Shown piece after piece: positions 1 through 55,693 of a stretch of 55,693 bases of DNA. Each line of letters begins with the position of its first letter. Position 1 is the stretch's first letter. The notes under the pieces were generated by a model. The model did no database searches and had not been told where the DNA came from. It was given only the letters and a program-made list of their open reading frames with translations. The position numbers were made by a program, and so were the translations under genes. Origin of the DNA: a virus (lineage: Duplodnaviria > Caudoviricetes); IMG/VR virus record IMGVR_UViG_3300022696_000140, positions 1-55,693 of that record; one strand, given 5' to 3'.

Positions 1-95
1 GTTTTCTTGGTTGAGGCCCCTTGCCTCAACCTCTACTAGTAATATATATAATGGTAAGGGCTGGCGCAAGTATTATTTATATAAATATTAGATTT
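1..95 (-). promoter_or_regulatory. Promoter + stem-loop cassette copy 1 (PeSL-like), running off the window start
   Basis: Minus strand: TTGCGC (69-64), 17 nt, TATATT (46-41), then hairpin GGTTGAGGC-AAGGG-GCCTCAACC (31-9); near-identical to five other copies. Confidence 0.85.
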
Positions 96-166
96 TTTTC
101 ATTCACTTCTTCAAATATAGATTTATCTTCTATGAAATAGATAAATGTTTCATAATTCATATATCT

Positions 167-298
167 TTATACATAATTTTTATAACCCATAGCGTATAAA
201 TAATGTTTTGTGTATATACTTTTCCATACAGCATCACGGGTAAAATACTCAATTTCTTGTGTTCTATGATAGTAGTTAGATGTAATTAAGATGTTGAT
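167..298 (-). pseudogene. Microprotein array member L (INILITSNYYHRTQEIEYF..., 43 codons); ATC where siblings have ATG
   Basis: Hand translation; keeps the L-x-T-x-N-x3-R-x6-F motif; in-frame TAG two codons upstream. Confidence 0.5.
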
Positions 299-432
299 AT
301 ACTAACAGACCTTCCTTCCAAAGTATAATATACATTGAAAGATACATGATTTTTGGGAGAAATTATAATCATCCTAAAATAGTTTTCCGCTATCGATCTT
401 GAGAATTGGTTGTATGTTATTAAATGAATCAT
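286..432 (-). CDS. Microprotein array member K, 48 aa (MIHLITYNQFSRSIAENYF...)
   Basis: Hand translation; ATGA overlap with member J; family motif. Confidence 0.7.
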   Translation of the reverse strand: MIHLITYNQFSRSIAENYFRMIIISPKNHVSFNVYYTLEGRSVSISTS

Positions 433-554
433 AACCCATACGACATGACAATTGGTCTATAGAAATAATTATATATTTCAATATTTGTATCAATACGTAA
501 CATGCCAAACGCACATAATCTATGATAAGAATTGCCTGTTTGTAAATATCGCAT
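429..554 (-). CDS. Microprotein array member J, 41 aa (MRYLQTGNSYHRLCAFGML...)
   Basis: C-terminal part of ORF-track 429..632; start reassigned to the ATG at 554, 4 nt after the stop of member I; family motif. Confidence 0.7.
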   Translation of the reverse strand: MRYLQTGNSYHRLCAFGMLRIDTNIEIYNYFYRPIVMSYGL

Positions 555-558
555 AAAA

Positions 559-696
559 TTATGGAGTATACAATATACTAATAAATTCATATTTAAAATA
601 ATACATAGATGGTATATGATAAATAAGAACATACATCGAAAATGTTTTAGTGTTCATGCACCTAAATCTTTCATTGATTGGTTCTAAATATAGCAT
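559..696 (-). CDS. Microprotein array member I, 45 aa (MLYLEPINERFRCMNTKTF...)
   Basis: Hand translation; family motif. Confidence 0.72.
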   Translation of the reverse strand: MLYLEPINERFRCMNTKTFSMYVLIYHIPSMYYFKYEFISILYTP

Positions 697-709
697 TTTC
701 GATAAAATT

Positions 710-859
710 CTACAAAATAGGCATTGAATAAATAAGACTATAAACCCAAATACTTTTAGATTTTATTAGAGTTTCATTATGGCGCACGCTCCACGAAAAC
801 CATATATTGTCATAATATCTAATATAAGCGTTTATTGTAACTAAATACAATGTATTCAT
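710..859 (-). CDS. Microprotein array member H, 49 aa (MNTLYLVTINAYIRYYDNIWF...)
   Basis: Hand translation; family motif. Confidence 0.7.
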   Translation of the reverse strand: MNTLYLVTINAYIRYYDNIWFSWSVRHNETLIKSKSIWVYSLIYSMPIL

Positions 860-883
860 GTTATTCCAATTTTAAGAAAAAAA

Positions 884-1027
884 TCACTGTCTGCTATAGC
901 TTGCGTACCCATAATCACGAAATGTATGTGTACACGATCTTATCGTAGCATCATCATTTAAATACAGCTTAAAAATAGTGATGTGTACATATCTATAGTG
1001 TTCATTCAAAGTTTTTAAATAGATCAT
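884..1027 (-). CDS. Microprotein array member G, 47 aa (MIYLKTLNEHYRYVHITIF...)
   Basis: Hand translation; family motif; alternative in-frame ATG at 1036. Confidence 0.72.
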   Translation of the reverse strand: MIYLKTLNEHYRYVHITIFKLYLNDDATIRSCTHTFRDYGYASYSRQ

Positions 1028-1044
1028 TCTAATCATTCTAATTT

Positions 1045-1200
1045 TTACAAAGTTTTTAAATCATCATCAGAATATCCTGTAAGCCAACTAACAAAATAGT
1101 ATGGATTATATTCGAGTGTAATTCCAAATAATATATCTTCTTTAAAAGATTGAATTGTTAGACATCTATAGTTTTCATTCAAAGTTTCTAAATAGATCAT
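1045..1200 (-). CDS. Microprotein array member F, 51 aa (MIYLETLNENYRCLTIQSF...)
   Basis: Hand translation; starts 1 nt after the stop of member E; family motif. Confidence 0.75.
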   Translation of the reverse strand: MIYLETLNENYRCLTIQSFKEDILFGITLEYNPYYFVSWLTGYSDDDLKTL

Positions 1201-1201
1201 A

Positions 1202-1357
1202 TCAGAAGTTTTTATCATAATATAAATAGCTTATTTGATTATATGTATAAAAATATGGTTTACATAATTCTTCATCAAAACAATCTCCCATAGAAAATTC
1301 AAAATTTTTTATTTTCATTCCCCTAAAATACTCATTAATTGTTTCTAAATAAATCAT
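1202..1357 (-). CDS. Microprotein array member E, 51 aa (MIYLETINEYFRGMKIKNF...)
   Basis: Hand translation; ATGA overlap with member D; family motif. Confidence 0.75.
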   Translation of the reverse strand: MIYLETINEYFRGMKIKNFEFSMGDCFDEELCKPYFYTYNQISYLYYDKNF

Positions 1358-1488
1358 AAAAAATAATATCCATTACGATACACACTCAAACGAATATATT
1401 GAATACCAACAAAATAAAATAGATATTGATCAAAATCATTTAAATTACATGCTCTAAAAAAAGCATTCTCATTTTCTAAATAGATCAT
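1354..1488 (-). CDS. Microprotein array member D, 44 aa (MIYLENENAFFRACNLNDF...)
   Basis: Hand translation; ATGA overlaps at both ends; family motif. Confidence 0.75.
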   Translation of the reverse strand: MIYLENENAFFRACNLNDFDQYLFYFVGIQYIRLSVYRNGYYFL

Positions 1489-1610
1489 ATACGATAAAAT
1501 GGTTTAAAAGGTTCATAATAAAAACAATTCTCAATATTTAATATAAATATTTTAAAACTAGAAATTTGACAACTTCTAAACCATTCATTTTGAGTCGTTA
1601 AATATTTCAT
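1485..1610 (-). CDS. Microprotein array member C, 41 aa (MKYLTTQNEWFRSCQISSF...)
   Basis: Hand translation; ATGA overlaps at both ends; family motif. Confidence 0.75.
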   Translation of the reverse strand: MKYLTTQNEWFRSCQISSFKIFILNIENCFYYEPFKPFYRI

Positions 1611-1753
1611 GATTTATTTTCTATTGTAGTCATCTCAAGATAGATATTGCTGTAATCTTCATGAGTATAGCAGTTTATAGACATACAGAAAATATACATT
1701 TCATACCAACGAAAACTATAATTTTGACAAACTAAATAAATTTCATTTTTCAT
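1607..1753 (-). CDS. Microprotein array member B, 48 aa (MKNEIYLVCQNYSFRWYEMYIF...)
   Basis: Hand translation; ATGA overlap with member C; family motif. Confidence 0.7.
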   Translation of the reverse strand: MKNEIYLVCQNYSFRWYEMYIFCMSINCYTHEDYSNIYLEMTTIENKS

Positions 1754-1889
1754 AAAAATCTAAATCTACTTCTATAATGTAAAATCCCTGAAGTGAGGAA
1801 TATAAATTGTTTAGAATTTCAATTGGATAGTTACATAATAATTCAATTGGACAAAATCTATAAATTGCTGATACAGTTCTATAATACAT
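1743..1889 (-). CDS. Microprotein array member A, 48 aa (MYYRTVSAIYRFCPIELL...), divergent
   Basis: Hand translation; overlaps start of member B; keeps Y, T and YR of the motif. Confidence 0.55.
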   Translation of the reverse strand: MYYRTVSAIYRFCPIELLCNYPIEILNNLYSSLQGFYIIEVDLDFYEK

Positions 1890-1924
1890 ACAAAATTCTT
1901 TCTTTAAAAACGTATTTCGATCAA

Positions 1925-1969
1925 ATATTTAGTCATAAATGGCAATATTTAGTGTTTATGACTAAATAT
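1925..1969. repeat. Perfect 15-bp inverted repeat with 15-nt loop upstream of the microprotein array
   Basis: ATATTTAGTCATAAA (1925-1939) / TTTATGACTAAATAT (1955-1969). Confidence 0.8.
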
Positions 1970-1986
1970 AAAATCAATATCTATTT

Positions 1987-2175
1987 TTATGATAAAAAGT
2001 ATTCAATCGATTCTGTTTGACGTTTTGAACACTCAATCAATCTTTCTGGGTTTGCAACAACACCCAAAGAAGAATCTCTTAAACTTACAAGAAGAACTCC
2101 GCCTTTATGATTTTTAAGGGTAGATTTTCTCCAACATCTACCCTTAAACCACACATATTTTTTCTTATTTTCCAT
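1987..2175 (-). CDS. Hypothetical protein
   Basis: ORF track 1987..2211; ATG at 2175 (MENKKKYVWF) preferred. Confidence 0.55.
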   Translation of the reverse strand: MENKKKYVWFKGRCWRKSTLKNHKGGVLLVSLRDSSLGVVANPERLIECSKRQTESIEYFLS

Positions 2176-2214
2176 AAATAAATATATATATAATGTTAGA
2201 AAGGTTTGCAAGTA

Positions 2215-2424
2215 TTATTCAAAAAATTCTTCAAATGCAACTCCGAGCTGCAGCTCAAAATCATATTCATCCTGCCATATTCCCACGTTTTGGGCTGGGA
2301 ATAGTGTAGAGAGCATATTATACTCTTCTTTGCTCATATGGCCTTTGTGAGAGACTTCTGCGTTGAGAATTTTGTCTTCTTTTTCAGTAAGTTCTCCATT
2401 GAGCCAGTTTTCATAATTTTTCAT
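2215..2424 (-). CDS. Hypothetical acidic protein
   Basis: ORF with AAGGAGATGGAAAATG initiation signal. Confidence 0.75.
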   Translation of the reverse strand: MKNYENWLNGELTEKEDKILNAEVSHKGHMSKEEYNMLSTLFPAQNVGIWQDEYDFELQLGVAFEEFFE

Positions 2425-2611
2425 TTTCCATCTCCTTTTTTTGGATTATGTCTTTATGGTATTCATGAATCGCTATGGTGAGAATATCCAATTCAGAGAG
2501 GTTCAACTTATCTTTCAACTCATTGATTTTGTCTATGGTTTGATCTGAAAGTGTCCCCTCTCTATGAGAGCCATTTTTATCGCACCAGAATGCTTTGATT
2601 GACATTTCCAT
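2411..2611 (-). CDS. Small protein, possible ribbon-helix-helix (CopG-like) regulator
   Basis: TLSDQTIDKINELKDKLNLSELDILTIAIHEY pattern; AAGGAG RBS. Confidence 0.55.
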   Translation of the reverse strand: MEMSIKAFWCDKNGSHREGTLSDQTIDKINELKDKLNLSELDILTIAIHEYHKDIIQKKEMENEKL

Positions 2612-2633
2612 CTCCTTTTTTTGGTTTTATGCA

Positions 2634-3170
2634 TTATGCATAGTGTGTTGTGCTGTATTCTTTTTCCCAATCACCGATGTTGAGATATGCGCCGTGTTTG
2701 AGAGTCCACCCATATTCTGTGGGATTCGCTCTAATCTCCACAACATCACTAACAAAACAATCTTTTTTTGTTTTGTGATAAATTGTGTGTTGAGGGTCTC
2801 CTCTTTTTGAAGTTTCGATTTCAGCAATAGAAATCTTATTGCCGACAACATTCACAATTTGATAAAATTCTCTGTTAGTTTGTTCCCAACCCCAGCAACT
2901 AACCAGAAGCTGACCAACTTTGTAAGAATGTCCATCTTGTTTGATGGTGTTGATTTTTTCTCTTTTTTTGATTTTTTTCTCTTCTTTAGCTTTCCATCTG
3001 GTGTGCCAAAGGTCGAAAACCAATCTCAAAGATTCTGGGCCATTGTAGCGATAGAATTTCTTTTTTCTATTCTTAGCTTTTGGGTAGTAAACAATTCTCA
3101 CTACACCGCCAATTTCCTCAACAGAAATTCTATCTCCTGTTGGTTTGTGGATCAATTCTTTGATTGACAT
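2634..3170 (-). CDS. Hypothetical phage early protein
   Basis: 178 aa ORF directly downstream of cassette copy 2. Confidence 0.8.
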   Translation of the reverse strand: MSIKELIHKPTGDRISVEEIGGVVRIVYYPKAKNRKKKFYRYNGPESLRLVFDLWHTRWKAKEEKKIKKREKINTIKQDGHSYKVGQLLVSCWGWEQTNREFYQIVNVVGNKISIAEIETSKRGDPQHTIYHKTKKDCFVSDVVEIRANPTEYGWTLKHGAYLNIGDWEKEYSTTHYA

Positions 3171-3285
3171 CTCAAAACTTCCTTTTTGGTTTGTTTTTGG
3201 TTGAGGCCCCTTGCCTCAACCTCTACTAATAATATATATAATGGCACTGACGTGCGCAAGTATTATTTATATAAATAGTGTATTT
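3171..3285 (-). promoter_or_regulatory. Promoter + stem-loop cassette copy 2
   Basis: TTGCGC-17-TATATT, GGTTGAGGC/GCCTCAACC hairpin, A-rich leader, AAGGAAG RBS. Confidence 0.85.
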
Positions 3286-3918
3286 TCAATCCCAAAGCGT
3301 CCTATAATATGTGACAAAATACGACAAACCTTTTTTAAGCTCTCTAATCTCATCTTTTGTTAGAGAATTTCTATCTCTACCCAACAGATGGAAAGAGTAT
3401 TTTATTTTGTTGAGAATTCTTTTCCATGCATTTAAACCATCATCAAAATCACTATAATGTTTGTTCAATCTTCCTGGATGGGATTTTATATTTTGGATGT
3501 AATATTCTAATCTTTTATACCACCATTCCGATATTTTTTTCGAAAACTCTTTTTCTTCTAACATAAGAACTTTAAAATTTTTCATGCCATGAACAAATTT
3601 GGTGTGTATGTTTTCTTCCCACACAAACAAATCTTTTTCTACCATATAAAAAGAAAAAATAATATCAAGAAAAAAATCAACCCTGTTACTATTTTTATAT
3701 AGATAATCAAAATTCCAATTTAATAGAATTGGTAAAATGTATTTTGAGAAGCTGTAATCCAAATTCCACACATCTCTACAATCCCACCCATTTTTTAAAT
3801 AAAATATCAAATATTTTATTTTTTTATCAATATGATAGAAATATTTAAAATCATAAACCAAAACATAAATAAATCTATTTATTTTTTGGTTGATTGGTTC
3901 TTTTGCTTCAAAATTCAT
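3286..3918 (-). CDS. Hypothetical phage protein
   Basis: 210 aa ORF, AAGGAG RBS. Confidence 0.75.
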   Translation of the reverse strand: MNFEAKEPINQKINRFIYVLVYDFKYFYHIDKKIKYLIFYLKNGWDCRDVWNLDYSFSKYILPILLNWNFDYLYKNSNRVDFFLDIIFSFYMVEKDLFVWEENIHTKFVHGMKNFKVLMLEEKEFSKKISEWWYKRLEYYIQNIKSHPGRLNKHYSDFDDGLNAWKRILNKIKYSFHLLGRDRNSLTKDEIRELKKGLSYFVTYYRTLWD

Positions 3919-3995
3919 AAAACTCCTTTAGTTTAAAGAATTCAATACTTTTTCTCTTGTGTGTAAACACACAACTTTTCTCTTTATAAGAGATT

Positions 3996-4643
3996 TTAAC
4001 TCAACGGCTCTTTTTTTCTTTTTTTCTTTTTTTCAGCAATGTAAAAATCGATTTCATCTTTTGCATTTTCAAGAAGGCCAGATTCTTCATGGTCACTACC
4101 ATAGAAACCAAAACAACTCGCTATGATCTCATCATCTTGTGCAACAGAGTAGCCGTAGACTTCTCCATTAACATAATTGGACAGAACCGATACTTCACTT
4201 TTGAGATGTTCCTCAATCTGAGAAACTCTTTTTTTAGAAATTTTTTTCCAAAGAAATTTTTCTTTTGCTTCTTCTTTGGAAACATAAACATAACCAATTT
4301 GACACGAATCCCATCGACAAGAAAATCCATCGGTATTGAGCAAAAAACAGCCATGCTCATATTTGTACAAATCCAAAATGATATAATTCTCTTCGATTTT
4401 TTTCTCAATAAAATTTTTGGCATCATCTTCATCAAGTCTTTCAAAATAGTCAGTGTCCAAATTCACACCGACATCAGATAAAAGTTCTTCTAAAACATCT
4501 TCACCATAAGTATCAGAAAAACCATAATCTTTCCTGAAAGTTGCAATCTTTCCGATGTTTTCCCATTCTCTTGGGCTTTCTGGCGAATCATCGATAACAA
4601 TATCGATTTTGAAATTTTTGTGATTGATAGTATCTACTACCAT
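3996..4643 (-). CDS. Hypothetical acidic phage early protein
   Basis: ORF 3996..4691; start reassigned to ATG 4643 behind the cassette RBS. Confidence 0.8.
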   Translation of the reverse strand: MVVDTINHKNFKIDIVIDDSPESPREWENIGKIATFRKDYGFSDTYGEDVLEELLSDVGVNLDTDYFERLDEDDAKNFIEKKIEENYIILDLYKYEHGCFLLNTDGFSCRWDSCQIGYVYVSKEEAKEKFLWKKISKKRVSQIEEHLKSEVSVLSNYVNGEVYGYSVAQDDEIIASCFGFYGSDHEESGLLENAKDEIDFYIAEKKKKRKKEPLS

Positions 4644-4765
4644 TTTCCCATCTCCTTTTTTGGTTTTCTTGGTTGAGGCCCCTCGCCTCAACCTCTACTA
4701 GTAATATATATAATGGCACTATCGTGCGCAAGTATTATTTATATAAATAGTGTATTTTTTTGAGA
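4644..4765 (-). promoter_or_regulatory. Promoter + stem-loop cassette copy 3
   Basis: Same -35/-10, hairpin (loop GAGGG) and AAGGAGATGG leader. Confidence 0.85.
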
Positions 4766-4784
4766 AAAATGGTGGATTTTAAAG

Positions 4785-4812
4785 AAAAATGGGGCAAAAA
4801 TGCCCCATTTTT
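4785..4812 (-). terminator. Intrinsic terminator after hsp20
   Basis: AAAAATGGGGCA-TTTT-TGCCCCATTTTT hairpin with A/T tails. Confidence 0.8.
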
Positions 4813-5225
4813 TAAGATATTTTGATTATTTTTTGATTAGTTTTTGACAATCGAGGGACTTTTATTTTTAGCAATCCATCATCACATTCAGCGGTTACAC
4901 CATCAAGATCAAATTTATAAGTGTCTATTAAATATGACACGTCTAAATCTCTTCTTGAAATTTTTCTAACAATCCACTTCTTTTTTTGTGATTCTTTTTC
5001 TTTTTCTTTTCTAATAATTCTCAACCTATTATTATCAACCAAAATTTCAAAATCGTCTTTTTTACTACCAACAGAAGCAAATTCGATAATTAAATCATTT
5101 TCCTCTGTTTGATAAATATCAACAGGATAGTCGATTTTAGCATTTGATAAAGGTGAGAAGTTAGACATTGATGATCTTGTTAGAACATCAAATTCAGAGA
5201 AAAAAGCATCCAATAAATCACTCAT
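4812..5225 (-). CDS. hsp20: Small heat-shock protein (Hsp20/alpha-crystallin)
   Basis: PVDIYQTE...IIEFASVG...A.CDDGLLKIKVP motifs; AGGAGG RBS; TATAAATA at 5291-5284. Confidence 0.92.
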   Translation of the reverse strand: MSDLLDAFFSEFDVLTRSSMSNFSPLSNAKIDYPVDIYQTEENDLIIEFASVGSKKDDFEILVDNNRLRIIRKEKEKESQKKKWIVRKISRRDLDVSYLIDTYKFDLDGVTAECDDGLLKIKVPRLSKTNQKIIKIS

Positions 5226-5308
5226 AAAAACCTCCTTAGATGGTTTAAAAAATTATGAGAATCCAATATGGTATCCTCAAAAATATTTATAATTTTAACA
5301 CAAAAAAA

Positions 5309-5382
5309 CACCTCGTGATAGACTCGAACTATCAACCCTCAGAGTAGAAATCTGATGCTCTATCCAATTGAGCTAACGAGGC
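5309..5382 (-). tRNA. tRNA-Arg(UCU)
   Basis: GCCTCGT/ACGAGGT acceptor, TCAGA-TTTCTAC-TCTGA anticodon arm, GTTCGAG T-loop; no encoded CCA. Confidence 0.9.
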
Positions 5383-5399
5383 AATGATTAAAAATAAAA

Positions 5400-5477
5400 T
5401 GGTCTGGAAGGTTGGATTTGAACCAACGTACTCTCGGCCCCAAACCGAGCGACTCAACCTGGCTGGCCTACTCCCAG
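5400..5477 (-). tRNA. tRNA-Pro(UGG)
   Basis: CTGGGAG/CTTCCAG acceptor, CTCGG-TTTGGGG-CCGAG arm, GTTCAAA T-loop, CCA end. Confidence 0.88.
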
Positions 5478-5606
5478 ATATTCTTCAAGAATCTCATTAC
5501 ATAGTTGATTAAGAGTAATGTCTTTTTCATGTGCCATCACTGCCAACTTGAAAAACTCTTCATTTGTTAAACAAATCTCAACATCTATAAAATTTTTTTC
5601 ATCCAT
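5454..5606 (-). CDS. Small protein, possible HicB/RHH-like DNA-binding domain; 3' end overlaps tRNA-Pro
   Basis: MDEKNFIDVE...LAVMAHEKDITLNQLCNEILEEYL; AGGAAG RBS. Confidence 0.6.
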   Translation of the reverse strand: MDEKNFIDVEICLTNEEFFKLAVMAHEKDITLNQLCNEILEEYLGVGQPG

Positions 5607-5620
5607 ATAAAACTTCCTAT

Positions 5621-5697
5621 TGGCTGAAGTAGGGGGACTCGAACCCCCAACACTCAGATTCAAAATCTGATGCTCTAACCATTTGAGCTATACTCCA
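5621..5697 (-). tRNA. tRNA-Gln(UUG)
   Basis: TGGAGTA/TACTTCA acceptor, G73, TCAGA-TTTTGAA-TCTGA arm, CCA end. Confidence 0.9.
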
Positions 5698-5712
5698 TCT
5701 ATTATGTTTTTA

Positions 5713-5740
5713 AAAAGATGCGGAAATTAATCCGCAATAA
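5713..5740 (-). terminator. Intrinsic terminator
   Basis: TGCGGA-TTAATT-TCCGCA followed by TCTTTTT. Confidence 0.6.
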
Positions 5741-5741
5741 T

Positions 5742-6482
5742 TTAAAATGGTAAAATAACTCTCAATCTTTCATTGTCAACAACTCTAATTTCAAAAGTTG
5801 TAAAGTTTGATAGATTTGTTACTTCAACTCTATCCTCTTCTGAAGGGAAGTACCAATCTCCACAATCTGAAGTGTTTTTAAATGCTAAAATAATTTCACA
5901 TTCACCATTCACAAAATCCGCTCTAATAGGAAATCTATCAATATTAGTTTGAACAGGAATCAAAACATTATTTGTTATGTTAGTGTCAACTCCACTCTGA
6001 TCAGGAGTTAAAACTTGAAGTGTTAACATAACAGCGTCACAAATTTGAGACCAATCAGATGAACCTTGAGTTGGGGTATCTGTAGTGCTTGTTTCAATAA
6101 CTTCCCAAATTTTATTATTTCTAAAAACTTTATCACCTTGAACATATGTTCCTTCTGACCAATTAGAAACATCCTGTAAAATCAAATCTGCCGGTGCATT
6201 AGCTCTTAGTCCGGCAATACTTTTAGAAACAGAGAGCCATCTCTTGTTATCTTCAACTGAGAAATCTAACCCAGTAATATCATCATTAGTCCACACCAAT
6301 TCATACTCATCGCCGTTTTGGATTCGCACCTCTTCAGCACTTGTTGCTGTATAATAACTAATACCATTAAGATCACCGTTAGCATAATTGTTTGCAAATG
6401 CTTGCAATAAACCATCAGTAATTTCACTACTTCTTATTTCTACTACATTTTTATCTACCACCGTTGCTACAAGACTTAACAT
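5742..6482 (-). CDS. Putative virion accessory protein with CBM5/12-like insert; paralog of 48451..49017
   Basis: NWSEGTYVQGDKVFRNNKIWEV...P....DW motif; GGAGGAG RBS before ATG 6482. Confidence 0.65.
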   Translation of the reverse strand: MLSLVATVVDKNVVEIRSSEITDGLLQAFANNYANGDLNGISYYTATSAEEVRIQNGDEYELVWTNDDITGLDFSVEDNKRWLSVSKSIAGLRANAPADLILQDVSNWSEGTYVQGDKVFRNNKIWEVIETSTTDTPTQGSSDWSQICDAVMLTLQVLTPDQSGVDTNITNNVLIPVQTNIDRFPIRADFVNGECEIILAFKNTSDCGDWYFPSEEDRVEVTNLSNFTTFEIRVVDNERLRVILPF

Positions 6483-6727
6483 TGTTCTCCTCCATTTTTC
6501 TTCCAATATTTATATTCTCTTCGTGTTATTTGTTGAGAATTAATAATTGAAAATTCTAAATCATCTGATGATTCTCTTAACTCTAACAAAAAAGATACAG
6601 GGCTTTGTTTAACACAGACTGTTTTAAGAAGTGCTGGTTTGATCGTATTAGGATTTTTTTTCTGACTTGCATATGTAATAAGAAAATAACTTCCAAAACT
6701 CAATCTCAATTTTTGAATTTTTGCCAT
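6476..6727 (-). CDS. Hypothetical protein (late)
   Basis: GGAGGT RBS; TATAAATA at 6766-6759. Confidence 0.7.
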   Translation of the reverse strand: MAKIQKLRLSFGSYFLITYASQKKNPNTIKPALLKTVCVKQSPVSFLLELRESSDDLEFSIINSQQITRREYKYWKKNGGEQC

Positions 6728-6779
6728 TCTTTACCTCCATTTAATGAATGTTCATTCATATTTATAATATTTACACAAA

Positions 6780-6863
6780 TACTCATGGTGGGACTCGAAC
6801 CCACAAGAACTATTGTTCACTGGATTTTAAGTCCAGAGCGTTTACCAATTTCGCCACATGAGC
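6780..6863 (-). tRNA. tRNA-Leu(UAA)
   Basis: GCTCATG/CATGAGT acceptor, CTGGA-CTTAAAA-TCCAG arm, long variable arm. Confidence 0.92.
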
Positions 6864-7050
6864 AATTTATTATCTAAAAAAACCTAAAACATCGAACAGT
6901 GAATAACCAGCAATTTCAAGAATGATTACAATATATAAAATATTAAAACCAAATGAAAATAAATTAACAAATCCTTTTGTTAAAAGTTTAAAAACCATCA
7001 TAATTAGAAATATTATTGTTAACAAAAATATCATTTTATACAATCCTCAG

Positions 7051-7269
7051 TCATTTTTTAATATTATCATCATTCAACGTTTTTTTAATATTATCATCAT
7101 TCAACGTTATAAGATCATTTTTAATATACCAGTCTATAACCTGAGCAAGTCTAATTTCAACAATTTTAGATGTTTTTGCTGTCATAAATTTATAAACAAC
7201 ATTTCCCGATGCTATTGATCCAATAACAACTCCCAACAAGAAAGAAAAGTCTGATGATATGTTAATCAT
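7051..7269 (-). CDS. Small membrane protein with duplicated C-terminal TLNDDNIKK
   Basis: Hydrophobic N-terminus; 27-nt tandem duplication; AAGGA RBS. Confidence 0.6.
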   Translation of the reverse strand: MINISSDFSFLLGVVIGSIASGNVVYKFMTAKTSKIVEIRLAQVIDWYIKNDLITLNDDNIKKTLNDDNIKK

Positions 7270-7616
7270 AAATATCCTTTATTAATAAACTACTATACCG
7301 AAGTTTTAATTTTGTGTTGCCGCTCTTAATGCCGTGTTACCTCTCGCAATAACAAGCACCCCATGGTTGAGGATGTTTAGGCCAACGAATATATTCGTCC
7401 ACTTTTTCTGTATCATCTTTAAGCATATAAACTATAATTCCTTTCAAGCAAAATATTTACACAACGTTTTGGCAAATTGGGTGGAGTGACAGAGGCCCGT
7501 TCCAACTGGATTAATGTTAGCACGGTGCACCGAAACTAACAAACTGAGTGTGCATGTCACATTTCACCCTTTGTCTGTTTGTTTTTTAATTTCCGCATAA
7601 TTGTTGTTATACGCAG

Positions 7617-7841
7617 TCATTCAGCTTTCTTGGCTGTTATTATTAAATGTGGTTTACCATCAACGGTTATTGTGTTTTCTGTCCCAGCTTCAAAGTAATC
7701 AATACATGCAGATAAAAACTCCTCTGTTTTGTCGCATTTACTTTGCCACACTTTACGACCTTTTGAGTCTTGTTTTATATTTCCAACATAAACCTTTTTT
7801 GTTAGTGGCGAAACTCCTATCTTTAATTTTTCATAAGCCAT
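7617..7841 (-). CDS. Hypothetical protein (cassette ORF)
   Basis: AAGGAG RBS; followed by GTATAAC core. Confidence 0.75.
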   Translation of the reverse strand: MAYEKLKIGVSPLTKKVYVGNIKQDSKGRKVWQSKCDKTEEFLSACIDYFEAGTENTITVDGKPHLIITAKKAE

Positions 7842-7912
7842 ATTTTCTCCTTTGCTGAATTATTGCATGCAATTACTTATACAGTGATTATTTTAATATA
7901 CGGTTGTTGTTG

Positions 7913-8206
7913 TTAATTACTGTTCACGTTTTCTTCCTTGTTTTTCTGTAGCATGTCCATTCCATCATCGTAATAGTCAACGTGTGAAGTGCAACCACAA
8001 CCACGGGGTTGACTAATAGAAACATACCCACATTTAGCACAAATGTACTGTTCACGCCAGTGCATGTCGTGGTTGCATTTTGTACTTGACTTGTTGTGTT
8101 TTGAAGGAATAGCCCTACAACCAGTACAAACTTTTGTAAGGAAGTAAGAATACCCCAACCACCATCCAACCAAAATTGATAACATCATACAAATAGTTAC
8201 AATCAT
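7913..8206 (-). CDS. Hypothetical Cys-rich membrane-anchored protein (cassette ORF)
   Basis: N-terminal hydrophobic segment, CxxC pairs; stop lies in the TAATTAAC core. Confidence 0.6.
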   Translation of the reverse strand: MIVTICMMLSILVGWWLGYSYFLTKVCTGCRAIPSKHNKSSTKCNHDMHWREQYICAKCGYVSISQPRGCGCTSHVDYYDDGMDMLQKNKEENVNSN

Positions 8207-8248
8207 AATAGTCTATTTCAAAATTTTAATTAACATCAAACGTATGCA

Positions 8249-8635
8249 CTATTGCTGAAGTTGTGCAACTAATTTAAGTAATTTTCTGTGAATAGGACAG
8301 GTAAAGTCGTCATCGGATTTAATATCGTATTTCTTACGTACAAACTGTAATAGTTCCTTAACAGTTTGTACAATTTCCAGCATGATTCTGTTGTATGAAG
8401 TGGCTAATAGTTGCTCGTTTACCAGCACTACAATTTGATCAAGACGATCAACCGCTGGTATAGACGAATCTATGGCGATATAGCTGACCCTAAAAGCAAT
8501 TTCAGCCTTTAGCTGTTGCACGTCTGTGTTTGGTGACTCCTCTTTTAGAGGTTGCCGACCAATCTCCGCCACAACGCTGCAATTTGGATAATAATTTTTA
8601 AGCTGCTGATACTGATATTCCGTTACATTATACAA
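8249..8635 (-). CDS. Hypothetical protein reading through attC-like sequences
   Basis: AGGAGG RBS before TTG start. Confidence 0.55.
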   Translation of the reverse strand: MYNVTEYQYQQLKNYYPNCSVVAEIGRQPLKEESPNTDVQQLKAEIAFRVSYIAIDSSIPAVDRLDQIVVLVNEQLLATSYNRIMLEIVQTVKELLQFVRKKYDIKSDDDFTCPIHRKLLKLVAQLQQ

Positions 8636-8836
8636 GGCAACCTCCTATGATATGGTTCGCCAAACATTGTGTACAACTATACGTATGATACATGTATGCT
8701 GTAAAGTGATCCACCTTAATATAAGCAAACAAAACACCGTGTTAGGAATCTAACCCAAATAATACCCACACCTATTGCGGCTTGGTCACGGCGATTTACA
8801 TGTTTGCCTATAATCATAAATAGCTCACGTTATTTC

Positions 8837-8891
8837 TTACAACGTCTCTCGCTATTGTGCTGTTTTCAATGGCATAATAGCGCTGTTGTAC
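8837..8891 (-). repeat. attC-like imperfect palindrome
   Basis: GTACAAC-AG-CGCTATT...AATAGCG-AGAGAC-GTTGTAA. Confidence 0.65.
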
Positions 8892-9154
8892 GATGTGCCT
8901 GTGCGCTCCTTGAATTTATGAGCGGCGCACCACCAAATTTCTGTTTCATTTTCAAATATTTCACCTTCGTAAAACTCCAATATTTCTAATTCGCAAACAA
9001 CCGCCTCGCAAATCTCACAAGTGTACGCGTTATATAACGTATCATCAACAATCTTTTGCATGGTCACACGCCGTCCCTTTGGGATAATACCACAGCAACC
9101 GACACACGTATGCTCCTTGCGAGTGATTACTTTATCGTTAAATATTACATCCAT
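8852..9154 (-). CDS. Hypothetical zinc-finger protein (cassette ORF)
   Basis: RKEHTCVGC...CEIC motifs; AGGAG RBS. Confidence 0.75.
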   Translation of the reverse strand: MDVIFNDKVITRKEHTCVGCCGIIPKGRRVTMQKIVDDTLYNAYTCEICEAVVCELEILEFYEGEIFENETEIWWCAAHKFKERTGTSYNSAIMPLKTAQ

Positions 9155-9214
9155 TAGCCACTCCTATAATATTGTCGCACAGGCATTTTGTACAACTATA
9201 CGTATGATGCACTT

Positions 9215-9463
9215 TTAACGCACATCTTTTTTAATAAAAACATTGAACATTTTCAAAATCCTTGCATAAACAACATTCTGATCAGATTGAATATCTTTTA
9301 TGCTATCGAACTCTTTCAATATTTTATAGTATAAATACTTAGCTTCTCTAACATAAGAATTGTATTTAAATCTAACATCAAGATATAAAATAAGAAAAAT
9401 TATATTTGATATTAATAGAATGATGTAACCACTATCCATTCCACAAACCTTTTTTAATTTCAC
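9215..9463 (-). CDS. Hypothetical membrane protein
   Basis: Hydrophobic segment; start may be the internal MDSGY. Confidence 0.55.
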   Translation of the reverse strand: MKLKKVCGMDSGYIILLISNIIFLILYLDVRFKYNSYVREAKYLYYKILKEFDSIKDIQSDQNVVYARILKMFNVFIKKDVR

Positions 9464-9704
9464 TACTCAATTTATAAACATATATATTACTAACTTTCTT
9501 GTTAGCATTTTCGTTTATTTTTTTAAGACACTCAATAGGACGCATTCCAGATTTCAACATCTGGACAATTGCGTTTCTTTTATTAGGATATGATATTCCA
9601 TCGATCTCAATACCCCAAGATTTCTTTTTTTCTTCTTCGATTTTCGATTCTTTTTCTTCTTTAGCTTTTTCTAAAGACTTTTGAATAGTAGTCAACTCAT
9701 CCAT
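9432..9704 (-). CDS. Hypothetical protein, possible HTH (IEIDGISYP motif)
   Basis: ORF with AAGGA RBS. Confidence 0.65.
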   Translation of the reverse strand: MDELTTIQKSLEKAKEEKESKIEEEKKKSWGIEIDGISYPNKRNAIVQMLKSGMRPIECLKKINENANKKVSNIYVYKLSSEIKKGLWNG

Positions 9705-9716
9705 TTTTCTTTTCCT

Positions 9717-10670
9717 TTATTGAAGATGTATTTTTAAAAAATTATTATCAATTATACTACCAATTGAAGGAACTTCCCTTTTTAATAGTCTCCCAAGAAG
9801 ATCAAATTTTACATTTTTTCTACCATCATTAAGATTATATTTTATTTTTCTATTGTCAATCTTATTTGTGATTTTTTTGTCGTAATCATATTCAATATGA
9901 GAGAACATAGCCCATCTATCAACATCGGAATTATACCCCCAAGATTCTACTCTCACCAAATAACCATCTTCATCATAATAATATACTTTCTTGCTATTGT
10001 TGTTTAAAAACTCAAGAAGTCTACAATCACCACCAAAAACATAATCATAATTGTTGGTTTTTTTAATTAGATTGTTAGTATGATCATAATAAACTGTAGA
10101 ATCTAATAATCCACAACGATATTTAAATTCACTTTTAGATACAGGAGTATTATTATTTACAATTTCCTCAGACATTAATAATCCGTTTTGATAAATTTTT
10201 ATAATTTTTGAAGTTTGATAACTATTACTATCTGAGTTAACAGTTTTTATTAGTTGTCCATTTAAATTAAAATAATCGGTTGTGTTATTAGCATTGCTAA
10301 CTCTAATATAACCAGTATCGGTCTTTGTTATTGTATATTTTTGATTTTGTAAAATCGAATATCCAAAAACCTCACTAACGATACCATATTCGTATTTAAT
10401 TAATTTCATGAATATGGTTCTTCGATAATCAAAAATAGAATCATACACCACTTTAAATAGAGAATCTATCCCATCCCCTCTTTTCCATATCTTCTCATTA
10501 CCATCAATCACTGATCTAACCAATCTCTGAGAATCATCATATTCGACTTTATAAGACGTTGAATATTTGAATTGCCCTCTCTCATAGTAAGATTTCACAT
10601 AGCTACTGTCAATCTGAGAGAAGCATATTGACAGAAGTGAAAGGATTAAAAAAATCATTTTGTTGAACAT
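9717..10670 (-). CDS. Secreted protein with YD/RHS-like beta repeats and C-terminal FDLLGR motif
   Basis: Signal-peptide-like N-terminus; YDDSQRL, YYYDEDGYLV repeats; AAGGAG RBS. Confidence 0.7.
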   Translation of the reverse strand: MFNKMIFLILSLLSICFSQIDSSYVKSYYERGQFKYSTSYKVEYDDSQRLVRSVIDGNEKIWKRGDGIDSLFKVVYDSIFDYRRTIFMKLIKYEYGIVSEVFGYSILQNQKYTITKTDTGYIRVSNANNTTDYFNLNGQLIKTVNSDSNSYQTSKIIKIYQNGLLMSEEIVNNNTPVSKSEFKYRCGLLDSTVYYDHTNNLIKKTNNYDYVFGGDCRLLEFLNNNSKKVYYYDEDGYLVRVESWGYNSDVDRWAMFSHIEYDYDKKITNKIDNRKIKYNLNDGRKNVKFDLLGRLLKREVPSIGSIIDNNFLKIHLQ

Positions 10671-10695
10671 GGTGAATCTCCTTTTTTAAAAATTG

Positions 10696-11136
10696 TTATT
10701 TCACTGGCCAAATGTAAGCTCCGTCAATGGGCACATTCCAGTATTTTTTGTAATGTTCCGGATTTTTCCTGCTCAGGTTTGATTGATGGGATTCGTGGAA
10801 TGGTGACCATCCAATCCACCAAGGCATATCAGAGGCTTTTGGAAATCTAAAATTTATGTTAGTAATGTTAGATTCTACCAATTCTAACATTTTGTTTTCG
10901 CAGGTATCTTTATATCCTCTACCTCTCCACTCATGGCAGATAGCACTACCATAATTTAGAAGCATGATCGGATAATCTTTCCACATTTTAACTGCTGGAT
11001 GATTTTTCCATCCATAATCATCGAGCAGAATTGATTTTAAAATCTGAAAAGTCTCAACTCTTTGTTTGCCGAGTCTTTTCATATCCAAAACTGATGCGGA
11101 TTTTTTAAAATCTGGATAAGGTAAAAATGTTTGCAT
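10696..11136 (-). CDS. Pyrimidine-dimer DNA glycosylase/endonuclease V-like (MSMEG_6728 family)
   Basis: MQTFLPYPDF..SA.VLD.KRLGKQRVE, HPAVKMW, PWWIG...HESHQSNL. Confidence 0.88.
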   Translation of the reverse strand: MQTFLPYPDFKKSASVLDMKRLGKQRVETFQILKSILLDDYGWKNHPAVKMWKDYPIMLLNYGSAICHEWRGRGYKDTCENKMLELVESNITNINFRFPKASDMPWWIGWSPFHESHQSNLSRKNPEHYKKYWNVPIDGAYIWPVK

Positions 11137-11225
11137 CTCAAAACTTCCTTTTTGGTTTGTTTTTGGTTGAGGCCCCTTGCCTCAACCTCTACTAATAATA
11201 TATATAATGGTAAAAGAAAAACAAA
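11137..11225 (-). promoter_or_regulatory. Promoter + stem-loop cassette copy 4 (variant -35, no upstream palindrome)
   Basis: Leader, hairpin and -10 match copy 2; TTGCGC replaced by TTGTTT-like sequence. Confidence 0.8.
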
Positions 11226-11230
11226 CACAT

Positions 11231-11596
11231 TTAAAGTATTTCTAAATGCATATCCTCCCCTTTGTTTATTGCTGAGTAAAACCATACACCATTTTGAAAA
11301 ACGTATATGTATTCTGCATCAGATGCATCGCAATAATCTTGCAATTTTTCTCTATATACATTCTTGGAATAAAAACCGTCAGATAAATGATTGATACTTC
11401 CATCCTCTTCAAAATTTTTGATGTCATTGCCGTTACCATCACCATCAAAAATTTCATCTGGATGTTTTGAGTTGATGCCATTATAATGGGTTTTTAAGAT
11501 TTTACCATTATATTCTGGATAACCATCATAGTGACAATAAATTACGTCATATCTATTGTCCTCTACTAATCTTGCGATAAGTGATCTTGTGGCCAT
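11231..11596 (-). CDS. Conserved hypothetical phage early protein
   Basis: MATRSLI...IYCHYDGYP motif; lies between two cassettes. Confidence 0.8.
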   Translation of the reverse strand: MATRSLIARLVEDNRYDVIYCHYDGYPEYNGKILKTHYNGINSKHPDEIFDGDGNGNDIKNFEEDGSINHLSDGFYSKNVYREKLQDYCDASDAEYIYVFQNGVWFYSAINKGEDMHLEIL

Positions 11597-11720
11597 TTTT
11601 CCATCTCCTTTTTTGGTTTTCTTGGTTGAGGCCCCTCACCTCAACCTCTACTAATAATATATATAATGGCACTATCGTGCGCAAGTATTATTTATATAAA
11701 TATTAGATTTTTTTGAGAAA
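11597..11720 (-). promoter_or_regulatory. Promoter + stem-loop cassette copy 5
   Basis: TTGCGC-17-TATATT; hairpin GGTTGAGGT-GAGGG-GCCTCAACC (U-G wobble variant). Confidence 0.85.
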
Positions 11721-11736
11721 AATGGGGAAATGATAT

Positions 11737-11762
11737 AAAAAAAGGCTCAAAAATGAGCCTTA
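11737..11762 (-). terminator. Intrinsic terminator
   Basis: AAGGCTCA-TTTT-TGAGCCTT followed by T run. Confidence 0.8.
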
Positions 11763-11836
11763 ATAAAAAATCATGATAGCAATATATGAAAGTATCAAAA
11801 AATAAGCAGAAATTTCATATGCTATAGAATCTTTCA

Positions 11837-12094
11837 TCATAGCTGACTCTCTAACAAATTAATTCTTCTTCTCAATTCTTCAAACTGTCTCGGACTCAAA
11901 CTATCTTTTCTAACGGCAAGATCATATTCTAATCTTAAAGAATCAAGCTCTTCAACAATTTTAGAATTATCTTTTTTATTATTCTTAGAAACGTCTTCTT
12001 TTTCTTCTGACGCTTTATCTACTAACGTAGAGTTTTCATCAATCTTAACATCATCATAAGCGACTTCATTTAATACTTTTTTTTGTTTAGCCAT
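11837..12094 (-). CDS. Hypothetical protein
   Basis: ORF track; ATG 12094 preferred (GAGG RBS). Confidence 0.7.
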   Translation of the reverse strand: MAKQKKVLNEVAYDDVKIDENSTLVDKASEEKEDVSKNNKKDNSKIVEELDSLRLEYDLAVRKDSLSPRQFEELRRRINLLESQL

Positions 12095-12095
12095 T

Positions 12096-12263
12096 TTAAT
12101 AATCCTCATCTTCCATATAATCTAAAAAATTGTTTTTATTTATCTTTTCTCTTTTGTAAGGTCTGTTCTTTTTTCTAATCGCTTTTTCAAGTTTATCCTC
12201 AGCAGTTTCAATATTCTCCCCAATACTATCTTTGGGGATTTTAATATCTTTAATCTCAAGCAT
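12096..12263 (-). CDS. Hypothetical 55 aa protein (MLEIKDIKIPK...)
   Basis: Hand translation; GAGGA RBS; TATAAATA at 12319-12312. Confidence 0.6.
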   Translation of the reverse strand: MLEIKDIKIPKDSIGENIETAEDKLEKAIRKKNRPYKREKINKNNFLDYMEDEDY

Positions 12264-12328
12264 ATAAACTACATCCTCTTTCTTTTTTATAAAATAAAAC
12301 TTTAATATAATTATTTATATTTTAATTG

Positions 12329-12592
12329 TCAATATGGGGTTTTGTCTCCAGTCAATATGTCAGCTTGTTCAGAAACACTTTTATTTTTCTTCCAAGCCTT
12401 CTTCCCATATTCATAATCATAACCACCAACCACATCAAAACTTTGACCACTAACAGAGAACTGTTTTACTAACTTTCCAGTATTGCATTTTGGACAATTT
12501 TCTGGAACCTGCATAGATTTTGGTAGACTACTGTTTGTTGAAAATTCTTGAACAACACCACAATGATCACATTTAAAATCGAACAATGGCAT
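12329..12592 (-). CDS. FmdB-family zinc-ribbon protein
   Basis: MPLFDFKCDHCG...CPKC. Confidence 0.85.
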   Translation of the reverse strand: MPLFDFKCDHCGVVQEFSTNSSLPKSMQVPENCPKCNTGKLVKQFSVSGQSFDVVGGYDYEYGKKAWKKNKSVSEQADILTGDKTPY

Positions 12593-12594
12593 AA

Positions 12595-13305
12595 TTAAAT
12601 TTCTTCCTTTTTTGATGGCCTGCCTTTAGGTTTTTTATTTTTAGACATAATATCTTTAGTTATCAATTCCACCTGATTTTCCAATGCTTGTTTAGTTTTA
12701 TTGTTAATAACTTTATAATCCCATTTATCATAATCATCAAGAGCAGTTTCAGATTCGTGTTGATTTTCAATAGATTCTCTCTCAATATATCTTTCAATTC
12801 TTATTTTGTATACATCATACTCAGAACTTGAAAATGCATCTATTTCATTAGGAAATCTAACATCAGTTATTATTATAACATCAGCATCACTATTATTTAT
12901 ATTTTCTTTCAATTTATCTACCCAATAAGAATCACTAACTCTTTTTCTCATTATATTGGTTCCATAAGTCTGCAACAAAGTTCTGGTAATTAAATTCTTA
13001 TCTTCATACCAATTATCATCATTAACCTCAATATCCTTCAATTTATTATTTAATTTAATAAAAGAATCTCTTCTCAATATCTCAAAATTGGCTTGAATTA
13101 AACTTTTTAACTCATTAGAAAATTGGTTTAATGCTTCTATAAAATAAGAAAAATCTTCATTACAATTTTTTTTCAATTCTTTAGCAAAGTATTCATATAT
13201 CGCAGTTTTCTTGTTTTTCTCAAAACATTCTATCATATAATCAGAAAAAGAGTTTTTTCCAGATTGTAATTTACCACTAACCAAAATAACAGTTTTTTTC
13301 ATCAC
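12595..13305 (-). CDS. Deoxynucleoside monophosphate kinase (T4 gp1-like)
   Basis: SGKLQSGK P-loop, RTLLQTYGT, ITDVRFPNE, HESE. Confidence 0.9.
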   Translation of the reverse strand: MMKKTVILVSGKLQSGKNSFSDYMIECFEKNKKTAIYEYFAKELKKNCNEDFSYFIEALNQFSNELKSLIQANFEILRRDSFIKLNNKLKDIEVNDDNWYEDKNLITRTLLQTYGTNIMRKRVSDSYWVDKLKENINNSDADVIIITDVRFPNEIDAFSSSEYDVYKIRIERYIERESIENQHESETALDDYDKWDYKVINNKTKQALENQVELITKDIMSKNKKPKGRPSKKEEI

Positions 13306-13547
13306 ATCTCCTCATCAAAAAAATTTCCTTTATTAACAATCATAGTTTTAATTTCAACATAAGAATCTTTATTTTTAGCATAAACCTCATATCTACAAGG
13401 ATCATTAGTTTTTTTTATAATAAGAGGATAATTCTCTTTCATTGTTATAGATGTTGCGCTACACTCAACAACACAATTCTGAGGAAAATTATTTCTTAAA
13501 GAGTTTTCCGTTAACCAAATATTAGCAACTTTCTCTACTCTTCCCAT
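13302..13547 (-). CDS. Hypothetical protein
   Basis: ORF overlapping both neighbours. Confidence 0.65.
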   Translation of the reverse strand: MGRVEKVANIWLTENSLRNNFPQNCVVECSATSITMKENYPLIIKKTNDPCRYEVYAKNKDSYVEIKTMIVNKGNFFDEEM

Positions 13548-14104
13548 TCAGTCTCTACCTCTTCATCATCATAACCAATATATTGAATTAATTTTCTATC
13601 ACATATAGTACAATGAAAATCTTCATCTGGAATCGTTTTTGCGTCATCCCAACTATAAAACATTCCGCAAGTAGGACAATCCAAATTTAAAAAACTATCC
13701 AAAATTCCATTTTCATTTTCTGGATTATCTGACTCAACTCTATCAATAAATTTTTCACTCTCTTTTTCTGCAAGCTCAATAAAATCTTCTTCTGTGAAAT
13801 TATCACATCTCTGTCCGTTAGGAAGGAGTTTAGTGAATCGCTCTGAATTTAGCCCCATAGCAGAATAATCGAATCTAAAAGAATCAATTTCAATTTCACA
13901 TTCCATATTCTCTAAAACAGAATTGAATTCACTACTCAATTGCTCCGCTGTCATTGCGACACCATCAAGAAATCCTACTAAGTATTGTTTGTCTTTAACT
14001 ACAATAGGAACCCAATAACTAACACCATTATTATCTTTAGGATTCTCATATTTATACAGCATTTTAGTTGGTTTGGTATTTTCTGACAATTTTTTCCACC
14101 TCAC
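13535..14104 (-). CDS. Hypothetical acidic protein with C-terminal CxxC...CxxC
   Basis: CPTCG, CTICD. Confidence 0.7.
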   Translation of the reverse strand: MRWKKLSENTKPTKMLYKYENPKDNNGVSYWVPIVVKDKQYLVGFLDGVAMTAEQLSSEFNSVLENMECEIEIDSFRFDYSAMGLNSERFTKLLPNGQRCDNFTEEDFIELAEKESEKFIDRVESDNPENENGILDSFLNLDCPTCGMFYSWDDAKTIPDEDFHCTICDRKLIQYIGYDDEEVETEWEE

Positions 14105-14462
14105 TGTTTGACATTAATAATAAATATTCTTTAGCATCTTTCATTCCTATTTGATAATAATTACATAAACAAACTAATTTATTATAATCATCATCTTCTA
14201 TTTTTTCTTTTTTTATAAAACTAAAAAACACCTTTCTCTTAGGTAATGAATTCTTATAATACTCATAATGAACATTTTTAGGAATGTCATATTTATTTAT
14301 TTCATTTACTAACGGAATAAATAGTTCACACATCGAAACCCATTTATTTATAAAAAATTTCTCATAACCTTTTTTAATTTCATCATCACTAAAATCCAAA
14401 TCTTCTTTGGTTGATGTCATTGAATTTAAAAAATAGAATATGTTTTTTTTACTTTTTTTCAT
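14064..14462 (-). CDS. 62: Clamp loader small subunit (gp62-like)
   Basis: YEKFFINKWVS...VNEIN...HYEYY...YYQIGMKDAKEYL pattern. Confidence 0.8.
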   Translation of the reverse strand: MKKSKKNIFYFLNSMTSTKEDLDFSDDEIKKGYEKFFINKWVSMCELFIPLVNEINKYDIPKNVHYEYYKNSLPKRKVFFSFIKKEKIEDDDYNKLVCLCNYYQIGMKDAKEYLLLMSNSEVEKIVRKYQTN

Positions 14463-14615
14463 ATATAGAAACAATCTCAAAGTTAAATTTAAAAATTTGA
14501 ATAGAGAACACCCAATTTATATTTAATTTCTTAGCATCTTCTTTAGTATTTATGAGCAACAAAATAAAAGGAAGAAATGCATTTTCTTTACTAAAATAAA
14601 AATCTTTTTCAATCA

Positions 14616-15089
14616 TTATTTACCAAAAACCAAATATCTATTTTGTTTCTTGTTTAAATTTCTACAATCAACATGAACCCAATCCATACCATCAAAATCT
14701 TCAACACCAGTGATATATTTAAAAGCAGGTTCTTTTGGATTTTCCAATATTGTATTTCTCATATTTTTTGCTGACATATTAGGACTAATAAAATCAATAG
14801 CTCTACCAAAAGAATGTTGAGAAGTTTTTTTATAATAAGGACTATCGTTAGTTCTTAGCCCAGACCAATTTCTTAAACCACCCCAACGCCAACTATTTAT
14901 AATTATCGGAACATCAAAATATTCTCTTATCAAATCAGCAGTCATGACTATTCTAATATCCATAGTCAATAATGAATCATCTCCGAGCAAATTGTACATG
15001 TCTCTTGATACAAACTCACAAACATTAAAATATTTTGGGGTATATGAGTGAAAAGATTCTGAATCTTTTTTTCTAAAAAAATTAATCAT
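14616..15089 (-). CDS. Peptidase M15-family protein (candidate endolysin)
   Basis: SGLR, SQHSFGRAID, WVHVD zinc motifs. Confidence 0.85.
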   Translation of the reverse strand: MINFFRKKDSESFHSYTPKYFNVCEFVSRDMYNLLGDDSLLTMDIRIVMTADLIREYFDVPIIINSWRWGGLRNWSGLRTNDSPYYKKTSQHSFGRAIDFISPNMSAKNMRNTILENPKEPAFKYITGVEDFDGMDWVHVDCRNLNKKQNRYLVFGK

Positions 15090-15178
15090 ACACCACTTAC
15101 CCACTCATGACCGATCTTAATATTTTTATAAAAATCTTCAACTTTACTTTCAATTAAAAACTTTTTGAATTTAGACAT
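15086..15178 (-). CDS. 30 aa peptide MSKFKKFLIESKVEDFYKNIKIGHEWVSGV
   Basis: Hand translation; GGAG RBS; ATGA overlap with the peptidase. Confidence 0.55.
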   Translation of the reverse strand: MSKFKKFLIESKVEDFYKNIKIGHEWVSGV

Positions 15179-15187
15179 GTAAAACTC

Positions 15188-15949
15188 CTAAAGAACAACC
15201 TCTTCTATATTTTCATTTTCAAAATCTCTAACATTAAAATCTTCTTTTGTTATTGGAAAATTCTTTCCTTTTGAAATCCATTTTTTAGTAAAAATATCTT
15301 TTTGTTTATTCCAAGAAGGTTTAAAAGCACCGTTTCCGGGTGATGAGTGTAACAAAAATATGTCAGCAACAGCCACTTTATAACCCATTTCCAAAACTTT
15401 AAAACAAATATCTAAATCATAAAAATCATACCCATCAAAATTCTCACTATCAAATCTCAAACCATTCAATAATAGTTCCCCTCTAACAGCAAAGAAAAAG
15501 CCATCAACACAAACAAGATCATCAAAAAAACCAACAGAACCTTTAACCAAATGATAAGATTGAGCACCGTTCTCTTGTTGTAAATGACCTCTCAAATCTT
15601 TTGAATCATTCATCCACCACGCACATTTTTCATTTAATTTTTTTGAACCAACAACACCTAAAACACCAACATCTCTTTTTTGATCAAACACATGTTGAAT
15701 CTTATTTTTAAAAAATGGGTCTAACAAAGAAACATCCTCATGTATAAAACATATAACATCATCATTACCAATAGAGTTTTGGCTTAATAGTTGTTCTATA
15801 CCATGATTATATTTTAAAAATATGCTTTTCTGCTCTTCGCCCTTTGTTTGCATTATTTCAGCACACATTATACGATGTTCAGTCAAACTTTTTTTTAAAT
15901 AATCCTCATACTTCTGCTCATTGTTTACAGCACACATTACTTTAACCAT
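15188..15949 (-). CDS. Glycosyltransferase family 2-like protein
   Basis: KYNHG, CFIHEDV, VDGFF, FDGYDFYDLDIC. Confidence 0.85.
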   Translation of the reverse strand: MVKVMCAVNNEQKYEDYLKKSLTEHRIMCAEIMQTKGEEQKSIFLKYNHGIEQLLSQNSIGNDDVICFIHEDVSLLDPFFKNKIQHVFDQKRDVGVLGVVGSKKLNEKCAWWMNDSKDLRGHLQQENGAQSYHLVKGSVGFFDDLVCVDGFFFAVRGELLLNGLRFDSENFDGYDFYDLDICFKVLEMGYKVAVADIFLLHSSPGNGAFKPSWNKQKDIFTKKWISKGKNFPITKEDFNVRDFENENIEEVVL

Positions 15950-15951
15950 AT

Positions 15952-16806
15952 TTAAACACTCACAGGATAAGAAATAAAAGAATCGTGTTCATAATCTACT
16001 AACTCAATATCTTTATATTTCCATTCAAATATATTTTTAAAATTTTTAATATAAAGATTTGGTAATTTTTTAGGAGTTCTTTTCAATTGGACATTCTTGA
16101 CTTTATCTAATTGATTTTTATATATATGCACATTGGATAAAAACCCAGTCAAACATCCTTCTTTATATCCAGTTTCTTGACACAATAGTTTTAATAGTAA
16201 AGCATATTGAGCAATGTTAAATGGTAGTCCAATAGGAACATCAACACTTCTCTGATACCATGTTAAATTCAATCTATTACCAATAATATCAACTTTCCAT
16301 AAAACATGGCAGGGGGGTAAAGCCATATGATCTAATGCTAAAGGATTCCAAGAACTACACAAAAGTCTTCTATTGTTAGGATCAGATCGAATTTTATCTA
16401 TAATAAATTTCAATTGATCGACCTTAGTTGAATTTTCGACATTCGGATCACTAAAACCTCTCCACTGGACACCATAAATTTCACCCAAATCATTTTCTTT
16501 TTTCATATCTTGTAGAGTTTTTAGGTTTGTTCCATATTTAACTTTTTTAGGATTAGCCCAATTATCCCATATATGACAATCTCTGTCATGTAGAAATTTT
16601 TTATTGCCAACACCTTTAATAAACATTTCAAGTTCAGCGGACACCTTATAAATATTTATCTTTTTAGTTGTTAACAATGGAAAACCATTTTTCATATCGT
16701 GCTTAAACATTGTGGATGGTATTGTTAGACAATCTTCACCAGTCCTGGTAGAAACCCAATTCCCATTGTCGATAACATCCTGTAAAATATTCAAATATCC
16801 AATCAT
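15952..16806 (-). CDS. thyA: Thymidylate synthase
   Basis: FPLLTTKK, YGVQWR, MALPPCH, YQRSVD..GLPFN. Confidence 0.96.
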   Translation of the reverse strand: MIGYLNILQDVIDNGNWVSTRTGEDCLTIPSTMFKHDMKNGFPLLTTKKINIYKVSAELEMFIKGVGNKKFLHDRDCHIWDNWANPKKVKYGTNLKTLQDMKKENDLGEIYGVQWRGFSDPNVENSTKVDQLKFIIDKIRSDPNNRRLLCSSWNPLALDHMALPPCHVLWKVDIIGNRLNLTWYQRSVDVPIGLPFNIAQYALLLKLLCQETGYKEGCLTGFLSNVHIYKNQLDKVKNVQLKRTPKKLPNLYIKNFKNIFEWKYKDIELVDYEHDSFISYPVSV

Positions 16807-16810
16807 AATA

Positions 16811-17050
16811 TTATTTTTCTCTTTCTTCTATTTCTATCCGTTTTAATATACCATACCACTCAGAGGATGGTGCTTTAAATCCCAAAGAAGTTAAATGATG
16901 ATCATTCTTTAAAATAGCAATCGCAATGGCCCTATATGATGGCGCAAAATTTAAATCTTCTATTCTAATAGGAACTTCATCTGGAATATCTTCTGGATAG
17001 CCTTTATCCTTCCAGTTATTTATGTATTCTTCTATCTTTTTTTTAACCAT
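16811..17050 (-). CDS. Small protein resembling the DUF3440 C-terminus
   Basis: WKDKGYPEDIPDE...PSYRAIAIAILKND, similar to SWKRLAITILKND of 18342..19661. Confidence 0.75.
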   Translation of the reverse strand: MVKKKIEEYINNWKDKGYPEDIPDEVPIRIEDLNFAPSYRAIAIAILKNDHHLTSLGFKAPSSEWYGILKRIEIEEREK

Positions 17051-17430
17051 TCAACCAACCTCTCAAGTGCTAAATTATCCGCTTTTTGTTGATTTTCTAA
17101 AGACAGTAGTTTAAATCCATGTCTAAATATTGAAGGTATTTTCATATCATAACACACTGATGCCTGACCAATCCATGCAATTCTATTAATAGAGGGATTT
17201 GTTAAAAACTGTTCGCATGAATATGGCCAATTATCAAAAACGTTATTAATATTATCATTAAACCTTTTTAAATCTTCTAAAAAGAAACAATACTCTAAAA
17301 CACAATCATCTTTATCTAAATTTTTAGGGGGAACGGTATCAAAAAAACCATATTTAACACACTCCCACTTTTCCCAATGGTGATATATTCTTTCGACTTT
17401 AGGTATTTTTAATTTTTTGTTCATACTCAT
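17032..17430 (-). CDS. Hypothetical protein of the PAPS-reductase/ParB operon
   Basis: YHHWEKWEC, WPYSCEQFLTN, NRIAWIGQA; overlaps neighbours. Confidence 0.75.
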   Translation of the reverse strand: MSMNKKLKIPKVERIYHHWEKWECVKYGFFDTVPPKNLDKDDCVLEYCFFLEDLKRFNDNINNVFDNWPYSCEQFLTNPSINRIAWIGQASVCYDMKIPSIFRHGFKLLSLENQQKADNLALERLVEWLKKR

Positions 17431-17956
17431 CTATATCAAAATCCTCATCGACTTCCCAAGATTCAGAAAACGATTTATTCTCAAAAAGACTTGCAACTCC
17501 AGTTATTTGCTTTAAACGAAGTAATTCATCTTTAGACATTCCAATATGTTTACATATCCAAGCATCACCCTTCCCCATTTCTACTAATTCAGAAACTATG
17601 CTAGACATAAGATCGACATTGTGAGAGCCTCTTGCTCTATTATGTCTAATTGTAGATGCCATTCTATCACTAATATCTTTTTCAATAACAACAACAGGCA
17701 ACATACCATTTTCTCTATCATATATTCTTTTACTATTTTTAATAGTTAAATATCTATGAAAACCATCAACAACAATATACAAATCTTGATCGGAATCATA
17801 AAAAGTCACGACTGGTTGAGTATAACCATCTTCCCATATAGAAACTTCTAACAATTCCATTTCTGGTGGTGCCACAGAATTTGGGTTATAATCATTAGCT
17901 TTAACTTTTTCAATAGGAACTGCAATAACATTATACACTGGAGATTTGAATGACAT
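17399..17956 (-). CDS. ParB/Srx-like protein (IbrB/YbdM family)
   Basis: ANDYNPNSVAPPE, DGYTQPVV, VVDGFHR, STIRHNRARG. Confidence 0.92.
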   Translation of the reverse strand: MSFKSPVYNVIAVPIEKVKANDYNPNSVAPPEMELLEVSIWEDGYTQPVVTFYDSDQDLYIVVDGFHRYLTIKNSKRIYDRENGMLPVVVIEKDISDRMASTIRHNRARGSHNVDLMSSIVSELVEMGKGDAWICKHIGMSKDELLRLKQITGVASLFENKSFSESWEVDEDFDIDEYEQKIKNT

Positions 17957-17961
17957 ACCAA

Positions 17962-18345
17962 TTACCTTTCATAAGAACCATCAGTAGAATGAACTTCTCT
18001 ACCTTTAAGTGGTGGATTAAAAACACATATCAATATAGTTTCTTCTAAAGCCAAAAAACTATGTGCATCATTATCATCTAAAATATATATAAAATCTTTT
18101 TCTATAATAAACTGTTCTTTCGTTTTTTCATTTGTGACAATACCCCTTCCTGAAATACAATAACAAGATTCTAAATGATTCTTATAGTGCCAAAAATATG
18201 GCCCACCTTTATTAACAATGGTTTTTGTTAATGTATACCCCATAGAATCGCTTTCTAATAAAATTCTTAATGAAATAAAATTATTTTTAGGACAAATAAC
18301 TTCTCTTTCAGTATTTTTCAAATCATCTACTTTCACAACTTTCAT
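17962..18345 (-). CDS. Ectoine synthase (EctC)-like cupin, orphan
   Basis: SLRILL..D.MGY, WHYKNHLESCYCISG.G, Y.LD..DAH, CVFNPPL.G.EVH..DGSY. Confidence 0.85.
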   Translation of the reverse strand: MKVVKVDDLKNTEREVICPKNNFISLRILLESDSMGYTLTKTIVNKGGPYFWHYKNHLESCYCISGRGIVTNEKTKEQFIIEKDFIYILDDNDAHSFLALEETILICVFNPPLKGREVHSTDGSYER

Positions 18346-19661
18346 TTTTTTCTACCTTTAATGTCTATTTTTTTATACTTTTCTTGAATATATCTCTGCC
18401 TCTCCATTTGTTTTTTTGTAGGAGCCAACCCAAGATATTTACAAACATGATCGTTTTTTAAAATAGTAATAGCTAATCTTTTCCAAGAAGCAACATCAGA
18501 ATTATGACAGGATAAAAAATCTAAATGATCTGGATAATGTGGTAATTTTACTAAATCCATATTCTTATTCCCATGTGCAGTTTTTCCTCCTATTTTAAAA
18601 TAAACACCATACTCTTTTAGTTCATTTATTGTTTTTTGGGGCAATCCGCGACCCACTCTACCCCAAACAATGATAGACTGAATGAATCGAATTTTAAAAT
18701 TTTCAGAAACCTCTTTCGGTAAAGTATTTAATAAAAATTTAGTAAAACTTTTCCATGTATGATTAGGCGGCAATTTGAAACTTCTATAATTTAACTGTTT
18801 TCCATATGTAGCAATAAAATTAGCACCACCAACTCTAGCACAAAGTTTAGCCCAAACGTTAGGGTCTATCACTCTATACAATCCTAATGAAGATTTAGAT
18901 TCACTCATAAAAGGAGAAGCCACTCTCATTTGATGTATAGACAATCCAGCTTTATAAAAAATATCATACAATTTATTATAATCCCATTCAAATTTAGCAT
19001 TAGCAATCCAAACGTCTTCTGTTTTCCAATCGTATATTGGGTAGCAATTATACACATAATCAGTGTTCTTTTTAGTCCACATATGACCACCATGAACTGT
19101 TTTACGTGTGTTCATAATAGACCTAAATCTATTTAAAGATTCCGCAGTTCTAATACCAATCAAACACGCCGTTTCTTTTCCTTGAGAATACCAATCACCA
19201 AACTTATCCCAAAATTCATCATAATTCATATTTTCTTTAAAAAAGTCGAAATTGTGATTTTTTAAATTAACAACATATTCTTCTTTTGGCATAGGTCTAA
19301 TCCACTTATCTTTATCATCCTCACCCCAACATTGCCAATCTACAGAATAAGAACTAATAGTACATGGTAATGTTATAGGCAAACAACACCAATAAACATC
19401 TAATAAATCTAAATTATCTTTAATTATTTTATGCATAAAATTTAAAGAATGTTCATAATTTGCTTCATTATCTAATGTCATCAACCCTATTTTTTTTGTT
19501 ATATTATTTTTTCTCATATAATCTAAAACCAAATTCAACATAACTCCACTATCTTTACCCCCAGAAAAAGATAGATATATTCTTTCAAAATTATTGAATA
19601 TATATTCTACTCTTTCAATGGATGCTACATATACATTTTTATTTTTATTGTATTTTCTCAT
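18342..19661 (-). CDS. PAPS-reductase/PP-loop + DUF3440 protein (IbrA/YbdN family)
   Basis: SFSGGKDS, GIRTAESLNR, YPIYDW, MRVASPF, ILKND. Confidence 0.92.
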   Translation of the reverse strand: MRKYNKNKNVYVASIERVEYIFNNFERIYLSFSGGKDSGVMLNLVLDYMRKNNITKKIGLMTLDNEANYEHSLNFMHKIIKDNLDLLDVYWCCLPITLPCTISSYSVDWQCWGEDDKDKWIRPMPKEEYVVNLKNHNFDFFKENMNYDEFWDKFGDWYSQGKETACLIGIRTAESLNRFRSIMNTRKTVHGGHMWTKKNTDYVYNCYPIYDWKTEDVWIANAKFEWDYNKLYDIFYKAGLSIHQMRVASPFMSESKSSLGLYRVIDPNVWAKLCARVGGANFIATYGKQLNYRSFKLPPNHTWKSFTKFLLNTLPKEVSENFKIRFIQSIIVWGRVGRGLPQKTINELKEYGVYFKIGGKTAHGNKNMDLVKLPHYPDHLDFLSCHNSDVASWKRLAITILKNDHVCKYLGLAPTKKQMERQRYIQEKYKKIDIKGRKK

Positions 19662-19669
19662 AAATACTC

Positions 19670-20548
19670 CTAAAATATTTCATCAATAAGATTCATCAGA
19701 TAACCACCATCAATATTTTCACCATCTTCAAACTTCTTTTCAAGATTAGAAATCATAACACTAAAATGTGTTGTGTCCACACCAATCAATTGATCTTTTA
19801 AAGTGTGAATATTATCCAAATCTAATTTAGATATTTGCCAAGCCATTTTTAAATATTGCCCAGCATTAATAAACCATCCACGATTAATAAATTTTCTTGT
19901 TCTAAATATAGAACAAATTGGATATAAAGAACCTTGATATATTAACTCTTTATTTATAATAGATTCTAACGCTTCAGGTGGAAGTATTAACTCATTGGTA
20001 GAAACATTAAAGGAGCATGTACAATGAACAAAGTCATAATTCTTGTGAATATCTTTAGCTTCTCCACAAAAACGAAAAATTAATTGAATTTTATTAGATA
20101 ATGTTATGGCATTAGAAGAAATAAACACTGGATTATATTTATCCGACTTTGAATTATCATTAACTTTAGGTTTGCCAATACTTCCCATATCTTCAAAATC
20201 TTCATCATTACTATCACCAACAACGCCGATAGATTTAACAAAAATATCAACATGATCACCACTAATGCCAGTATAAACATCAATATCTTTTATAGAATCT
20301 TTTAAATTCTTTGGTGGTTTTTTCTTAAAAACACCAATGTAATAATCCGCAACTTCTTTGGCAACCTCAACGTTTTTGAAATAAATATCATAATCATTCA
20401 CTTCTTCGTTTGTTAGCAAAGATACTATCGAACCACCAGTCACTATAACATTGTCTAAACATTTTTTCTTTAGGTCTTCATTCTCTATTGAATTTACCCA
20501 AGAGACTACTTTTTTGTGCAAAACTTTCTTAATACTTTTTGAATTCAA
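19670..20548 (-). CDS. Putative Pol-beta-type nucleotidyltransferase
   Basis: VTGGSI...NDYDIYF, YDFVHC, RKFINRGW. Confidence 0.65.
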   Translation of the reverse strand: MNSKSIKKVLHKKVVSWVNSIENEDLKKKCLDNVIVTGGSIVSLLTNEEVNDYDIYFKNVEVAKEVADYYIGVFKKKPPKNLKDSIKDIDVYTGISGDHVDIFVKSIGVVGDSNDEDFEDMGSIGKPKVNDNSKSDKYNPVFISSNAITLSNKIQLIFRFCGEAKDIHKNYDFVHCTCSFNVSTNELILPPEALESIINKELIYQGSLYPICSIFRTRKFINRGWFINAGQYLKMAWQISKLDLDNIHTLKDQLIGVDTTHFSVMISNLEKKFEDGENIDGGYLMNLIDEIF

Positions 20549-20550
20549 AA

Positions 20551-21495
20551 TTACTCCCTTATGATTCTCATCAATTCTATTAAAAGTGCTGAAAAATTAA
20601 TTTCTTTATTTATAACAAATGAATTTCTATATTCATATTCAGCAATTTCTAAAATTGCTTGAGGCCTCTTTTGTGGTGGAATTTTAGGTAAAAGATTATC
20701 ATAAAAATCTTTAAACAACTCTTCAACGTTATAATTTTTTTCAATTATAAATTTTCTTGCCTTTTCAAATTTAGCTTCTAATATATAATCATATAAAGAA
20801 TCGTCAATTTTTAAATAGTCAAAAATATTATCATCGATTCTACCATTAATATTAGAATACTTTTGACAGTTTTGTATAAGACTTCGAATGTCTGGAAAAT
20901 AAACATCGACCAATTTTACAATAGTGTCTAATGAATATTCAATATTATTATTTTTTAAAATAGCTGCCATTTTTTTAATAACCATTGGTTTCATCTGCTG
21001 TACATTTTTTTCATCTTTAAAATTAAAATCAAAAGACTGTACTCTTGATAAAAGTGGCGTTATTATTTTAGACTTATAATTGCATGTTAAAATAAATCTA
21101 CAACTATTGTGATATTTTTCAATAAATCCTCTTAAAGAATCTTGTAGTGCTCTTGTTGCACCATCAAACTCATCTAAGATCACAACTTTAGGCTTTCCAG
21201 ACAAAGATTTAACACACGCATAATTTTCTATTCTATTTCTAACAACATCAATACCATTTTCTAAAGATGAATTTATATATAAATAATCAGCATCCATTTC
21301 TAAACAAATAGCTTTTGCTAAAGTGGTTTTTCCACTTCCTGGATTTGAGCTATATAATAAGAGATTTGGTATGTTTTTTTCTTTGATGGCTTTTGAAAAA
21401 AACATTTTATAACTTCTTGGTAGAATTATATTCTTCAACGTTAGAGGTCTATATCGCTCAACCCATAGAAACTGATTCTTTTTATCTACTGCCAT
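20551..21495 (-). CDS. 44: Clamp loader large subunit (gp44)
   Basis: WVERYRP, PGSGKTT, LDEFD, RFILTCN. Confidence 0.95.
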   Translation of the reverse strand: MAVDKKNQFLWVERYRPLTLKNIILPRSYKMFFSKAIKEKNIPNLLLYSSNPGSGKTTLAKAICLEMDADYLYINSSLENGIDVVRNRIENYACVKSLSGKPKVVILDEFDGATRALQDSLRGFIEKYHNSCRFILTCNYKSKIITPLLSRVQSFDFNFKDEKNVQQMKPMVIKKMAAILKNNNIEYSLDTIVKLVDVYFPDIRSLIQNCQKYSNINGRIDDNIFDYLKIDDSLYDYILEAKFEKARKFIIEKNYNVEELFKDFYDNLLPKIPPQKRPQAILEIAEYEYRNSFVINKEINFSALLIELMRIIRE

Positions 21496-21937
21496 TATTA
21501 ATACTACCTCTTTTTTTATTTGATAGTGCAATTTGTTTACTATATTTTCTTCTCATTCTACGATTCATAAAAGTTAGATTGTTTTGAAAGTTTTCTCTAT
21601 TCTTTTTTCTATCTTCCTTTGAATATATACATGGACACGGAATAGGTCTTTTATTTTTATGGTCGACACCAATAACTCCTACACCATTACAATCTCTACA
21701 ACTTTTATTTGGATTATTAACCTCCAAACCCAATTTTTGAGAAATCAATTTTATCTGTTGGAATTTTGTTAAATTCTTTTGATCAATTATTTCATTAGTT
21801 TCTTCATCAATAAAAGCATTATTGTTAGCCTCAATATCATAATCTGGTGTATAATAATCATCCAAATTAAAATCTAAATTATCATCCAAAAATTCTTCAT
21901 TTTCTTCGTTTGTCACAAATCCCTCCAAAAAAGTCAA
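21482..21937 (-). CDS. Hypothetical protein with CxxC...CxC
   Basis: CRDCNGVG, CPC. Confidence 0.7.
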   Translation of the reverse strand: MTFLEGFVTNEENEEFLDDNLDFNLDDYYTPDYDIEANNNAFIDEETNEIIDQKNLTKFQQIKLISQKLGLEVNNPNKSCRDCNGVGVIGVDHKNKRPIPCPCIYSKEDRKKNRENFQNNLTFMNRRMRRKYSKQIALSNKKRGSINNGSR

Positions 21938-22950
21938 AAAAACTGTTTTTTGTTTCTTTTATTATAATATTTTTCTATTGATTTAGCAACAGCACAAATA
22001 ACTTGAGGATTAACTGATCGAGCCAATCTTTCATATTTTTGTTTCCACGCACCAACTAATATAAAATCGTCTGGGAATCCCATCAACCTCTTAACTTCTT
22101 TTATTGTATGTCTTCTTTTTTCAAAAGGATGACATATACCACGAGCTGAAACATCAGATTCTGTTTGAACTAATGTACGACTCGGAAGATCCCATCTATT
22201 TTTTCCAAAATTGAATGCTTTATAATGATTTTCTCCAACATTTACAGAATCATAAAATTCGTATGCTTTGTATTTATTGGCGGCTTCAAATAAAAATTTT
22301 AATTCATCTGGATCATTTTTTATATTTTCAATAGCATCTTTAACAGATATTTTTTCTGAACTATATGTCGGGTTAGGATATGTAAAAGACCTATATAACA
22401 AATCATTTCGAACAGAAACAAAAATAACTCTTTCTCTATTTTGTGGAGCACCGAAATCAGTACCATTCAAAATTTTATAAAAACAAGTATAACCAATTTT
22501 CATAAATTGATGAACTATTTCATTTAAAACTTTTTTTGATTCGCCAATAGTTAACCCCTTAACATTTTCATTGACACAAAATTTCGGTCTTATCTGATCA
22601 GCCAATCTTATAAATTCAAAAAACAAATCATCAACTCTTTGCTTCTTGCTAGAATATGCTTTTACTTTGTTCCAGCCTTTTTCTCTTATGCCACTCATAG
22701 AAAAAGATGCACAAGGAGGACTACCGTCTAATATATCTAATTCACCAACATTCAAATTTAACTCTTTTAAAATATCCTCACCACACACATTTCTAACATC
22801 ATCAAAAAAAACTTTTGCATCTGGAAAATTTTTTTTATAACAATCGACAGCATTTTCTATAAATTCTACACAAGCCAGAACATCCATTCCAGCCATCTTA
22901 TAACCTAAGCTAGATCCACCACATCCAGAAAATGTACTAACAACTTTCAT
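21934..22950 (-). CDS. DNA cytosine-C5 methyltransferase family protein
   Basis: FSGCGG, GSPPCASFS, ENV, PQNRER; ATG 22950 overlaps the upstream stop (ATGA). Confidence 0.93.
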   Translation of the reverse strand: MKVVSTFSGCGGSSLGYKMAGMDVLACVEFIENAVDCYKKNFPDAKVFFDDVRNVCGEDILKELNLNVGELDILDGSPPCASFSMSGIREKGWNKVKAYSSKKQRVDDLFFEFIRLADQIRPKFCVNENVKGLTIGESKKVLNEIVHQFMKIGYTCFYKILNGTDFGAPQNRERVIFVSVRNDLLYRSFTYPNPTYSSEKISVKDAIENIKNDPDELKFLFEAANKYKAYEFYDSVNVGENHYKAFNFGKNRWDLPSRTLVQTESDVSARGICHPFEKRRHTIKEVKRLMGFPDDFILVGAWKQKYERLARSVNPQVICAVAKSIEKYYNKRNKKQFF

Positions 22951-23609
22951 TTTATACATAAAATCCCTACAAATTTTTGAGATTGCCAAAAAGTAGTTAC
23001 TTTTGAAAATCCAACATTTTTACACAATTCAATATTTTCTTCCAATGACATTTTTTTCATCATGTGAATTAGTTGATTATCTTTTTCAAAAATCTCTTCC
23101 AAACTAAAATTTTTTCTTTTATGATTATATATACTATTCTGCATTATAAAATCTAACTCAGAAAAATAATCAACCTTTTCACTAAAAACAAAACACCCCT
23201 TATTGTTTAACCATTTATATATTTTTTCAATTAATATCTTCCTTTTATTTAATGGAATGAAAACTAATGTAAAAAGAGAATAGACAAAAGAACAATTATC
23301 AAATTCCATGTTTAATATATCATCATTCAAAAAATTTATATTTTCATAATTTTTATAATATTTCTCAAAGGATTTTTCTATCTCAATTGCATAATAAGAA
23401 ACGTTTTTTTTAAAAACTGACATGTCTAAATAAATATCATTTAACATTTTTCCTGTAGAACTACCAATATCAACAACATTAGTATAATCATCAATAAAAT
23501 ATTTTGATATATCTTTAACATCCTGACACAATGAATCATAGTCTCTAATTGAATTAAAAATATGCTCATCAAATTCATTAGCCATATTTTTAAAAGAAAA
23601 AGTTTTCAT
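22947..23609 (-). CDS. CmoA-like (carboxy-SAM synthase family) SAM-binding protein
   Basis: F.F...A..FD.HI..SI..Y, DIGSSTG, FTL.F, SEK motifs. Confidence 0.8.
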   Translation of the reverse strand: MKTFSFKNMANEFDEHIFNSIRDYDSLCQDVKDISKYFIDDYTNVVDIGSSTGKMLNDIYLDMSVFKKNVSYYAIEIEKSFEKYYKNYENINFLNDDILNMEFDNCSFVYSLFTLVFIPLNKRKILIEKIYKWLNNKGCFVFSEKVDYFSELDFIMQNSIYNHKRKNFSLEEIFEKDNQLIHMMKKMSLEENIELCKNVGFSKVTTFWQSQKFVGILCIK

Positions 23610-24350
23610 TTAGAAGTCTGCTTCAAACTCTCTCGCGACAATCCCCAAATCGATATTATCATCATTCATATAATCAAATTTAACAAAATGCTCACTATCT
23701 CCATCAGAATCGGTTTCTTTAAAGATAGACACTCTATAATTCAAATCTGGTAGAATTGAAATTGATGTTTTTGAAATATTAAAATCAAAATCTTTATTAT
23801 TATCTTCAAGCTCCAATTTCTTTTCATAAGAGTTGCTATGATTACTATTGTGTAATAACACATTAACACTTGAGTCTTTTGAAGTCAACTTTACTTGTTG
23901 AATATCCAAAAGATTGGCAAACTTTTTCAATTCTTTAATAACAGAACTACTCAAATCAAAAGAAGCTAACAAATTTTTAAAACCAAATTTTTCAATTTCT
24001 TCATTTTTTGATAAAATGTCTGGGTCTTGTGTGGCATATCTTATTTTATTGGTATCTTTACTAACCTCAAAAAGAACTCTATCGATTTCAGAATCGACTT
24101 TAACACCAATATCAGGAGATTCAAAAGTATTAACCAATTGGTAGAATTCATTGAATTTAGTGAAGAAAATTTTCTCAGTCTTATCGGTAAAATCGAAAAG
24201 CTCTTTTTCAAATCTCAAAATATACGGATTGAATGAATTGTTTCTAGAACTACTAACGATGCTATCACCTTTACTACTAAGAATGATTTTGTTTTCTGAC
24301 ATTCCAGAAATTCGATCCAACAAATCCAAAACATTTTTATTGTACTTCAT
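23610..24350 (-). CDS. 45: DNA polymerase sliding clamp (gp45-like)
   Basis: 246 aa acidic protein; ILPDLNYRVSI resembles gp45 C-terminal motif; near gp44. Confidence 0.75.
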   Translation of the reverse strand: MKYNKNVLDLLDRISGMSENKIILSSKGDSIVSSSRNNSFNPYILRFEKELFDFTDKTEKIFFTKFNEFYQLVNTFESPDIGVKVDSEIDRVLFEVSKDTNKIRYATQDPDILSKNEEIEKFGFKNLLASFDLSSSVIKELKKFANLLDIQQVKLTSKDSSVNVLLHNSNHSNSYEKKLELEDNNKDFDFNISKTSISILPDLNYRVSIFKETDSDGDSEHFVKFDYMNDDNIDLGIVAREFEADF

Positions 24351-24436
24351 TTACAAACTCCTTTAAAAAATTCAAATCAATATTTTAGTATGTGTTAAAT
24401 ATTATACTTTTTAAGTTCATTGTCAATATATAAAAA

Positions 24437-26317
24437 TCAAATAATTTCACAAGCCCCGCCACCACACGCAACTTCTCCCTTTAAATCTGTATTGTCTTTA
24501 TCTTCAGATACTTTAGTTAAATCTATTTTTCTTGCAAACTTTGAAAGTTCGTTATATTTACTTTCATCAATTTCTTCAAATGGTGCTTGAACATATGTGC
24601 CACCATCATGAGGCAACACTGAAATACCGTTATAGAAATCTCTATTGTTCCACATCCACTCACCGACTTCATCCCATTCATCATCTTTTAAATTAACAGT
24701 ACAACTAACATTATGTGTGTTGTGTCCAGAAACATGAGAAGGACTGATCCAATCTTTATGAAAACGTTTGACTCTTTCAAGTAAGTCTAACGATCTCTCA
24801 GTTCTAAATATAGCAGAATCGCTATTCACTTTAATAGGAATAGAAACTACTCCCTGAGTGTATGGTTTGTGAAAATCATCTTCAACTAAATTAGGAATAG
24901 CTTTTTTAAGATAATTATAAATTGCTTCATCCTTGCCAAATCTCATTCTACGAACATAATAAGGAGAATGCCACGAATGAATACCAGAAGAAGTTCCTAA
25001 CACAAGAGAACCACTACCTTCAGGTTTAATTGTTCCTATTCTCTTTGCTGGATTGATATTAATAATGTTAGCAACTCTTTCATTTTCTTCGATAGATAAT
25101 TTTGAAGATTCTTTAATATCGAATTCTAAAATTTTACCTGAAGCAATTCCTGTCATAGAAACACCTAACAATGCTTCATTTTCAGCGTTTTCTTGCCATT
25201 CTGGTCTCAAATAATGAAAATCTGTATAGCTTGCTTGAATGGTTCCTATCAGTGTAGCAGCTTTAACTCTTTTGTTAAGTTCTTCTTGGCTATCAATATC
25301 CGAAACATTAATACTTGTTAGATTACAAAATCCCATCGGTCTAAGAGAAATTTCAGCACATGGATTTGTTCCAGCATCTTTATCATTACTTAAATACAAT
25401 CCAGGCTCACCAGAACCAGAAGCCCTAACTCTATCCCAAAGAAATTTAAAATCTTTATTCTTTATTCTATGTCTAAGCATAAAGACTGAATTGTTGGCTC
25501 TTCCTCTTTGTGGGTTAAGTTCCCACCAATTACCAAATTTACATTCCATCATTTCATGATCATTAAAACTAAAGAGAGAAATTAATGCTGATCTACGAAT
25601 ACCACCAGATAAAACAGCATCTGCTAAATGACAACAAATATCATGAACTTCAATTGGTTTTATACTACACCCAAAACCCCTTTCAGATATTGCTAAGTCT
25701 AAAACCTTTTTTACATTATGCAAAGCATCTTTTAATGGTTGAGCGCCAGGAGCAATACCACCAGCTGTTTTGAGAGGAGTTCCAGCAGGTCTAATATCAC
25801 TAAAATCAAATTTCGGCATTGGTTTATTGAAAAAATATGCCTTCATTAAAACTTTAACAGCATCAGACCATCCAATTATTGAATCCTCAATTAAAAATTT
25901 TCTTGTTCTTTTTGATGGGCCGAGAAGTGTAGGAAGTTTTTGTACATGATGAAACTGTACAGAATAACCAACACCACATCCACACATCAATAGAAACATC
26001 ACCTCATGAAAAGCCTCCCATGAGTCTATTGGTAGATATGAACAATTGTATTGTCTCGCATGATTCAACTCAACAGCTCTACCAGCAAATTGACAAGAAC
26101 GCATTGATGGCAAAACTTTTTTATCTCTAACAAAATTGAATGCTTCTTTTATTTCATTTTTAAATTCAGAATTTAAATCTTTATATTTTTTTAAATGCAT
26201 ATTCTCTATTCTGTCAACAATCTCATTCCATGTTTCTCTTCTACCTAAGTCACTTCTATATTTAGCATATTTTGAATATACAGTTAAGTCTGATAAAATT
26301 TTAATAGAATTGTCCAC
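24437..26317 (-). CDS. nrdJ: Class II (B12-dependent) ribonucleotide reductase
   Basis: YNCS, RRSA, TNPCAEI, TIKPEG, YVQAPFEEI, C-terminal CGGGAC; no small-subunit gene adjacent. Confidence 0.92.
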   Translation of the reverse strand: MDNSIKILSDLTVYSKYAKYRSDLGRRETWNEIVDRIENMHLKKYKDLNSEFKNEIKEAFNFVRDKKVLPSMRSCQFAGRAVELNHARQYNCSYLPIDSWEAFHEVMFLLMCGCGVGYSVQFHHVQKLPTLLGPSKRTRKFLIEDSIIGWSDAVKVLMKAYFFNKPMPKFDFSDIRPAGTPLKTAGGIAPGAQPLKDALHNVKKVLDLAISERGFGCSIKPIEVHDICCHLADAVLSGGIRRSALISLFSFNDHEMMECKFGNWWELNPQRGRANNSVFMLRHRIKNKDFKFLWDRVRASGSGEPGLYLSNDKDAGTNPCAEISLRPMGFCNLTSINVSDIDSQEELNKRVKAATLIGTIQASYTDFHYLRPEWQENAENEALLGVSMTGIASGKILEFDIKESSKLSIEENERVANIININPAKRIGTIKPEGSGSLVLGTSSGIHSWHSPYYVRRMRFGKDEAIYNYLKKAIPNLVEDDFHKPYTQGVVSIPIKVNSDSAIFRTERSLDLLERVKRFHKDWISPSHVSGHNTHNVSCTVNLKDDEWDEVGEWMWNNRDFYNGISVLPHDGGTYVQAPFEEIDESKYNELSKFARKIDLTKVSEDKDNTDLKGEVACGGGACEII

Positions 26318-26447
26318 TACCTACCACCTCCACGATACTTTGTAAAATAAACGTCTAACAAAACGATAATCAATTTCAAATTTAAATAAACAATCTTTAA
26401 TATATTTTTTATAGAATTTACATAAAAATTAAACATCACATTCTCCA

Positions 26448-27572
26448 TCACAAAACAGGACTTTCTAACATATCAATAACACCATCTTTTTTATTCCACA
26501 CAAAAGCACTCGCACCTTTAATATTACAGGTATACCCCATTTTAGAATGCCATGAATCTGTTGCAGTTAAAGATTTCATATACCTAACAATAACACCCTT
26601 ACTATCAAAAGTGCTCATATACTTAATTTCTTTAGTATGATGTAAATGTCCGAGATGTACTTCTTTAAAAGTACACTCACTTGAATATTTACATTCCTGC
26701 AACATCAAAAGAGGAAGGTCGTTAGCTTTCACATCATTTCCATGAGTATAACAAATTAAACAATCACCAAAACGATAATATTTTCTTGGATATTCTTCAT
26801 TATATATAGTTACTGATTCATCATTTTCATACAAACATTCTAAACAATCACCAACATAATACATTCTCTGCTCATCATGATTACCAGGAACAACAACGAC
26901 ATCAACTGGAGCGAACTGTTTTAAATACTCAATGGCTTTAATCAATATTTTTCTACCCAACTTATAAGTCTTTTGCCAACGAGCGTCCTCATGCTGTGGA
27001 GTACCTTTTGTAGTAGCATTTATTAAACTATCTGAATTAAAAAAATCATTTCCAATTGGAAAAACTATTTTTTCATAACCAAACTTTTTAGCTCTTTCAA
27101 CCAAATTTTCTAAATTTCCAATGAATCTTTTCTCTGCAATTTTAATATCATAATTATCTCCAGATTCTGGCGACCAACAAAGTTGACCTAAATGCAAATC
27201 AAATAAATTCAACTCTAACAAATTGTCTGTTTTTCTACCAAAATTATATTTTATTTTAGGAAATTTCTTAGGTTGCAATTCTTTAATAGACTCCACAAAT
27301 TCTTTTTTCAAAAATTCAAAATCAAATTTTATATTATTTCTAATTAACCATATTTTGGTTTGATAGTTTCTAAAAGTTTCACCTACAGCGTTAGTGACAT
27401 CCCAACTATTTATAACATGTCTCTGAACTACCCAAATTTCAGTATCTACTTTGAACAACTTTAGAGCTTGTTCTACCGTTAAAGGTTTATTTTTTCTTGT
27501 GACCATACCATGAGCATTTTCACCCTCTTCGATGTATTTTTCTTGTTCAATATCAGTTATTTCTTTTTCCAT
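26448..27572 (-). CDS. Calcineurin-like metallophosphoesterase
   Basis: DLHLG, GND, PGNHD, THG, GHLH. Confidence 0.85.
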   Translation of the reverse strand: MEKEITDIEQEKYIEEGENAHGMVTRKNKPLTVEQALKLFKVDTEIWVVQRHVINSWDVTNAVGETFRNYQTKIWLIRNNIKFDFEFLKKEFVESIKELQPKKFPKIKYNFGRKTDNLLELNLFDLHLGQLCWSPESGDNYDIKIAEKRFIGNLENLVERAKKFGYEKIVFPIGNDFFNSDSLINATTKGTPQHEDARWQKTYKLGRKILIKAIEYLKQFAPVDVVVVPGNHDEQRMYYVGDCLECLYENDESVTIYNEEYPRKYYRFGDCLICYTHGNDVKANDLPLLMLQECKYSSECTFKEVHLGHLHHTKEIKYMSTFDSKGVIVRYMKSLTATDSWHSKMGYTCNIKGASAFVWNKKDGVIDMLESPVL

Positions 27573-27774
27573 TGTGCAATCCTTTTGAATTGTTAAAATA
27601 ATCTAAAAATTCTTCTAACTCAAATATCCTAGATTTTAAATCTTTAACACTATACTTATATTTTCCACTATTCAATATAGTTTTTAAAATATCTATAGAA
27701 TATTTGATTTCATCTCTACTCATACTCTGAACAGGTTTCCTAAACGCATGATTAGTACCAAAACAATTATTCAT
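27553..27774 (-). CDS. Hypothetical protein
   Basis: ORF overlapping both neighbours. Confidence 0.65.
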   Translation of the reverse strand: MNNCFGTNHAFRKPVQSMSRDEIKYSIDILKTILNSGKYKYSVKDLKSRIFELEEFLDYFNNSKGLHNGKRNN

Positions 27775-28259
27775 AATAAATTTAAATCTTTCTTATTTAT
27801 CAAAACAAACTTATATCCTTTTTTATTGCAGTATTTTATTGCAGACTCCCATTTATTTTTATTCTCTACATATTTTTTCATAGCATATTGATAATTTTCT
27901 ACTGATTTTTTGGTTTTTCTTTTTGGTTCTTTTGGTTTGTTAGAATAGTCAAAACCCCTCTCTGTTAGTATAGGGCCTTGCTTTTCTGGTTTAATTTCAA
28001 CGATATATTTTTGTATTTTACCATTCTTATCTAAAACTTCCATGTACCCATCAGTGATATACGTTCTTTTTTTATTTTCAATCTCATACAAATATGGAAT
28101 GTTTACTAATTCACTTGCCCATCTAACAACATTAGTGTTGTGGTCACAATAATACATCCATCTTTCCTCCCAACTACTACGAAAGAAGGGAGAATTTTTG
28201 CCAATATATTTTTTAGGATTTTTTAATTCGTAGTAATCTTGTTTCCATGTGCTACTCAA
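27771..28259 (-). CDS. 4: Head completion nuclease (gp4-like)
   Basis: NPKKYIG, RSSWE, WASE, VEIKP, NKNKW. Confidence 0.92.
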   Translation of the reverse strand: MSSTWKQDYYELKNPKKYIGKNSPFFRSSWEERWMYYCDHNTNVVRWASELVNIPYLYEIENKKRTYITDGYMEVLDKNGKIQKYIVEIKPEKQGPILTERGFDYSNKPKEPKRKTKKSVENYQYAMKKYVENKNKWESAIKYCNKKGYKFVLINKKDLNLL

Positions 28260-28914
28260 CTTTAACTTTTCTGTTTACTTTTCCAAGTTTTGGTGTTGGT
28301 GCTTTAAATGCTAAAGTGATACTACCCTTTATCTTTCTCGGGGGATCGCTTCTCATAAAAACTTTATTCTTTTTATCAATAGCAATAGAAGTTATTTTAT
28401 TACCTCTTGTTAGAATTCTAACATCAAAAGAATTTCCCAATTTTTCAGCATAGAAGTTTTTTATTGTCATCAAATCATCTAATGTTTCTACATCTTTATT
28501 TTTTGTTGCTTCAATTATTTTTTCTTGTATCTCTTTGCTTTTGGGTTTAAGAAACACAATATCATTTAATCCTTTTTTTCTAAATATTCTTTTTATTCTT
28601 TTTTGATATAGATCAAAATTAAAATCTTCTGACACACCATCCCAAGGAAGAAGATCATATATCTCTTTGGATGAAAACATCCATTTAGTTCCAAACACTT
28701 TTATATTAACATCAGCATCATCCAAAATCCTATTCCAATTTCCAGATTTTGGTTTTATATCCCATCCTGGCCCAGTGGACACGTTAGCTTCAAATTCTAA
28801 CCCAACAAGTTTTAAAGCCTTAACAAAAGTTTTTTCAAACTCTTTACCTTTAAGACCAGAGTCCTCAATATCTTTAACTTCATTTATAAATTTCAAAAAT
28901 TTAGATTCTGCCAT
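28252..28914 (-). CDS. Hypothetical protein, possible PD-(D/E)xK nuclease fold
   Basis: GKEFE...GWDI...DVNIK spacing. Confidence 0.5.
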   Translation of the reverse strand: MAESKFLKFINEVKDIEDSGLKGKEFEKTFVKALKLVGLEFEANVSTGPGWDIKPKSGNWNRILDDADVNIKVFGTKWMFSSKEIYDLLPWDGVSEDFNFDLYQKRIKRIFRKKGLNDIVFLKPKSKEIQEKIIEATKNKDVETLDDLMTIKNFYAEKLGNSFDVRILTRGNKITSIAIDKKNKVFMRSDPPRKIKGSITLAFKAPTPKLGKVNRKVKVE

Positions 28915-28916
28915 TT

Positions 28917-29801
28917 TTAAACTCCATCCAATTTTCTTAACAATTCTCTATGTTCTGATATTTCTTTCGATAATTTTAAACATTTATTATCAACAAGAAA
29001 TTTTTCAAAATTATTTAAATTTATTTTTTTAATTTTATTATTTTCATATTCAATCAAAATATCATTATATACTTCATGTGGAATGCTGTCAAAATCAATC
29101 AACATTTTATTTCTTTGATAGTTAAATCTATAAGTCTCACCATCTTCTTCTCTTTCAAAGAATTCTTCCAATCCTTCATTAAGAATTTTCTCTGCTGTCT
29201 TTATACCACATCTCTCCTTAATTGCGGGGATATTGTCTGATCGATCACCTGTTATTATTTTTAAAATTAATTCTTTTTCACAATTAATAGGACTTTTAAA
29301 CTTTTTTTCAATAGGATTAAATATTTTGACGTTATCGAATTTTAATAATTGATGCATATCTTTATCAGAAGATATTACAACTTTGTTGTCTCTTGGAGAA
29401 TATTTTTCTTTTATTAAAACTGCAATGACATCATCAGCCTCAGCAGTGTCAACATAAACATATTTAAAATTAGTTATAACATTTCTCATGTCATATAAAA
29501 ACTTATTGCTGACATCATAAAACTTTTTAAAATCTATGTTAGATTTATCCCTTTTTTCTTTTCTATTTGATTTATATTCTTTTAAATATTTTTTGCGCCA
29601 AGGAGATTTTGAATCCAAAGCAACAACAATCTCATCAGGAGAAAATTCTCTTAGTATATGAAAAATAGAATTTATCATCAAATGTTTCCAATATGAAAAA
29701 TCTTCATTCCCCATATTATTTTCATCAAACTCCGAAACATATAAAACTCTATACATCAAATTATGATAATCTAACAAAACTATATTTTTATTCATTTTCA
29801 A
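28917..29801 (-). CDS. rnh: RNase H / 5'-3' exonuclease (T4 rnh-like)
   Basis: YKSNR, EADDVIA, SSDKD, GDRSDNIP. Confidence 0.93.
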   Translation of the reverse strand: MKMNKNIVLLDYHNLMYRVLYVSEFDENNMGNEDFSYWKHLMINSIFHILREFSPDEIVVALDSKSPWRKKYLKEYKSNRKEKRDKSNIDFKKFYDVSNKFLYDMRNVITNFKYVYVDTAEADDVIAVLIKEKYSPRDNKVVISSDKDMHQLLKFDNVKIFNPIEKKFKSPINCEKELILKIITGDRSDNIPAIKERCGIKTAEKILNEGLEEFFEREEDGETYRFNYQRNKMLIDFDSIPHEVYNDILIEYENNKIKKINLNNFEKFLVDNKCLKLSKEISEHRELLRKLDGV

Positions 29802-30454
29802 TCTCTTTTCATTTTTTCAAGAAATGGTGTTACTAATAAATTTTCTGGTTGTCTTTTTGTGACTCTATTAAAAACATCTCTAATGTTTTGGTCAATGGCT
29901 CTAATATCATCCAAACCAAAACGAAGCCTCAACTCTTGAAGCAATAATTTAGCACTGTAGAAAGCATCAACAACATCATTAACATAACATGCACCATAAT
30001 CATTTAAATTTATCTTATCACCATTGGTATCGTAGAAACGCAACATCAAATTCTTATCAGCATTTCCATTGCCTGTTGCAAATTTTTTGATGCTCTTAGG
30101 ATCATATATTCTAACTTTAGAATCGTATCGCTCAACAAACAAAGATTTTAATAGAGAGGTGGCCTCAGCAATATCAAACACTCTACCAACAGAACCATAA
30201 GAATACCCTTCAAAAGACACATAATCTATTTTAGAATATTCCAAAAAATCAATTATCAGATTTCTAATATGTATGGATTTTTGAAAATTATATTCAAAAT
30301 CTTTATTCTTAATCCAAGAAATACTATCTGAGGAATCTTTTTTTGTTCTTGAGACTGCAAAAAAATTTTTTGCTATTATTTCAAAATCACCATTCAATTC
30401 AAAAACAACAACAGACGGGGATGTTATAGAACAGTCAACACCAGCTATAACCAT
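29798..30454 (-). CDS. RuvC-like Holliday junction resolvase
   Basis: AGVDCS, FEGYSYG, IKKFATGNGNADK, DVVDAF. Confidence 0.85.
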   Translation of the reverse strand: MVIAGVDCSITSPSVVVFELNGDFEIIAKNFFAVSRTKKDSSDSISWIKNKDFEYNFQKSIHIRNLIIDFLEYSKIDYVSFEGYSYGSVGRVFDIAEATSLLKSLFVERYDSKVRIYDPKSIKKFATGNGNADKNLMLRFYDTNGDKINLNDYGACYVNDVVDAFYSAKLLLQELRLRFGLDDIRAIDQNIRDVFNRVTKRQPENLLVTPFLEKMKRD

Positions 30455-30466
30455 AAATAGAATCCT

Positions 30467-31477
30467 CTATGTAAAATAAATAGTATCATATATATTGTTA
30501 GTAAAAAAAGGCTTCAAATCTTTTATCGTTAAAAAATCTTTATTTGAAGATATAATAAAATCATTGATGTCTTTAATATTTATAATTTTATAATGAGCCA
30601 AAAACTTTTTCCAATTAAAAACATAATGACCTTTTTTTAAATACTTCAAACTAAAACTTCTACCATCAGCATCATTATCAAAAAGAAAGACTTTATTAGG
30701 AATCCTATCTATTTTATCATACACTTCAGTTTTTATTTTTGTTCCAAGAACCGATATAGAATTTTCCACAAAAAAACTATCTATGACTCCTTCAAGAATA
30801 ATAACAATATTATTCTTATCCACAAAATCAAAATTATAAATAGCGTTAGTCTTTCCGAAAGGTCTGTTTAAATATTTTGGTTCATCATTATATAAAGCTC
30901 TACATTGATAATAAATAGTTTTATTTTTTTTATTTCGAAAAGGTATTAACAATCTATTTTTATAGAAACCATCAACCACAACATAAAAAGTTTTAATTTT
31001 TTCTAAAGGTATTTTTCTTTTTTTACAAAACTCAGTTGCATCTAAATGCAATTTGTTTTTAGATTTTAAATCCAATCTCTCTGCGTATTTTAAATTTTCA
31101 ACCTCATTTATCTTCTTCCTTTTTATCTCTTCTATTTTTTCTTTTTTTAATTTTTCTTCAAACTCTTTTTCTTTTCTATCAAGTTCATCTGTGTTAGTAT
31201 TAAATAAGTAACTTTTATATTGTAAATAGTATGAGTGAAAAAATCTCTTCAACCAAGAAATAGCGCCCATGCTAGCACCACAATTGTGACAATAATAAAC
31301 ATACCTATCTTTTTTTAATATATATCCTCGTTTTTTGTACTTATTTATTTTAGAATCTCCACAAATATTACATCTAAAATTGTAATAACTTGAATTACTA
31401 TAATTAACATTAGTGAATTCATTAGTTAAAACATTTTTTATAACAGTATCTAATATGTGTCTTTTTTCTATATCCAT
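30467..31477 (-). CDS. 61: DNA primase (gp61)
   Basis: RCNICGDS, CHNCG, EGVIDS, FDND. Confidence 0.93.
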   Translation of the reverse strand: MDIEKRHILDTVIKNVLTNEFTNVNYSNSSYYNFRCNICGDSKINKYKKRGYILKKDRYVYYCHNCGASMGAISWLKRFFHSYYLQYKSYLFNTNTDELDRKEKEFEEKLKKEKIEEIKRKKINEVENLKYAERLDLKSKNKLHLDATEFCKKRKIPLEKIKTFYVVVDGFYKNRLLIPFRNKKNKTIYYQCRALYNDEPKYLNRPFGKTNAIYNFDFVDKNNIVIILEGVIDSFFVENSISVLGTKIKTEVYDKIDRIPNKVFLFDNDADGRSFSLKYLKKGHYVFNWKKFLAHYKIINIKDINDFIISSNKDFLTIKDLKPFFTNNIYDTIYFT

Positions 31478-31482
31478 TATTT

Positions 31483-31506
31483 AAAAAGGGGCTTAATAAC
31501 CCCCAT
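31483..31506 (-). terminator. Intrinsic terminator after gp32
   Basis: GGGGTT-ATT-AAGCCCC-TTTTT. Confidence 0.6.
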
Positions 31507-31511
31507 AAAAA

Positions 31512-32444
31512 TTAATCATCCAACAAAGAATCTAAATCTTCATCATCCAAATCAAAATCATCAGAATCAAAATCAGTAGAACCTTTTTCGTTAGTATCAA
31601 CATCTACATCATCTTTCTCATCAATTTCTTCTGACTCTTCAGATTCTTCTGTTGGTAACTTAGATTTTTTTCTTCTAACTGGTTCTTCTTCTTGAAATTT
31701 TTCTCCACTCGATTTTTTAAAACCTAATATATCATTAAACTTCTTTTCTATTTCTTCATAAGATTGCATTTCACTTTTTAGAGAATCTGAATACTCTTGA
31801 AGATTGTACATATCTTCATATACTTGATCAATCTTATCATCATCTCCATTATATAAGGGAACACTTTCAGTGAAAGAACAATTATCATAATTAGGCATTG
31901 TACTATTACCGACTTTTTTGAGTTTAATTTTTAACTTAAAGTTTGCGCCTGAATAAAAATCAAAAATTTCAATAGGATCATCGATACTATCCTCTTCAGG
32001 TTTTCTCACTGATTCTATTTTTTGAAAGATAGTCTTGCCATATCTATATAAGAACACCTTTCCTTCATTATCAGGATTTTTATTATCTTTAATGACAATT
32101 ATGTTAGAAACAAAATTTTGTTTTCTTGATCTTTTTCTAACAGCATCCTCATCATGCGCCCAGTCTTCACCATTTTTCTTACAAATAGGACAATCTAAAC
32201 CAAAACTTGTGGGACAAATAACATTTAAGAATCTTCCATTATTTGAAATGTTGTGCCTATAATATTTGAAATATGGTAACTCTTCTAAATCTTTGTTTGG
32301 TAGAAATCTAATAATACCTTCAAATTTTCCATCTTTCCAATCTGGAGTATAAAATCTTTCATCTGAAAAAGAACTATTGCTCTCCTCAGATTTTTCAATC
32401 TTTTCTTGAACGGCATCCCAGTTGATTTTAAATTTTTTGCTCAT
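31512..32444 (-). CDS. 32: Single-stranded DNA-binding protein (gp32)
   Basis: IIRFLP, CP....DCPIC, NEGKVFLYRYGK, GANFKLK, acidic tail. Confidence 0.95.
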   Translation of the reverse strand: MSKKFKINWDAVQEKIEKSEESNSSFSDERFYTPDWKDGKFEGIIRFLPNKDLEELPYFKYYRHNISNNGRFLNVICPTSFGLDCPICKKNGEDWAHDEDAVRKRSRKQNFVSNIIVIKDNKNPDNEGKVFLYRYGKTIFQKIESVRKPEEDSIDDPIEIFDFYSGANFKLKIKLKKVGNSTMPNYDNCSFTESVPLYNGDDDKIDQVYEDMYNLQEYSDSLKSEMQSYEEIEKKFNDILGFKKSSGEKFQEEEPVRRKKSKLPTEESEESEEIDEKDDVDVDTNEKGSTDFDSDDFDLDDEDLDSLLDD

Positions 32445-32995
32445 GCAAAACTTCCTTTCGAATTAATAACCATTTTAATGTTATTGACAATGTTTTCAAA
32501 TTTTTTTATGTTAGAATTTTTTTCATTCACTTCTTCAACTTTTATAGATCGAACAATACTCATATATGTAATTGGTGATATATACTTATTCAACACCAAA
32601 TTATTATAAAGATAATTATTTCCATATCTATCTATAATAATAAATTTATTTACATTTTTAAACTTTAATTTTTTCTGAATTCTTTTAATAAAAGCAATAT
32701 CTTTTTTTATTCGATCTTTTGTTAAAACTTCTTTCATTTCACTTATGTTGGCTTTATCAATTTTTTTTAAATCTATTTTACCAAAAATAGAAATATAATA
32801 CATTATCAGAATAAAATCAATAATAGAATAAAAATTATTTTCAATATCATTATATATTCTTTTTATTTGTTTTTTTATAAAAACATTACTATTGTTATAC
32901 ATATTCTTTTTAACGTATACCCTTTTAAATTTCTTTTTATTGTTTACACTACTATTAACACTAATATATAAACAATAAACATCATAAGAAGTCAT
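32441..32995 (-). CDS. Possible divergent helicase loader (gp59-like)
   Basis: Synteny next to gp32; N-terminal YDVYCLY; basic. Confidence 0.45.
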   Translation of the reverse strand: MTSYDVYCLYISVNSSVNNKKKFKRVYVKKNMYNNSNVFIKKQIKRIYNDIENNFYSIIDFILIMYYISIFGKIDLKKIDKANISEMKEVLTKDRIKKDIAFIKRIQKKLKFKNVNKFIIIDRYGNNYLYNNLVLNKYISPITYMSIVRSIKVEEVNEKNSNIKKFENIVNNIKMVINSKGSFA

Positions 32996-33372
32996 GGTAA
33001 AAATATTTCCTTTTTTGTGAAATTATCCTCCTCCAATTCATTTTTTAAAACAATTAAATTTTCTTCATCAAGAAACCTTTTTAATTTACTAAAAGTTATA
33101 TAAGTATCATCAAGATAAAAAAGAATGTATTTTATTTTTATATTCCTATTCTTATTAAAATTCCTTATCACATTATTAAATTTTTTAATGCTACCATCAA
33201 ACACTTCTGTTGGTTTTTTAAAAAGAAAAAATAAATCCAAGTTTATGGATGCACACTCTTTTTCAAAATCAGAAAACAAAATATTTTCTATCCATTTCTC
33301 TTCAATGATATTATTTACGTTTCTAAAAAAATACTTATCTACCTTATCATATTTATTGTTTATATATTTCAC
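32992..33372 (-). CDS. Hypothetical protein, possibly gp33-like late coactivator
   Basis: Synteny only (33-59-32 order in T4) and weak C-terminal resemblance. Confidence 0.35.
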   Translation of the reverse strand: MKYINNKYDKVDKYFFRNVNNIIEEKWIENILFSDFEKECASINLDLFFLFKKPTEVFDGSIKKFNNVIRNFNKNRNIKIKYILFYLDDTYITFSKLKRFLDEENLIVLKNELEEDNFTKKEIFLP

Positions 33373-33373
33373 A

Positions 33374-34780
33374 TCAATTCTCCATATCTATAAAATCAAA
33401 ACTACTCTTCTTTTTATCTTTTTCTGAATTTGAAATTTCATTACTAACGGTATCAACATCAGAAATCTTTTTGTTGGATTTATAATTTTCAAAATCTTCT
33501 AACTCATCTTTGTCTTCTGATATTCTCATTTTACCATATTCCACTTTAACATTTTTACTAACTTTTTTTAAACCATATCTATTTTTTAAAATAACCCAAT
33601 TATATAAATTTAAATCTTTAAATTCATCTGTTTGGGTAATTCCAATAATCAAATCGGCAGTGGCTGCCTTACCAATACTATCTGCAATATCAGTAAGATC
33701 AAGTTCAGATATTCCAAAACCTTTCCTATTAGTTTGAGAGCTACTAACGACAGGTATGCCAGTCTCAACACTAATAGCACGAATCTCCTCAGAAATTATT
33801 CTACCATCAGTATATGTGTTTCCATCTTTTTGAGTTCTTATAGGCACAACTAAATCTAAATAATCTAAAAATATTATGTCAGGAGAAAATCTTTTTTTAG
33901 TATTCAATTCTTTTAACAAATTTCTAATATGATTAGCATTTATTGTTCTCGGTGCATATTCTTTAATTATCATTTTTGCATCAAAGTTTTTCCTTACGCT
34001 ATCAAAACTACTTTTTAAATCATTTTTAGTTTTTTTAAACAAATCATCCAACTCTATATCAAACAAATTTGCAAAAATTCTTCTTTTAATTTCTTTTTCT
34101 GACATCTCACATGAGATATATAAAACATTTTTATTTTGTAATAAAGAAGAAGTTGATAGAGAACATTTGTTTAAAGTTTTTCCCATGTTAGTTTCACCCA
34201 TAAATAACGTTAAAGATTTCTCATGAAAACCTCCACGTATAAAATAATCAAAATATTTTATATTTGTAGGAATAACATTATCTTTACTATGAATATCTTC
34301 ATAAAATTCATCAATGCTACTTTCAGAGAAAACATCAGTACCAATATTAGTATCAAAACTAAAACTAAGAACATCTTTTATCGAATCTGGAATATCATTT
34401 AATGAATTGACATCATCCCCATCTAAAAACTCTTTAGCCTTCAATATCTCATCAAAAATTAATTTCTTTTTGAAATACTCTTCAATCTCATCTAATAAAA
34501 CATTTGAATTGTATTCTCCTATTTCATATTCAATACAATCTTTAATTAGATAATTATAAACATGACGATCCTTAATCTTTAGTTTTAAATCGTGTATTGT
34601 TGGAAATTTTTTATATTTATTATTAAACTCTAAAACATCTTCAATGACATTTGCATTTTCATATTGAGTGAAAATGTCACTTTTTAAAAATGGTAACATT
34701 TTATCTCTAACAGAAATATCAGTGAATAAGAGTTTGATTATTATATTTTCAAACTCTACTGGAGAAATAGATTCTGACAT
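33374..34780 (-). CDS. 41: Replicative DNA helicase (gp41)
   Basis: GETNMGKT, SCEM, LDYL, SQTNR, LKNRYG. Confidence 0.95.
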   Translation of the reverse strand: MSESISPVEFENIIIKLLFTDISVRDKMLPFLKSDIFTQYENANVIEDVLEFNNKYKKFPTIHDLKLKIKDRHVYNYLIKDCIEYEIGEYNSNVLLDEIEEYFKKKLIFDEILKAKEFLDGDDVNSLNDIPDSIKDVLSFSFDTNIGTDVFSESSIDEFYEDIHSKDNVIPTNIKYFDYFIRGGFHEKSLTLFMGETNMGKTLNKCSLSTSSLLQNKNVLYISCEMSEKEIKRRIFANLFDIELDDLFKKTKNDLKSSFDSVRKNFDAKMIIKEYAPRTINANHIRNLLKELNTKKRFSPDIIFLDYLDLVVPIRTQKDGNTYTDGRIISEEIRAISVETGIPVVSSSQTNRKGFGISELDLTDIADSIGKAATADLIIGITQTDEFKDLNLYNWVILKNRYGLKKVSKNVKVEYGKMRISEDKDELEDFENYKSNKKISDVDTVSNEISNSEKDKKKSSFDFIDMEN

Positions 34781-34791
34781 TAAAAACCTTT

Positions 34792-35793
34792 CTACATTTT
34801 ATATTTTTTTTCAATGAGTTCACTTAGATTAGAATTTTGAATAACATATTTCCAAAATTCATCATCGAATGAACTATCTTTAACAAGAATCTCTCTCTCT
34901 TTAAATTTTATACTTTTACTTCTACCAATTCTACCATAGTCACACACTCCAAGTTCAACAGAAATCTCATCAAGGCCTGAGTACGGACGTATACCATCTT
35001 CCCATGTGACTTCAATAGGAATATTAGTTTTTTCTCTAACCTTTCTTGATTTATAAACATTTATTGAAAATTTATAACCAATGACTTCACCAGAATCTTT
35101 TGTTTGTTTTCTACCAATAAACCAAATATTATCTGAATTGTACTCTATTCCTGTACCACCGGACATTTTCTCTGTAGATATAAAAGTTTGTGTATCATAC
35201 GTATGGTTAATTACTAAAAATGGTAGGTCTAACATTTTAACTTTTGCTGTTATAATTCTAAATAATGATTTTATTTGTTTTGCTCTTGTCATATCTACTT
35301 TGTTTTCACCATCTCTTGCATCAGATATTTCTTTTTCAGATGCAGCATTACCAATCGAATCTATCATAAAAATTACTTTTGCAGAATCTTCATCTTCTAA
35401 TAAATCTAACTGAGAAACTACTTTGTGTTTAAGCTCCTCAACAGTAGAAAAAGGCACATGAATGACTCTACTCGTATCGATACCATATTTTTCAAAATAT
35501 TCATTAGGAGAGCCAAACTCATTATCGAAAAATACACAAACAGAATCCTCATGTTTTTTCAAATACTCTGAAACAAGAAATAAGCCATACATAGTTTTGA
35601 AATGTTTAGATTTTCCAGCTATAGTTAACATTCCACCACAAAGACCACCAGTCAGACTTCCAGAAAGAGCAACATTAATCATTGGAATTTTTGTACTAAC
35701 CATATCAGGCGTTCTTGAAAAAAATACTGATTTTTCTACAGTATTAACATTTTTAGATTTTGTTACTTTAATAAGCCTATCAATAATACTCAA
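34792..35793 (-). CDS. uvsX: RecA-like recombinase
   Basis: INVALSG, GKSKHFKT, DSIGN, DMTRAK, SGGTG. Confidence 0.96.
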   Translation of the reverse strand: MSIIDRLIKVTKSKNVNTVEKSVFFSRTPDMVSTKIPMINVALSGSLTGGLCGGMLTIAGKSKHFKTMYGLFLVSEYLKKHEDSVCVFFDNEFGSPNEYFEKYGIDTSRVIHVPFSTVEELKHKVVSQLDLLEDEDSAKVIFMIDSIGNAASEKEISDARDGENKVDMTRAKQIKSLFRIITAKVKMLDLPFLVINHTYDTQTFISTEKMSGGTGIEYNSDNIWFIGRKQTKDSGEVIGYKFSINVYKSRKVREKTNIPIEVTWEDGIRPYSGLDEISVELGVCDYGRIGRSKSIKFKEREILVKDSSFDDEFWKYVIQNSNLSELIEKKYKM

Positions 35794-35805
35794 TTCTAAC
35801 CTCCA

Positions 35806-38352
35806 TTAAAAAAATGTATCTTTTTTATTTATATTTAAATCGACATCTCCCCACCCAACAACATGAAAAACTCTTTCTATTATTTTTTCAAAAGTTCTCC
35901 CCCACTGTAAATCATAATCAATTTTAAAATATTTGTCAAATTCTTTAGGCCAAGTATTTATAAAACCAACAACTTTAGCTTGTATTTTATTATCATCATT
36001 GATAAAAACATATTTTATTTTTGTTCCATTCTTAACATCTTGATAAGGCAAATTATATTTCTTGATCATAAAATTATAATTTATAGCAGCTTTATTATAT
36101 ATTGGTGATCCTTTTTTAAACCTCAATCCATTTTCAACATACCAATCAAAACTCTCTGAGTATTTATCATAATCACTAATACCAACTGGTAGCCCAATCT
36201 CTGTTGCATCTTTTGTTAGGAATTCTTTTTTAATATTTCTAATTTCTTTAATTATTTTGTGTCTATCTTGATATTTAAAAATGTCATCTACAATCTTCTC
36301 TAATTTTTTTCTACAAAATAGAGGAGTGTCTGTTTTTTTGATCTCAGCGCCAGTGACACTAATTTTAGGTTTGTCTATATATAATTTCTTCTCATCAGCC
36401 ACCGCTTGAGTAATATACTTCTTTTTTGCCATTATTAACATATTAGATGCAATTTTTTCTCTTTTAAAATTTATTTTATTTTCAACATCATACCTCTCAA
36501 AATATTTATCCAACATCATATCCAAATATGGCTCAAGTTCATTTTCAACAAAATCATTAGACCATTCAAAAAAATCTTTATTATTTTTAAAACTCATTCC
36601 AATTTGTTCAAATGCATATTGAAGAGTAATATAACAAGAGTCTGTGTCAATAAGAATAACACTATCCTTATTTAATTTGAAATCGATATTTCTTTTTTTC
36701 CAAAATAAAACAGACATATAATGATTTAAACATTTTCTAAGAAATTTTATTAAATGTTGCCCACCAAGTGTGATAGCCATCGCATTTGTAATATTGAAAA
36801 AATGAAATTTCTCATTACATAAAACACCATATAAAGAGTTAATGAGAATTTTTCTAACCATCTGTTGATGTTTATAATAAACATCACTAAAATTTTCATT
36901 CTTGACTTCTTGTATTAATTTTTTATCGAAATCCTCTAAAGAATTATTTTTATCTAAACCATCTTTGATAAACATTTTTTCTTTATACATTTTTCTTTCA
37001 TTGAAAATGTACTCAACAATTTCTGATAATATACCCTTACCACGTTCATAATAAACATCCTCAATATCAAAATTTCCTTGTTCAGTTTTCCATATCTTCT
37101 TTTCTGATAAAGGCGTTTTGATATATCCTTCTTTATAACAATCTCTAATAGTTTCTGGGCCAATGTTATATTCCATAATCATATTAGGATATAGACTTTC
37201 AACATCAAAAGAAACACAATATTTAAAAAGCCCCTGATTGGCAAAAACAAAACCGCCGGGGTTGCTATGAGTTTTCTTTATGTTTTTCTTCTTTGGTAGA
37301 ACTATATCTTTTCGATGTAAAAAATTTAAAACATATCCCAACAAAGTGACCATAGTACCAAAAATACTATCAAAAGGTGTTAAAGATTCATAACATAAAG
37401 TAACCGCAAGTTCAATAAATTTTAATTTATTCTCTAACTTATCAATCAATAAAACATCTTGAATATTATATTCTACAAAAGAATCCCAATCATGATTATA
37501 TACATCGTTTATTGTTCCTTCATAATCTAACTTGCCTTCACCGAGTTCATCTTCAGCAATAAATTGCAAAGAATATCTTTCCTTTGGTTCAAAAGTAAAT
37601 CTTTTATATAATTTTTGATAATCTAATATACTAACCCCTGGTATGGAAAACTCTTTTGTTCTTTCGTTATATTTCTCAAAACCTAACGGAGAAAAACTAT
37701 ATTCCTTAGAATCTATTTTTAAAAAATTTCTACGTCTTATAATATAAGGAATATCAAATCCATGAATATACCATCCAGTCAAAATGTCAATCTTAGCTTT
37801 TTTGATAATAGTGAAAAACTTCTCAAGCAATTTTTTTTCATCTGGTATGTGATAATAGAAATCTGGCTTTATAACATTGCCACTTTTATCTTTTTGCCCA
37901 GTAGTTTTATATGGCCTATTACCAAGAGTGATAACTTTATTTTGCTTTGTTAATTTTATTGTTATTAAATTTATAGGAAAACGAACTTCTTCTGGATCTG
38001 GAAATTGGGTAGATTCACATTCGATGTCAATATTACAAATATTTATTTTGCTAATATCCACACCAAAATCTTTTCCACCATATTTTTGCTGTAAGTATTT
38101 TATATCAGGTTTAAGGTCGGATTCGGCATATTCAATTTTACTATTTTTTATTTCATTTATTTTATATAAATCTTTAGTTGTTCTTTTTGATTTACGATTT
38201 CCATATATATCTTTATAATCACCATCAGAATCATCAACATAATAATCAAATTCCAATTTCTCTTTTATAAAATTTCTATTGTTAGTATCTTTATTTATAT
38301 ACCAATGATATATATGATTAGTCTTATAATCATAATAAGTGTTAATAAACAT
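35806..38352 (-). CDS. 43: Family B DNA polymerase (gp43)
   Basis: DIE, YNIQD, SFDVESLYP, KILINSLYG, DTDS, KKKY. Confidence 0.97.
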   Translation of the reverse strand: MFINTYYDYKTNHIYHWYINKDTNNRNFIKEKLEFDYYVDDSDGDYKDIYGNRKSKRTTKDLYKINEIKNSKIEYAESDLKPDIKYLQQKYGGKDFGVDISKINICNIDIECESTQFPDPEEVRFPINLITIKLTKQNKVITLGNRPYKTTGQKDKSGNVIKPDFYYHIPDEKKLLEKFFTIIKKAKIDILTGWYIHGFDIPYIIRRRNFLKIDSKEYSFSPLGFEKYNERTKEFSIPGVSILDYQKLYKRFTFEPKERYSLQFIAEDELGEGKLDYEGTINDVYNHDWDSFVEYNIQDVLLIDKLENKLKFIELAVTLCYESLTPFDSIFGTMVTLLGYVLNFLHRKDIVLPKKKNIKKTHSNPGGFVFANQGLFKYCVSFDVESLYPNMIMEYNIGPETIRDCYKEGYIKTPLSEKKIWKTEQGNFDIEDVYYERGKGILSEIVEYIFNERKMYKEKMFIKDGLDKNNSLEDFDKKLIQEVKNENFSDVYYKHQQMVRKILINSLYGVLCNEKFHFFNITNAMAITLGGQHLIKFLRKCLNHYMSVLFWKKRNIDFKLNKDSVILIDTDSCYITLQYAFEQIGMSFKNNKDFFEWSNDFVENELEPYLDMMLDKYFERYDVENKINFKREKIASNMLIMAKKKYITQAVADEKKLYIDKPKISVTGAEIKKTDTPLFCRKKLEKIVDDIFKYQDRHKIIKEIRNIKKEFLTKDATEIGLPVGISDYDKYSESFDWYVENGLRFKKGSPIYNKAAINYNFMIKKYNLPYQDVKNGTKIKYVFINDDNKIQAKVVGFINTWPKEFDKYFKIDYDLQWGRTFEKIIERVFHVVGWGDVDLNINKKDTFF

Positions 38353-38363
38353 AAAAAACCTTT

Positions 38364-39566
38364 TTAATTGAACATGTATTTTATAAATTTTTCAATATAG
38401 ATGTTAGACTCTAAATACCATCCATTGTCATCTAATTGCTCATACTGCTTTTGAATAACCTCATTAAATCTATCAGGCTCACACAATTCTCTAAGAATCA
38501 AATCATCTAATTGTTCAATGGTAACATCATCAGGAACGTTAATAATATTTTTATCATATGGACTTGGAAAATCACATTTAAAATATGTTCCGATACCAAT
38601 AGAACCGCTTGCACAAGCCTCTTGATATTTTATTTCTGATTTAGAAAAATTGAAATGGTTTCTAACAAGAGGAGCAATGTTGAAATGTGCTCCATAATTT
38701 AAAACAGGTTGATGATAGTGTAAAGTATCTACCCATTTCATATATTTTATTTTGTCTTTAATTTCTTCAAAAAAGAATGGAAGTCCGCCCATACAGAAAA
38801 AATCTATTTTATCATCTTTAACATTTTTTATAACCCACTCTAACCAATCACCACTTTCCCAGTCACCCTTCAATTTTCTACGTTGGCAATAATGGGTCGG
38901 CGATCCAGTGTAAATAACTTTTGGTTTTTCTATCCTACTAACAATAGGTTGTCTTTTTCTATTTCCCCATAGATATTTAGGAATACTATTATTTAAAACT
39001 TCAATAGGAACGTCTATTTTTTTAGATAGAAAACTTTTCAAATATTCAGAACTAACAACAACAGTATCCATCATTTTCATTATTTCAATTGATGAATCTC
39101 CAACACTGCTTTTAATGTTCATAGAAGCAGGATTGTATGTTGGCAGGCCCTCATAGCTATCAGGGCTTTTCCAAATCCAATCATCTATATCATACACCAT
39201 TTTATAGCCTAACTGTGTTTGTGCCTTCTTATATTGAGCTATAGTGTCAATCTTATCACTATCCATAACTCTCTGAAAAAACAAAGATTTTGCTCTAATC
39301 AATATTTCTTTTTGTGTTATGAAAAAAGGAGCAATAAAAGGAATCATTTTCTTTTGTTTAGCAAACACAGCATTCATGTAAGTTAGTGGTAAAATATTTC
39401 TTATGTGCCCACAACCACTCGGATCACTAACAAAAGAAACAAAAACATTTTTTAAAATGGGATGTAAATTTTTAGATGATTGTGTTGATGATTTTATATC
39501 TCTATTTGGATTGTCTAATTGTTTTTGAAAAACATCCATATTAGATGTTGGTATATTATTTTCCAT
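38364..39566 (-). CDS. Glycosyltransferase (GT-B-like)
   Basis: SGCGHIR, YDIDD, APL...FN..KSEIKYQE. Confidence 0.75.
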   Translation of the reverse strand: MENNIPTSNMDVFQKQLDNPNRDIKSSTQSSKNLHPILKNVFVSFVSDPSGCGHIRNILPLTYMNAVFAKQKKMIPFIAPFFITQKEILIRAKSLFFQRVMDSDKIDTIAQYKKAQTQLGYKMVYDIDDWIWKSPDSYEGLPTYNPASMNIKSSVGDSSIEIMKMMDTVVVSSEYLKSFLSKKIDVPIEVLNNSIPKYLWGNRKRQPIVSRIEKPKVIYTGSPTHYCQRRKLKGDWESGDWLEWVIKNVKDDKIDFFCMGGLPFFFEEIKDKIKYMKWVDTLHYHQPVLNYGAHFNIAPLVRNHFNFSKSEIKYQEACASGSIGIGTYFKCDFPSPYDKNIINVPDDVTIEQLDDLILRELCEPDRFNEVIQKQYEQLDDNGWYLESNIYIEKFIKYMFN

Positions 39567-39569
39567 ATA

Positions 39570-40631
39570 TCAATTTCCTTTATTTTCTTCATATTTTTCC
39601 AATAGATATTTTTGTACTTCATCTTTGTTAGAAATTTCTAATTCAGATACGTATTCTCTCAACAACACACCAATATCATTTATATTAACATCATCAATAT
39701 TACTTTCTAACGTAGAATCCTTTTCATTATTTATACTAACATTTATTGGAAATAATGGATTATAACTATTCAATTTCTCAATATATTTATTTATTTCTTT
39801 ATTCTTTTTTGAATCGTATTCATCATCAATTGTTATAACTAAATCAACATGATTATTTTTGATATCTTCTTCTTTTGGAATGTTAGGATATTCAACAACA
39901 ATATGCTTCATTGTTTTTTGTGAATTTATAAATTCATATTCTAAAGTATTGGTATCTAAAACACAAAAACCTTTTTCACTATAAGAATCTGATCTTGTCA
40001 TTTCATAAGGTGAACCCACATAAATAATTTCTGAGTTATTTATTTTTCTAACATTCCTAAGATGAAAATGTCCAGTAAAGGTTTTTACATAATTGTTATA
40101 AAACAGTTTACTATTAAAACCATTATCACATATTTTTTTATTGTTTAAAGCAAAACCATTAATTTCAAAGTGTCCAAAACACACATCACACTCAATGTTC
40201 TTGTTAGCAACACGTTTTCTAAAATCTTCTCTATCTACAATCCAAGGAACAAATAAAAACTTCTTACCATTATCATCTATCAACTCAATATCTTCAAAAA
40301 CTCTTATGTTAGAGAATTTTTTTAAAAATTTTATTGAGTGTGTTCCCAAACTATTTGAGTAGTATATGTCATGATTACCAAGCAAAACATATATATTAAA
40401 CAATTCGTTCATTGTATCAAAAAGCTCATACACTTTATTTAGAACATAACTGTTTAAACTATTTCTATTATCAAAAACATCTCCAAGAATAACAACATCA
40501 GAAATATCATTATCTTTACAATATGGAATAAACTCATCATAATAAAATTTGAGCTGGTTTTCTAAAAATGTTTTATTTGATTTTTTAACACCAAAATGTA
40601 AATCTGCTAACAAAGCTATTTTATTCTTCAT
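39570..40631 (-). CDS. 47: Mre11/SbcD-like recombination nuclease (gp47)
   Basis: ADLHFG, GDVFDNR, GNHD, GHFH. Confidence 0.95.
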   Translation of the reverse strand: MKNKIALLADLHFGVKKSNKTFLENQLKFYYDEFIPYCKDNDISDVVILGDVFDNRNSLNSYVLNKVYELFDTMNELFNIYVLLGNHDIYYSNSLGTHSIKFLKKFSNIRVFEDIELIDDNGKKFLFVPWIVDREDFRKRVANKNIECDVCFGHFEINGFALNNKKICDNGFNSKLFYNNYVKTFTGHFHLRNVRKINNSEIIYVGSPYEMTRSDSYSEKGFCVLDTNTLEYEFINSQKTMKHIVVEYPNIPKEEDIKNNHVDLVITIDDEYDSKKNKEINKYIEKLNSYNPLFPINVSINNEKDSTLESNIDDVNINDIGVLLREYVSELEISNKDEVQKYLLEKYEENKGN

Positions 40632-41007
40632 CCATACCCTCAATATCATCCACCTCAATAGAATCATTAAAATCTAATGAAGTATATCTTTTTATTAAAA
40701 TGTTTTGTTTGTTTAGATATTTATATATTTCATTTTTTGTTATTGTGGTAAAATATGATAATGGATTTTTATGCTCATCTACATCATATTTGTCAATAGC
40801 TTTTACCATATAATATAAACAAGAGCTTTCCATTTCATCTTTTCTATCAGAACTGTACTGTATCAAATTGGGATTTTTTAAATAGTTTCTAACAATTAAA
40901 ATAAATTTCTTACCAATTCTCTCATATGCCTTTTTGTTACCATTTTTTTTATATTCAACAATATCTACATAAAAATTTTTATTATTTATATAATTTTTTT
41001 TTGTCAT
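40621..41007 (-). CDS. 55: Late-transcription sigma factor (gp55)
   Basis: NYINNK, IGKKF, NPLSYFT. Confidence 0.88.
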   Translation of the reverse strand: MTKKNYINNKNFYVDIVEYKKNGNKKAYERIGKKFILIVRNYLKNPNLIQYSSDRKDEMESSCLYYMVKAIDKYDVDEHKNPLSYFTTITKNEIYKYLNKQNILIKRYTSLDFNDSIEVDDIEGMDEE

Positions 41008-41082
41008 AAAGTGATATACCTTTTTTAAAAACTAACGCAATGTTTAATATAGCATTTTATTTTATATTAATCAATATATAAT

Positions 41083-42852
41083 TTATTCCTTTTCAATAAA
41101 ACTAAAAGAACCTTCGTTTTTTATAGTTAACTGTTTATTGAATCCTATATAATTTTGAAATCTATGGCTAATCATATACATGCACATTTCATCATTAGTA
41201 TCAGAAATATTTTTAATAGAATCAAGAATTTGATCTAACCCCTCTTCATCAACCTGACCTTCAAGAAGTTCATCAAAAATAATTAAATTTGTTTTAAAGT
41301 TAGATATTAGTTTTAAAATATCTATAAAACTAAGAACTATAGATATGTCGATTCTTTTCTTTTCTCCCTCAGAATGAGAAAAATAAGATATTTTAGAATC
41401 AACTCTTTTTACGTTAATTATTTCTTCTGTTAAATTTTTTGTTATTTCTATATATATCGGTAATTCAAATTGTTTTAAATAATCATTTATTCTTTTATTT
41501 AAAATTGGCAATAACTTATCAAACACATAAGCCTTAATACCACCATCGCTCAATATATTTTTACTATTCATCAATATTGATAAATTTTTTTCAATTTTTG
41601 ATAAAATTTCTTGTGAGGTGTTATATTCTTTTAAAGATTCATTATATTTATCTTCAAAACTTTTTATTTGTGAATCAAAAGATTCTTGATTTTTTATATT
41701 GTTTATCGAATCTAATTTATATAAAATATCTTTTTCAATCAAAGATATTTCATTTCTTTTTTCAATAAGCTCTCTATTAAATCTCTGAAACTCCAACAAC
41801 TTTCTGTCTAATTTATCTAACACGTTAGAGTTTTTATTTTTATACTCTTTCAATTTCTCATTTTTATGTTCTAACTCAACAATGTTTTTATTAGATTCCT
41901 CTATAATACTATTTCTATTTTCTTTGTCTAACTCAGTGCCACATGTAGGACAATTCACATTATCCACATAAAATTTAGAATCTTTTTTGATTTTTTTGAT
42001 GGAGTTATCATTTAAATATATTTTATTATCTATTTTTCTAATCTTATCATCACACTCTTTTCTTTTAGCTCTTATCTCTTCTTCTTTTTCTTTATTATTA
42101 TTTTTATTTAATAAATTATATTCATTATTTTTTTCCTCTTTTTTAGCTTTGAGTACATCAACCTCTTCTTCAATTTTTTTAATTTTTATTTCATTATTGT
42201 TTTTATATTCTTCTTGTTTCTTTTTAAATAAGAATAATTGATCTCCAGCATCTTTAACATTTTTATATTGAACTGCATTACTATTTTCCTGAACGTCTTT
42301 TTCAATCTTTTTGTTAGAAATATCCTGCTTTATGCTTTTAAGCATATCACTAAAAACACCTATATTGAATATGGTCTCTATAACATCTCTCTTCTCAGCC
42401 AAATCCATAGCCAAATACGGTTTGTTATGATTCACAGCAAGAACAATAACCAATTTAAAAATGTTGTATGTAACACCAATTATTTTTTCTATCTCATCTT
42501 GAATTAATTTTTTTGAAGATAGAAGCTCCATCTCTTCACCATTTTTATATATTTTTAAAAGGTCTGGTTTTAACCCTCTTTCAATTATATACTCTTCCAC
42601 GCCATTAATAACAAACTCACACTTACAATACATATTCTTTTTGTTAGTTCTATTTATGAGTTCACTTATTTTTATTTTTCGATATGGTTTACCAAAAAGA
42701 ACAAATGTCAATGTGTCTAACAAACATGCGGATTTTCCACTACCATTTTTACCAACAATTAAATTCATTCCATGATTAAATTCTATTTTTTGGGGAGTGT
42801 TGCCATATGAAAGAAAATTTTTAAATTCTATACTCTTAAACTCTAAATACAT
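41083..42852 (-). CDS. 46: Rad50/SbcC-like recombination ATPase (gp46)
   Basis: KNFLSYGN, GKNGSGKS, CPTC hook, SEGEKKRID, FDE. Confidence 0.96.
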   Translation of the reverse strand: MYLEFKSIEFKNFLSYGNTPQKIEFNHGMNLIVGKNGSGKSACLLDTLTFVLFGKPYRKIKISELINRTNKKNMYCKCEFVINGVEEYIIERGLKPDLLKIYKNGEEMELLSSKKLIQDEIEKIIGVTYNIFKLVIVLAVNHNKPYLAMDLAEKRDVIETIFNIGVFSDMLKSIKQDISNKKIEKDVQENSNAVQYKNVKDAGDQLFLFKKKQEEYKNNNEIKIKKIEEEVDVLKAKKEEKNNEYNLLNKNNNKEKEEEIRAKRKECDDKIRKIDNKIYLNDNSIKKIKKDSKFYVDNVNCPTCGTELDKENRNSIIEESNKNIVELEHKNEKLKEYKNKNSNVLDKLDRKLLEFQRFNRELIEKRNEISLIEKDILYKLDSINNIKNQESFDSQIKSFEDKYNESLKEYNTSQEILSKIEKNLSILMNSKNILSDGGIKAYVFDKLLPILNKRINDYLKQFELPIYIEITKNLTEEIINVKRVDSKISYFSHSEGEKKRIDISIVLSFIDILKLISNFKTNLIIFDELLEGQVDEEGLDQILDSIKNISDTNDEMCMYMISHRFQNYIGFNKQLTIKNEGSFSFIEKE

Positions 42853-42883
42853 AGGTTTCCTTTTTCTTAAAATAATATTAGAT

Positions 42884-42891
42884 TATAAATA
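42884..42891 (+). promoter_or_regulatory. T4-type late promoter
   Basis: TATAAATA upstream of uvsY. Confidence 0.65.
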
Positions 42892-42931
42892 TCTATAATA
42901 ATACTTTGTTTTAAAAAAGGCAATATATAAC

Positions 42932-43321
42932 ATGGATTTGAAAAAACAAATTGAAGAAGATTTGGAGATCACAGAGAAAAATCTACTCTCTAAAAATTTT
43001 GAAATAACCAGACTATTCAACAAATACAATTTAATGTATATAAGCATTCTAAAAAAATATAAGAAAATCAAAAATGAATTGAATTTATTATATAAACAGA
43101 AATACCATTACTATAAATTTGATTTTAATTATGGGTTGAGTTCTAAGGCGGAGATTGACTTATATGTTAAGGGAGATAATGATTATATAAAAAAATCTGA
43201 TATTGTTGATGATTGTTATATAAAATTAAAAATGATTGAAAATACTTTAGAGGAAATAAAAAATGTTCGATACCATGTATCGAACATTATTAAAATAAAA
43301 ACTTTTATGAGTGGTGATTAA
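42932..43321 (+). CDS. uvsY: Recombination mediator
   Basis: 129 aa helical protein; KYHYY, EIDLYVKGD, V.NIIK..F.SG. Confidence 0.82.
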   Translation: MDLKKQIEEDLEITEKNLLSKNFEITRLFNKYNLMYISILKKYKKIKNELNLLYKQKYHYYKFDFNYGLSSKAEIDLYVKGDNDYIKKSDIVDDCYIKLKMIENTLEEIKNVRYHVSNIIKIKTFMSGD

Positions 43322-43671
43322 TATGGTAGAATTGCGTCAACATGCCATTCATCAAGATTCAATTCTTCAATAACTTTATCGATTTTGGCAATTTTGCTTT
43401 TCACTTTCCATTCAATAAAATTTTTGCATTCTTGAATGGAAGACAGTAACAGCAAAAGATTAATTGAAATTTTATTGCACTCATGTTTGCTCTCAGTCTC
43501 CCATAAGACAATATTTCTATTTGCATCAACATTGTTCAATTGAATTAAAATAGAATCCTCATAATTTTCTCTTTCAATGATAAACTGAATACCATTGATG
43601 ATCGGTGATTCAAAATATATAAATCCTTTTGAATTTGATTTGAGACATTTTTTTAATGATGAAATTTTCAT
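43318..43671 (-). CDS. Hypothetical protein
   Basis: ORF with AAGGA RBS. Confidence 0.7.
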   Translation of the reverse strand: MKISSLKKCLKSNSKGFIYFESPIINGIQFIIERENYEDSILIQLNNVDANRNIVLWETESKHECNKISINLLLLLSSIQECKNFIEWKVKSKIAKIDKVIEELNLDEWHVDAILPY

Positions 43672-43698
43672 GATAGATTTTTCCTTTTTTGGTTTAAG

Positions 43699-43980
43699 TT
43701 ACCACTCAAATTTTTGTTTAGCTCTACCAGGAAGATACCCAATCTGACGTCCTTCACCTATATACAGGATTGCGCACCCTTGTATATATTCTTCACAATA
43801 ATCATCAACACCATCCCATACATCAGCAGCAAGAGATTTTTCAACTTCACCAATAGCAACAACACTCGCAATCGTATTTTCAAACGGCCAATTTGGTTGG
43901 GTTGCTAATCTTACTTCAGTCTCATCACCATGAGACTCTGCGAACTCCTCAAGTGTTTCGATAAGTTCTCTTACATTCAT
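43699..43980 (-). CDS. Hypothetical phage early protein
   Basis: MNVRELIE.LE...EVRLATQPNWPF...EG.QIGY; behind cassette 6. Confidence 0.8.
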   Translation of the reverse strand: MNVRELIETLEEFAESHGDETEVRLATQPNWPFENTIASVVAIGEVEKSLAADVWDGVDDYCEEYIQGCAILYIGEGRQIGYLPGRAKQKFEW

Positions 43981-44090
43981 TTCTCATCTCCTTTTTTTGG
44001 TTTTGTGGTTGAGGCCCCTTGCCTCAACCTCTACTAATAATATATATAATGGCACTGACGTGCGCAAGTATTATTTATGTAAATAATAAA
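43981..44090 (-). promoter_or_regulatory. Promoter + stem-loop cassette copy 6
   Basis: TTGCGC-17-TATATT, identical hairpin, AAGGAGATG leader. Confidence 0.85.
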
Positions 44091-44294
44091 AAAATTCATC
44101 AAATTTGAGCCATTTTGGGCAATTTTAAAGAAAAAATAAAAAAATTGAAATAAAAAACATCTTTTTTCGCTCAAAAACGTAAATATTTGTTCTCATTAGT
44201 AAAGAAAAAATAGTATAATTTGTTTCTATTTATAGAAAACATTAAAATGATTATATCGTTAAACGCTTTTTTCTGATAAAATTATAAATAAATC

Positions 44295-44705
44295 TAAAGA
44301 AGCATAATACATCTCATCCGTATAGTGAGTTGAAACGTACTCATATCACATCAAATTTTTAGGTTTGGTGTAGATAAAAATAGCACCGGATGATAGTCGT
44401 TTGGGTAGTAGACTAACAAAACATACCCACGATACCGAAGATGGAGTCGTCTGAGATAAGTATGGCCATCGAAGGGGTAGTCGATTTAATCATGGTGTAT
44501 TCTATGGTTAATAATGCCGTTGTTAGAGTGATATTGCGTGACTTTGTATGTCCAATTCCTCTGTGGGGGCATTCCTCTCTCTCAATTCCAAATCCCAATT
44601 TAGAGAAGCATTGTACAGGACAACCGACCAATGTAAAAAGAATGTATATATCCATTCCCCCATCCCACACGTTAGTTTTTAAAAAATTCTAACAGTGGGT
44701 GGGTA
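44295..44705 (+). ncRNA. Candidate structured non-coding RNA
   Basis: GC-richer island with nested stems downstream of TATAAATA (44283-44290); no convincing ORF. Confidence 0.4.
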
Positions 44706-45117
44706 GAACTATATCCAAATCTTTATATTATATATTTCAATATATTAATTTATAATAATTTAATCTTTTAAAGATTTTAAAAAATTCATGATAATCAGGA
44801 TGTTGAGTATTTTAAAGAATTGAAGAAGTTAATATATACATTAAATTTTCAATCTGCTTTTTAAAGCTACATATAAAAACTCATGTTAACACATTTACCA
44901 TATAAAATAAAAAAAATAAAATTAAAAGTACATCACCATCGCTACCAAACGCAGTTTGGTTAGATGGTGATTTTCGACCTTTGGTCGAAAAAATCTTCTT
45001 TTTTCTTTTTTTAAGGATTGAAGATATTAACTTCTTCAATCGATTGAAGTTCATGAAAACCTATGGCGGGTACCCTATCGGGGAAATTATATCCAAAAAT
45101 AACAGCACATTTCATAT

Positions 45118-45125
45118 TATAAATA
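45118..45125 (+). promoter_or_regulatory. T4-type late promoter
   Basis: TATAAATA upstream of uvsW. Confidence 0.65.
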
Positions 45126-45169
45126 CTTATATCTACATTTAATCTTTAAATTGACACTGAAATTTTATT

Positions 45170-46714
45170 ATGAAATTAAAACTATTCAATCAAGTCTATT
45201 TTCAAATATATGGTATTGAATTCGATCAAAGCAAAGAGTTGTCAAACTACATGACAACATTTGCCAAAAATTACAAATTCCATCCGAAATTCAAGCAAGG
45301 TATTTGGAGTGGAAAAATTTCTTTCTATGATCATGCACTTCAGATATTTCCAATTGGATTGTTGAGTGTTTTCATTAAATTCTGTGAAGATTTTCAATAC
45401 GAATACTCATTCGGATTCAATCCACAATCCATTTTATATGACAATACATTAAAAAATAAAGAATTAAATAGTTTTTATAAAGAAATTTTCAACAATGTTA
45501 AAATGGATGGTAAGCCTTTAGAGTTGAGATATTATCAAAAAGAGGCAATTGAAAATATATTAAAAAACAAAAAATGCACCATTGAGAGTGCCACAGGAAG
45601 CGGAAAAAGTCTTCTCATATACACAACAATTAGATATATAAAAAATCGTTGTGATATTGAAGTTGAGAATTATAATAAGAGTCTTGTTAAAAAAAATAAA
45701 ATTTTACTTGTTGTTCCTAATGTTTCTTTGGTTGAGCAGATGTATTCTGATTTTAAATCGTATGGTTATACTAACATAGAGAAAGATGTTGACGTTTTAT
45801 ATAATGGTAAACAACTCTCTAACAAACAGATTTTAATATCCACATGGCAATCAATACATAAAAAGAGTGGTGATTTTTTTGAACAATTCTATGCTATTCT
45901 TGTTGATGAGGTTCATGGTTTGGGTAGTAGCGCATCAATCCAAAAGATTGTTAAGAAATGTATAAATTCTCATTATCGTGTCGGATTCACTGGCACATTA
46001 CCAAATGAGGAAATAGATCAATACAACATTTTCGGCTATCTCGGCCCCTGTGTGTATCGATTGAATAGCTCTACGTTAATCGATAAGGGAATACTATCAA
46101 AAATACTTATTGTTAATCTCATTCTACAATATCCAAAAGAAGTTAAGGGTGTTTTGAAAAAGAAGAAATATGATGAAGAAGTGAGTTTTATAGCCACACA
46201 CCAAGAAAGAAATAAAGTCTTTGATTATATACTTAGTAAACAAAAAGAGCCTAAAAATACTTTAATATTGTGTACAAGAATTTTTCATTTAAAAGATATT
46301 GTAAAATATCTTGAGAATAAATATTCTCATAAATATAAAATTCTTACGATTCATGGCTCTGTTGGTGTTGAGAGAAGAGAGAAAATAAGAAAGTTGATGG
46401 AAAAAAGAAATGATATTCTTCTTGTGGCTACTTATGCAACTTTATCTACTGGTATAAATATTAGAAATCTTCACCATGTGGTTTTTGCATCTTCATATAA
46501 ATCTAAAATAAAAGTATTGCAATCTATTGGTAGAGGTTTAAGATCGAATAAGAATAAAAATAAAATGGTTCTTTGGGATATTGTAGATGACTTCACATAT
46601 ATAAAGAGGACTAAAAAAAGATTTTTGAATTATACTTTTAAACACTGGCTTCTAAGGTTGAAATATTATAAAGATCAAAAATTTAAGTATGTTAATAAAA
46701 AAATAAATATATAA
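45170..46714 (+). CDS. uvsW: SF2 DNA helicase
   Basis: RYYQ, ATGSGKS, STWQS, DEVH, TGT, LQSIGRGLR. Confidence 0.96.
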   Translation: MKLKLFNQVYFQIYGIEFDQSKELSNYMTTFAKNYKFHPKFKQGIWSGKISFYDHALQIFPIGLLSVFIKFCEDFQYEYSFGFNPQSILYDNTLKNKELNSFYKEIFNNVKMDGKPLELRYYQKEAIENILKNKKCTIESATGSGKSLLIYTTIRYIKNRCDIEVENYNKSLVKKNKILLVVPNVSLVEQMYSDFKSYGYTNIEKDVDVLYNGKQLSNKQILISTWQSIHKKSGDFFEQFYAILVDEVHGLGSSASIQKIVKKCINSHYRVGFTGTLPNEEIDQYNIFGYLGPCVYRLNSSTLIDKGILSKILIVNLILQYPKEVKGVLKKKKYDEEVSFIATHQERNKVFDYILSKQKEPKNTLILCTRIFHLKDIVKYLENKYSHKYKILTIHGSVGVERREKIRKLMEKRNDILLVATYATLSTGINIRNLHHVVFASSYKSKIKVLQSIGRGLRSNKNKNKMVLWDIVDDFTYIKRTKKRFLNYTFKHWLLRLKYYKDQKFKYVNKKINI

Positions 46715-46745
46715 AAGAGATTTACTTAATATAGGATTTTTATAT

Positions 46746-47540
46746 ATGGACACTACAAAGATGATTGTGTTTAAAAGTTTTTTGGATAAGTTTGATAGTT
46801 CTCAAACTATAATAGTATTATTATTGATTCTATTAATTGTTTTTTTGTTGAATATTTCTAACGTTACAAAAATCTATAGTTATTTTTATAAATTGCTTTT
46901 TAATAATAATGTGTATAAAAGTAAACTTAGAATTACCATAGATTATGATATATTAAAAAATATTATGGGCCAGAATAGAGATATTGTTAGTAAAATTGAA
47001 CAAATACAGCTTAAAAATATTATACATAGGCAAATGTTATATGTTTCTGATAAATCGAATGAAATCAAAAATAGACTCAAAGTAGGCTTTGAAAATGCTG
47101 TCAATGATAAGTTAAATGTTGTTGATAGTTCTACATACAATGACATACCAAATCTTATATATAAAGATATAAAACATTTTGAAACTGTTATAGAATTGAT
47201 GGAGAATAGTGTTAAAAAAGATTTTAGATCAGCGTTCATATTTAATCATTTTATAGATTTGACTGATGATGAATTTGATAGATATGTTGATGATAAATTT
47301 AGCACTTTTTTTAATAATATGATGGATGTTCTTTTAGATTATTGGTCTTTACAAGGTTCTTTTATGAATATTCAAGATATACGACATTATATAAGAGATA
47401 ATATTCAAGATGATTTGAAGGTTATAATTAGATCGGTTTTTGTTAAAGCTAAAATTTTTGCAAAGGAAAATTTGGCAGATATAGAAAAACTTGAGGAAAA
47501 ATATAGAGAAAACATAGAATCTTTAGGAGGAAGTGTATAA
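46746..47540 (+). CDS. Hypothetical protein with one N-terminal transmembrane segment
   Basis: IIVLLLILLIVFLL. Confidence 0.7.
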   Translation: MDTTKMIVFKSFLDKFDSSQTIIVLLLILLIVFLLNISNVTKIYSYFYKLLFNNNVYKSKLRITIDYDILKNIMGQNRDIVSKIEQIQLKNIIHRQMLYVSDKSNEIKNRLKVGFENAVNDKLNVVDSSTYNDIPNLIYKDIKHFETVIELMENSVKKDFRSAFIFNHFIDLTDDEFDRYVDDKFSTFFNNMMDVLLDYWSLQGSFMNIQDIRHYIRDNIQDDLKVIIRSVFVKAKIFAKENLADIEKLEEKYRENIESLGGSV

Positions 47541-47542
47541 CC

Positions 47543-47902
47543 ATGAGTTCAAAATTAGAAAAATATCTTAGAGAAAAGAATAAAGTTAGAAGTGTTAACA
47601 ATGATCATGATATAGAGTTGAAGTTTAGAGAAGCATTTAAAGAAATATATGAATTAAAAAATTATATGAAAGAGTTAGAGTCGATTAAAGAAAATATTAA
47701 TGAAATTAAAGAATCTTTGAATGTGCGTTTAGATAATGGTAAAAAAGATATTCGTGAAAGTGAGAAAAATTTGTCAGACTTAGAATATGCTACTATGTTG
47801 AGTGATGATGATGGATTGAAAAAACAAAATACTAATAAAATTATAAATAATAATATAGGAAGCGGAATAGATTTAGGACATTCCGCTCAGTTGTTAGAAT
47901 AA
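47543..47902 (+). CDS. Hypothetical coiled-coil protein
   Basis: AGGAGG RBS. Confidence 0.75.
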   Translation: MSSKLEKYLREKNKVRSVNNDHDIELKFREAFKEIYELKNYMKELESIKENINEIKESLNVRLDNGKKDIRESEKNLSDLEYATMLSDDDGLKKQNTNKIINNNIGSGIDLGHSAQLLE

Positions 47903-47931
47903 AAAAATGTTAATTATTATAGGAGGAAAAA

Positions 47932-48360
47932 ATGGCCAATGCTATTACTAATAGGTTCAAAAGAGAGCTTTTTGATGGAAATGTTGATTTGTCAGCAAAT
48001 GATTATTGGGCTGTATCGTTAATTGATGCTCGTTACGTTAGTGCTGCTGCAGATACTTTGAACAACTACAATAGTTGGACTGAAATCTCTGATTCCGAAG
48101 TTACTGGATCGGGTTACACTGCTGGAGGCAAGAATCTTTCTGGTGTTACTTTGAATGAGAACGATACAACAAATAAAGTCGTTTGGGATGCTGAAGACTT
48201 AACATGGTCATCATCAACAATTACAGCAAGAGGGGCAGCTATATATGATCCCAACAACGATCTATTGGTAGCTTTGTTTGATTTCACTGAAGACAAATCT
48301 TCTACTGCTGGTGACTTTACGATCAGTTGGAGTTCTAATGGTATTATTGATGTAACTTAA
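47932..48360 (+). CDS. Putative virion structural protein
   Basis: EVTGSGYTAGG, WSSSTITARGAAIY, DF....S..GDFTI.W; TATAAATA at 47842-47849; AGGAGG RBS. Confidence 0.75.
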   Translation: MANAITNRFKRELFDGNVDLSANDYWAVSLIDARYVSAAADTLNNYNSWTEISDSEVTGSGYTAGGKNLSGVTLNENDTTNKVVWDAEDLTWSSSTITARGAAIYDPNNDLLVALFDFTEDKSSTAGDFTISWSSNGIIDVT

Positions 48361-48391
48361 TAGTGCTTACAATTTGATTTTTATTATACAC

Positions 48392-48430
48392 ATGGCCAAA
48401 ATTGAATTTTTCTTTTTTGGTCATTTTTTT
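48392..48430 (+). terminator. Intrinsic terminator
   Basis: ATGGCCAAAA...TTTTGGTCAT followed by T run. Confidence 0.55.
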
Positions 48431-48450
48431 AAAATAGGAGATTTTTGATA

Positions 48451-49017
48451 ATGTCTTTTTACATTACAGCTAAAAAAGATACACAAGAGATTTTAGAATC
48501 TGGATTTAGAAAACCTGACTTAGTTGGTGATTATTTAGTTAAGTACAAAGAAGCTATAGCACAAAACTATTCTGATTCTGTTTCTAACATAGAAATTTTT
48601 GTATTAGATGATAGTCATGAGGATGCTATTAGAGTTAGTAAAAGAGATCAATTTGATATTGTATGGTCTAAAGGATCTATTGCTTCTTTGAATTTTTCTA
48701 TAGAAGATGATAAAAAATGGCTTAGAATAACTACTAATAATAGTGTTGTTAAAGCGAACGGAAAATCTTCTGTTATTGTTTCTATCGAAACATTAAACTC
48801 TAATAAATCTGAAATTGATTCCACCATCAATGGTGGTGTTAAAATACCAATTGTTTTGCCATCTGGACAATCTATGAATTCTGAGTTTAGATTTTATAAT
48901 GGTAAGGCTTCTAAGAAATTCACTTCATTGGATATTGGTGTTTTACAAATTAATTCTAAAAGTGTTATTGATGGATATAGAATAGAAAAAGATGTTTCTG
49001 TGGAATTTGAAATTTAA
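48451..49017 (+). CDS. Putative structural protein; paralog of 5742..6482
   Basis: DIVWSKGSIASLNFSIEDDKKWL vs ELVWTNDDITGLDFSVEDNKRWL. Confidence 0.7.
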   Translation: MSFYITAKKDTQEILESGFRKPDLVGDYLVKYKEAIAQNYSDSVSNIEIFVLDDSHEDAIRVSKRDQFDIVWSKGSIASLNFSIEDDKKWLRITTNNSVVKANGKSSVIVSIETLNSNKSEIDSTINGGVKIPIVLPSGQSMNSEFRFYNGKASKKFTSLDIGVLQINSKSVIDGYRIEKDVSVEFEI

Positions 49018-49042
49018 TAAAATTTAAAAGGAGATTTTTATT

Positions 49043-49333
49043 ATGGCTTTAATAGATGTGTATAATTTGGCTGAAAATGCAGAATTGAAAGCAAGAGTTT
49101 CAGCAGCGGTCGCAAAAGCCGCTTTTGATGTTATTAATGAAGATTCTGGGACTGCTTATCATGCAGAGAGAGTTGTGTGGGCTAAAGATGCTATGAAAGA
49201 CCCAGAAATTGTTTCCGATAAAATGGTTTGGACTGTAGTACAAAATCCAACAATACAATCTAATGGGTTAGATTCTACTGATAATGACATTCAGTTCGTA
49301 GTCAATTCAAACATTAACAATTTTGCGGTGTAA
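49043..49333 (+). CDS. Putative tail-fibre-associated small protein
   Basis: AAGGAG RBS; structural-gene context. Confidence 0.65.
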   Translation: MALIDVYNLAENAELKARVSAAVAKAAFDVINEDSGTAYHAERVVWAKDAMKDPEIVSDKMVWTVVQNPTIQSNGLDSTDNDIQFVVNSNINNFAV

Positions 49334-49343
49334 GCATATCTAA

Positions 49344-52300
49344 ATGGCGACTTCCGGTCTAACAATCCAATCTGGTAAGACTACTTTTGCAAGTAGTAGC
49401 GATACTCACACCGTCACTATTAGTGCAGTTGATTGGTCTAAGGCGTGGATTGAATGGAGTATAGACAATGACGGTTTGAATGCGTCTCAGAGTCTGTATC
49501 GAGTGAGACCTGGAACATCTACTCAGATAATTTTTGAATCGCAAAATTCTGAAAATGCGATAATATCGTGGAAAGTGATTGAGTACGCCAGTGGGGTTGC
49601 CGTTCAACACAATAGCTCCACGCCTAACTCCGCAGGAGCTACGATAAACTACACGCTTTCGGCGGTTGATCTGGCTAAGAGCTGGAACATAGTCAGTTTC
49701 ACATCTCGATTTTCAAGTGAAAGATCAAGCTGTAGGGCATATTTTAGTAGCACTACTCAGGCAAGTGTCGAGCTGGTACGAAGCCGTGACCTTACAGTCA
49801 CCACTGTTGAGCACGATGATGCATCGGTGCAAGAGGATACGGTAAGTTTTCCCGGAACTAACACAACTCAGTCAATTGCAATCTCAACCGTCGATACAAC
49901 TAAGTCCATTCTTTTTGGTGGATATGCTGCAGGCGCCGACAGTGGTTTGGAGCATCGACCGCAATTCAGATTTACCACATCTACGAATGTTGAGGTTACG
50001 AGAGCTACGGCGCTTGGCACTAACTGCAATGTGACTGCGTATTCTATTGAGATATCGACCGCAGACGTGCAGCACGTTAGATCGAGTCAAGCCGGAACGG
50101 TTTGGAATCCTACTTTTACCACACCGTCAAACACGGGAAACGCTTATGCACGCCTGTCTACTAACGGCTGTGATATACCAGAGATAGATGAGAATGAGGT
50201 TCGGCGCGATACTGGGGGATGGACGGCGCAATACTCCCCACCATCGACGGTAAATTTAGAGCGCTCAAGCGCTTTTGGAACATCCCAGATCAATCTCGAT
50301 TTAGTTGAGCTTGGTTTGTCTACTGGAGGTGTTGATACCAGTGCAAGTTTAAACACAGAATCATTAACACTAAGTTCATACGATACTACAATTACTACAA
50401 CAGAGAGTGTTGTTAATGATTTAGATGTAGACTCCTTATTGTTGAGTATATACGATACTACAATTACTACAACAGAGAATGTATCTACTAATCTTGATAC
50501 TGAGTCATTAACTCTAAGTTCGTATGATGTAGATGTTATTAATATTGATAATATAATTTCAGTTTTAAACACAGAATCATTAAATTTAAGTTCATACGAT
50601 ACTACAATTACTACAACAGAGAATGCATCTACTAATCTTGATACTGAGTCATTGAATTTAAGTTCGTATGATACTACAATTACTACAACAGATAGTGTTT
50701 TTACTAATCTTGATACTGAGTCATTAAATTTGAGTTCATACGATGTAGATGTTTTAACAGTAGAGGCTTCAATTGTAAATTTAGATACTGAGTCATTAAC
50801 TCTAAGTTCGTATGATACTACAATTACTACAACAGAGAGTGTTGTTAATAATTTAGATGAACAGAATTTAATTTTAGATATTTATTCAGCCAATGTTGAT
50901 ACTATTGGGGCCGTAACTACTAATCTTAATACTGAATCTCTAACTTTAAGTTCATATGACACAACAATCACTACAACAGATAGTGTTGTTAATGATTTAG
51001 ACGTAGAATCTCTAAATTTAAGTTCTTATAATGTAGATGTTGTTAATATTGAAAATGTTTTTACTAATCTTAATACTGAATCTCTAACTTTAAGTTCATA
51101 TGACACAACAATCACTACAACAGATAGTGTTTCTACTAATCTAAATACTGAATCTTTAACATTAAGTTCATATAATGTAGATGTTAGTTTAGGATCATCT
51201 ATAGATGTAGACGTTAATAATCTTATTTTAGATTTTCATGAAGTTTCTGTAGATATTGCTGGCGCTGTTCAAGTAAATTTAAATGTTCAAAATTTGGTTT
51301 TGGGTTTTTATGATACTACAATTACTACAACAGAGAATGTATCTACTAATCTTGATACAGAATCATTAACTTTAAGTTCATATGATGTCGATTTTATTTC
51401 AAGTATTGAAAATGATTTAGATTTTCAGTCATTAGTTTTAGATGTATATTCTGTTACTATAATTAGTGAAGGTGTTAATGTTGTAAGTCTTGATACAGAA
51501 TCTTTAACTTTAAGTTCATATGATGTTGATGTCTTGGCTGTAGGTTCTGAAACAGTAAATCTTGACACTCTGCCTCTAAATTTAAGCTCATATAGTGTTG
51601 ATGCAATCTCACAATCAAATTCTTTTGTTGTTTTAGATGTAGAATCTTTAACATTAAATTCATATAGTGTTGATGTTGATTTTGGTGTTTTTATACAACC
51701 AACAACAATTAGTCTAAATATAAATACTGTGCCATTATCTTTAGAGACTAATAATAACATCTCTCAAGAATTACTATCTTTAAATATAAATATATATGAT
51801 ACTATTGTTAATATTATAAGATTTGATACATCAGCTACTGTAGATGTTTTCAATTTATTATTGAACAATGCTGGTGTTGGAATATCTGTTGATAAAAATT
51901 TTCCAAATTACAATGAGGTTAGTGTAATGCCTACTAATTGGCTTAGAAAAAGATGTGGTGATGATTATGACAATGAAAGAGATTTGCATGCTAGATTGCA
52001 AACTGAGAGAAATAATCATCATGGTGTATGTGTTCAATATCATATTATAACTTTTGATACTTCTTATAATAAGATATGGGGAGAAGATGATAATAGAAGG
52101 TTTGTTAGAAGTTTTCCTGTTATGGCTTATTATGAATTGCCAAAAGAAGATGAGGTTTGGTCTAAGTTTGGTATTGAAGGTTTAGATCAGTTTAGTATGT
52201 TTGTTACTAAGTTACATTTTACTGAGGCTTCTAAATTTGATAAGGATGGGGCTTATCAAGTATCTAGTTCTTACACACCAAAGATTGGTGATGTTATAAA

Positions 52301-52562
52301 AGCCGAATACAATGATGTGTACTATGAAATAGTTGATGTTGGTGAAGAAGAAGATCTTTTTCTACAAGGTAAACATACTTATGAATTCAAAGTTAGAACA
52401 TATAGAAATGAACATGCAGATTTTACTTCAGCTTCAGAGATAAGTGCTACTGTTTCAAGTTTAGAGGATATTTTCGATTTACAATCTGAAGTTAGCGCAA
52501 ATATGGTTGATATTGGTTCTATTGTAGAAGATGAAGATATTGATAAAACTGGGTGGTGGTAA
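49344..52562 (+). CDS. 1072 aa fusion: beta-rich N-terminal domain + ~20 x 24-aa repeats + C-terminal gp14-like neck domain
   Basis: C-terminus WGED..R.F, SKFGIE..D, PKIGDVI, YEIVDV.EE..F matches T4 gp14 family pattern. Confidence 0.8.
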   Translation: MATSGLTIQSGKTTFASSSDTHTVTISAVDWSKAWIEWSIDNDGLNASQSLYRVRPGTSTQIIFESQNSENAIISWKVIEYASGVAVQHNSSTPNSAGATINYTLSAVDLAKSWNIVSFTSRFSSERSSCRAYFSSTTQASVELVRSRDLTVTTVEHDDASVQEDTVSFPGTNTTQSIAISTVDTTKSILFGGYAAGADSGLEHRPQFRFTTSTNVEVTRATALGTNCNVTAYSIEISTADVQHVRSSQAGTVWNPTFTTPSNTGNAYARLSTNGCDIPEIDENEVRRDTGGWTAQYSPPSTVNLERSSAFGTSQINLDLVELGLSTGGVDTSASLNTESLTLSSYDTTITTTESVVNDLDVDSLLLSIYDTTITTTENVSTNLDTESLTLSSYDVDVINIDNIISVLNTESLNLSSYDTTITTTENASTNLDTESLNLSSYDTTITTTDSVFTNLDTESLNLSSYDVDVLTVEASIVNLDTESLTLSSYDTTITTTESVVNNLDEQNLILDIYSANVDTIGAVTTNLNTESLTLSSYDTTITTTDSVVNDLDVESLNLSSYNVDVVNIENVFTNLNTESLTLSSYDTTITTTDSVSTNLNTESLTLSSYNVDVSLGSSIDVDVNNLILDFHEVSVDIAGAVQVNLNVQNLVLGFYDTTITTTENVSTNLDTESLTLSSYDVDFISSIENDLDFQSLVLDVYSVTIISEGVNVVSLDTESLTLSSYDVDVLAVGSETVNLDTLPLNLSSYSVDAISQSNSFVVLDVESLTLNSYSVDVDFGVFIQPTTISLNINTVPLSLETNNNISQELLSLNINIYDTIVNIIRFDTSATVDVFNLLLNNAGVGISVDKNFPNYNEVSVMPTNWLRKRCGDDYDNERDLHARLQTERNNHHGVCVQYHIITFDTSYNKIWGEDDNRRFVRSFPVMAYYELPKEDEVWSKFGIEGLDQFSMFVTKLHFTEASKFDKDGAYQVSSSYTPKIGDVIKAEYNDVYYEIVDVGEEEDLFLQGKHTYEFKVRTYRNEHADFTSASEISATVSSLEDIFDLQSEVSANMVDIGSIVEDEDIDKTGWW
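50340..51880 (+). repeat. Coding tandem repeat, ~72-nt unit (NLDTESLTLSSYDTTITTTES), about 20-22 copies
   Basis: Counted in translation; degenerates toward the 3' end. Confidence 0.9.
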
Positions 52563-52565
52563 GAT

Positions 52566-52573
52566 TATAAATA
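52566..52573 (+). promoter_or_regulatory. T4-type late promoter
   Basis: TATAAATA followed by GGAGG RBS. Confidence 0.7.
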
Positions 52574-52592
52574 TTTATATATTGGAGGTTTT

Positions 52593-52895
52593 ATGTCAGA
52601 TTTAAAAAAACAAATATCTGAGGCCCTTCGTGGGTTTCCTCAAAAAAAGATAAATGGTAGTCTTGATATAATCAAGGAATTAGCAGATACTAATTTTAGT
52701 GTCAATAAAAGATCACAGATGAGAGCTTCTGAAAAAATGATGGAGCTTGCTATGAGTAATGCCAAATGTTCAAATGAAATTTTTAAAGAGTTTGATTCTT
52801 TTATGTCTAATAAAGGTAAAGAAATATATAATAAATATTATGAGGAAATGGCAAACAATTACGATGAATATGTAAAAAATAATATGGAGATGTGA
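52593..52895 (+). CDS. Hypothetical late protein
   Basis: GGAGG RBS. Confidence 0.75.
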   Translation: MSDLKKQISEALRGFPQKKINGSLDIIKELADTNFSVNKRSQMRASEKMMELAMSNAKCSNEIFKEFDSFMSNKGKEIYNKYYEEMANNYDEYVKNNMEM

Positions 52896-52896
52896 T

Positions 52897-53166
52897 ATGC
52901 CAACTCAATTGATAGATAAATATTCTGAGAGAAGTGGAAAATCGAAACAGGAAGTTGAGCGTCTTTGGGATAAGGCTAAAGGTGTTGTAGATTCTCAATA
53001 TAAAGATGTTGATAAAGAAAGTGATGATTATTGGAAATTGACTATGGGAATATTTAAAAATATGTTGGGGTTAGATGAAGAAGCACCATCAACAACAACA
53101 TCTACTATGGGTAATTATGTTCATAAGAAAAAGTTAATGTGGGGAGATAGAGATGAGAAAGATTGA
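52897..53166 (+). CDS. Hypothetical late protein
   Basis: GGAG RBS; EVERLWDKAK...YWKLTMGIFK. Confidence 0.75.
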   Translation: MPTQLIDKYSERSGKSKQEVERLWDKAKGVVDSQYKDVDKESDDYWKLTMGIFKNMLGLDEEAPSTTTSTMGNYVHKKKLMWGDRDEKD

Positions 53167-53440
53167 TGTTTATTTAAACAAATTATTGAATGAAGCTAAA
53201 AAATTTAATGTCGGTGATTTTGTGACTGGTCAATTAGGATCAAAGTATAATCCTGTTGTTATATACGCTATGATTGTTGGTGGAGATAATAAAAATGGGT
53301 ATGACGTTCTTGCGATAGATACTGATGCTGAAAGAGTTGTTAGTGATAACACTTCTAATTGGATTTTTGATTTTGATAAGATAAAAGAGAAAAAAATACC
53401 TAATCATTTATTATCAAAGATACATTCTTTTAAAGAATAA
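53153..53440 (+). CDS. Hypothetical late protein
   Basis: GGGGAG RBS; overlaps upstream gene. Confidence 0.7.
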   Translation: MRKIDVYLNKLLNEAKKFNVGDFVTGQLGSKYNPVVIYAMIVGGDNKNGYDVLAIDTDAERVVSDNTSNWIFDFDKIKEKKIPNHLLSKIHSFKE

Positions 53441-53449
53441 GAGATTTTA

Positions 53450-53971
53450 ATGCCCCAACTTTCTTTAGAAAAACAGCTACAATATTCAAGTTTTAACAAT
53501 TACTTAGAGTATTTGAAAAGTAATTTTAGAATAAATTCAGTAATTAGAAAAGGGCATTTTTATACTTATTTATATAAATTTGGAAAAGACTATCCAGATG
53601 ATATTTTAAAATATTTTGATTGGTGGCCTTTGACTTTTATTTTCGATGTTAATTATGATAAAAAGTATTTTGTTGGTATGAATCTACATCATATGCCTGT
53701 TTTGTCAAGGCAGATTTGGGTTTCACGTTTAAAGAAAGTGTCCGCTGAAAACTTTGAAAATAATAAACAACCAATAAGAATAAATTATCCATCTTTAATA
53801 TCAATGTTTAAAAAATCTGGGTTTATTGTTAGAAACTATAGAATGGATAGAGTTAATTTGTTGAGGAAAGTACAATTAAATAGTGTTGATGAGGTAGTTA
53901 GATATTACTCTGATACATATTATAAAGTTTCTTATGAGCAATCTGCTAATAGGTATAGGAGTTTGAGATAA
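53450..53971 (+). CDS. 2: DNA end protector (gp2-like)
   Basis: GHFYTYLY, YFDWWPL, GMNLHH.P...R. Confidence 0.82.
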   Translation: MPQLSLEKQLQYSSFNNYLEYLKSNFRINSVIRKGHFYTYLYKFGKDYPDDILKYFDWWPLTFIFDVNYDKKYFVGMNLHHMPVLSRQIWVSRLKKVSAENFENNKQPIRINYPSLISMFKKSGFIVRNYRMDRVNLLRKVQLNSVDEVVRYYSDTYYKVSYEQSANRYRSLR

Positions 53972-55536
53972 TGGCACTTGGTGATTTTATTAAAGATAAT
54001 AGTTTTTTTGGTTTATTTAAATCAAAAAGAAATATAGAGGCAGAAGAGTATGATAAGGAAATGATTGACAGGAGTCTTGCTGTCTCTCAGAGTGAGTTGG
54101 ATGATTATTTATATAAAAGCAATGTTGGTGTTTTTAATGAGTATTCCAGCTATAGTTTTGATTTTTATCCATTTATAAAAAACAAAAAATTTAGAATATC
54201 TAAATATAGAGAGATGTCATTATATCCAGAAATATCTGATGCGTTAGATAATATTGTGAATGATGCTATTGTGGATGATGGTAGAGGAAAATATTTGGAG
54301 TTAGAAATAAAGAATGATAAATATCCAGAATCAAAAAAGAAGAGAATGAACGATGCATTTGATTATTTAGTTAATAAAGTTATTAAATACAATGATGAAG
54401 GTTCTTTTTTATTTAGAAAATGGCTTGTTGAAGGAGAATTATATGTTGAAGCTATATCTAACAAAGAAAAAAATAATATTATTGGGATTAAAGTTTTGCC
54501 TGCATACACAATGTTTCCAATATATAAAGAGGGTGTTATAGATTCTTATATTCAAATTTTGGATGATGTTGATAATATTAATTATGAAAGATTGAAAAAT
54601 TCTGAGTCTGGAAAAAGATTTCATAAAACTCAAATAGCCTTTTCTGATTTTGGTGATTATGGATCATCTTATTTAGACCCAAGAGGTTATTTGGAAAGAG
54701 CGATTAAAACATATAATTTGTTAAGAAATCTTGAAGATAGTATTGTTGTTTATAGGATTGTTAGATCACCTCAGAGAAGAGTGTGGAATGTATACACTGC
54801 TAATATGAGTAGGCCAAGAGCTGAGGCATATCTCAAAAAGGTTATGAGGAAATATAGAAATAAATTTAATTTGGATTCTGATAGTGGAGATATTAAAACC
54901 ACAGTCAATTCACAAAGCCATTCTGAGGATTATTGGTTTAGTAAAAATAGTGAGGGGCAAGGAACAACGGTTGAAACAGTTAACGATTCTATTGATTTAG
55001 GTGAAATAACGGATTTAAATTACTTTTTAAGAAAATTATATAGAGCGTTAAAAATACCATCTACTCGTTGGCACAATAATGAAGGGTCTACGTATGAGCC
55101 TGGTAGGTCTGGTCAGGTAACAAGAGAAGAAATTAAATTTTCGAGATTTGTTGAAGAACAACAGAAAAAATTTAAAAAGGTTGTTATAGATTTGTATATG
55201 ACTCTTATGAATTTTAGGGGTATTGAGGTTGATAGAGATGATATTGATATTAATTTTGTTAAGAGCAATCTTTTTAAAGAGTTTAAAGAAATTGAGATTT
55301 CAGAGCAGAGGTTGGGTATTCTTTCAACCGCAACTAGCTTTATTTCTACCATAGAAAATAAAAATTCTCCAGAAGCTCTTTTTTCTAAGGAATTTGTCTT
55401 AAAAGAGTTTTTTAGGATGAGTGAAGATGAGTATGAGAAGAATAGAGAATTTTTAGAATCTGAGATAGAAAAGCAAATTGAAGTTGTCAAAAGAGATAAA
55501 GAAGAGGGTTTAGATGATGTTGGTGGTGGGTTTTAA
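53971..55536 (+). CDS. 20: Portal protein (gp20)
   Basis: YREMSLYPEI..A...IVNDAIV, FRKWLVEG, LEDSIVVYRIVRSP.RR, EDYWF, TREEIKF. Confidence 0.97.
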   Translation: MALGDFIKDNSFFGLFKSKRNIEAEEYDKEMIDRSLAVSQSELDDYLYKSNVGVFNEYSSYSFDFYPFIKNKKFRISKYREMSLYPEISDALDNIVNDAIVDDGRGKYLELEIKNDKYPESKKKRMNDAFDYLVNKVIKYNDEGSFLFRKWLVEGELYVEAISNKEKNNIIGIKVLPAYTMFPIYKEGVIDSYIQILDDVDNINYERLKNSESGKRFHKTQIAFSDFGDYGSSYLDPRGYLERAIKTYNLLRNLEDSIVVYRIVRSPQRRVWNVYTANMSRPRAEAYLKKVMRKYRNKFNLDSDSGDIKTTVNSQSHSEDYWFSKNSEGQGTTVETVNDSIDLGEITDLNYFLRKLYRALKIPSTRWHNNEGSTYEPGRSGQVTREEIKFSRFVEEQQKKFKKVVIDLYMTLMNFRGIEVDRDDIDINFVKSNLFKEFKEIEISEQRLGILSTATSFISTIENKNSPEALFSKEFVLKEFFRMSEDEYEKNREFLESEIEKQIEVVKRDKEEGLDDVGGGF

Positions 55537-55555
55537 GAGTTTTTTTAAATAAAAT

Positions 55556-55563
55556 TATAAATA
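55556..55563 (+). promoter_or_regulatory. T4-type late promoter
   Basis: TATAAATA followed by GGAGG RBS. Confidence 0.7.
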
Positions 55564-55589
55564 CTTTAAATATTTTTTTGGAGGTTAAA

Positions 55590-55693
55590 ATGGATAGTTT
55601 AATTAGTTTGTTAGAAAATAAAGAGTATTCTACTCTTAAAGAAAAAATCAACGAAATGGTTTCTGATAAGATTGTTAAGAAAATCGATGAGTT
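55590..55693 (+). CDS. Partial ORF, probable prohead core protein (gp67-like position)
   Basis: MDSLISLLENKEYSTLKEKINEMV...; directly after portal; truncated by window. Confidence 0.5.
   Translation, partial: MDSLISLLENKEYSTLKEKINEMVSDKIVKKIDE

What the first reader, a model, noticed from the sequence alone, without database searches (positions are those of the whole stretch)
167..1889. Hidden tandem array of 12 microproteins with a constant N-terminal motif and hypervariable tails
Seen: the ORF track leaves this 1.7 kb nearly empty, but hand translation of the minus strand gives 12 consecutive 41-51 aa ORFs. N-termini: MYYRTVSAIYRFCPIELL, (MKNE)IYLVCQNYSFRWYEMYIF, MKYLTTQNEWFRSCQISSF, MIYLENENAFFRACNLNDF, MIYLETINEYFRGMKIKNF, MIYLETLNENYRCLTIQSF, MIYLKTLNEHYRYVHITIF, (MNT)LYLVTINAYIRYYDNIWF, MLYLEPINERFRCMNTKTF, MRYLQTGNSYHRLCAFGML, MIHLITYNQFSRSIAENYF, INILITSNYYHRTQEIEYF. 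Consensus Y-L-x-T-x-N-x-x-[FYH]-R-x6-F with ungapped spacing: R 12/12, L and N 11/12, F 10/12. The remaining ~25-30 residues are Tyr/Phe-rich and not alignable by eye. Synonymous codons at conserved sites (R = AGA/AGG/CGT, N = AAT/AAC, F = TTT/TTC) suggest selection on the peptide. Inference: a phage-encoded peptide library, with a constant docking/leader element and variable effector ends. Possible roles are anti-defence or host-protein inhibitors, swappable specificity subunits, or modified-peptide precursors. I recognise no named family.
Basis: partly seen in the sequence, partly recalled or inferred. Interest (0 to 1): 0.93.

Follow-up and report, generated by a model that had tools for sequence, protein, structure and literature searches.

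The report
Tandem orphan microprotein genes, T4-like phage
A distant T4-like phage carries a head-to-tail run of twelve tiny, tyrosine-rich genes that share a 19-residue start and little else; they look like real genes of a nearly unique family, but what they do is untested.

Summary
On the minus strand of 167-1889 lie 12 consecutive 41-51 codon frames. They cover 99% of the stretch, against at most 80% in 1000 shuffles. Ten carry L-x3-N-x3-R-x6-F. Caveats: the last unit has no ATG/GTG/TTG start, unit 1 fits the motif poorly, and only 9 of 12 are recovered by a leave-one-out profile.

Protein-level selection is the better reading. The codon-usage score exceeds that of shuffled open frames (P 5e-5). 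Arg, Asn, Thr and Phe codons vary as in the rest of the genome. There is no consensus RNA structure.

The window is a 27%-complete record of a distant T4-like phage. The array sits in an orphan-gene region with PeSL-like promoter/stem-loop cassettes. It lacks Shine-Dalgarno sites (1 of 12, against 26 of 34 long genes).

No Pfam, PHROG, NCBIfam or PDB match was found. Among 1.84 billion representatives there was one credible outside relative, and a word search found its variant with a replaced tail.

Function is unknown. My best guess is early host-directed binders. The RiPP and capsid-targeting readings found no support. Interest is moderate.

The parts
2186..2216 (-). Sigma-70-like promoter (AATACTTGC-N17-TATAT), the nearest one upstream of the array. 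The same exact pattern heads five other cassettes in the window.
   Evidence: exact matches on the minus strand at 44-74, 2186-2216, 3234-3264, 4706-4736, 11659-11689 and 44042-44072. That it works as a promoter is inferred.
1987..2175 (-). 62-aa orphan ORF between the promoter and the array, probably co-transcribed. Possibly a small beta-barrel.
   Evidence: no Pfam or PHROG match. Atlas model pLDDT 0.67, with small beta-barrel domains as nearest models (TM 0.6-0.69 by query). This is a lead only.
1902..1992 (-). Long A/U-rich hairpin in the 97-nt spacer before unit 1. Possible attenuator or processing site.
   Evidence: repeat I1.: -22.5 kcal/mol, z -4.5, 0 of 200 shuffles fold as well; no Rfam family reaches its threshold.
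1743..1889 (-). U1, 48 aa. Weakest member: it has R and Y but lacks the motif's L, N and F.
   Evidence: not recovered when left out (rank 100).
1607..1753 (-). U2, 48 aa, with a 4-residue N-terminal extension. Arg is encoded by CGT. Overlaps U1 by 11 nt.
   Evidence: rank 19 when left out.
1485..1610 (-). U3, 41 aa. ATGA overlap with U2.
   Evidence: E 6.5e-6 when left out.
1354..1488 (-). U4, 44 aa. ATGA overlap with U3.
   Evidence: rank 12, E 0.12.
1202..1357 (-). U5, 51 aa. ATGA overlap with U4.
   Evidence: E 1.9e-5.
1045..1200 (-). U6, 51 aa (57 aa from an upstream ATG at 1218). 1-nt gap after U5.
   Evidence: repeat D2: its first 42 nt are 90% identical to U7.
884..1027 (-). U7, 47 aa (50 aa from the ATG at 1036).
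710..859 (-). U8, 49 aa. Closest unit to the outside relative P0007 over its full length.
   Evidence: score 56 against a maximum of 50 in 500 shuffles.
559..696 (-). U9, 45 aa.
429..554 (-). U10, 41 aa.
286..432 (-). U11, 48 aa. ATGA overlap with U10.
   Evidence: not recovered when left out (rank 134), though L, T, N, R and F are present.
167..301 (-). U12, 44 aa open frame with the motif but no ATG/GTG/TTG start. Either a dead copy or started unconventionally. It is the only unit with an SD-like AAGG upstream.
   Evidence: E 0.0037 when left out.
1..91 (-). Next PeSL-like cassette (TATAAATA, promoter 44-74, G/C-rich stem-loop at about 9-31). It marks the 3' limit of the array's transcription unit and points off the contig end.

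Best explanation
The stretch is a lineage-restricted family of small, soluble, tyrosine-rich proteins, with 11 intact genes and one copy that lacks a start codon. It arose by tandem duplication in an accessory (hyperplastic-type) region of a distant T4-like phage.

Shown:
- The frames are kept open.
- They use the phage's codon preferences.
- The first ~19 residues (consensus M-I-Y-L-x-T-x-N-x-x-[FY]-R-x6-F) are conserved at the protein level.
- The tails have diverged beyond alignment.
- The genes are packed with ATGA overlaps or gaps of 24 nt or less and carry no Shine-Dalgarno sites.
- A relative exists in another metagenomic contig.

Inferred:
- The array is read as one early polycistronic mRNA from the sigma-70-like promoter at 2186-2216, through the 62-aa ORF and the hairpin.
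- Ribosomes pass from unit to unit by termination-reinitiation on an unstructured A/U-rich message.
- The N-terminal module is the common structural or partner-binding core.
- The variable aromatic tails give each copy a different surface.
- The set acts on host molecules early in infection (takeover or counter-defence), as many small early T4 proteins do.
- The conserved 5' segments serve as homology patches for unequal crossing-over and tail replacement.

The confidence given covers 'real, selected small-protein gene family made by tandem duplication'. For the host-directed binder role alone I would give about 0.35.
For: Coding:
- 99% open-frame cover on one strand, against a maximum of 0.80 in 1000 shuffles.
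- With stop codons excluded from the model, the units score +0.051 per codon, with 10 of 12 above 0. Open frames in shuffles of the same DNA score -0.061 +/- 0.099 (P 5e-5). Real gene pieces score +0.193.
- Third-position T is 0.476, against 0.465 in long genes.

Protein-level constraint on the motif:
- Arg is encoded by AGA 9, AGG 2, CGT 1; Asn by AAT 8, AAC 3; Thr by ACT 4, ACA 5; Phe by TTT 9, TTC 1. These are close to genome-wide usage.
- At the conserved Asn, Arg, Phe and Thr codons, third positions are less conserved than first and second positions.
- dN is below dS in 24 of 31 usable pairs, though dS is saturated.
- Tandem Repeats Finder finds no array-length DNA repeat; its one row is a 20-nt, period-9 repeat at 1023-1042.

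Family:
- The motif profile hits only the 12 units in the window, though it was trained on them.
- 9 of 12 are recovered when left out.
- The profile search of 1.84 billion representatives returned five of the window's own proteins, one spurious 632-aa repeat protein, and P0007 (51 aa, E 9.1e-4), which carries every motif position.
- P0007 aligns over its full length with U8.

Context:
- T4-like replication and portal genes.
- Neighbours are orphans.
- PeSL-like cassettes are present. PeSLs and orphan shuffling in T4-type hyperplastic regions are described in PMC2839356 (passages read) and PMC4122927 (abstract read).
- Tandem amplification of a small counter-defence gene in T4 is described in PMC9391042 (abstract read).
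- Tandem arrays of more than 30 genes occur in phages G and 121Q (PMC5646251, passage read).

Protein character: no transmembrane segment (highest 19-residue Kyte-Doolittle mean 1.02) and Tyr 8-20% in every unit.
Against: - No Shine-Dalgarno core before 11 of 12 units, including the first, while 26 of 34 long ATG genes have one. Translation may therefore be weak.
- The codon score is well below that of core genes (0.051 against 0.193). Split into head and tail, only 6 of 12 halves score above 0 in each.
- U12 has no start codon, and U1, U2 and U11 are not recovered by the leave-one-out profile.
- Leu at the motif is TTA in 11 of 11 units, although TTA is only 46% of Leu codons genome-wide. Some nucleotide-level constraint or recent homogenisation therefore acts on the first codons.
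- Both structure models are of low confidence (pLDDT 68.6 and 64.2), so no fold supports a 'binder' role.
- There is no expression data and no functional homologue, and only two outside relatives, whose DNA and neighbourhood I could not fetch.
Confidence: 0.62

Rival explanations
1. Decaying 'accordion'. A single small gene was amplified under transient selection for dosage, and most copies are now drifting. Only the shared head, or one or two copies, still matters. The variable tails are neutral wreckage, not a designed library.
For: - U12 lacks a start codon and U1 has lost three motif residues.
- There are no SD sites.
- The coding score is weaker than in core genes.
- The tails show no similarity above shuffles.
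- T4 is known to amplify a small counter-defence gene rapidly (PMC9391042, abstract read).
Against: - All 12 frames stay open in 25% G+C DNA, where shuffles reach at most 80% cover. Drift would have closed the tails quickly.
- Tyr enrichment is uniform across the units.
- P0007 from another contig aligns with U8 through the tail.
Confidence: 0.15
2. Capsid-targeted, injected peptides. The constant N-terminus would work like the capsid targeting sequence (CTS) of T-even internal proteins, loading diverse small effectors into the prohead for delivery with the DNA.
For: - T-even internal proteins are described as a highly diverse set of defence proteins with only a conserved CTS (PMC3012670, passage read).
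- Their CTS propeptides are 10-19 residues long (PMC9026906, passages read).
- The array matches that architecture: a constant ~19-residue head on unrelated bodies.
- In T4 the ip genes lie in the accessory region around the tRNA cluster. Here the array lies about 3.4 kb from the phage's tRNA genes.
Against: - An L/I-x-E site within the first 22 residues occurs in only 5 of 14 members.
- pI ranges from 4.1 to 9.4, with 7 of 14 below 7, and Lys is depleted (3.9% against 10.1%). T4 internal proteins are basic.
- The motif profile scores the T4 IPI, IPII and IPIII N-termini below zero bits.
- No TATAAATA late-promoter motif lies on the coding strand between the array and position 3263.
- No larger protein in the window carries the motif.
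Confidence: 0.1
3. RiPP precursor array. The constant head would be a leader recognised by a maturase encoded elsewhere in the genome, and the Tyr-rich tails would be cores for cross-linking or other modification.
For: - Conserved leader plus hypervariable core in many tandem copies is the classic precursor layout (established knowledge of prochlorosin- and cyanobactin-type loci, recalled).
- Tyr is 15% in the tails.
- 73% of the genome is unseen.
Against: - No radical-SAM or YcaO domain in the 55.7 kb. Other maturase classes were not searched.
- 0 of 14 members match any NCBIfam model.
- The conserved part starts at Met1 and has no recognisable cleavage motif.
- The neighbours are orphans with no enzyme domains.
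- Cys content is low and irregular, 0-3 per unit.
Confidence: 0.05
4. A DNA- or RNA-level repeat (protein-binding sites, recombination anchors or translation-initiation signals) in which the open frames are incidental.
For: - TAT-TTA is invariant at the nucleotide level, with Leu TTA 11 of 11 against 46% genome-wide.
- The 5' segments reach 90% identity over 42 nt between U6 and U7 while the rest is unrelated.
- There are no SD sites.
Against: - Arg is kept through AGA, AGG and CGT, and Asn, Thr and Phe through synonymous codons in genome-like proportions.
- One strand is 99% open.
- There are no conserved base pairs, no array-length TRF repeat and no Rfam family.
- The outside relative was found by protein profile.
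Confidence: 0.05

Closest known systems
Orphan small genes of the hyperplastic regions of T4-type phages, flanked by PeSL promoter/stem-loop cassettes (Arbiol, Comeau, Krisch 2010, PMC2839356; Comeau et al. 2014, PMC4122927)
   Same: - T4-like genome.
- Block of small genes without database homologues.
- Repeated sigma-70-like promoter plus G/C-rich stem-loop cassettes around it.
- Probable early expression.
   Different: Here one orphan has expanded into 12 head-to-tail copies with no cassette between them. In the window's cassettes the stem-loop follows the promoter rather than acting as an upstream terminator, and its function is not tested.
[quoted passage not shown]
   Same: - Constant short N-terminal module on otherwise unrelated small proteins.
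- Accessory region near the tRNA genes.
- The known example IPI* is an anti-restriction protein.
   Different: - No sequence similarity to the T4 CTS.
- No conserved L/I-x-E site (5 of 14).
- Not basic.
- 41-51 aa against 95-193 aa.
- No late promoter motif upstream.
Tandem gene amplifications in large phages: tifA in evolved T4 (PMC9391042) and the arrays of more than 30 genes in phages G and 121Q (PMC5646251)
   Same: Head-to-tail paralogue array in a large phage genome, plausibly made by recombination between short homologies.
   Different: The published arrays are described as very similar copies. Here the copies keep only about 19 residues in common.
Multi-copy RiPP precursor loci (prochlorosin- or cyanobactin-type; recalled, not fetched)
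   Same: Many tandem small ORFs with a conserved N-terminal part and a hypervariable C-terminal part.
   Different: - No maturase seen.
- No precursor family match.
- No cleavage motif.

Membership tests
T-even internal proteins with capsid targeting sequence | A short (10-19 aa) N-terminal propeptide shared by otherwise unrelated proteins | tested here: met
   A ~19-residue conserved head with unalignable tails. This is a match of architecture only.
T-even internal proteins with capsid targeting sequence | Prohead-protease (gp21) site L/I-x-E at the end of the propeptide | tested here: not met
   Present within the first 22 residues in 5 of 14 members. The specificity of this phage's own protease is unknown.
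T-even internal proteins with capsid targeting sequence | Sequence similarity to the T4 CTS | tested here: not met
   The motif profile scores the T4 IPI and IPIII N-termini at -1.7 and -1.3 bits and reports no hit for IPII (sequences).
T-even internal proteins with capsid targeting sequence | Basic, DNA-associated proteins present in the virion and injected | tested here: inconclusive
   pI 4.1-9.4 and Lys 3.9% argue against basic character. Presence in the virion cannot be tested with these tools.
RiPP precursor peptides | A cognate maturase gene (radical SAM/SPASM, YcaO, LanM and the like) in the same genome, usually adjacent | tested here: inconclusive
   No PF04055 or PF02624 in the 55.7 kb, and the neighbours carry no enzyme domains. 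Other maturase classes were not searched, and only 27% of the genome is held.
RiPP precursor peptides | Match to a known leader or precursor family | tested here: not met
   0 of 14 members match NCBIfam at E up to 1. For Pfam the only hit at E up to 0.05 is one borderline, unrelated match.
PeSL-flanked orphan cassettes of T4-type hyperplastic regions | T4-type genome, with orphan genes clustered between core-gene blocks | tested here: met
   T4-like DNA polymerase, portal, helicase and gp46/47-like genes. No Pfam family for 8 of the 10 neighbours scanned.
PeSL-flanked orphan cassettes of T4-type hyperplastic regions | Repeated composite element of a sigma-70-like promoter and a stable stem-loop flanking the orphans | tested here: met
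   Six exact AATACTTGC-N17-TATAT sites. Stem-loops were read and show up in the repeated frame translations. Promoter and terminator activity are not testable here.
Any named protein family (Pfam, PHROG, NCBIfam, PDB) | Significant profile match | tested here: not met
   The best is PHROG 36142, E 0.0047, for 1 of 14 members, and it has no known function.

The most novel reading that the evidence does not exclude
The array is a phage-encoded combinatorial set of microproteins built on one handle. The conserved 19-residue head would dock every copy to the same phage or host machine. The 5' coding segment would double as the recombination anchor through which tails are replaced between genomes, as in P0007 and P0008, which are identical for 34 residues and then unrelated without being frameshift variants. 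The result would be a fast-evolving panel of aromatic-rich tails, each aimed at a different host target or defence protein.
Probability: 0.2. Interest if true: 0.75.

Novelty: new member of a known kind. Interest (0 to 1): 0.45.

Why it matters
Small phage proteins are where many host-takeover and counter-defence activities have been found, and they are the least annotated part of phage genomes. This is a clean case. Twelve copies in 1.7 kb have a head under protein-level constraint, tails free to change, and no ribosome-binding sites, so it is also a natural test bed for termination-reinitiation translation.

The same scan has noted comparable aromatic-rich microprotein arrays in other uncultured T4-like and jumbo phages (unchecked notes). 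If these arrays prove functional, expanded microprotein families would be a recurrent and so far undescribed feature of large phages. If the array is only a drifting amplification, it still records how T4-like genomes grow by tandem duplication.

Tried and rejected
Relatives:
- Neighbouring proteins gave no relatives in viral contigs (178 aa and 231 aa). The DNA polymerase gave only a 40%-identical relative.
- P0007 gave only short spurious matches in viral contigs and metagenome contigs, which the motif profile rejected.
- Two tandem-motif DNA patterns, both verified on the window, found 22 and 18 stretches in viral contigs. None contained the protein motif at E up to 0.5, 0.5 and 0.1 respectively.
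- blastn of 1-2400 against phages found no match.
- tblastn of P0007 and P0004 against phages gave nothing credible.
- The 178-aa neighbour has no homologue outside the window's own record in the 5.8-billion set.
- The earlier-findings index had no look-alike sequence.

Structure and features:
- ESM Atlas for U5 gave no hit at 0.9 or above.
- Two AlphaFold2 models reached pLDDT 68.6 and 64.2. They were too weak for a fold search, so none was run.
- Complex prediction of the 62-aa upstream ORF with U5 gave no verdict. That is evidence neither way.

Expression: no RNA holder and no sequencing run was listed.

Single recoded ORF: rejected, because the units sit in all three frames.

Frameshift origin of the P0007 and P0008 tails: rejected. 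The longest compatible run was 3 codons, the same as in shuffles.

Internal promoters: consensus hits were at the shuffle level, 26 against 24 +/- 4.8.

Literature: one search for tandem small phage proteins with a conserved N-terminus and variable C-terminus found nothing pertinent. I therefore cannot claim the phenomenon is absent from print. Supplements were closed and not seen. Repoila et al. 1994 and Rifat et al. 2008 are not held.
Full report
What is there. The window is a 55,693-bp IMG/VR virus record that CheckV rates 27% complete. It encodes a T4-type replication and head set: family-B DNA polymerase, DnaB-like and UvsW-like helicases, gp46/47-like nuclease, ribonucleotide reductase and portal. 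The portal is under 30% identical to its best matches, which are cyanomyophages. This is therefore a deep-branching T4-like phage. G+C is about 28% overall and 24.7% in the first 2 kb.

Junctions are tight. Four are ATGA overlaps and one is an 11-nt overlap. The gaps are 1, 17, 24, 13 and 4 nt. The last frame overlaps its predecessor by 16 nt.

Is it more than chance? Frames of 41 or more codons cover 99% of the minus strand and 9% of the plus strand. The best strand of 1000 first-order Markov shuffles averaged 39% and never exceeded 80%. The spaced residues L-x3-N-x3-R-x6-F occur 15 times in all six frames of the window, and 10 of these are in the array. Shuffled windows gave 3.2 on average and 8 at most. 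A tandem version of the motif written as DNA has 4 + 4 matches in the window and none in 100 shuffles.

A leave-one-out profile recovers 9 of the 12 units ahead of every frame outside the array, although U4 reaches only E 0.12. U1, U2 and U11 are missed. U2 and U11 still carry L, N, R and F by eye. U1 has lost L, N and F. U12 has the motif but no ATG, GTG or TTG.

Protein or nucleic-acid signal? A codon model was trained on 30 long genes and normalised over sense codons, so that being open gives no credit. On it the units score +0.051 per codon, with 10 of 12 positive. Open frames from shuffles of the same DNA score -0.061 +/- 0.099 (P 5e-5 for the mean of 12). True gene pieces score +0.193, and wrong-frame ORFs inside genes score -0.378.

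At the conserved residues the synonymous codons appear in about the genome's proportions. Arg is AGA 9, AGG 2, CGT 1, against 0.75, 0.11 and 0.07 genome-wide. Asn is AAT 8, AAC 3. Thr is ACT 4, ACA 5. Phe is TTT 9, TTC 1. dN is below dS in 24 of 31 usable motif pairs, with dS saturated. TRF sees no array-length repeat, and no Rfam family reaches its threshold.

One nucleotide-level signal remains. The motif Leu is TTA in 11 of 11 units, although TTA is only 46% of Leu codons, and the first 42 nt of U6 and U7 are 90% identical. I read this as selection for an A/U-rich start region, recent gene conversion at the 5' ends, or both. It acts on top of the protein constraint, not instead of it.

The proteins. 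The tails share no similarity above shuffles, as protein or as DNA. Tyr is 14% overall and 8-20% in every unit. That compares with 5.0% in 30 long proteins, 4.4% in nine other small ORFs and 8.5% in shuffled frames. Lys is depleted, and no segment is hydrophobic enough for a membrane helix. pI ranges from 4.1 to 9.4. Two AlphaFold2 runs on the 14-row alignment gave pLDDT 68.6 and 64.2. I draw no fold from them.

Relatives. There is no match in Pfam, PHROGs, NCBIfam or PDB sequences. The word-indexed search of 5.8 billion proteins returned only five of the window's own units.

The exhaustive profile search of 1.84 billion representatives returned those five, a spurious 632-aa repeat protein, and P0007. 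P0007 is a 51-aa JGI metagenome protein on a 50,080-bp contig, found at E 9.1e-4, and it has every motif position. It aligns with U8 over its full length, scoring 56 against a maximum of 50 in 500 shuffles.

A second search found P0008, a 70-aa protein on an 11,746-bp contig. It is identical to P0007 for 34 residues and then unrelated. The two tails cannot be frameshift readings of one DNA. They therefore differ by replacement, unless one contig is chimeric.

GenBank phages gave nothing. The family is thus real but nearly confined to this lineage.

Context and expression (inferred). The exact pattern AATACTTGC-N17-TATAT occurs six times on the minus strand. In the copies read, at 44-74 and at the cassettes, it is followed by a G/C-rich stem-loop. 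In four copies it is preceded by TATAAATA. These resemble the PeSL promoter/stem-loop cassettes that flank orphan genes in T4-type hyperplastic regions (PMC2839356, passages; PMC4122927, abstract).

The copy at 2186-2216 has no stem-loop. It is followed by a 62-aa orphan ORF, a strong hairpin (-22.5 kcal/mol, z -4.5) and then the array. The next cassette, at 1-91, closes the unit. No TATAAATA lies on the coding strand between the array and 3263, and promoter-like hits inside the array are at the shuffle level. I therefore infer a single early transcript.

Twenty-six of 34 long ATG genes have an SD core, but only 1 of 12 units does, and that one is the start-less U12. Together with the overlapping stops and starts, this points to termination-reinitiation. 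It also leaves room for poor translation.

Function. Nothing here tests it. My preferred reading is a panel of early, soluble small proteins with a common N-terminal core and divergent aromatic tails that act on host molecules. It rests on the T4 precedent of small early takeover and counter-defence proteins, and on the amplification of tifA under defence pressure (PMC9391042, abstract).

[quoted passage not shown] Its testable features fail here. L/I-x-E occurs in 5 of 14 members, the proteins are not basic, there is no similarity to the T4 CTS, and there is no late promoter motif.

The RiPP reading has no maturase in view and no precursor-family match. A drifting amplification explains U1, U12 and the weak coding score, but not 12 open frames or the full-length U8-P0007 alignment.

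The docking test with the upstream 62-aa ORF gave no verdict.

Novelty. Tandem paralogue arrays in large phages are in print (PMC5646251, passage), and orphan-rich hyperplastic regions are textbook T4 biology. Earlier notes of this scan describe comparable microprotein arrays in other uncultured T4-like and jumbo phages (not checked by me). This array is therefore a new, almost lineage-private member of a known kind. Its unusually sharp head/tail contrast and its SD-less packing make it a good experimental object, but it is not a new category on present evidence.

Noticed in passing
window 1-91, 3171-3271, 4644-4743, 11137-11285, 11597-11696, 43981-44072 (minus strand): Near-identical cassettes: TATAAATA, then the promoter AATACTTGC-N17-TATAT, then a G/C-rich 9-bp stem-loop and an A-rich leader. 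They look like the PeSL elements of T4-type hyperplastic regions, but the stem-loop lies downstream of the promoter. A late-promoter-like TATAAATA abuts four of the six exact promoter sites.
   Followed up: partly
window 1987-2175 (minus strand): 62-aa orphan ORF directly upstream of the array. The ESM Atlas's own model (pLDDT 0.67) is nearest to small beta-barrel domains such as Mu transposase C-terminal and CarD/TRCF RID (TM 0.6-0.69). Earlier scan notes report small barrel genes next to other phage microprotein arrays. A complex prediction with U5 gave no verdict.
   Followed up: partly
window 1902-1992 (minus strand): An A/U-rich hairpin of about 85 nt (-22.5 kcal/mol, z -4.5) between the 62-aa ORF and unit 1. 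It could attenuate, terminate or be a processing site. It is not a known Rfam family.
   Followed up: partly
window 5308-5383 and 6779-6864 (minus strand): The phage encodes tRNA-Arg(UCU) and tRNA-Leu(UAA), which read AGA and TTA. These are the codons used for the motif's invariant Arg (9 of 12) and Leu (11 of 11). It also encodes tRNA-Pro(UGG) and tRNA-Gln(UUG). This probably just reflects A/T-rich codon usage.
   Followed up: no
proteins P0007 and P0008 (JGI metagenome contigs of 50,080 and 11,746 bp; DNA not fetched): Two outside family members are identical for 34 residues and then carry unrelated tails of 17 and 36 residues that are not frameshift variants. This is either tail replacement by recombination or an assembly chimera.
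   Followed up: partly
window 77-160 (minus strand): A 27-aa ORF between the last unit and the next cassette. It has no motif and no family, and may be a remnant of a further unit or non-coding.
   Followed up: no
L084 2079-3627 (Acholeplasma MAG contig, from the genome contigs pattern scan): 12 matches to the tandem DNA pattern, spaced about 198 nt apart in the eight positions listed. This is an unrelated tandem repeat. It does not contain the protein motif.
   Followed up: no
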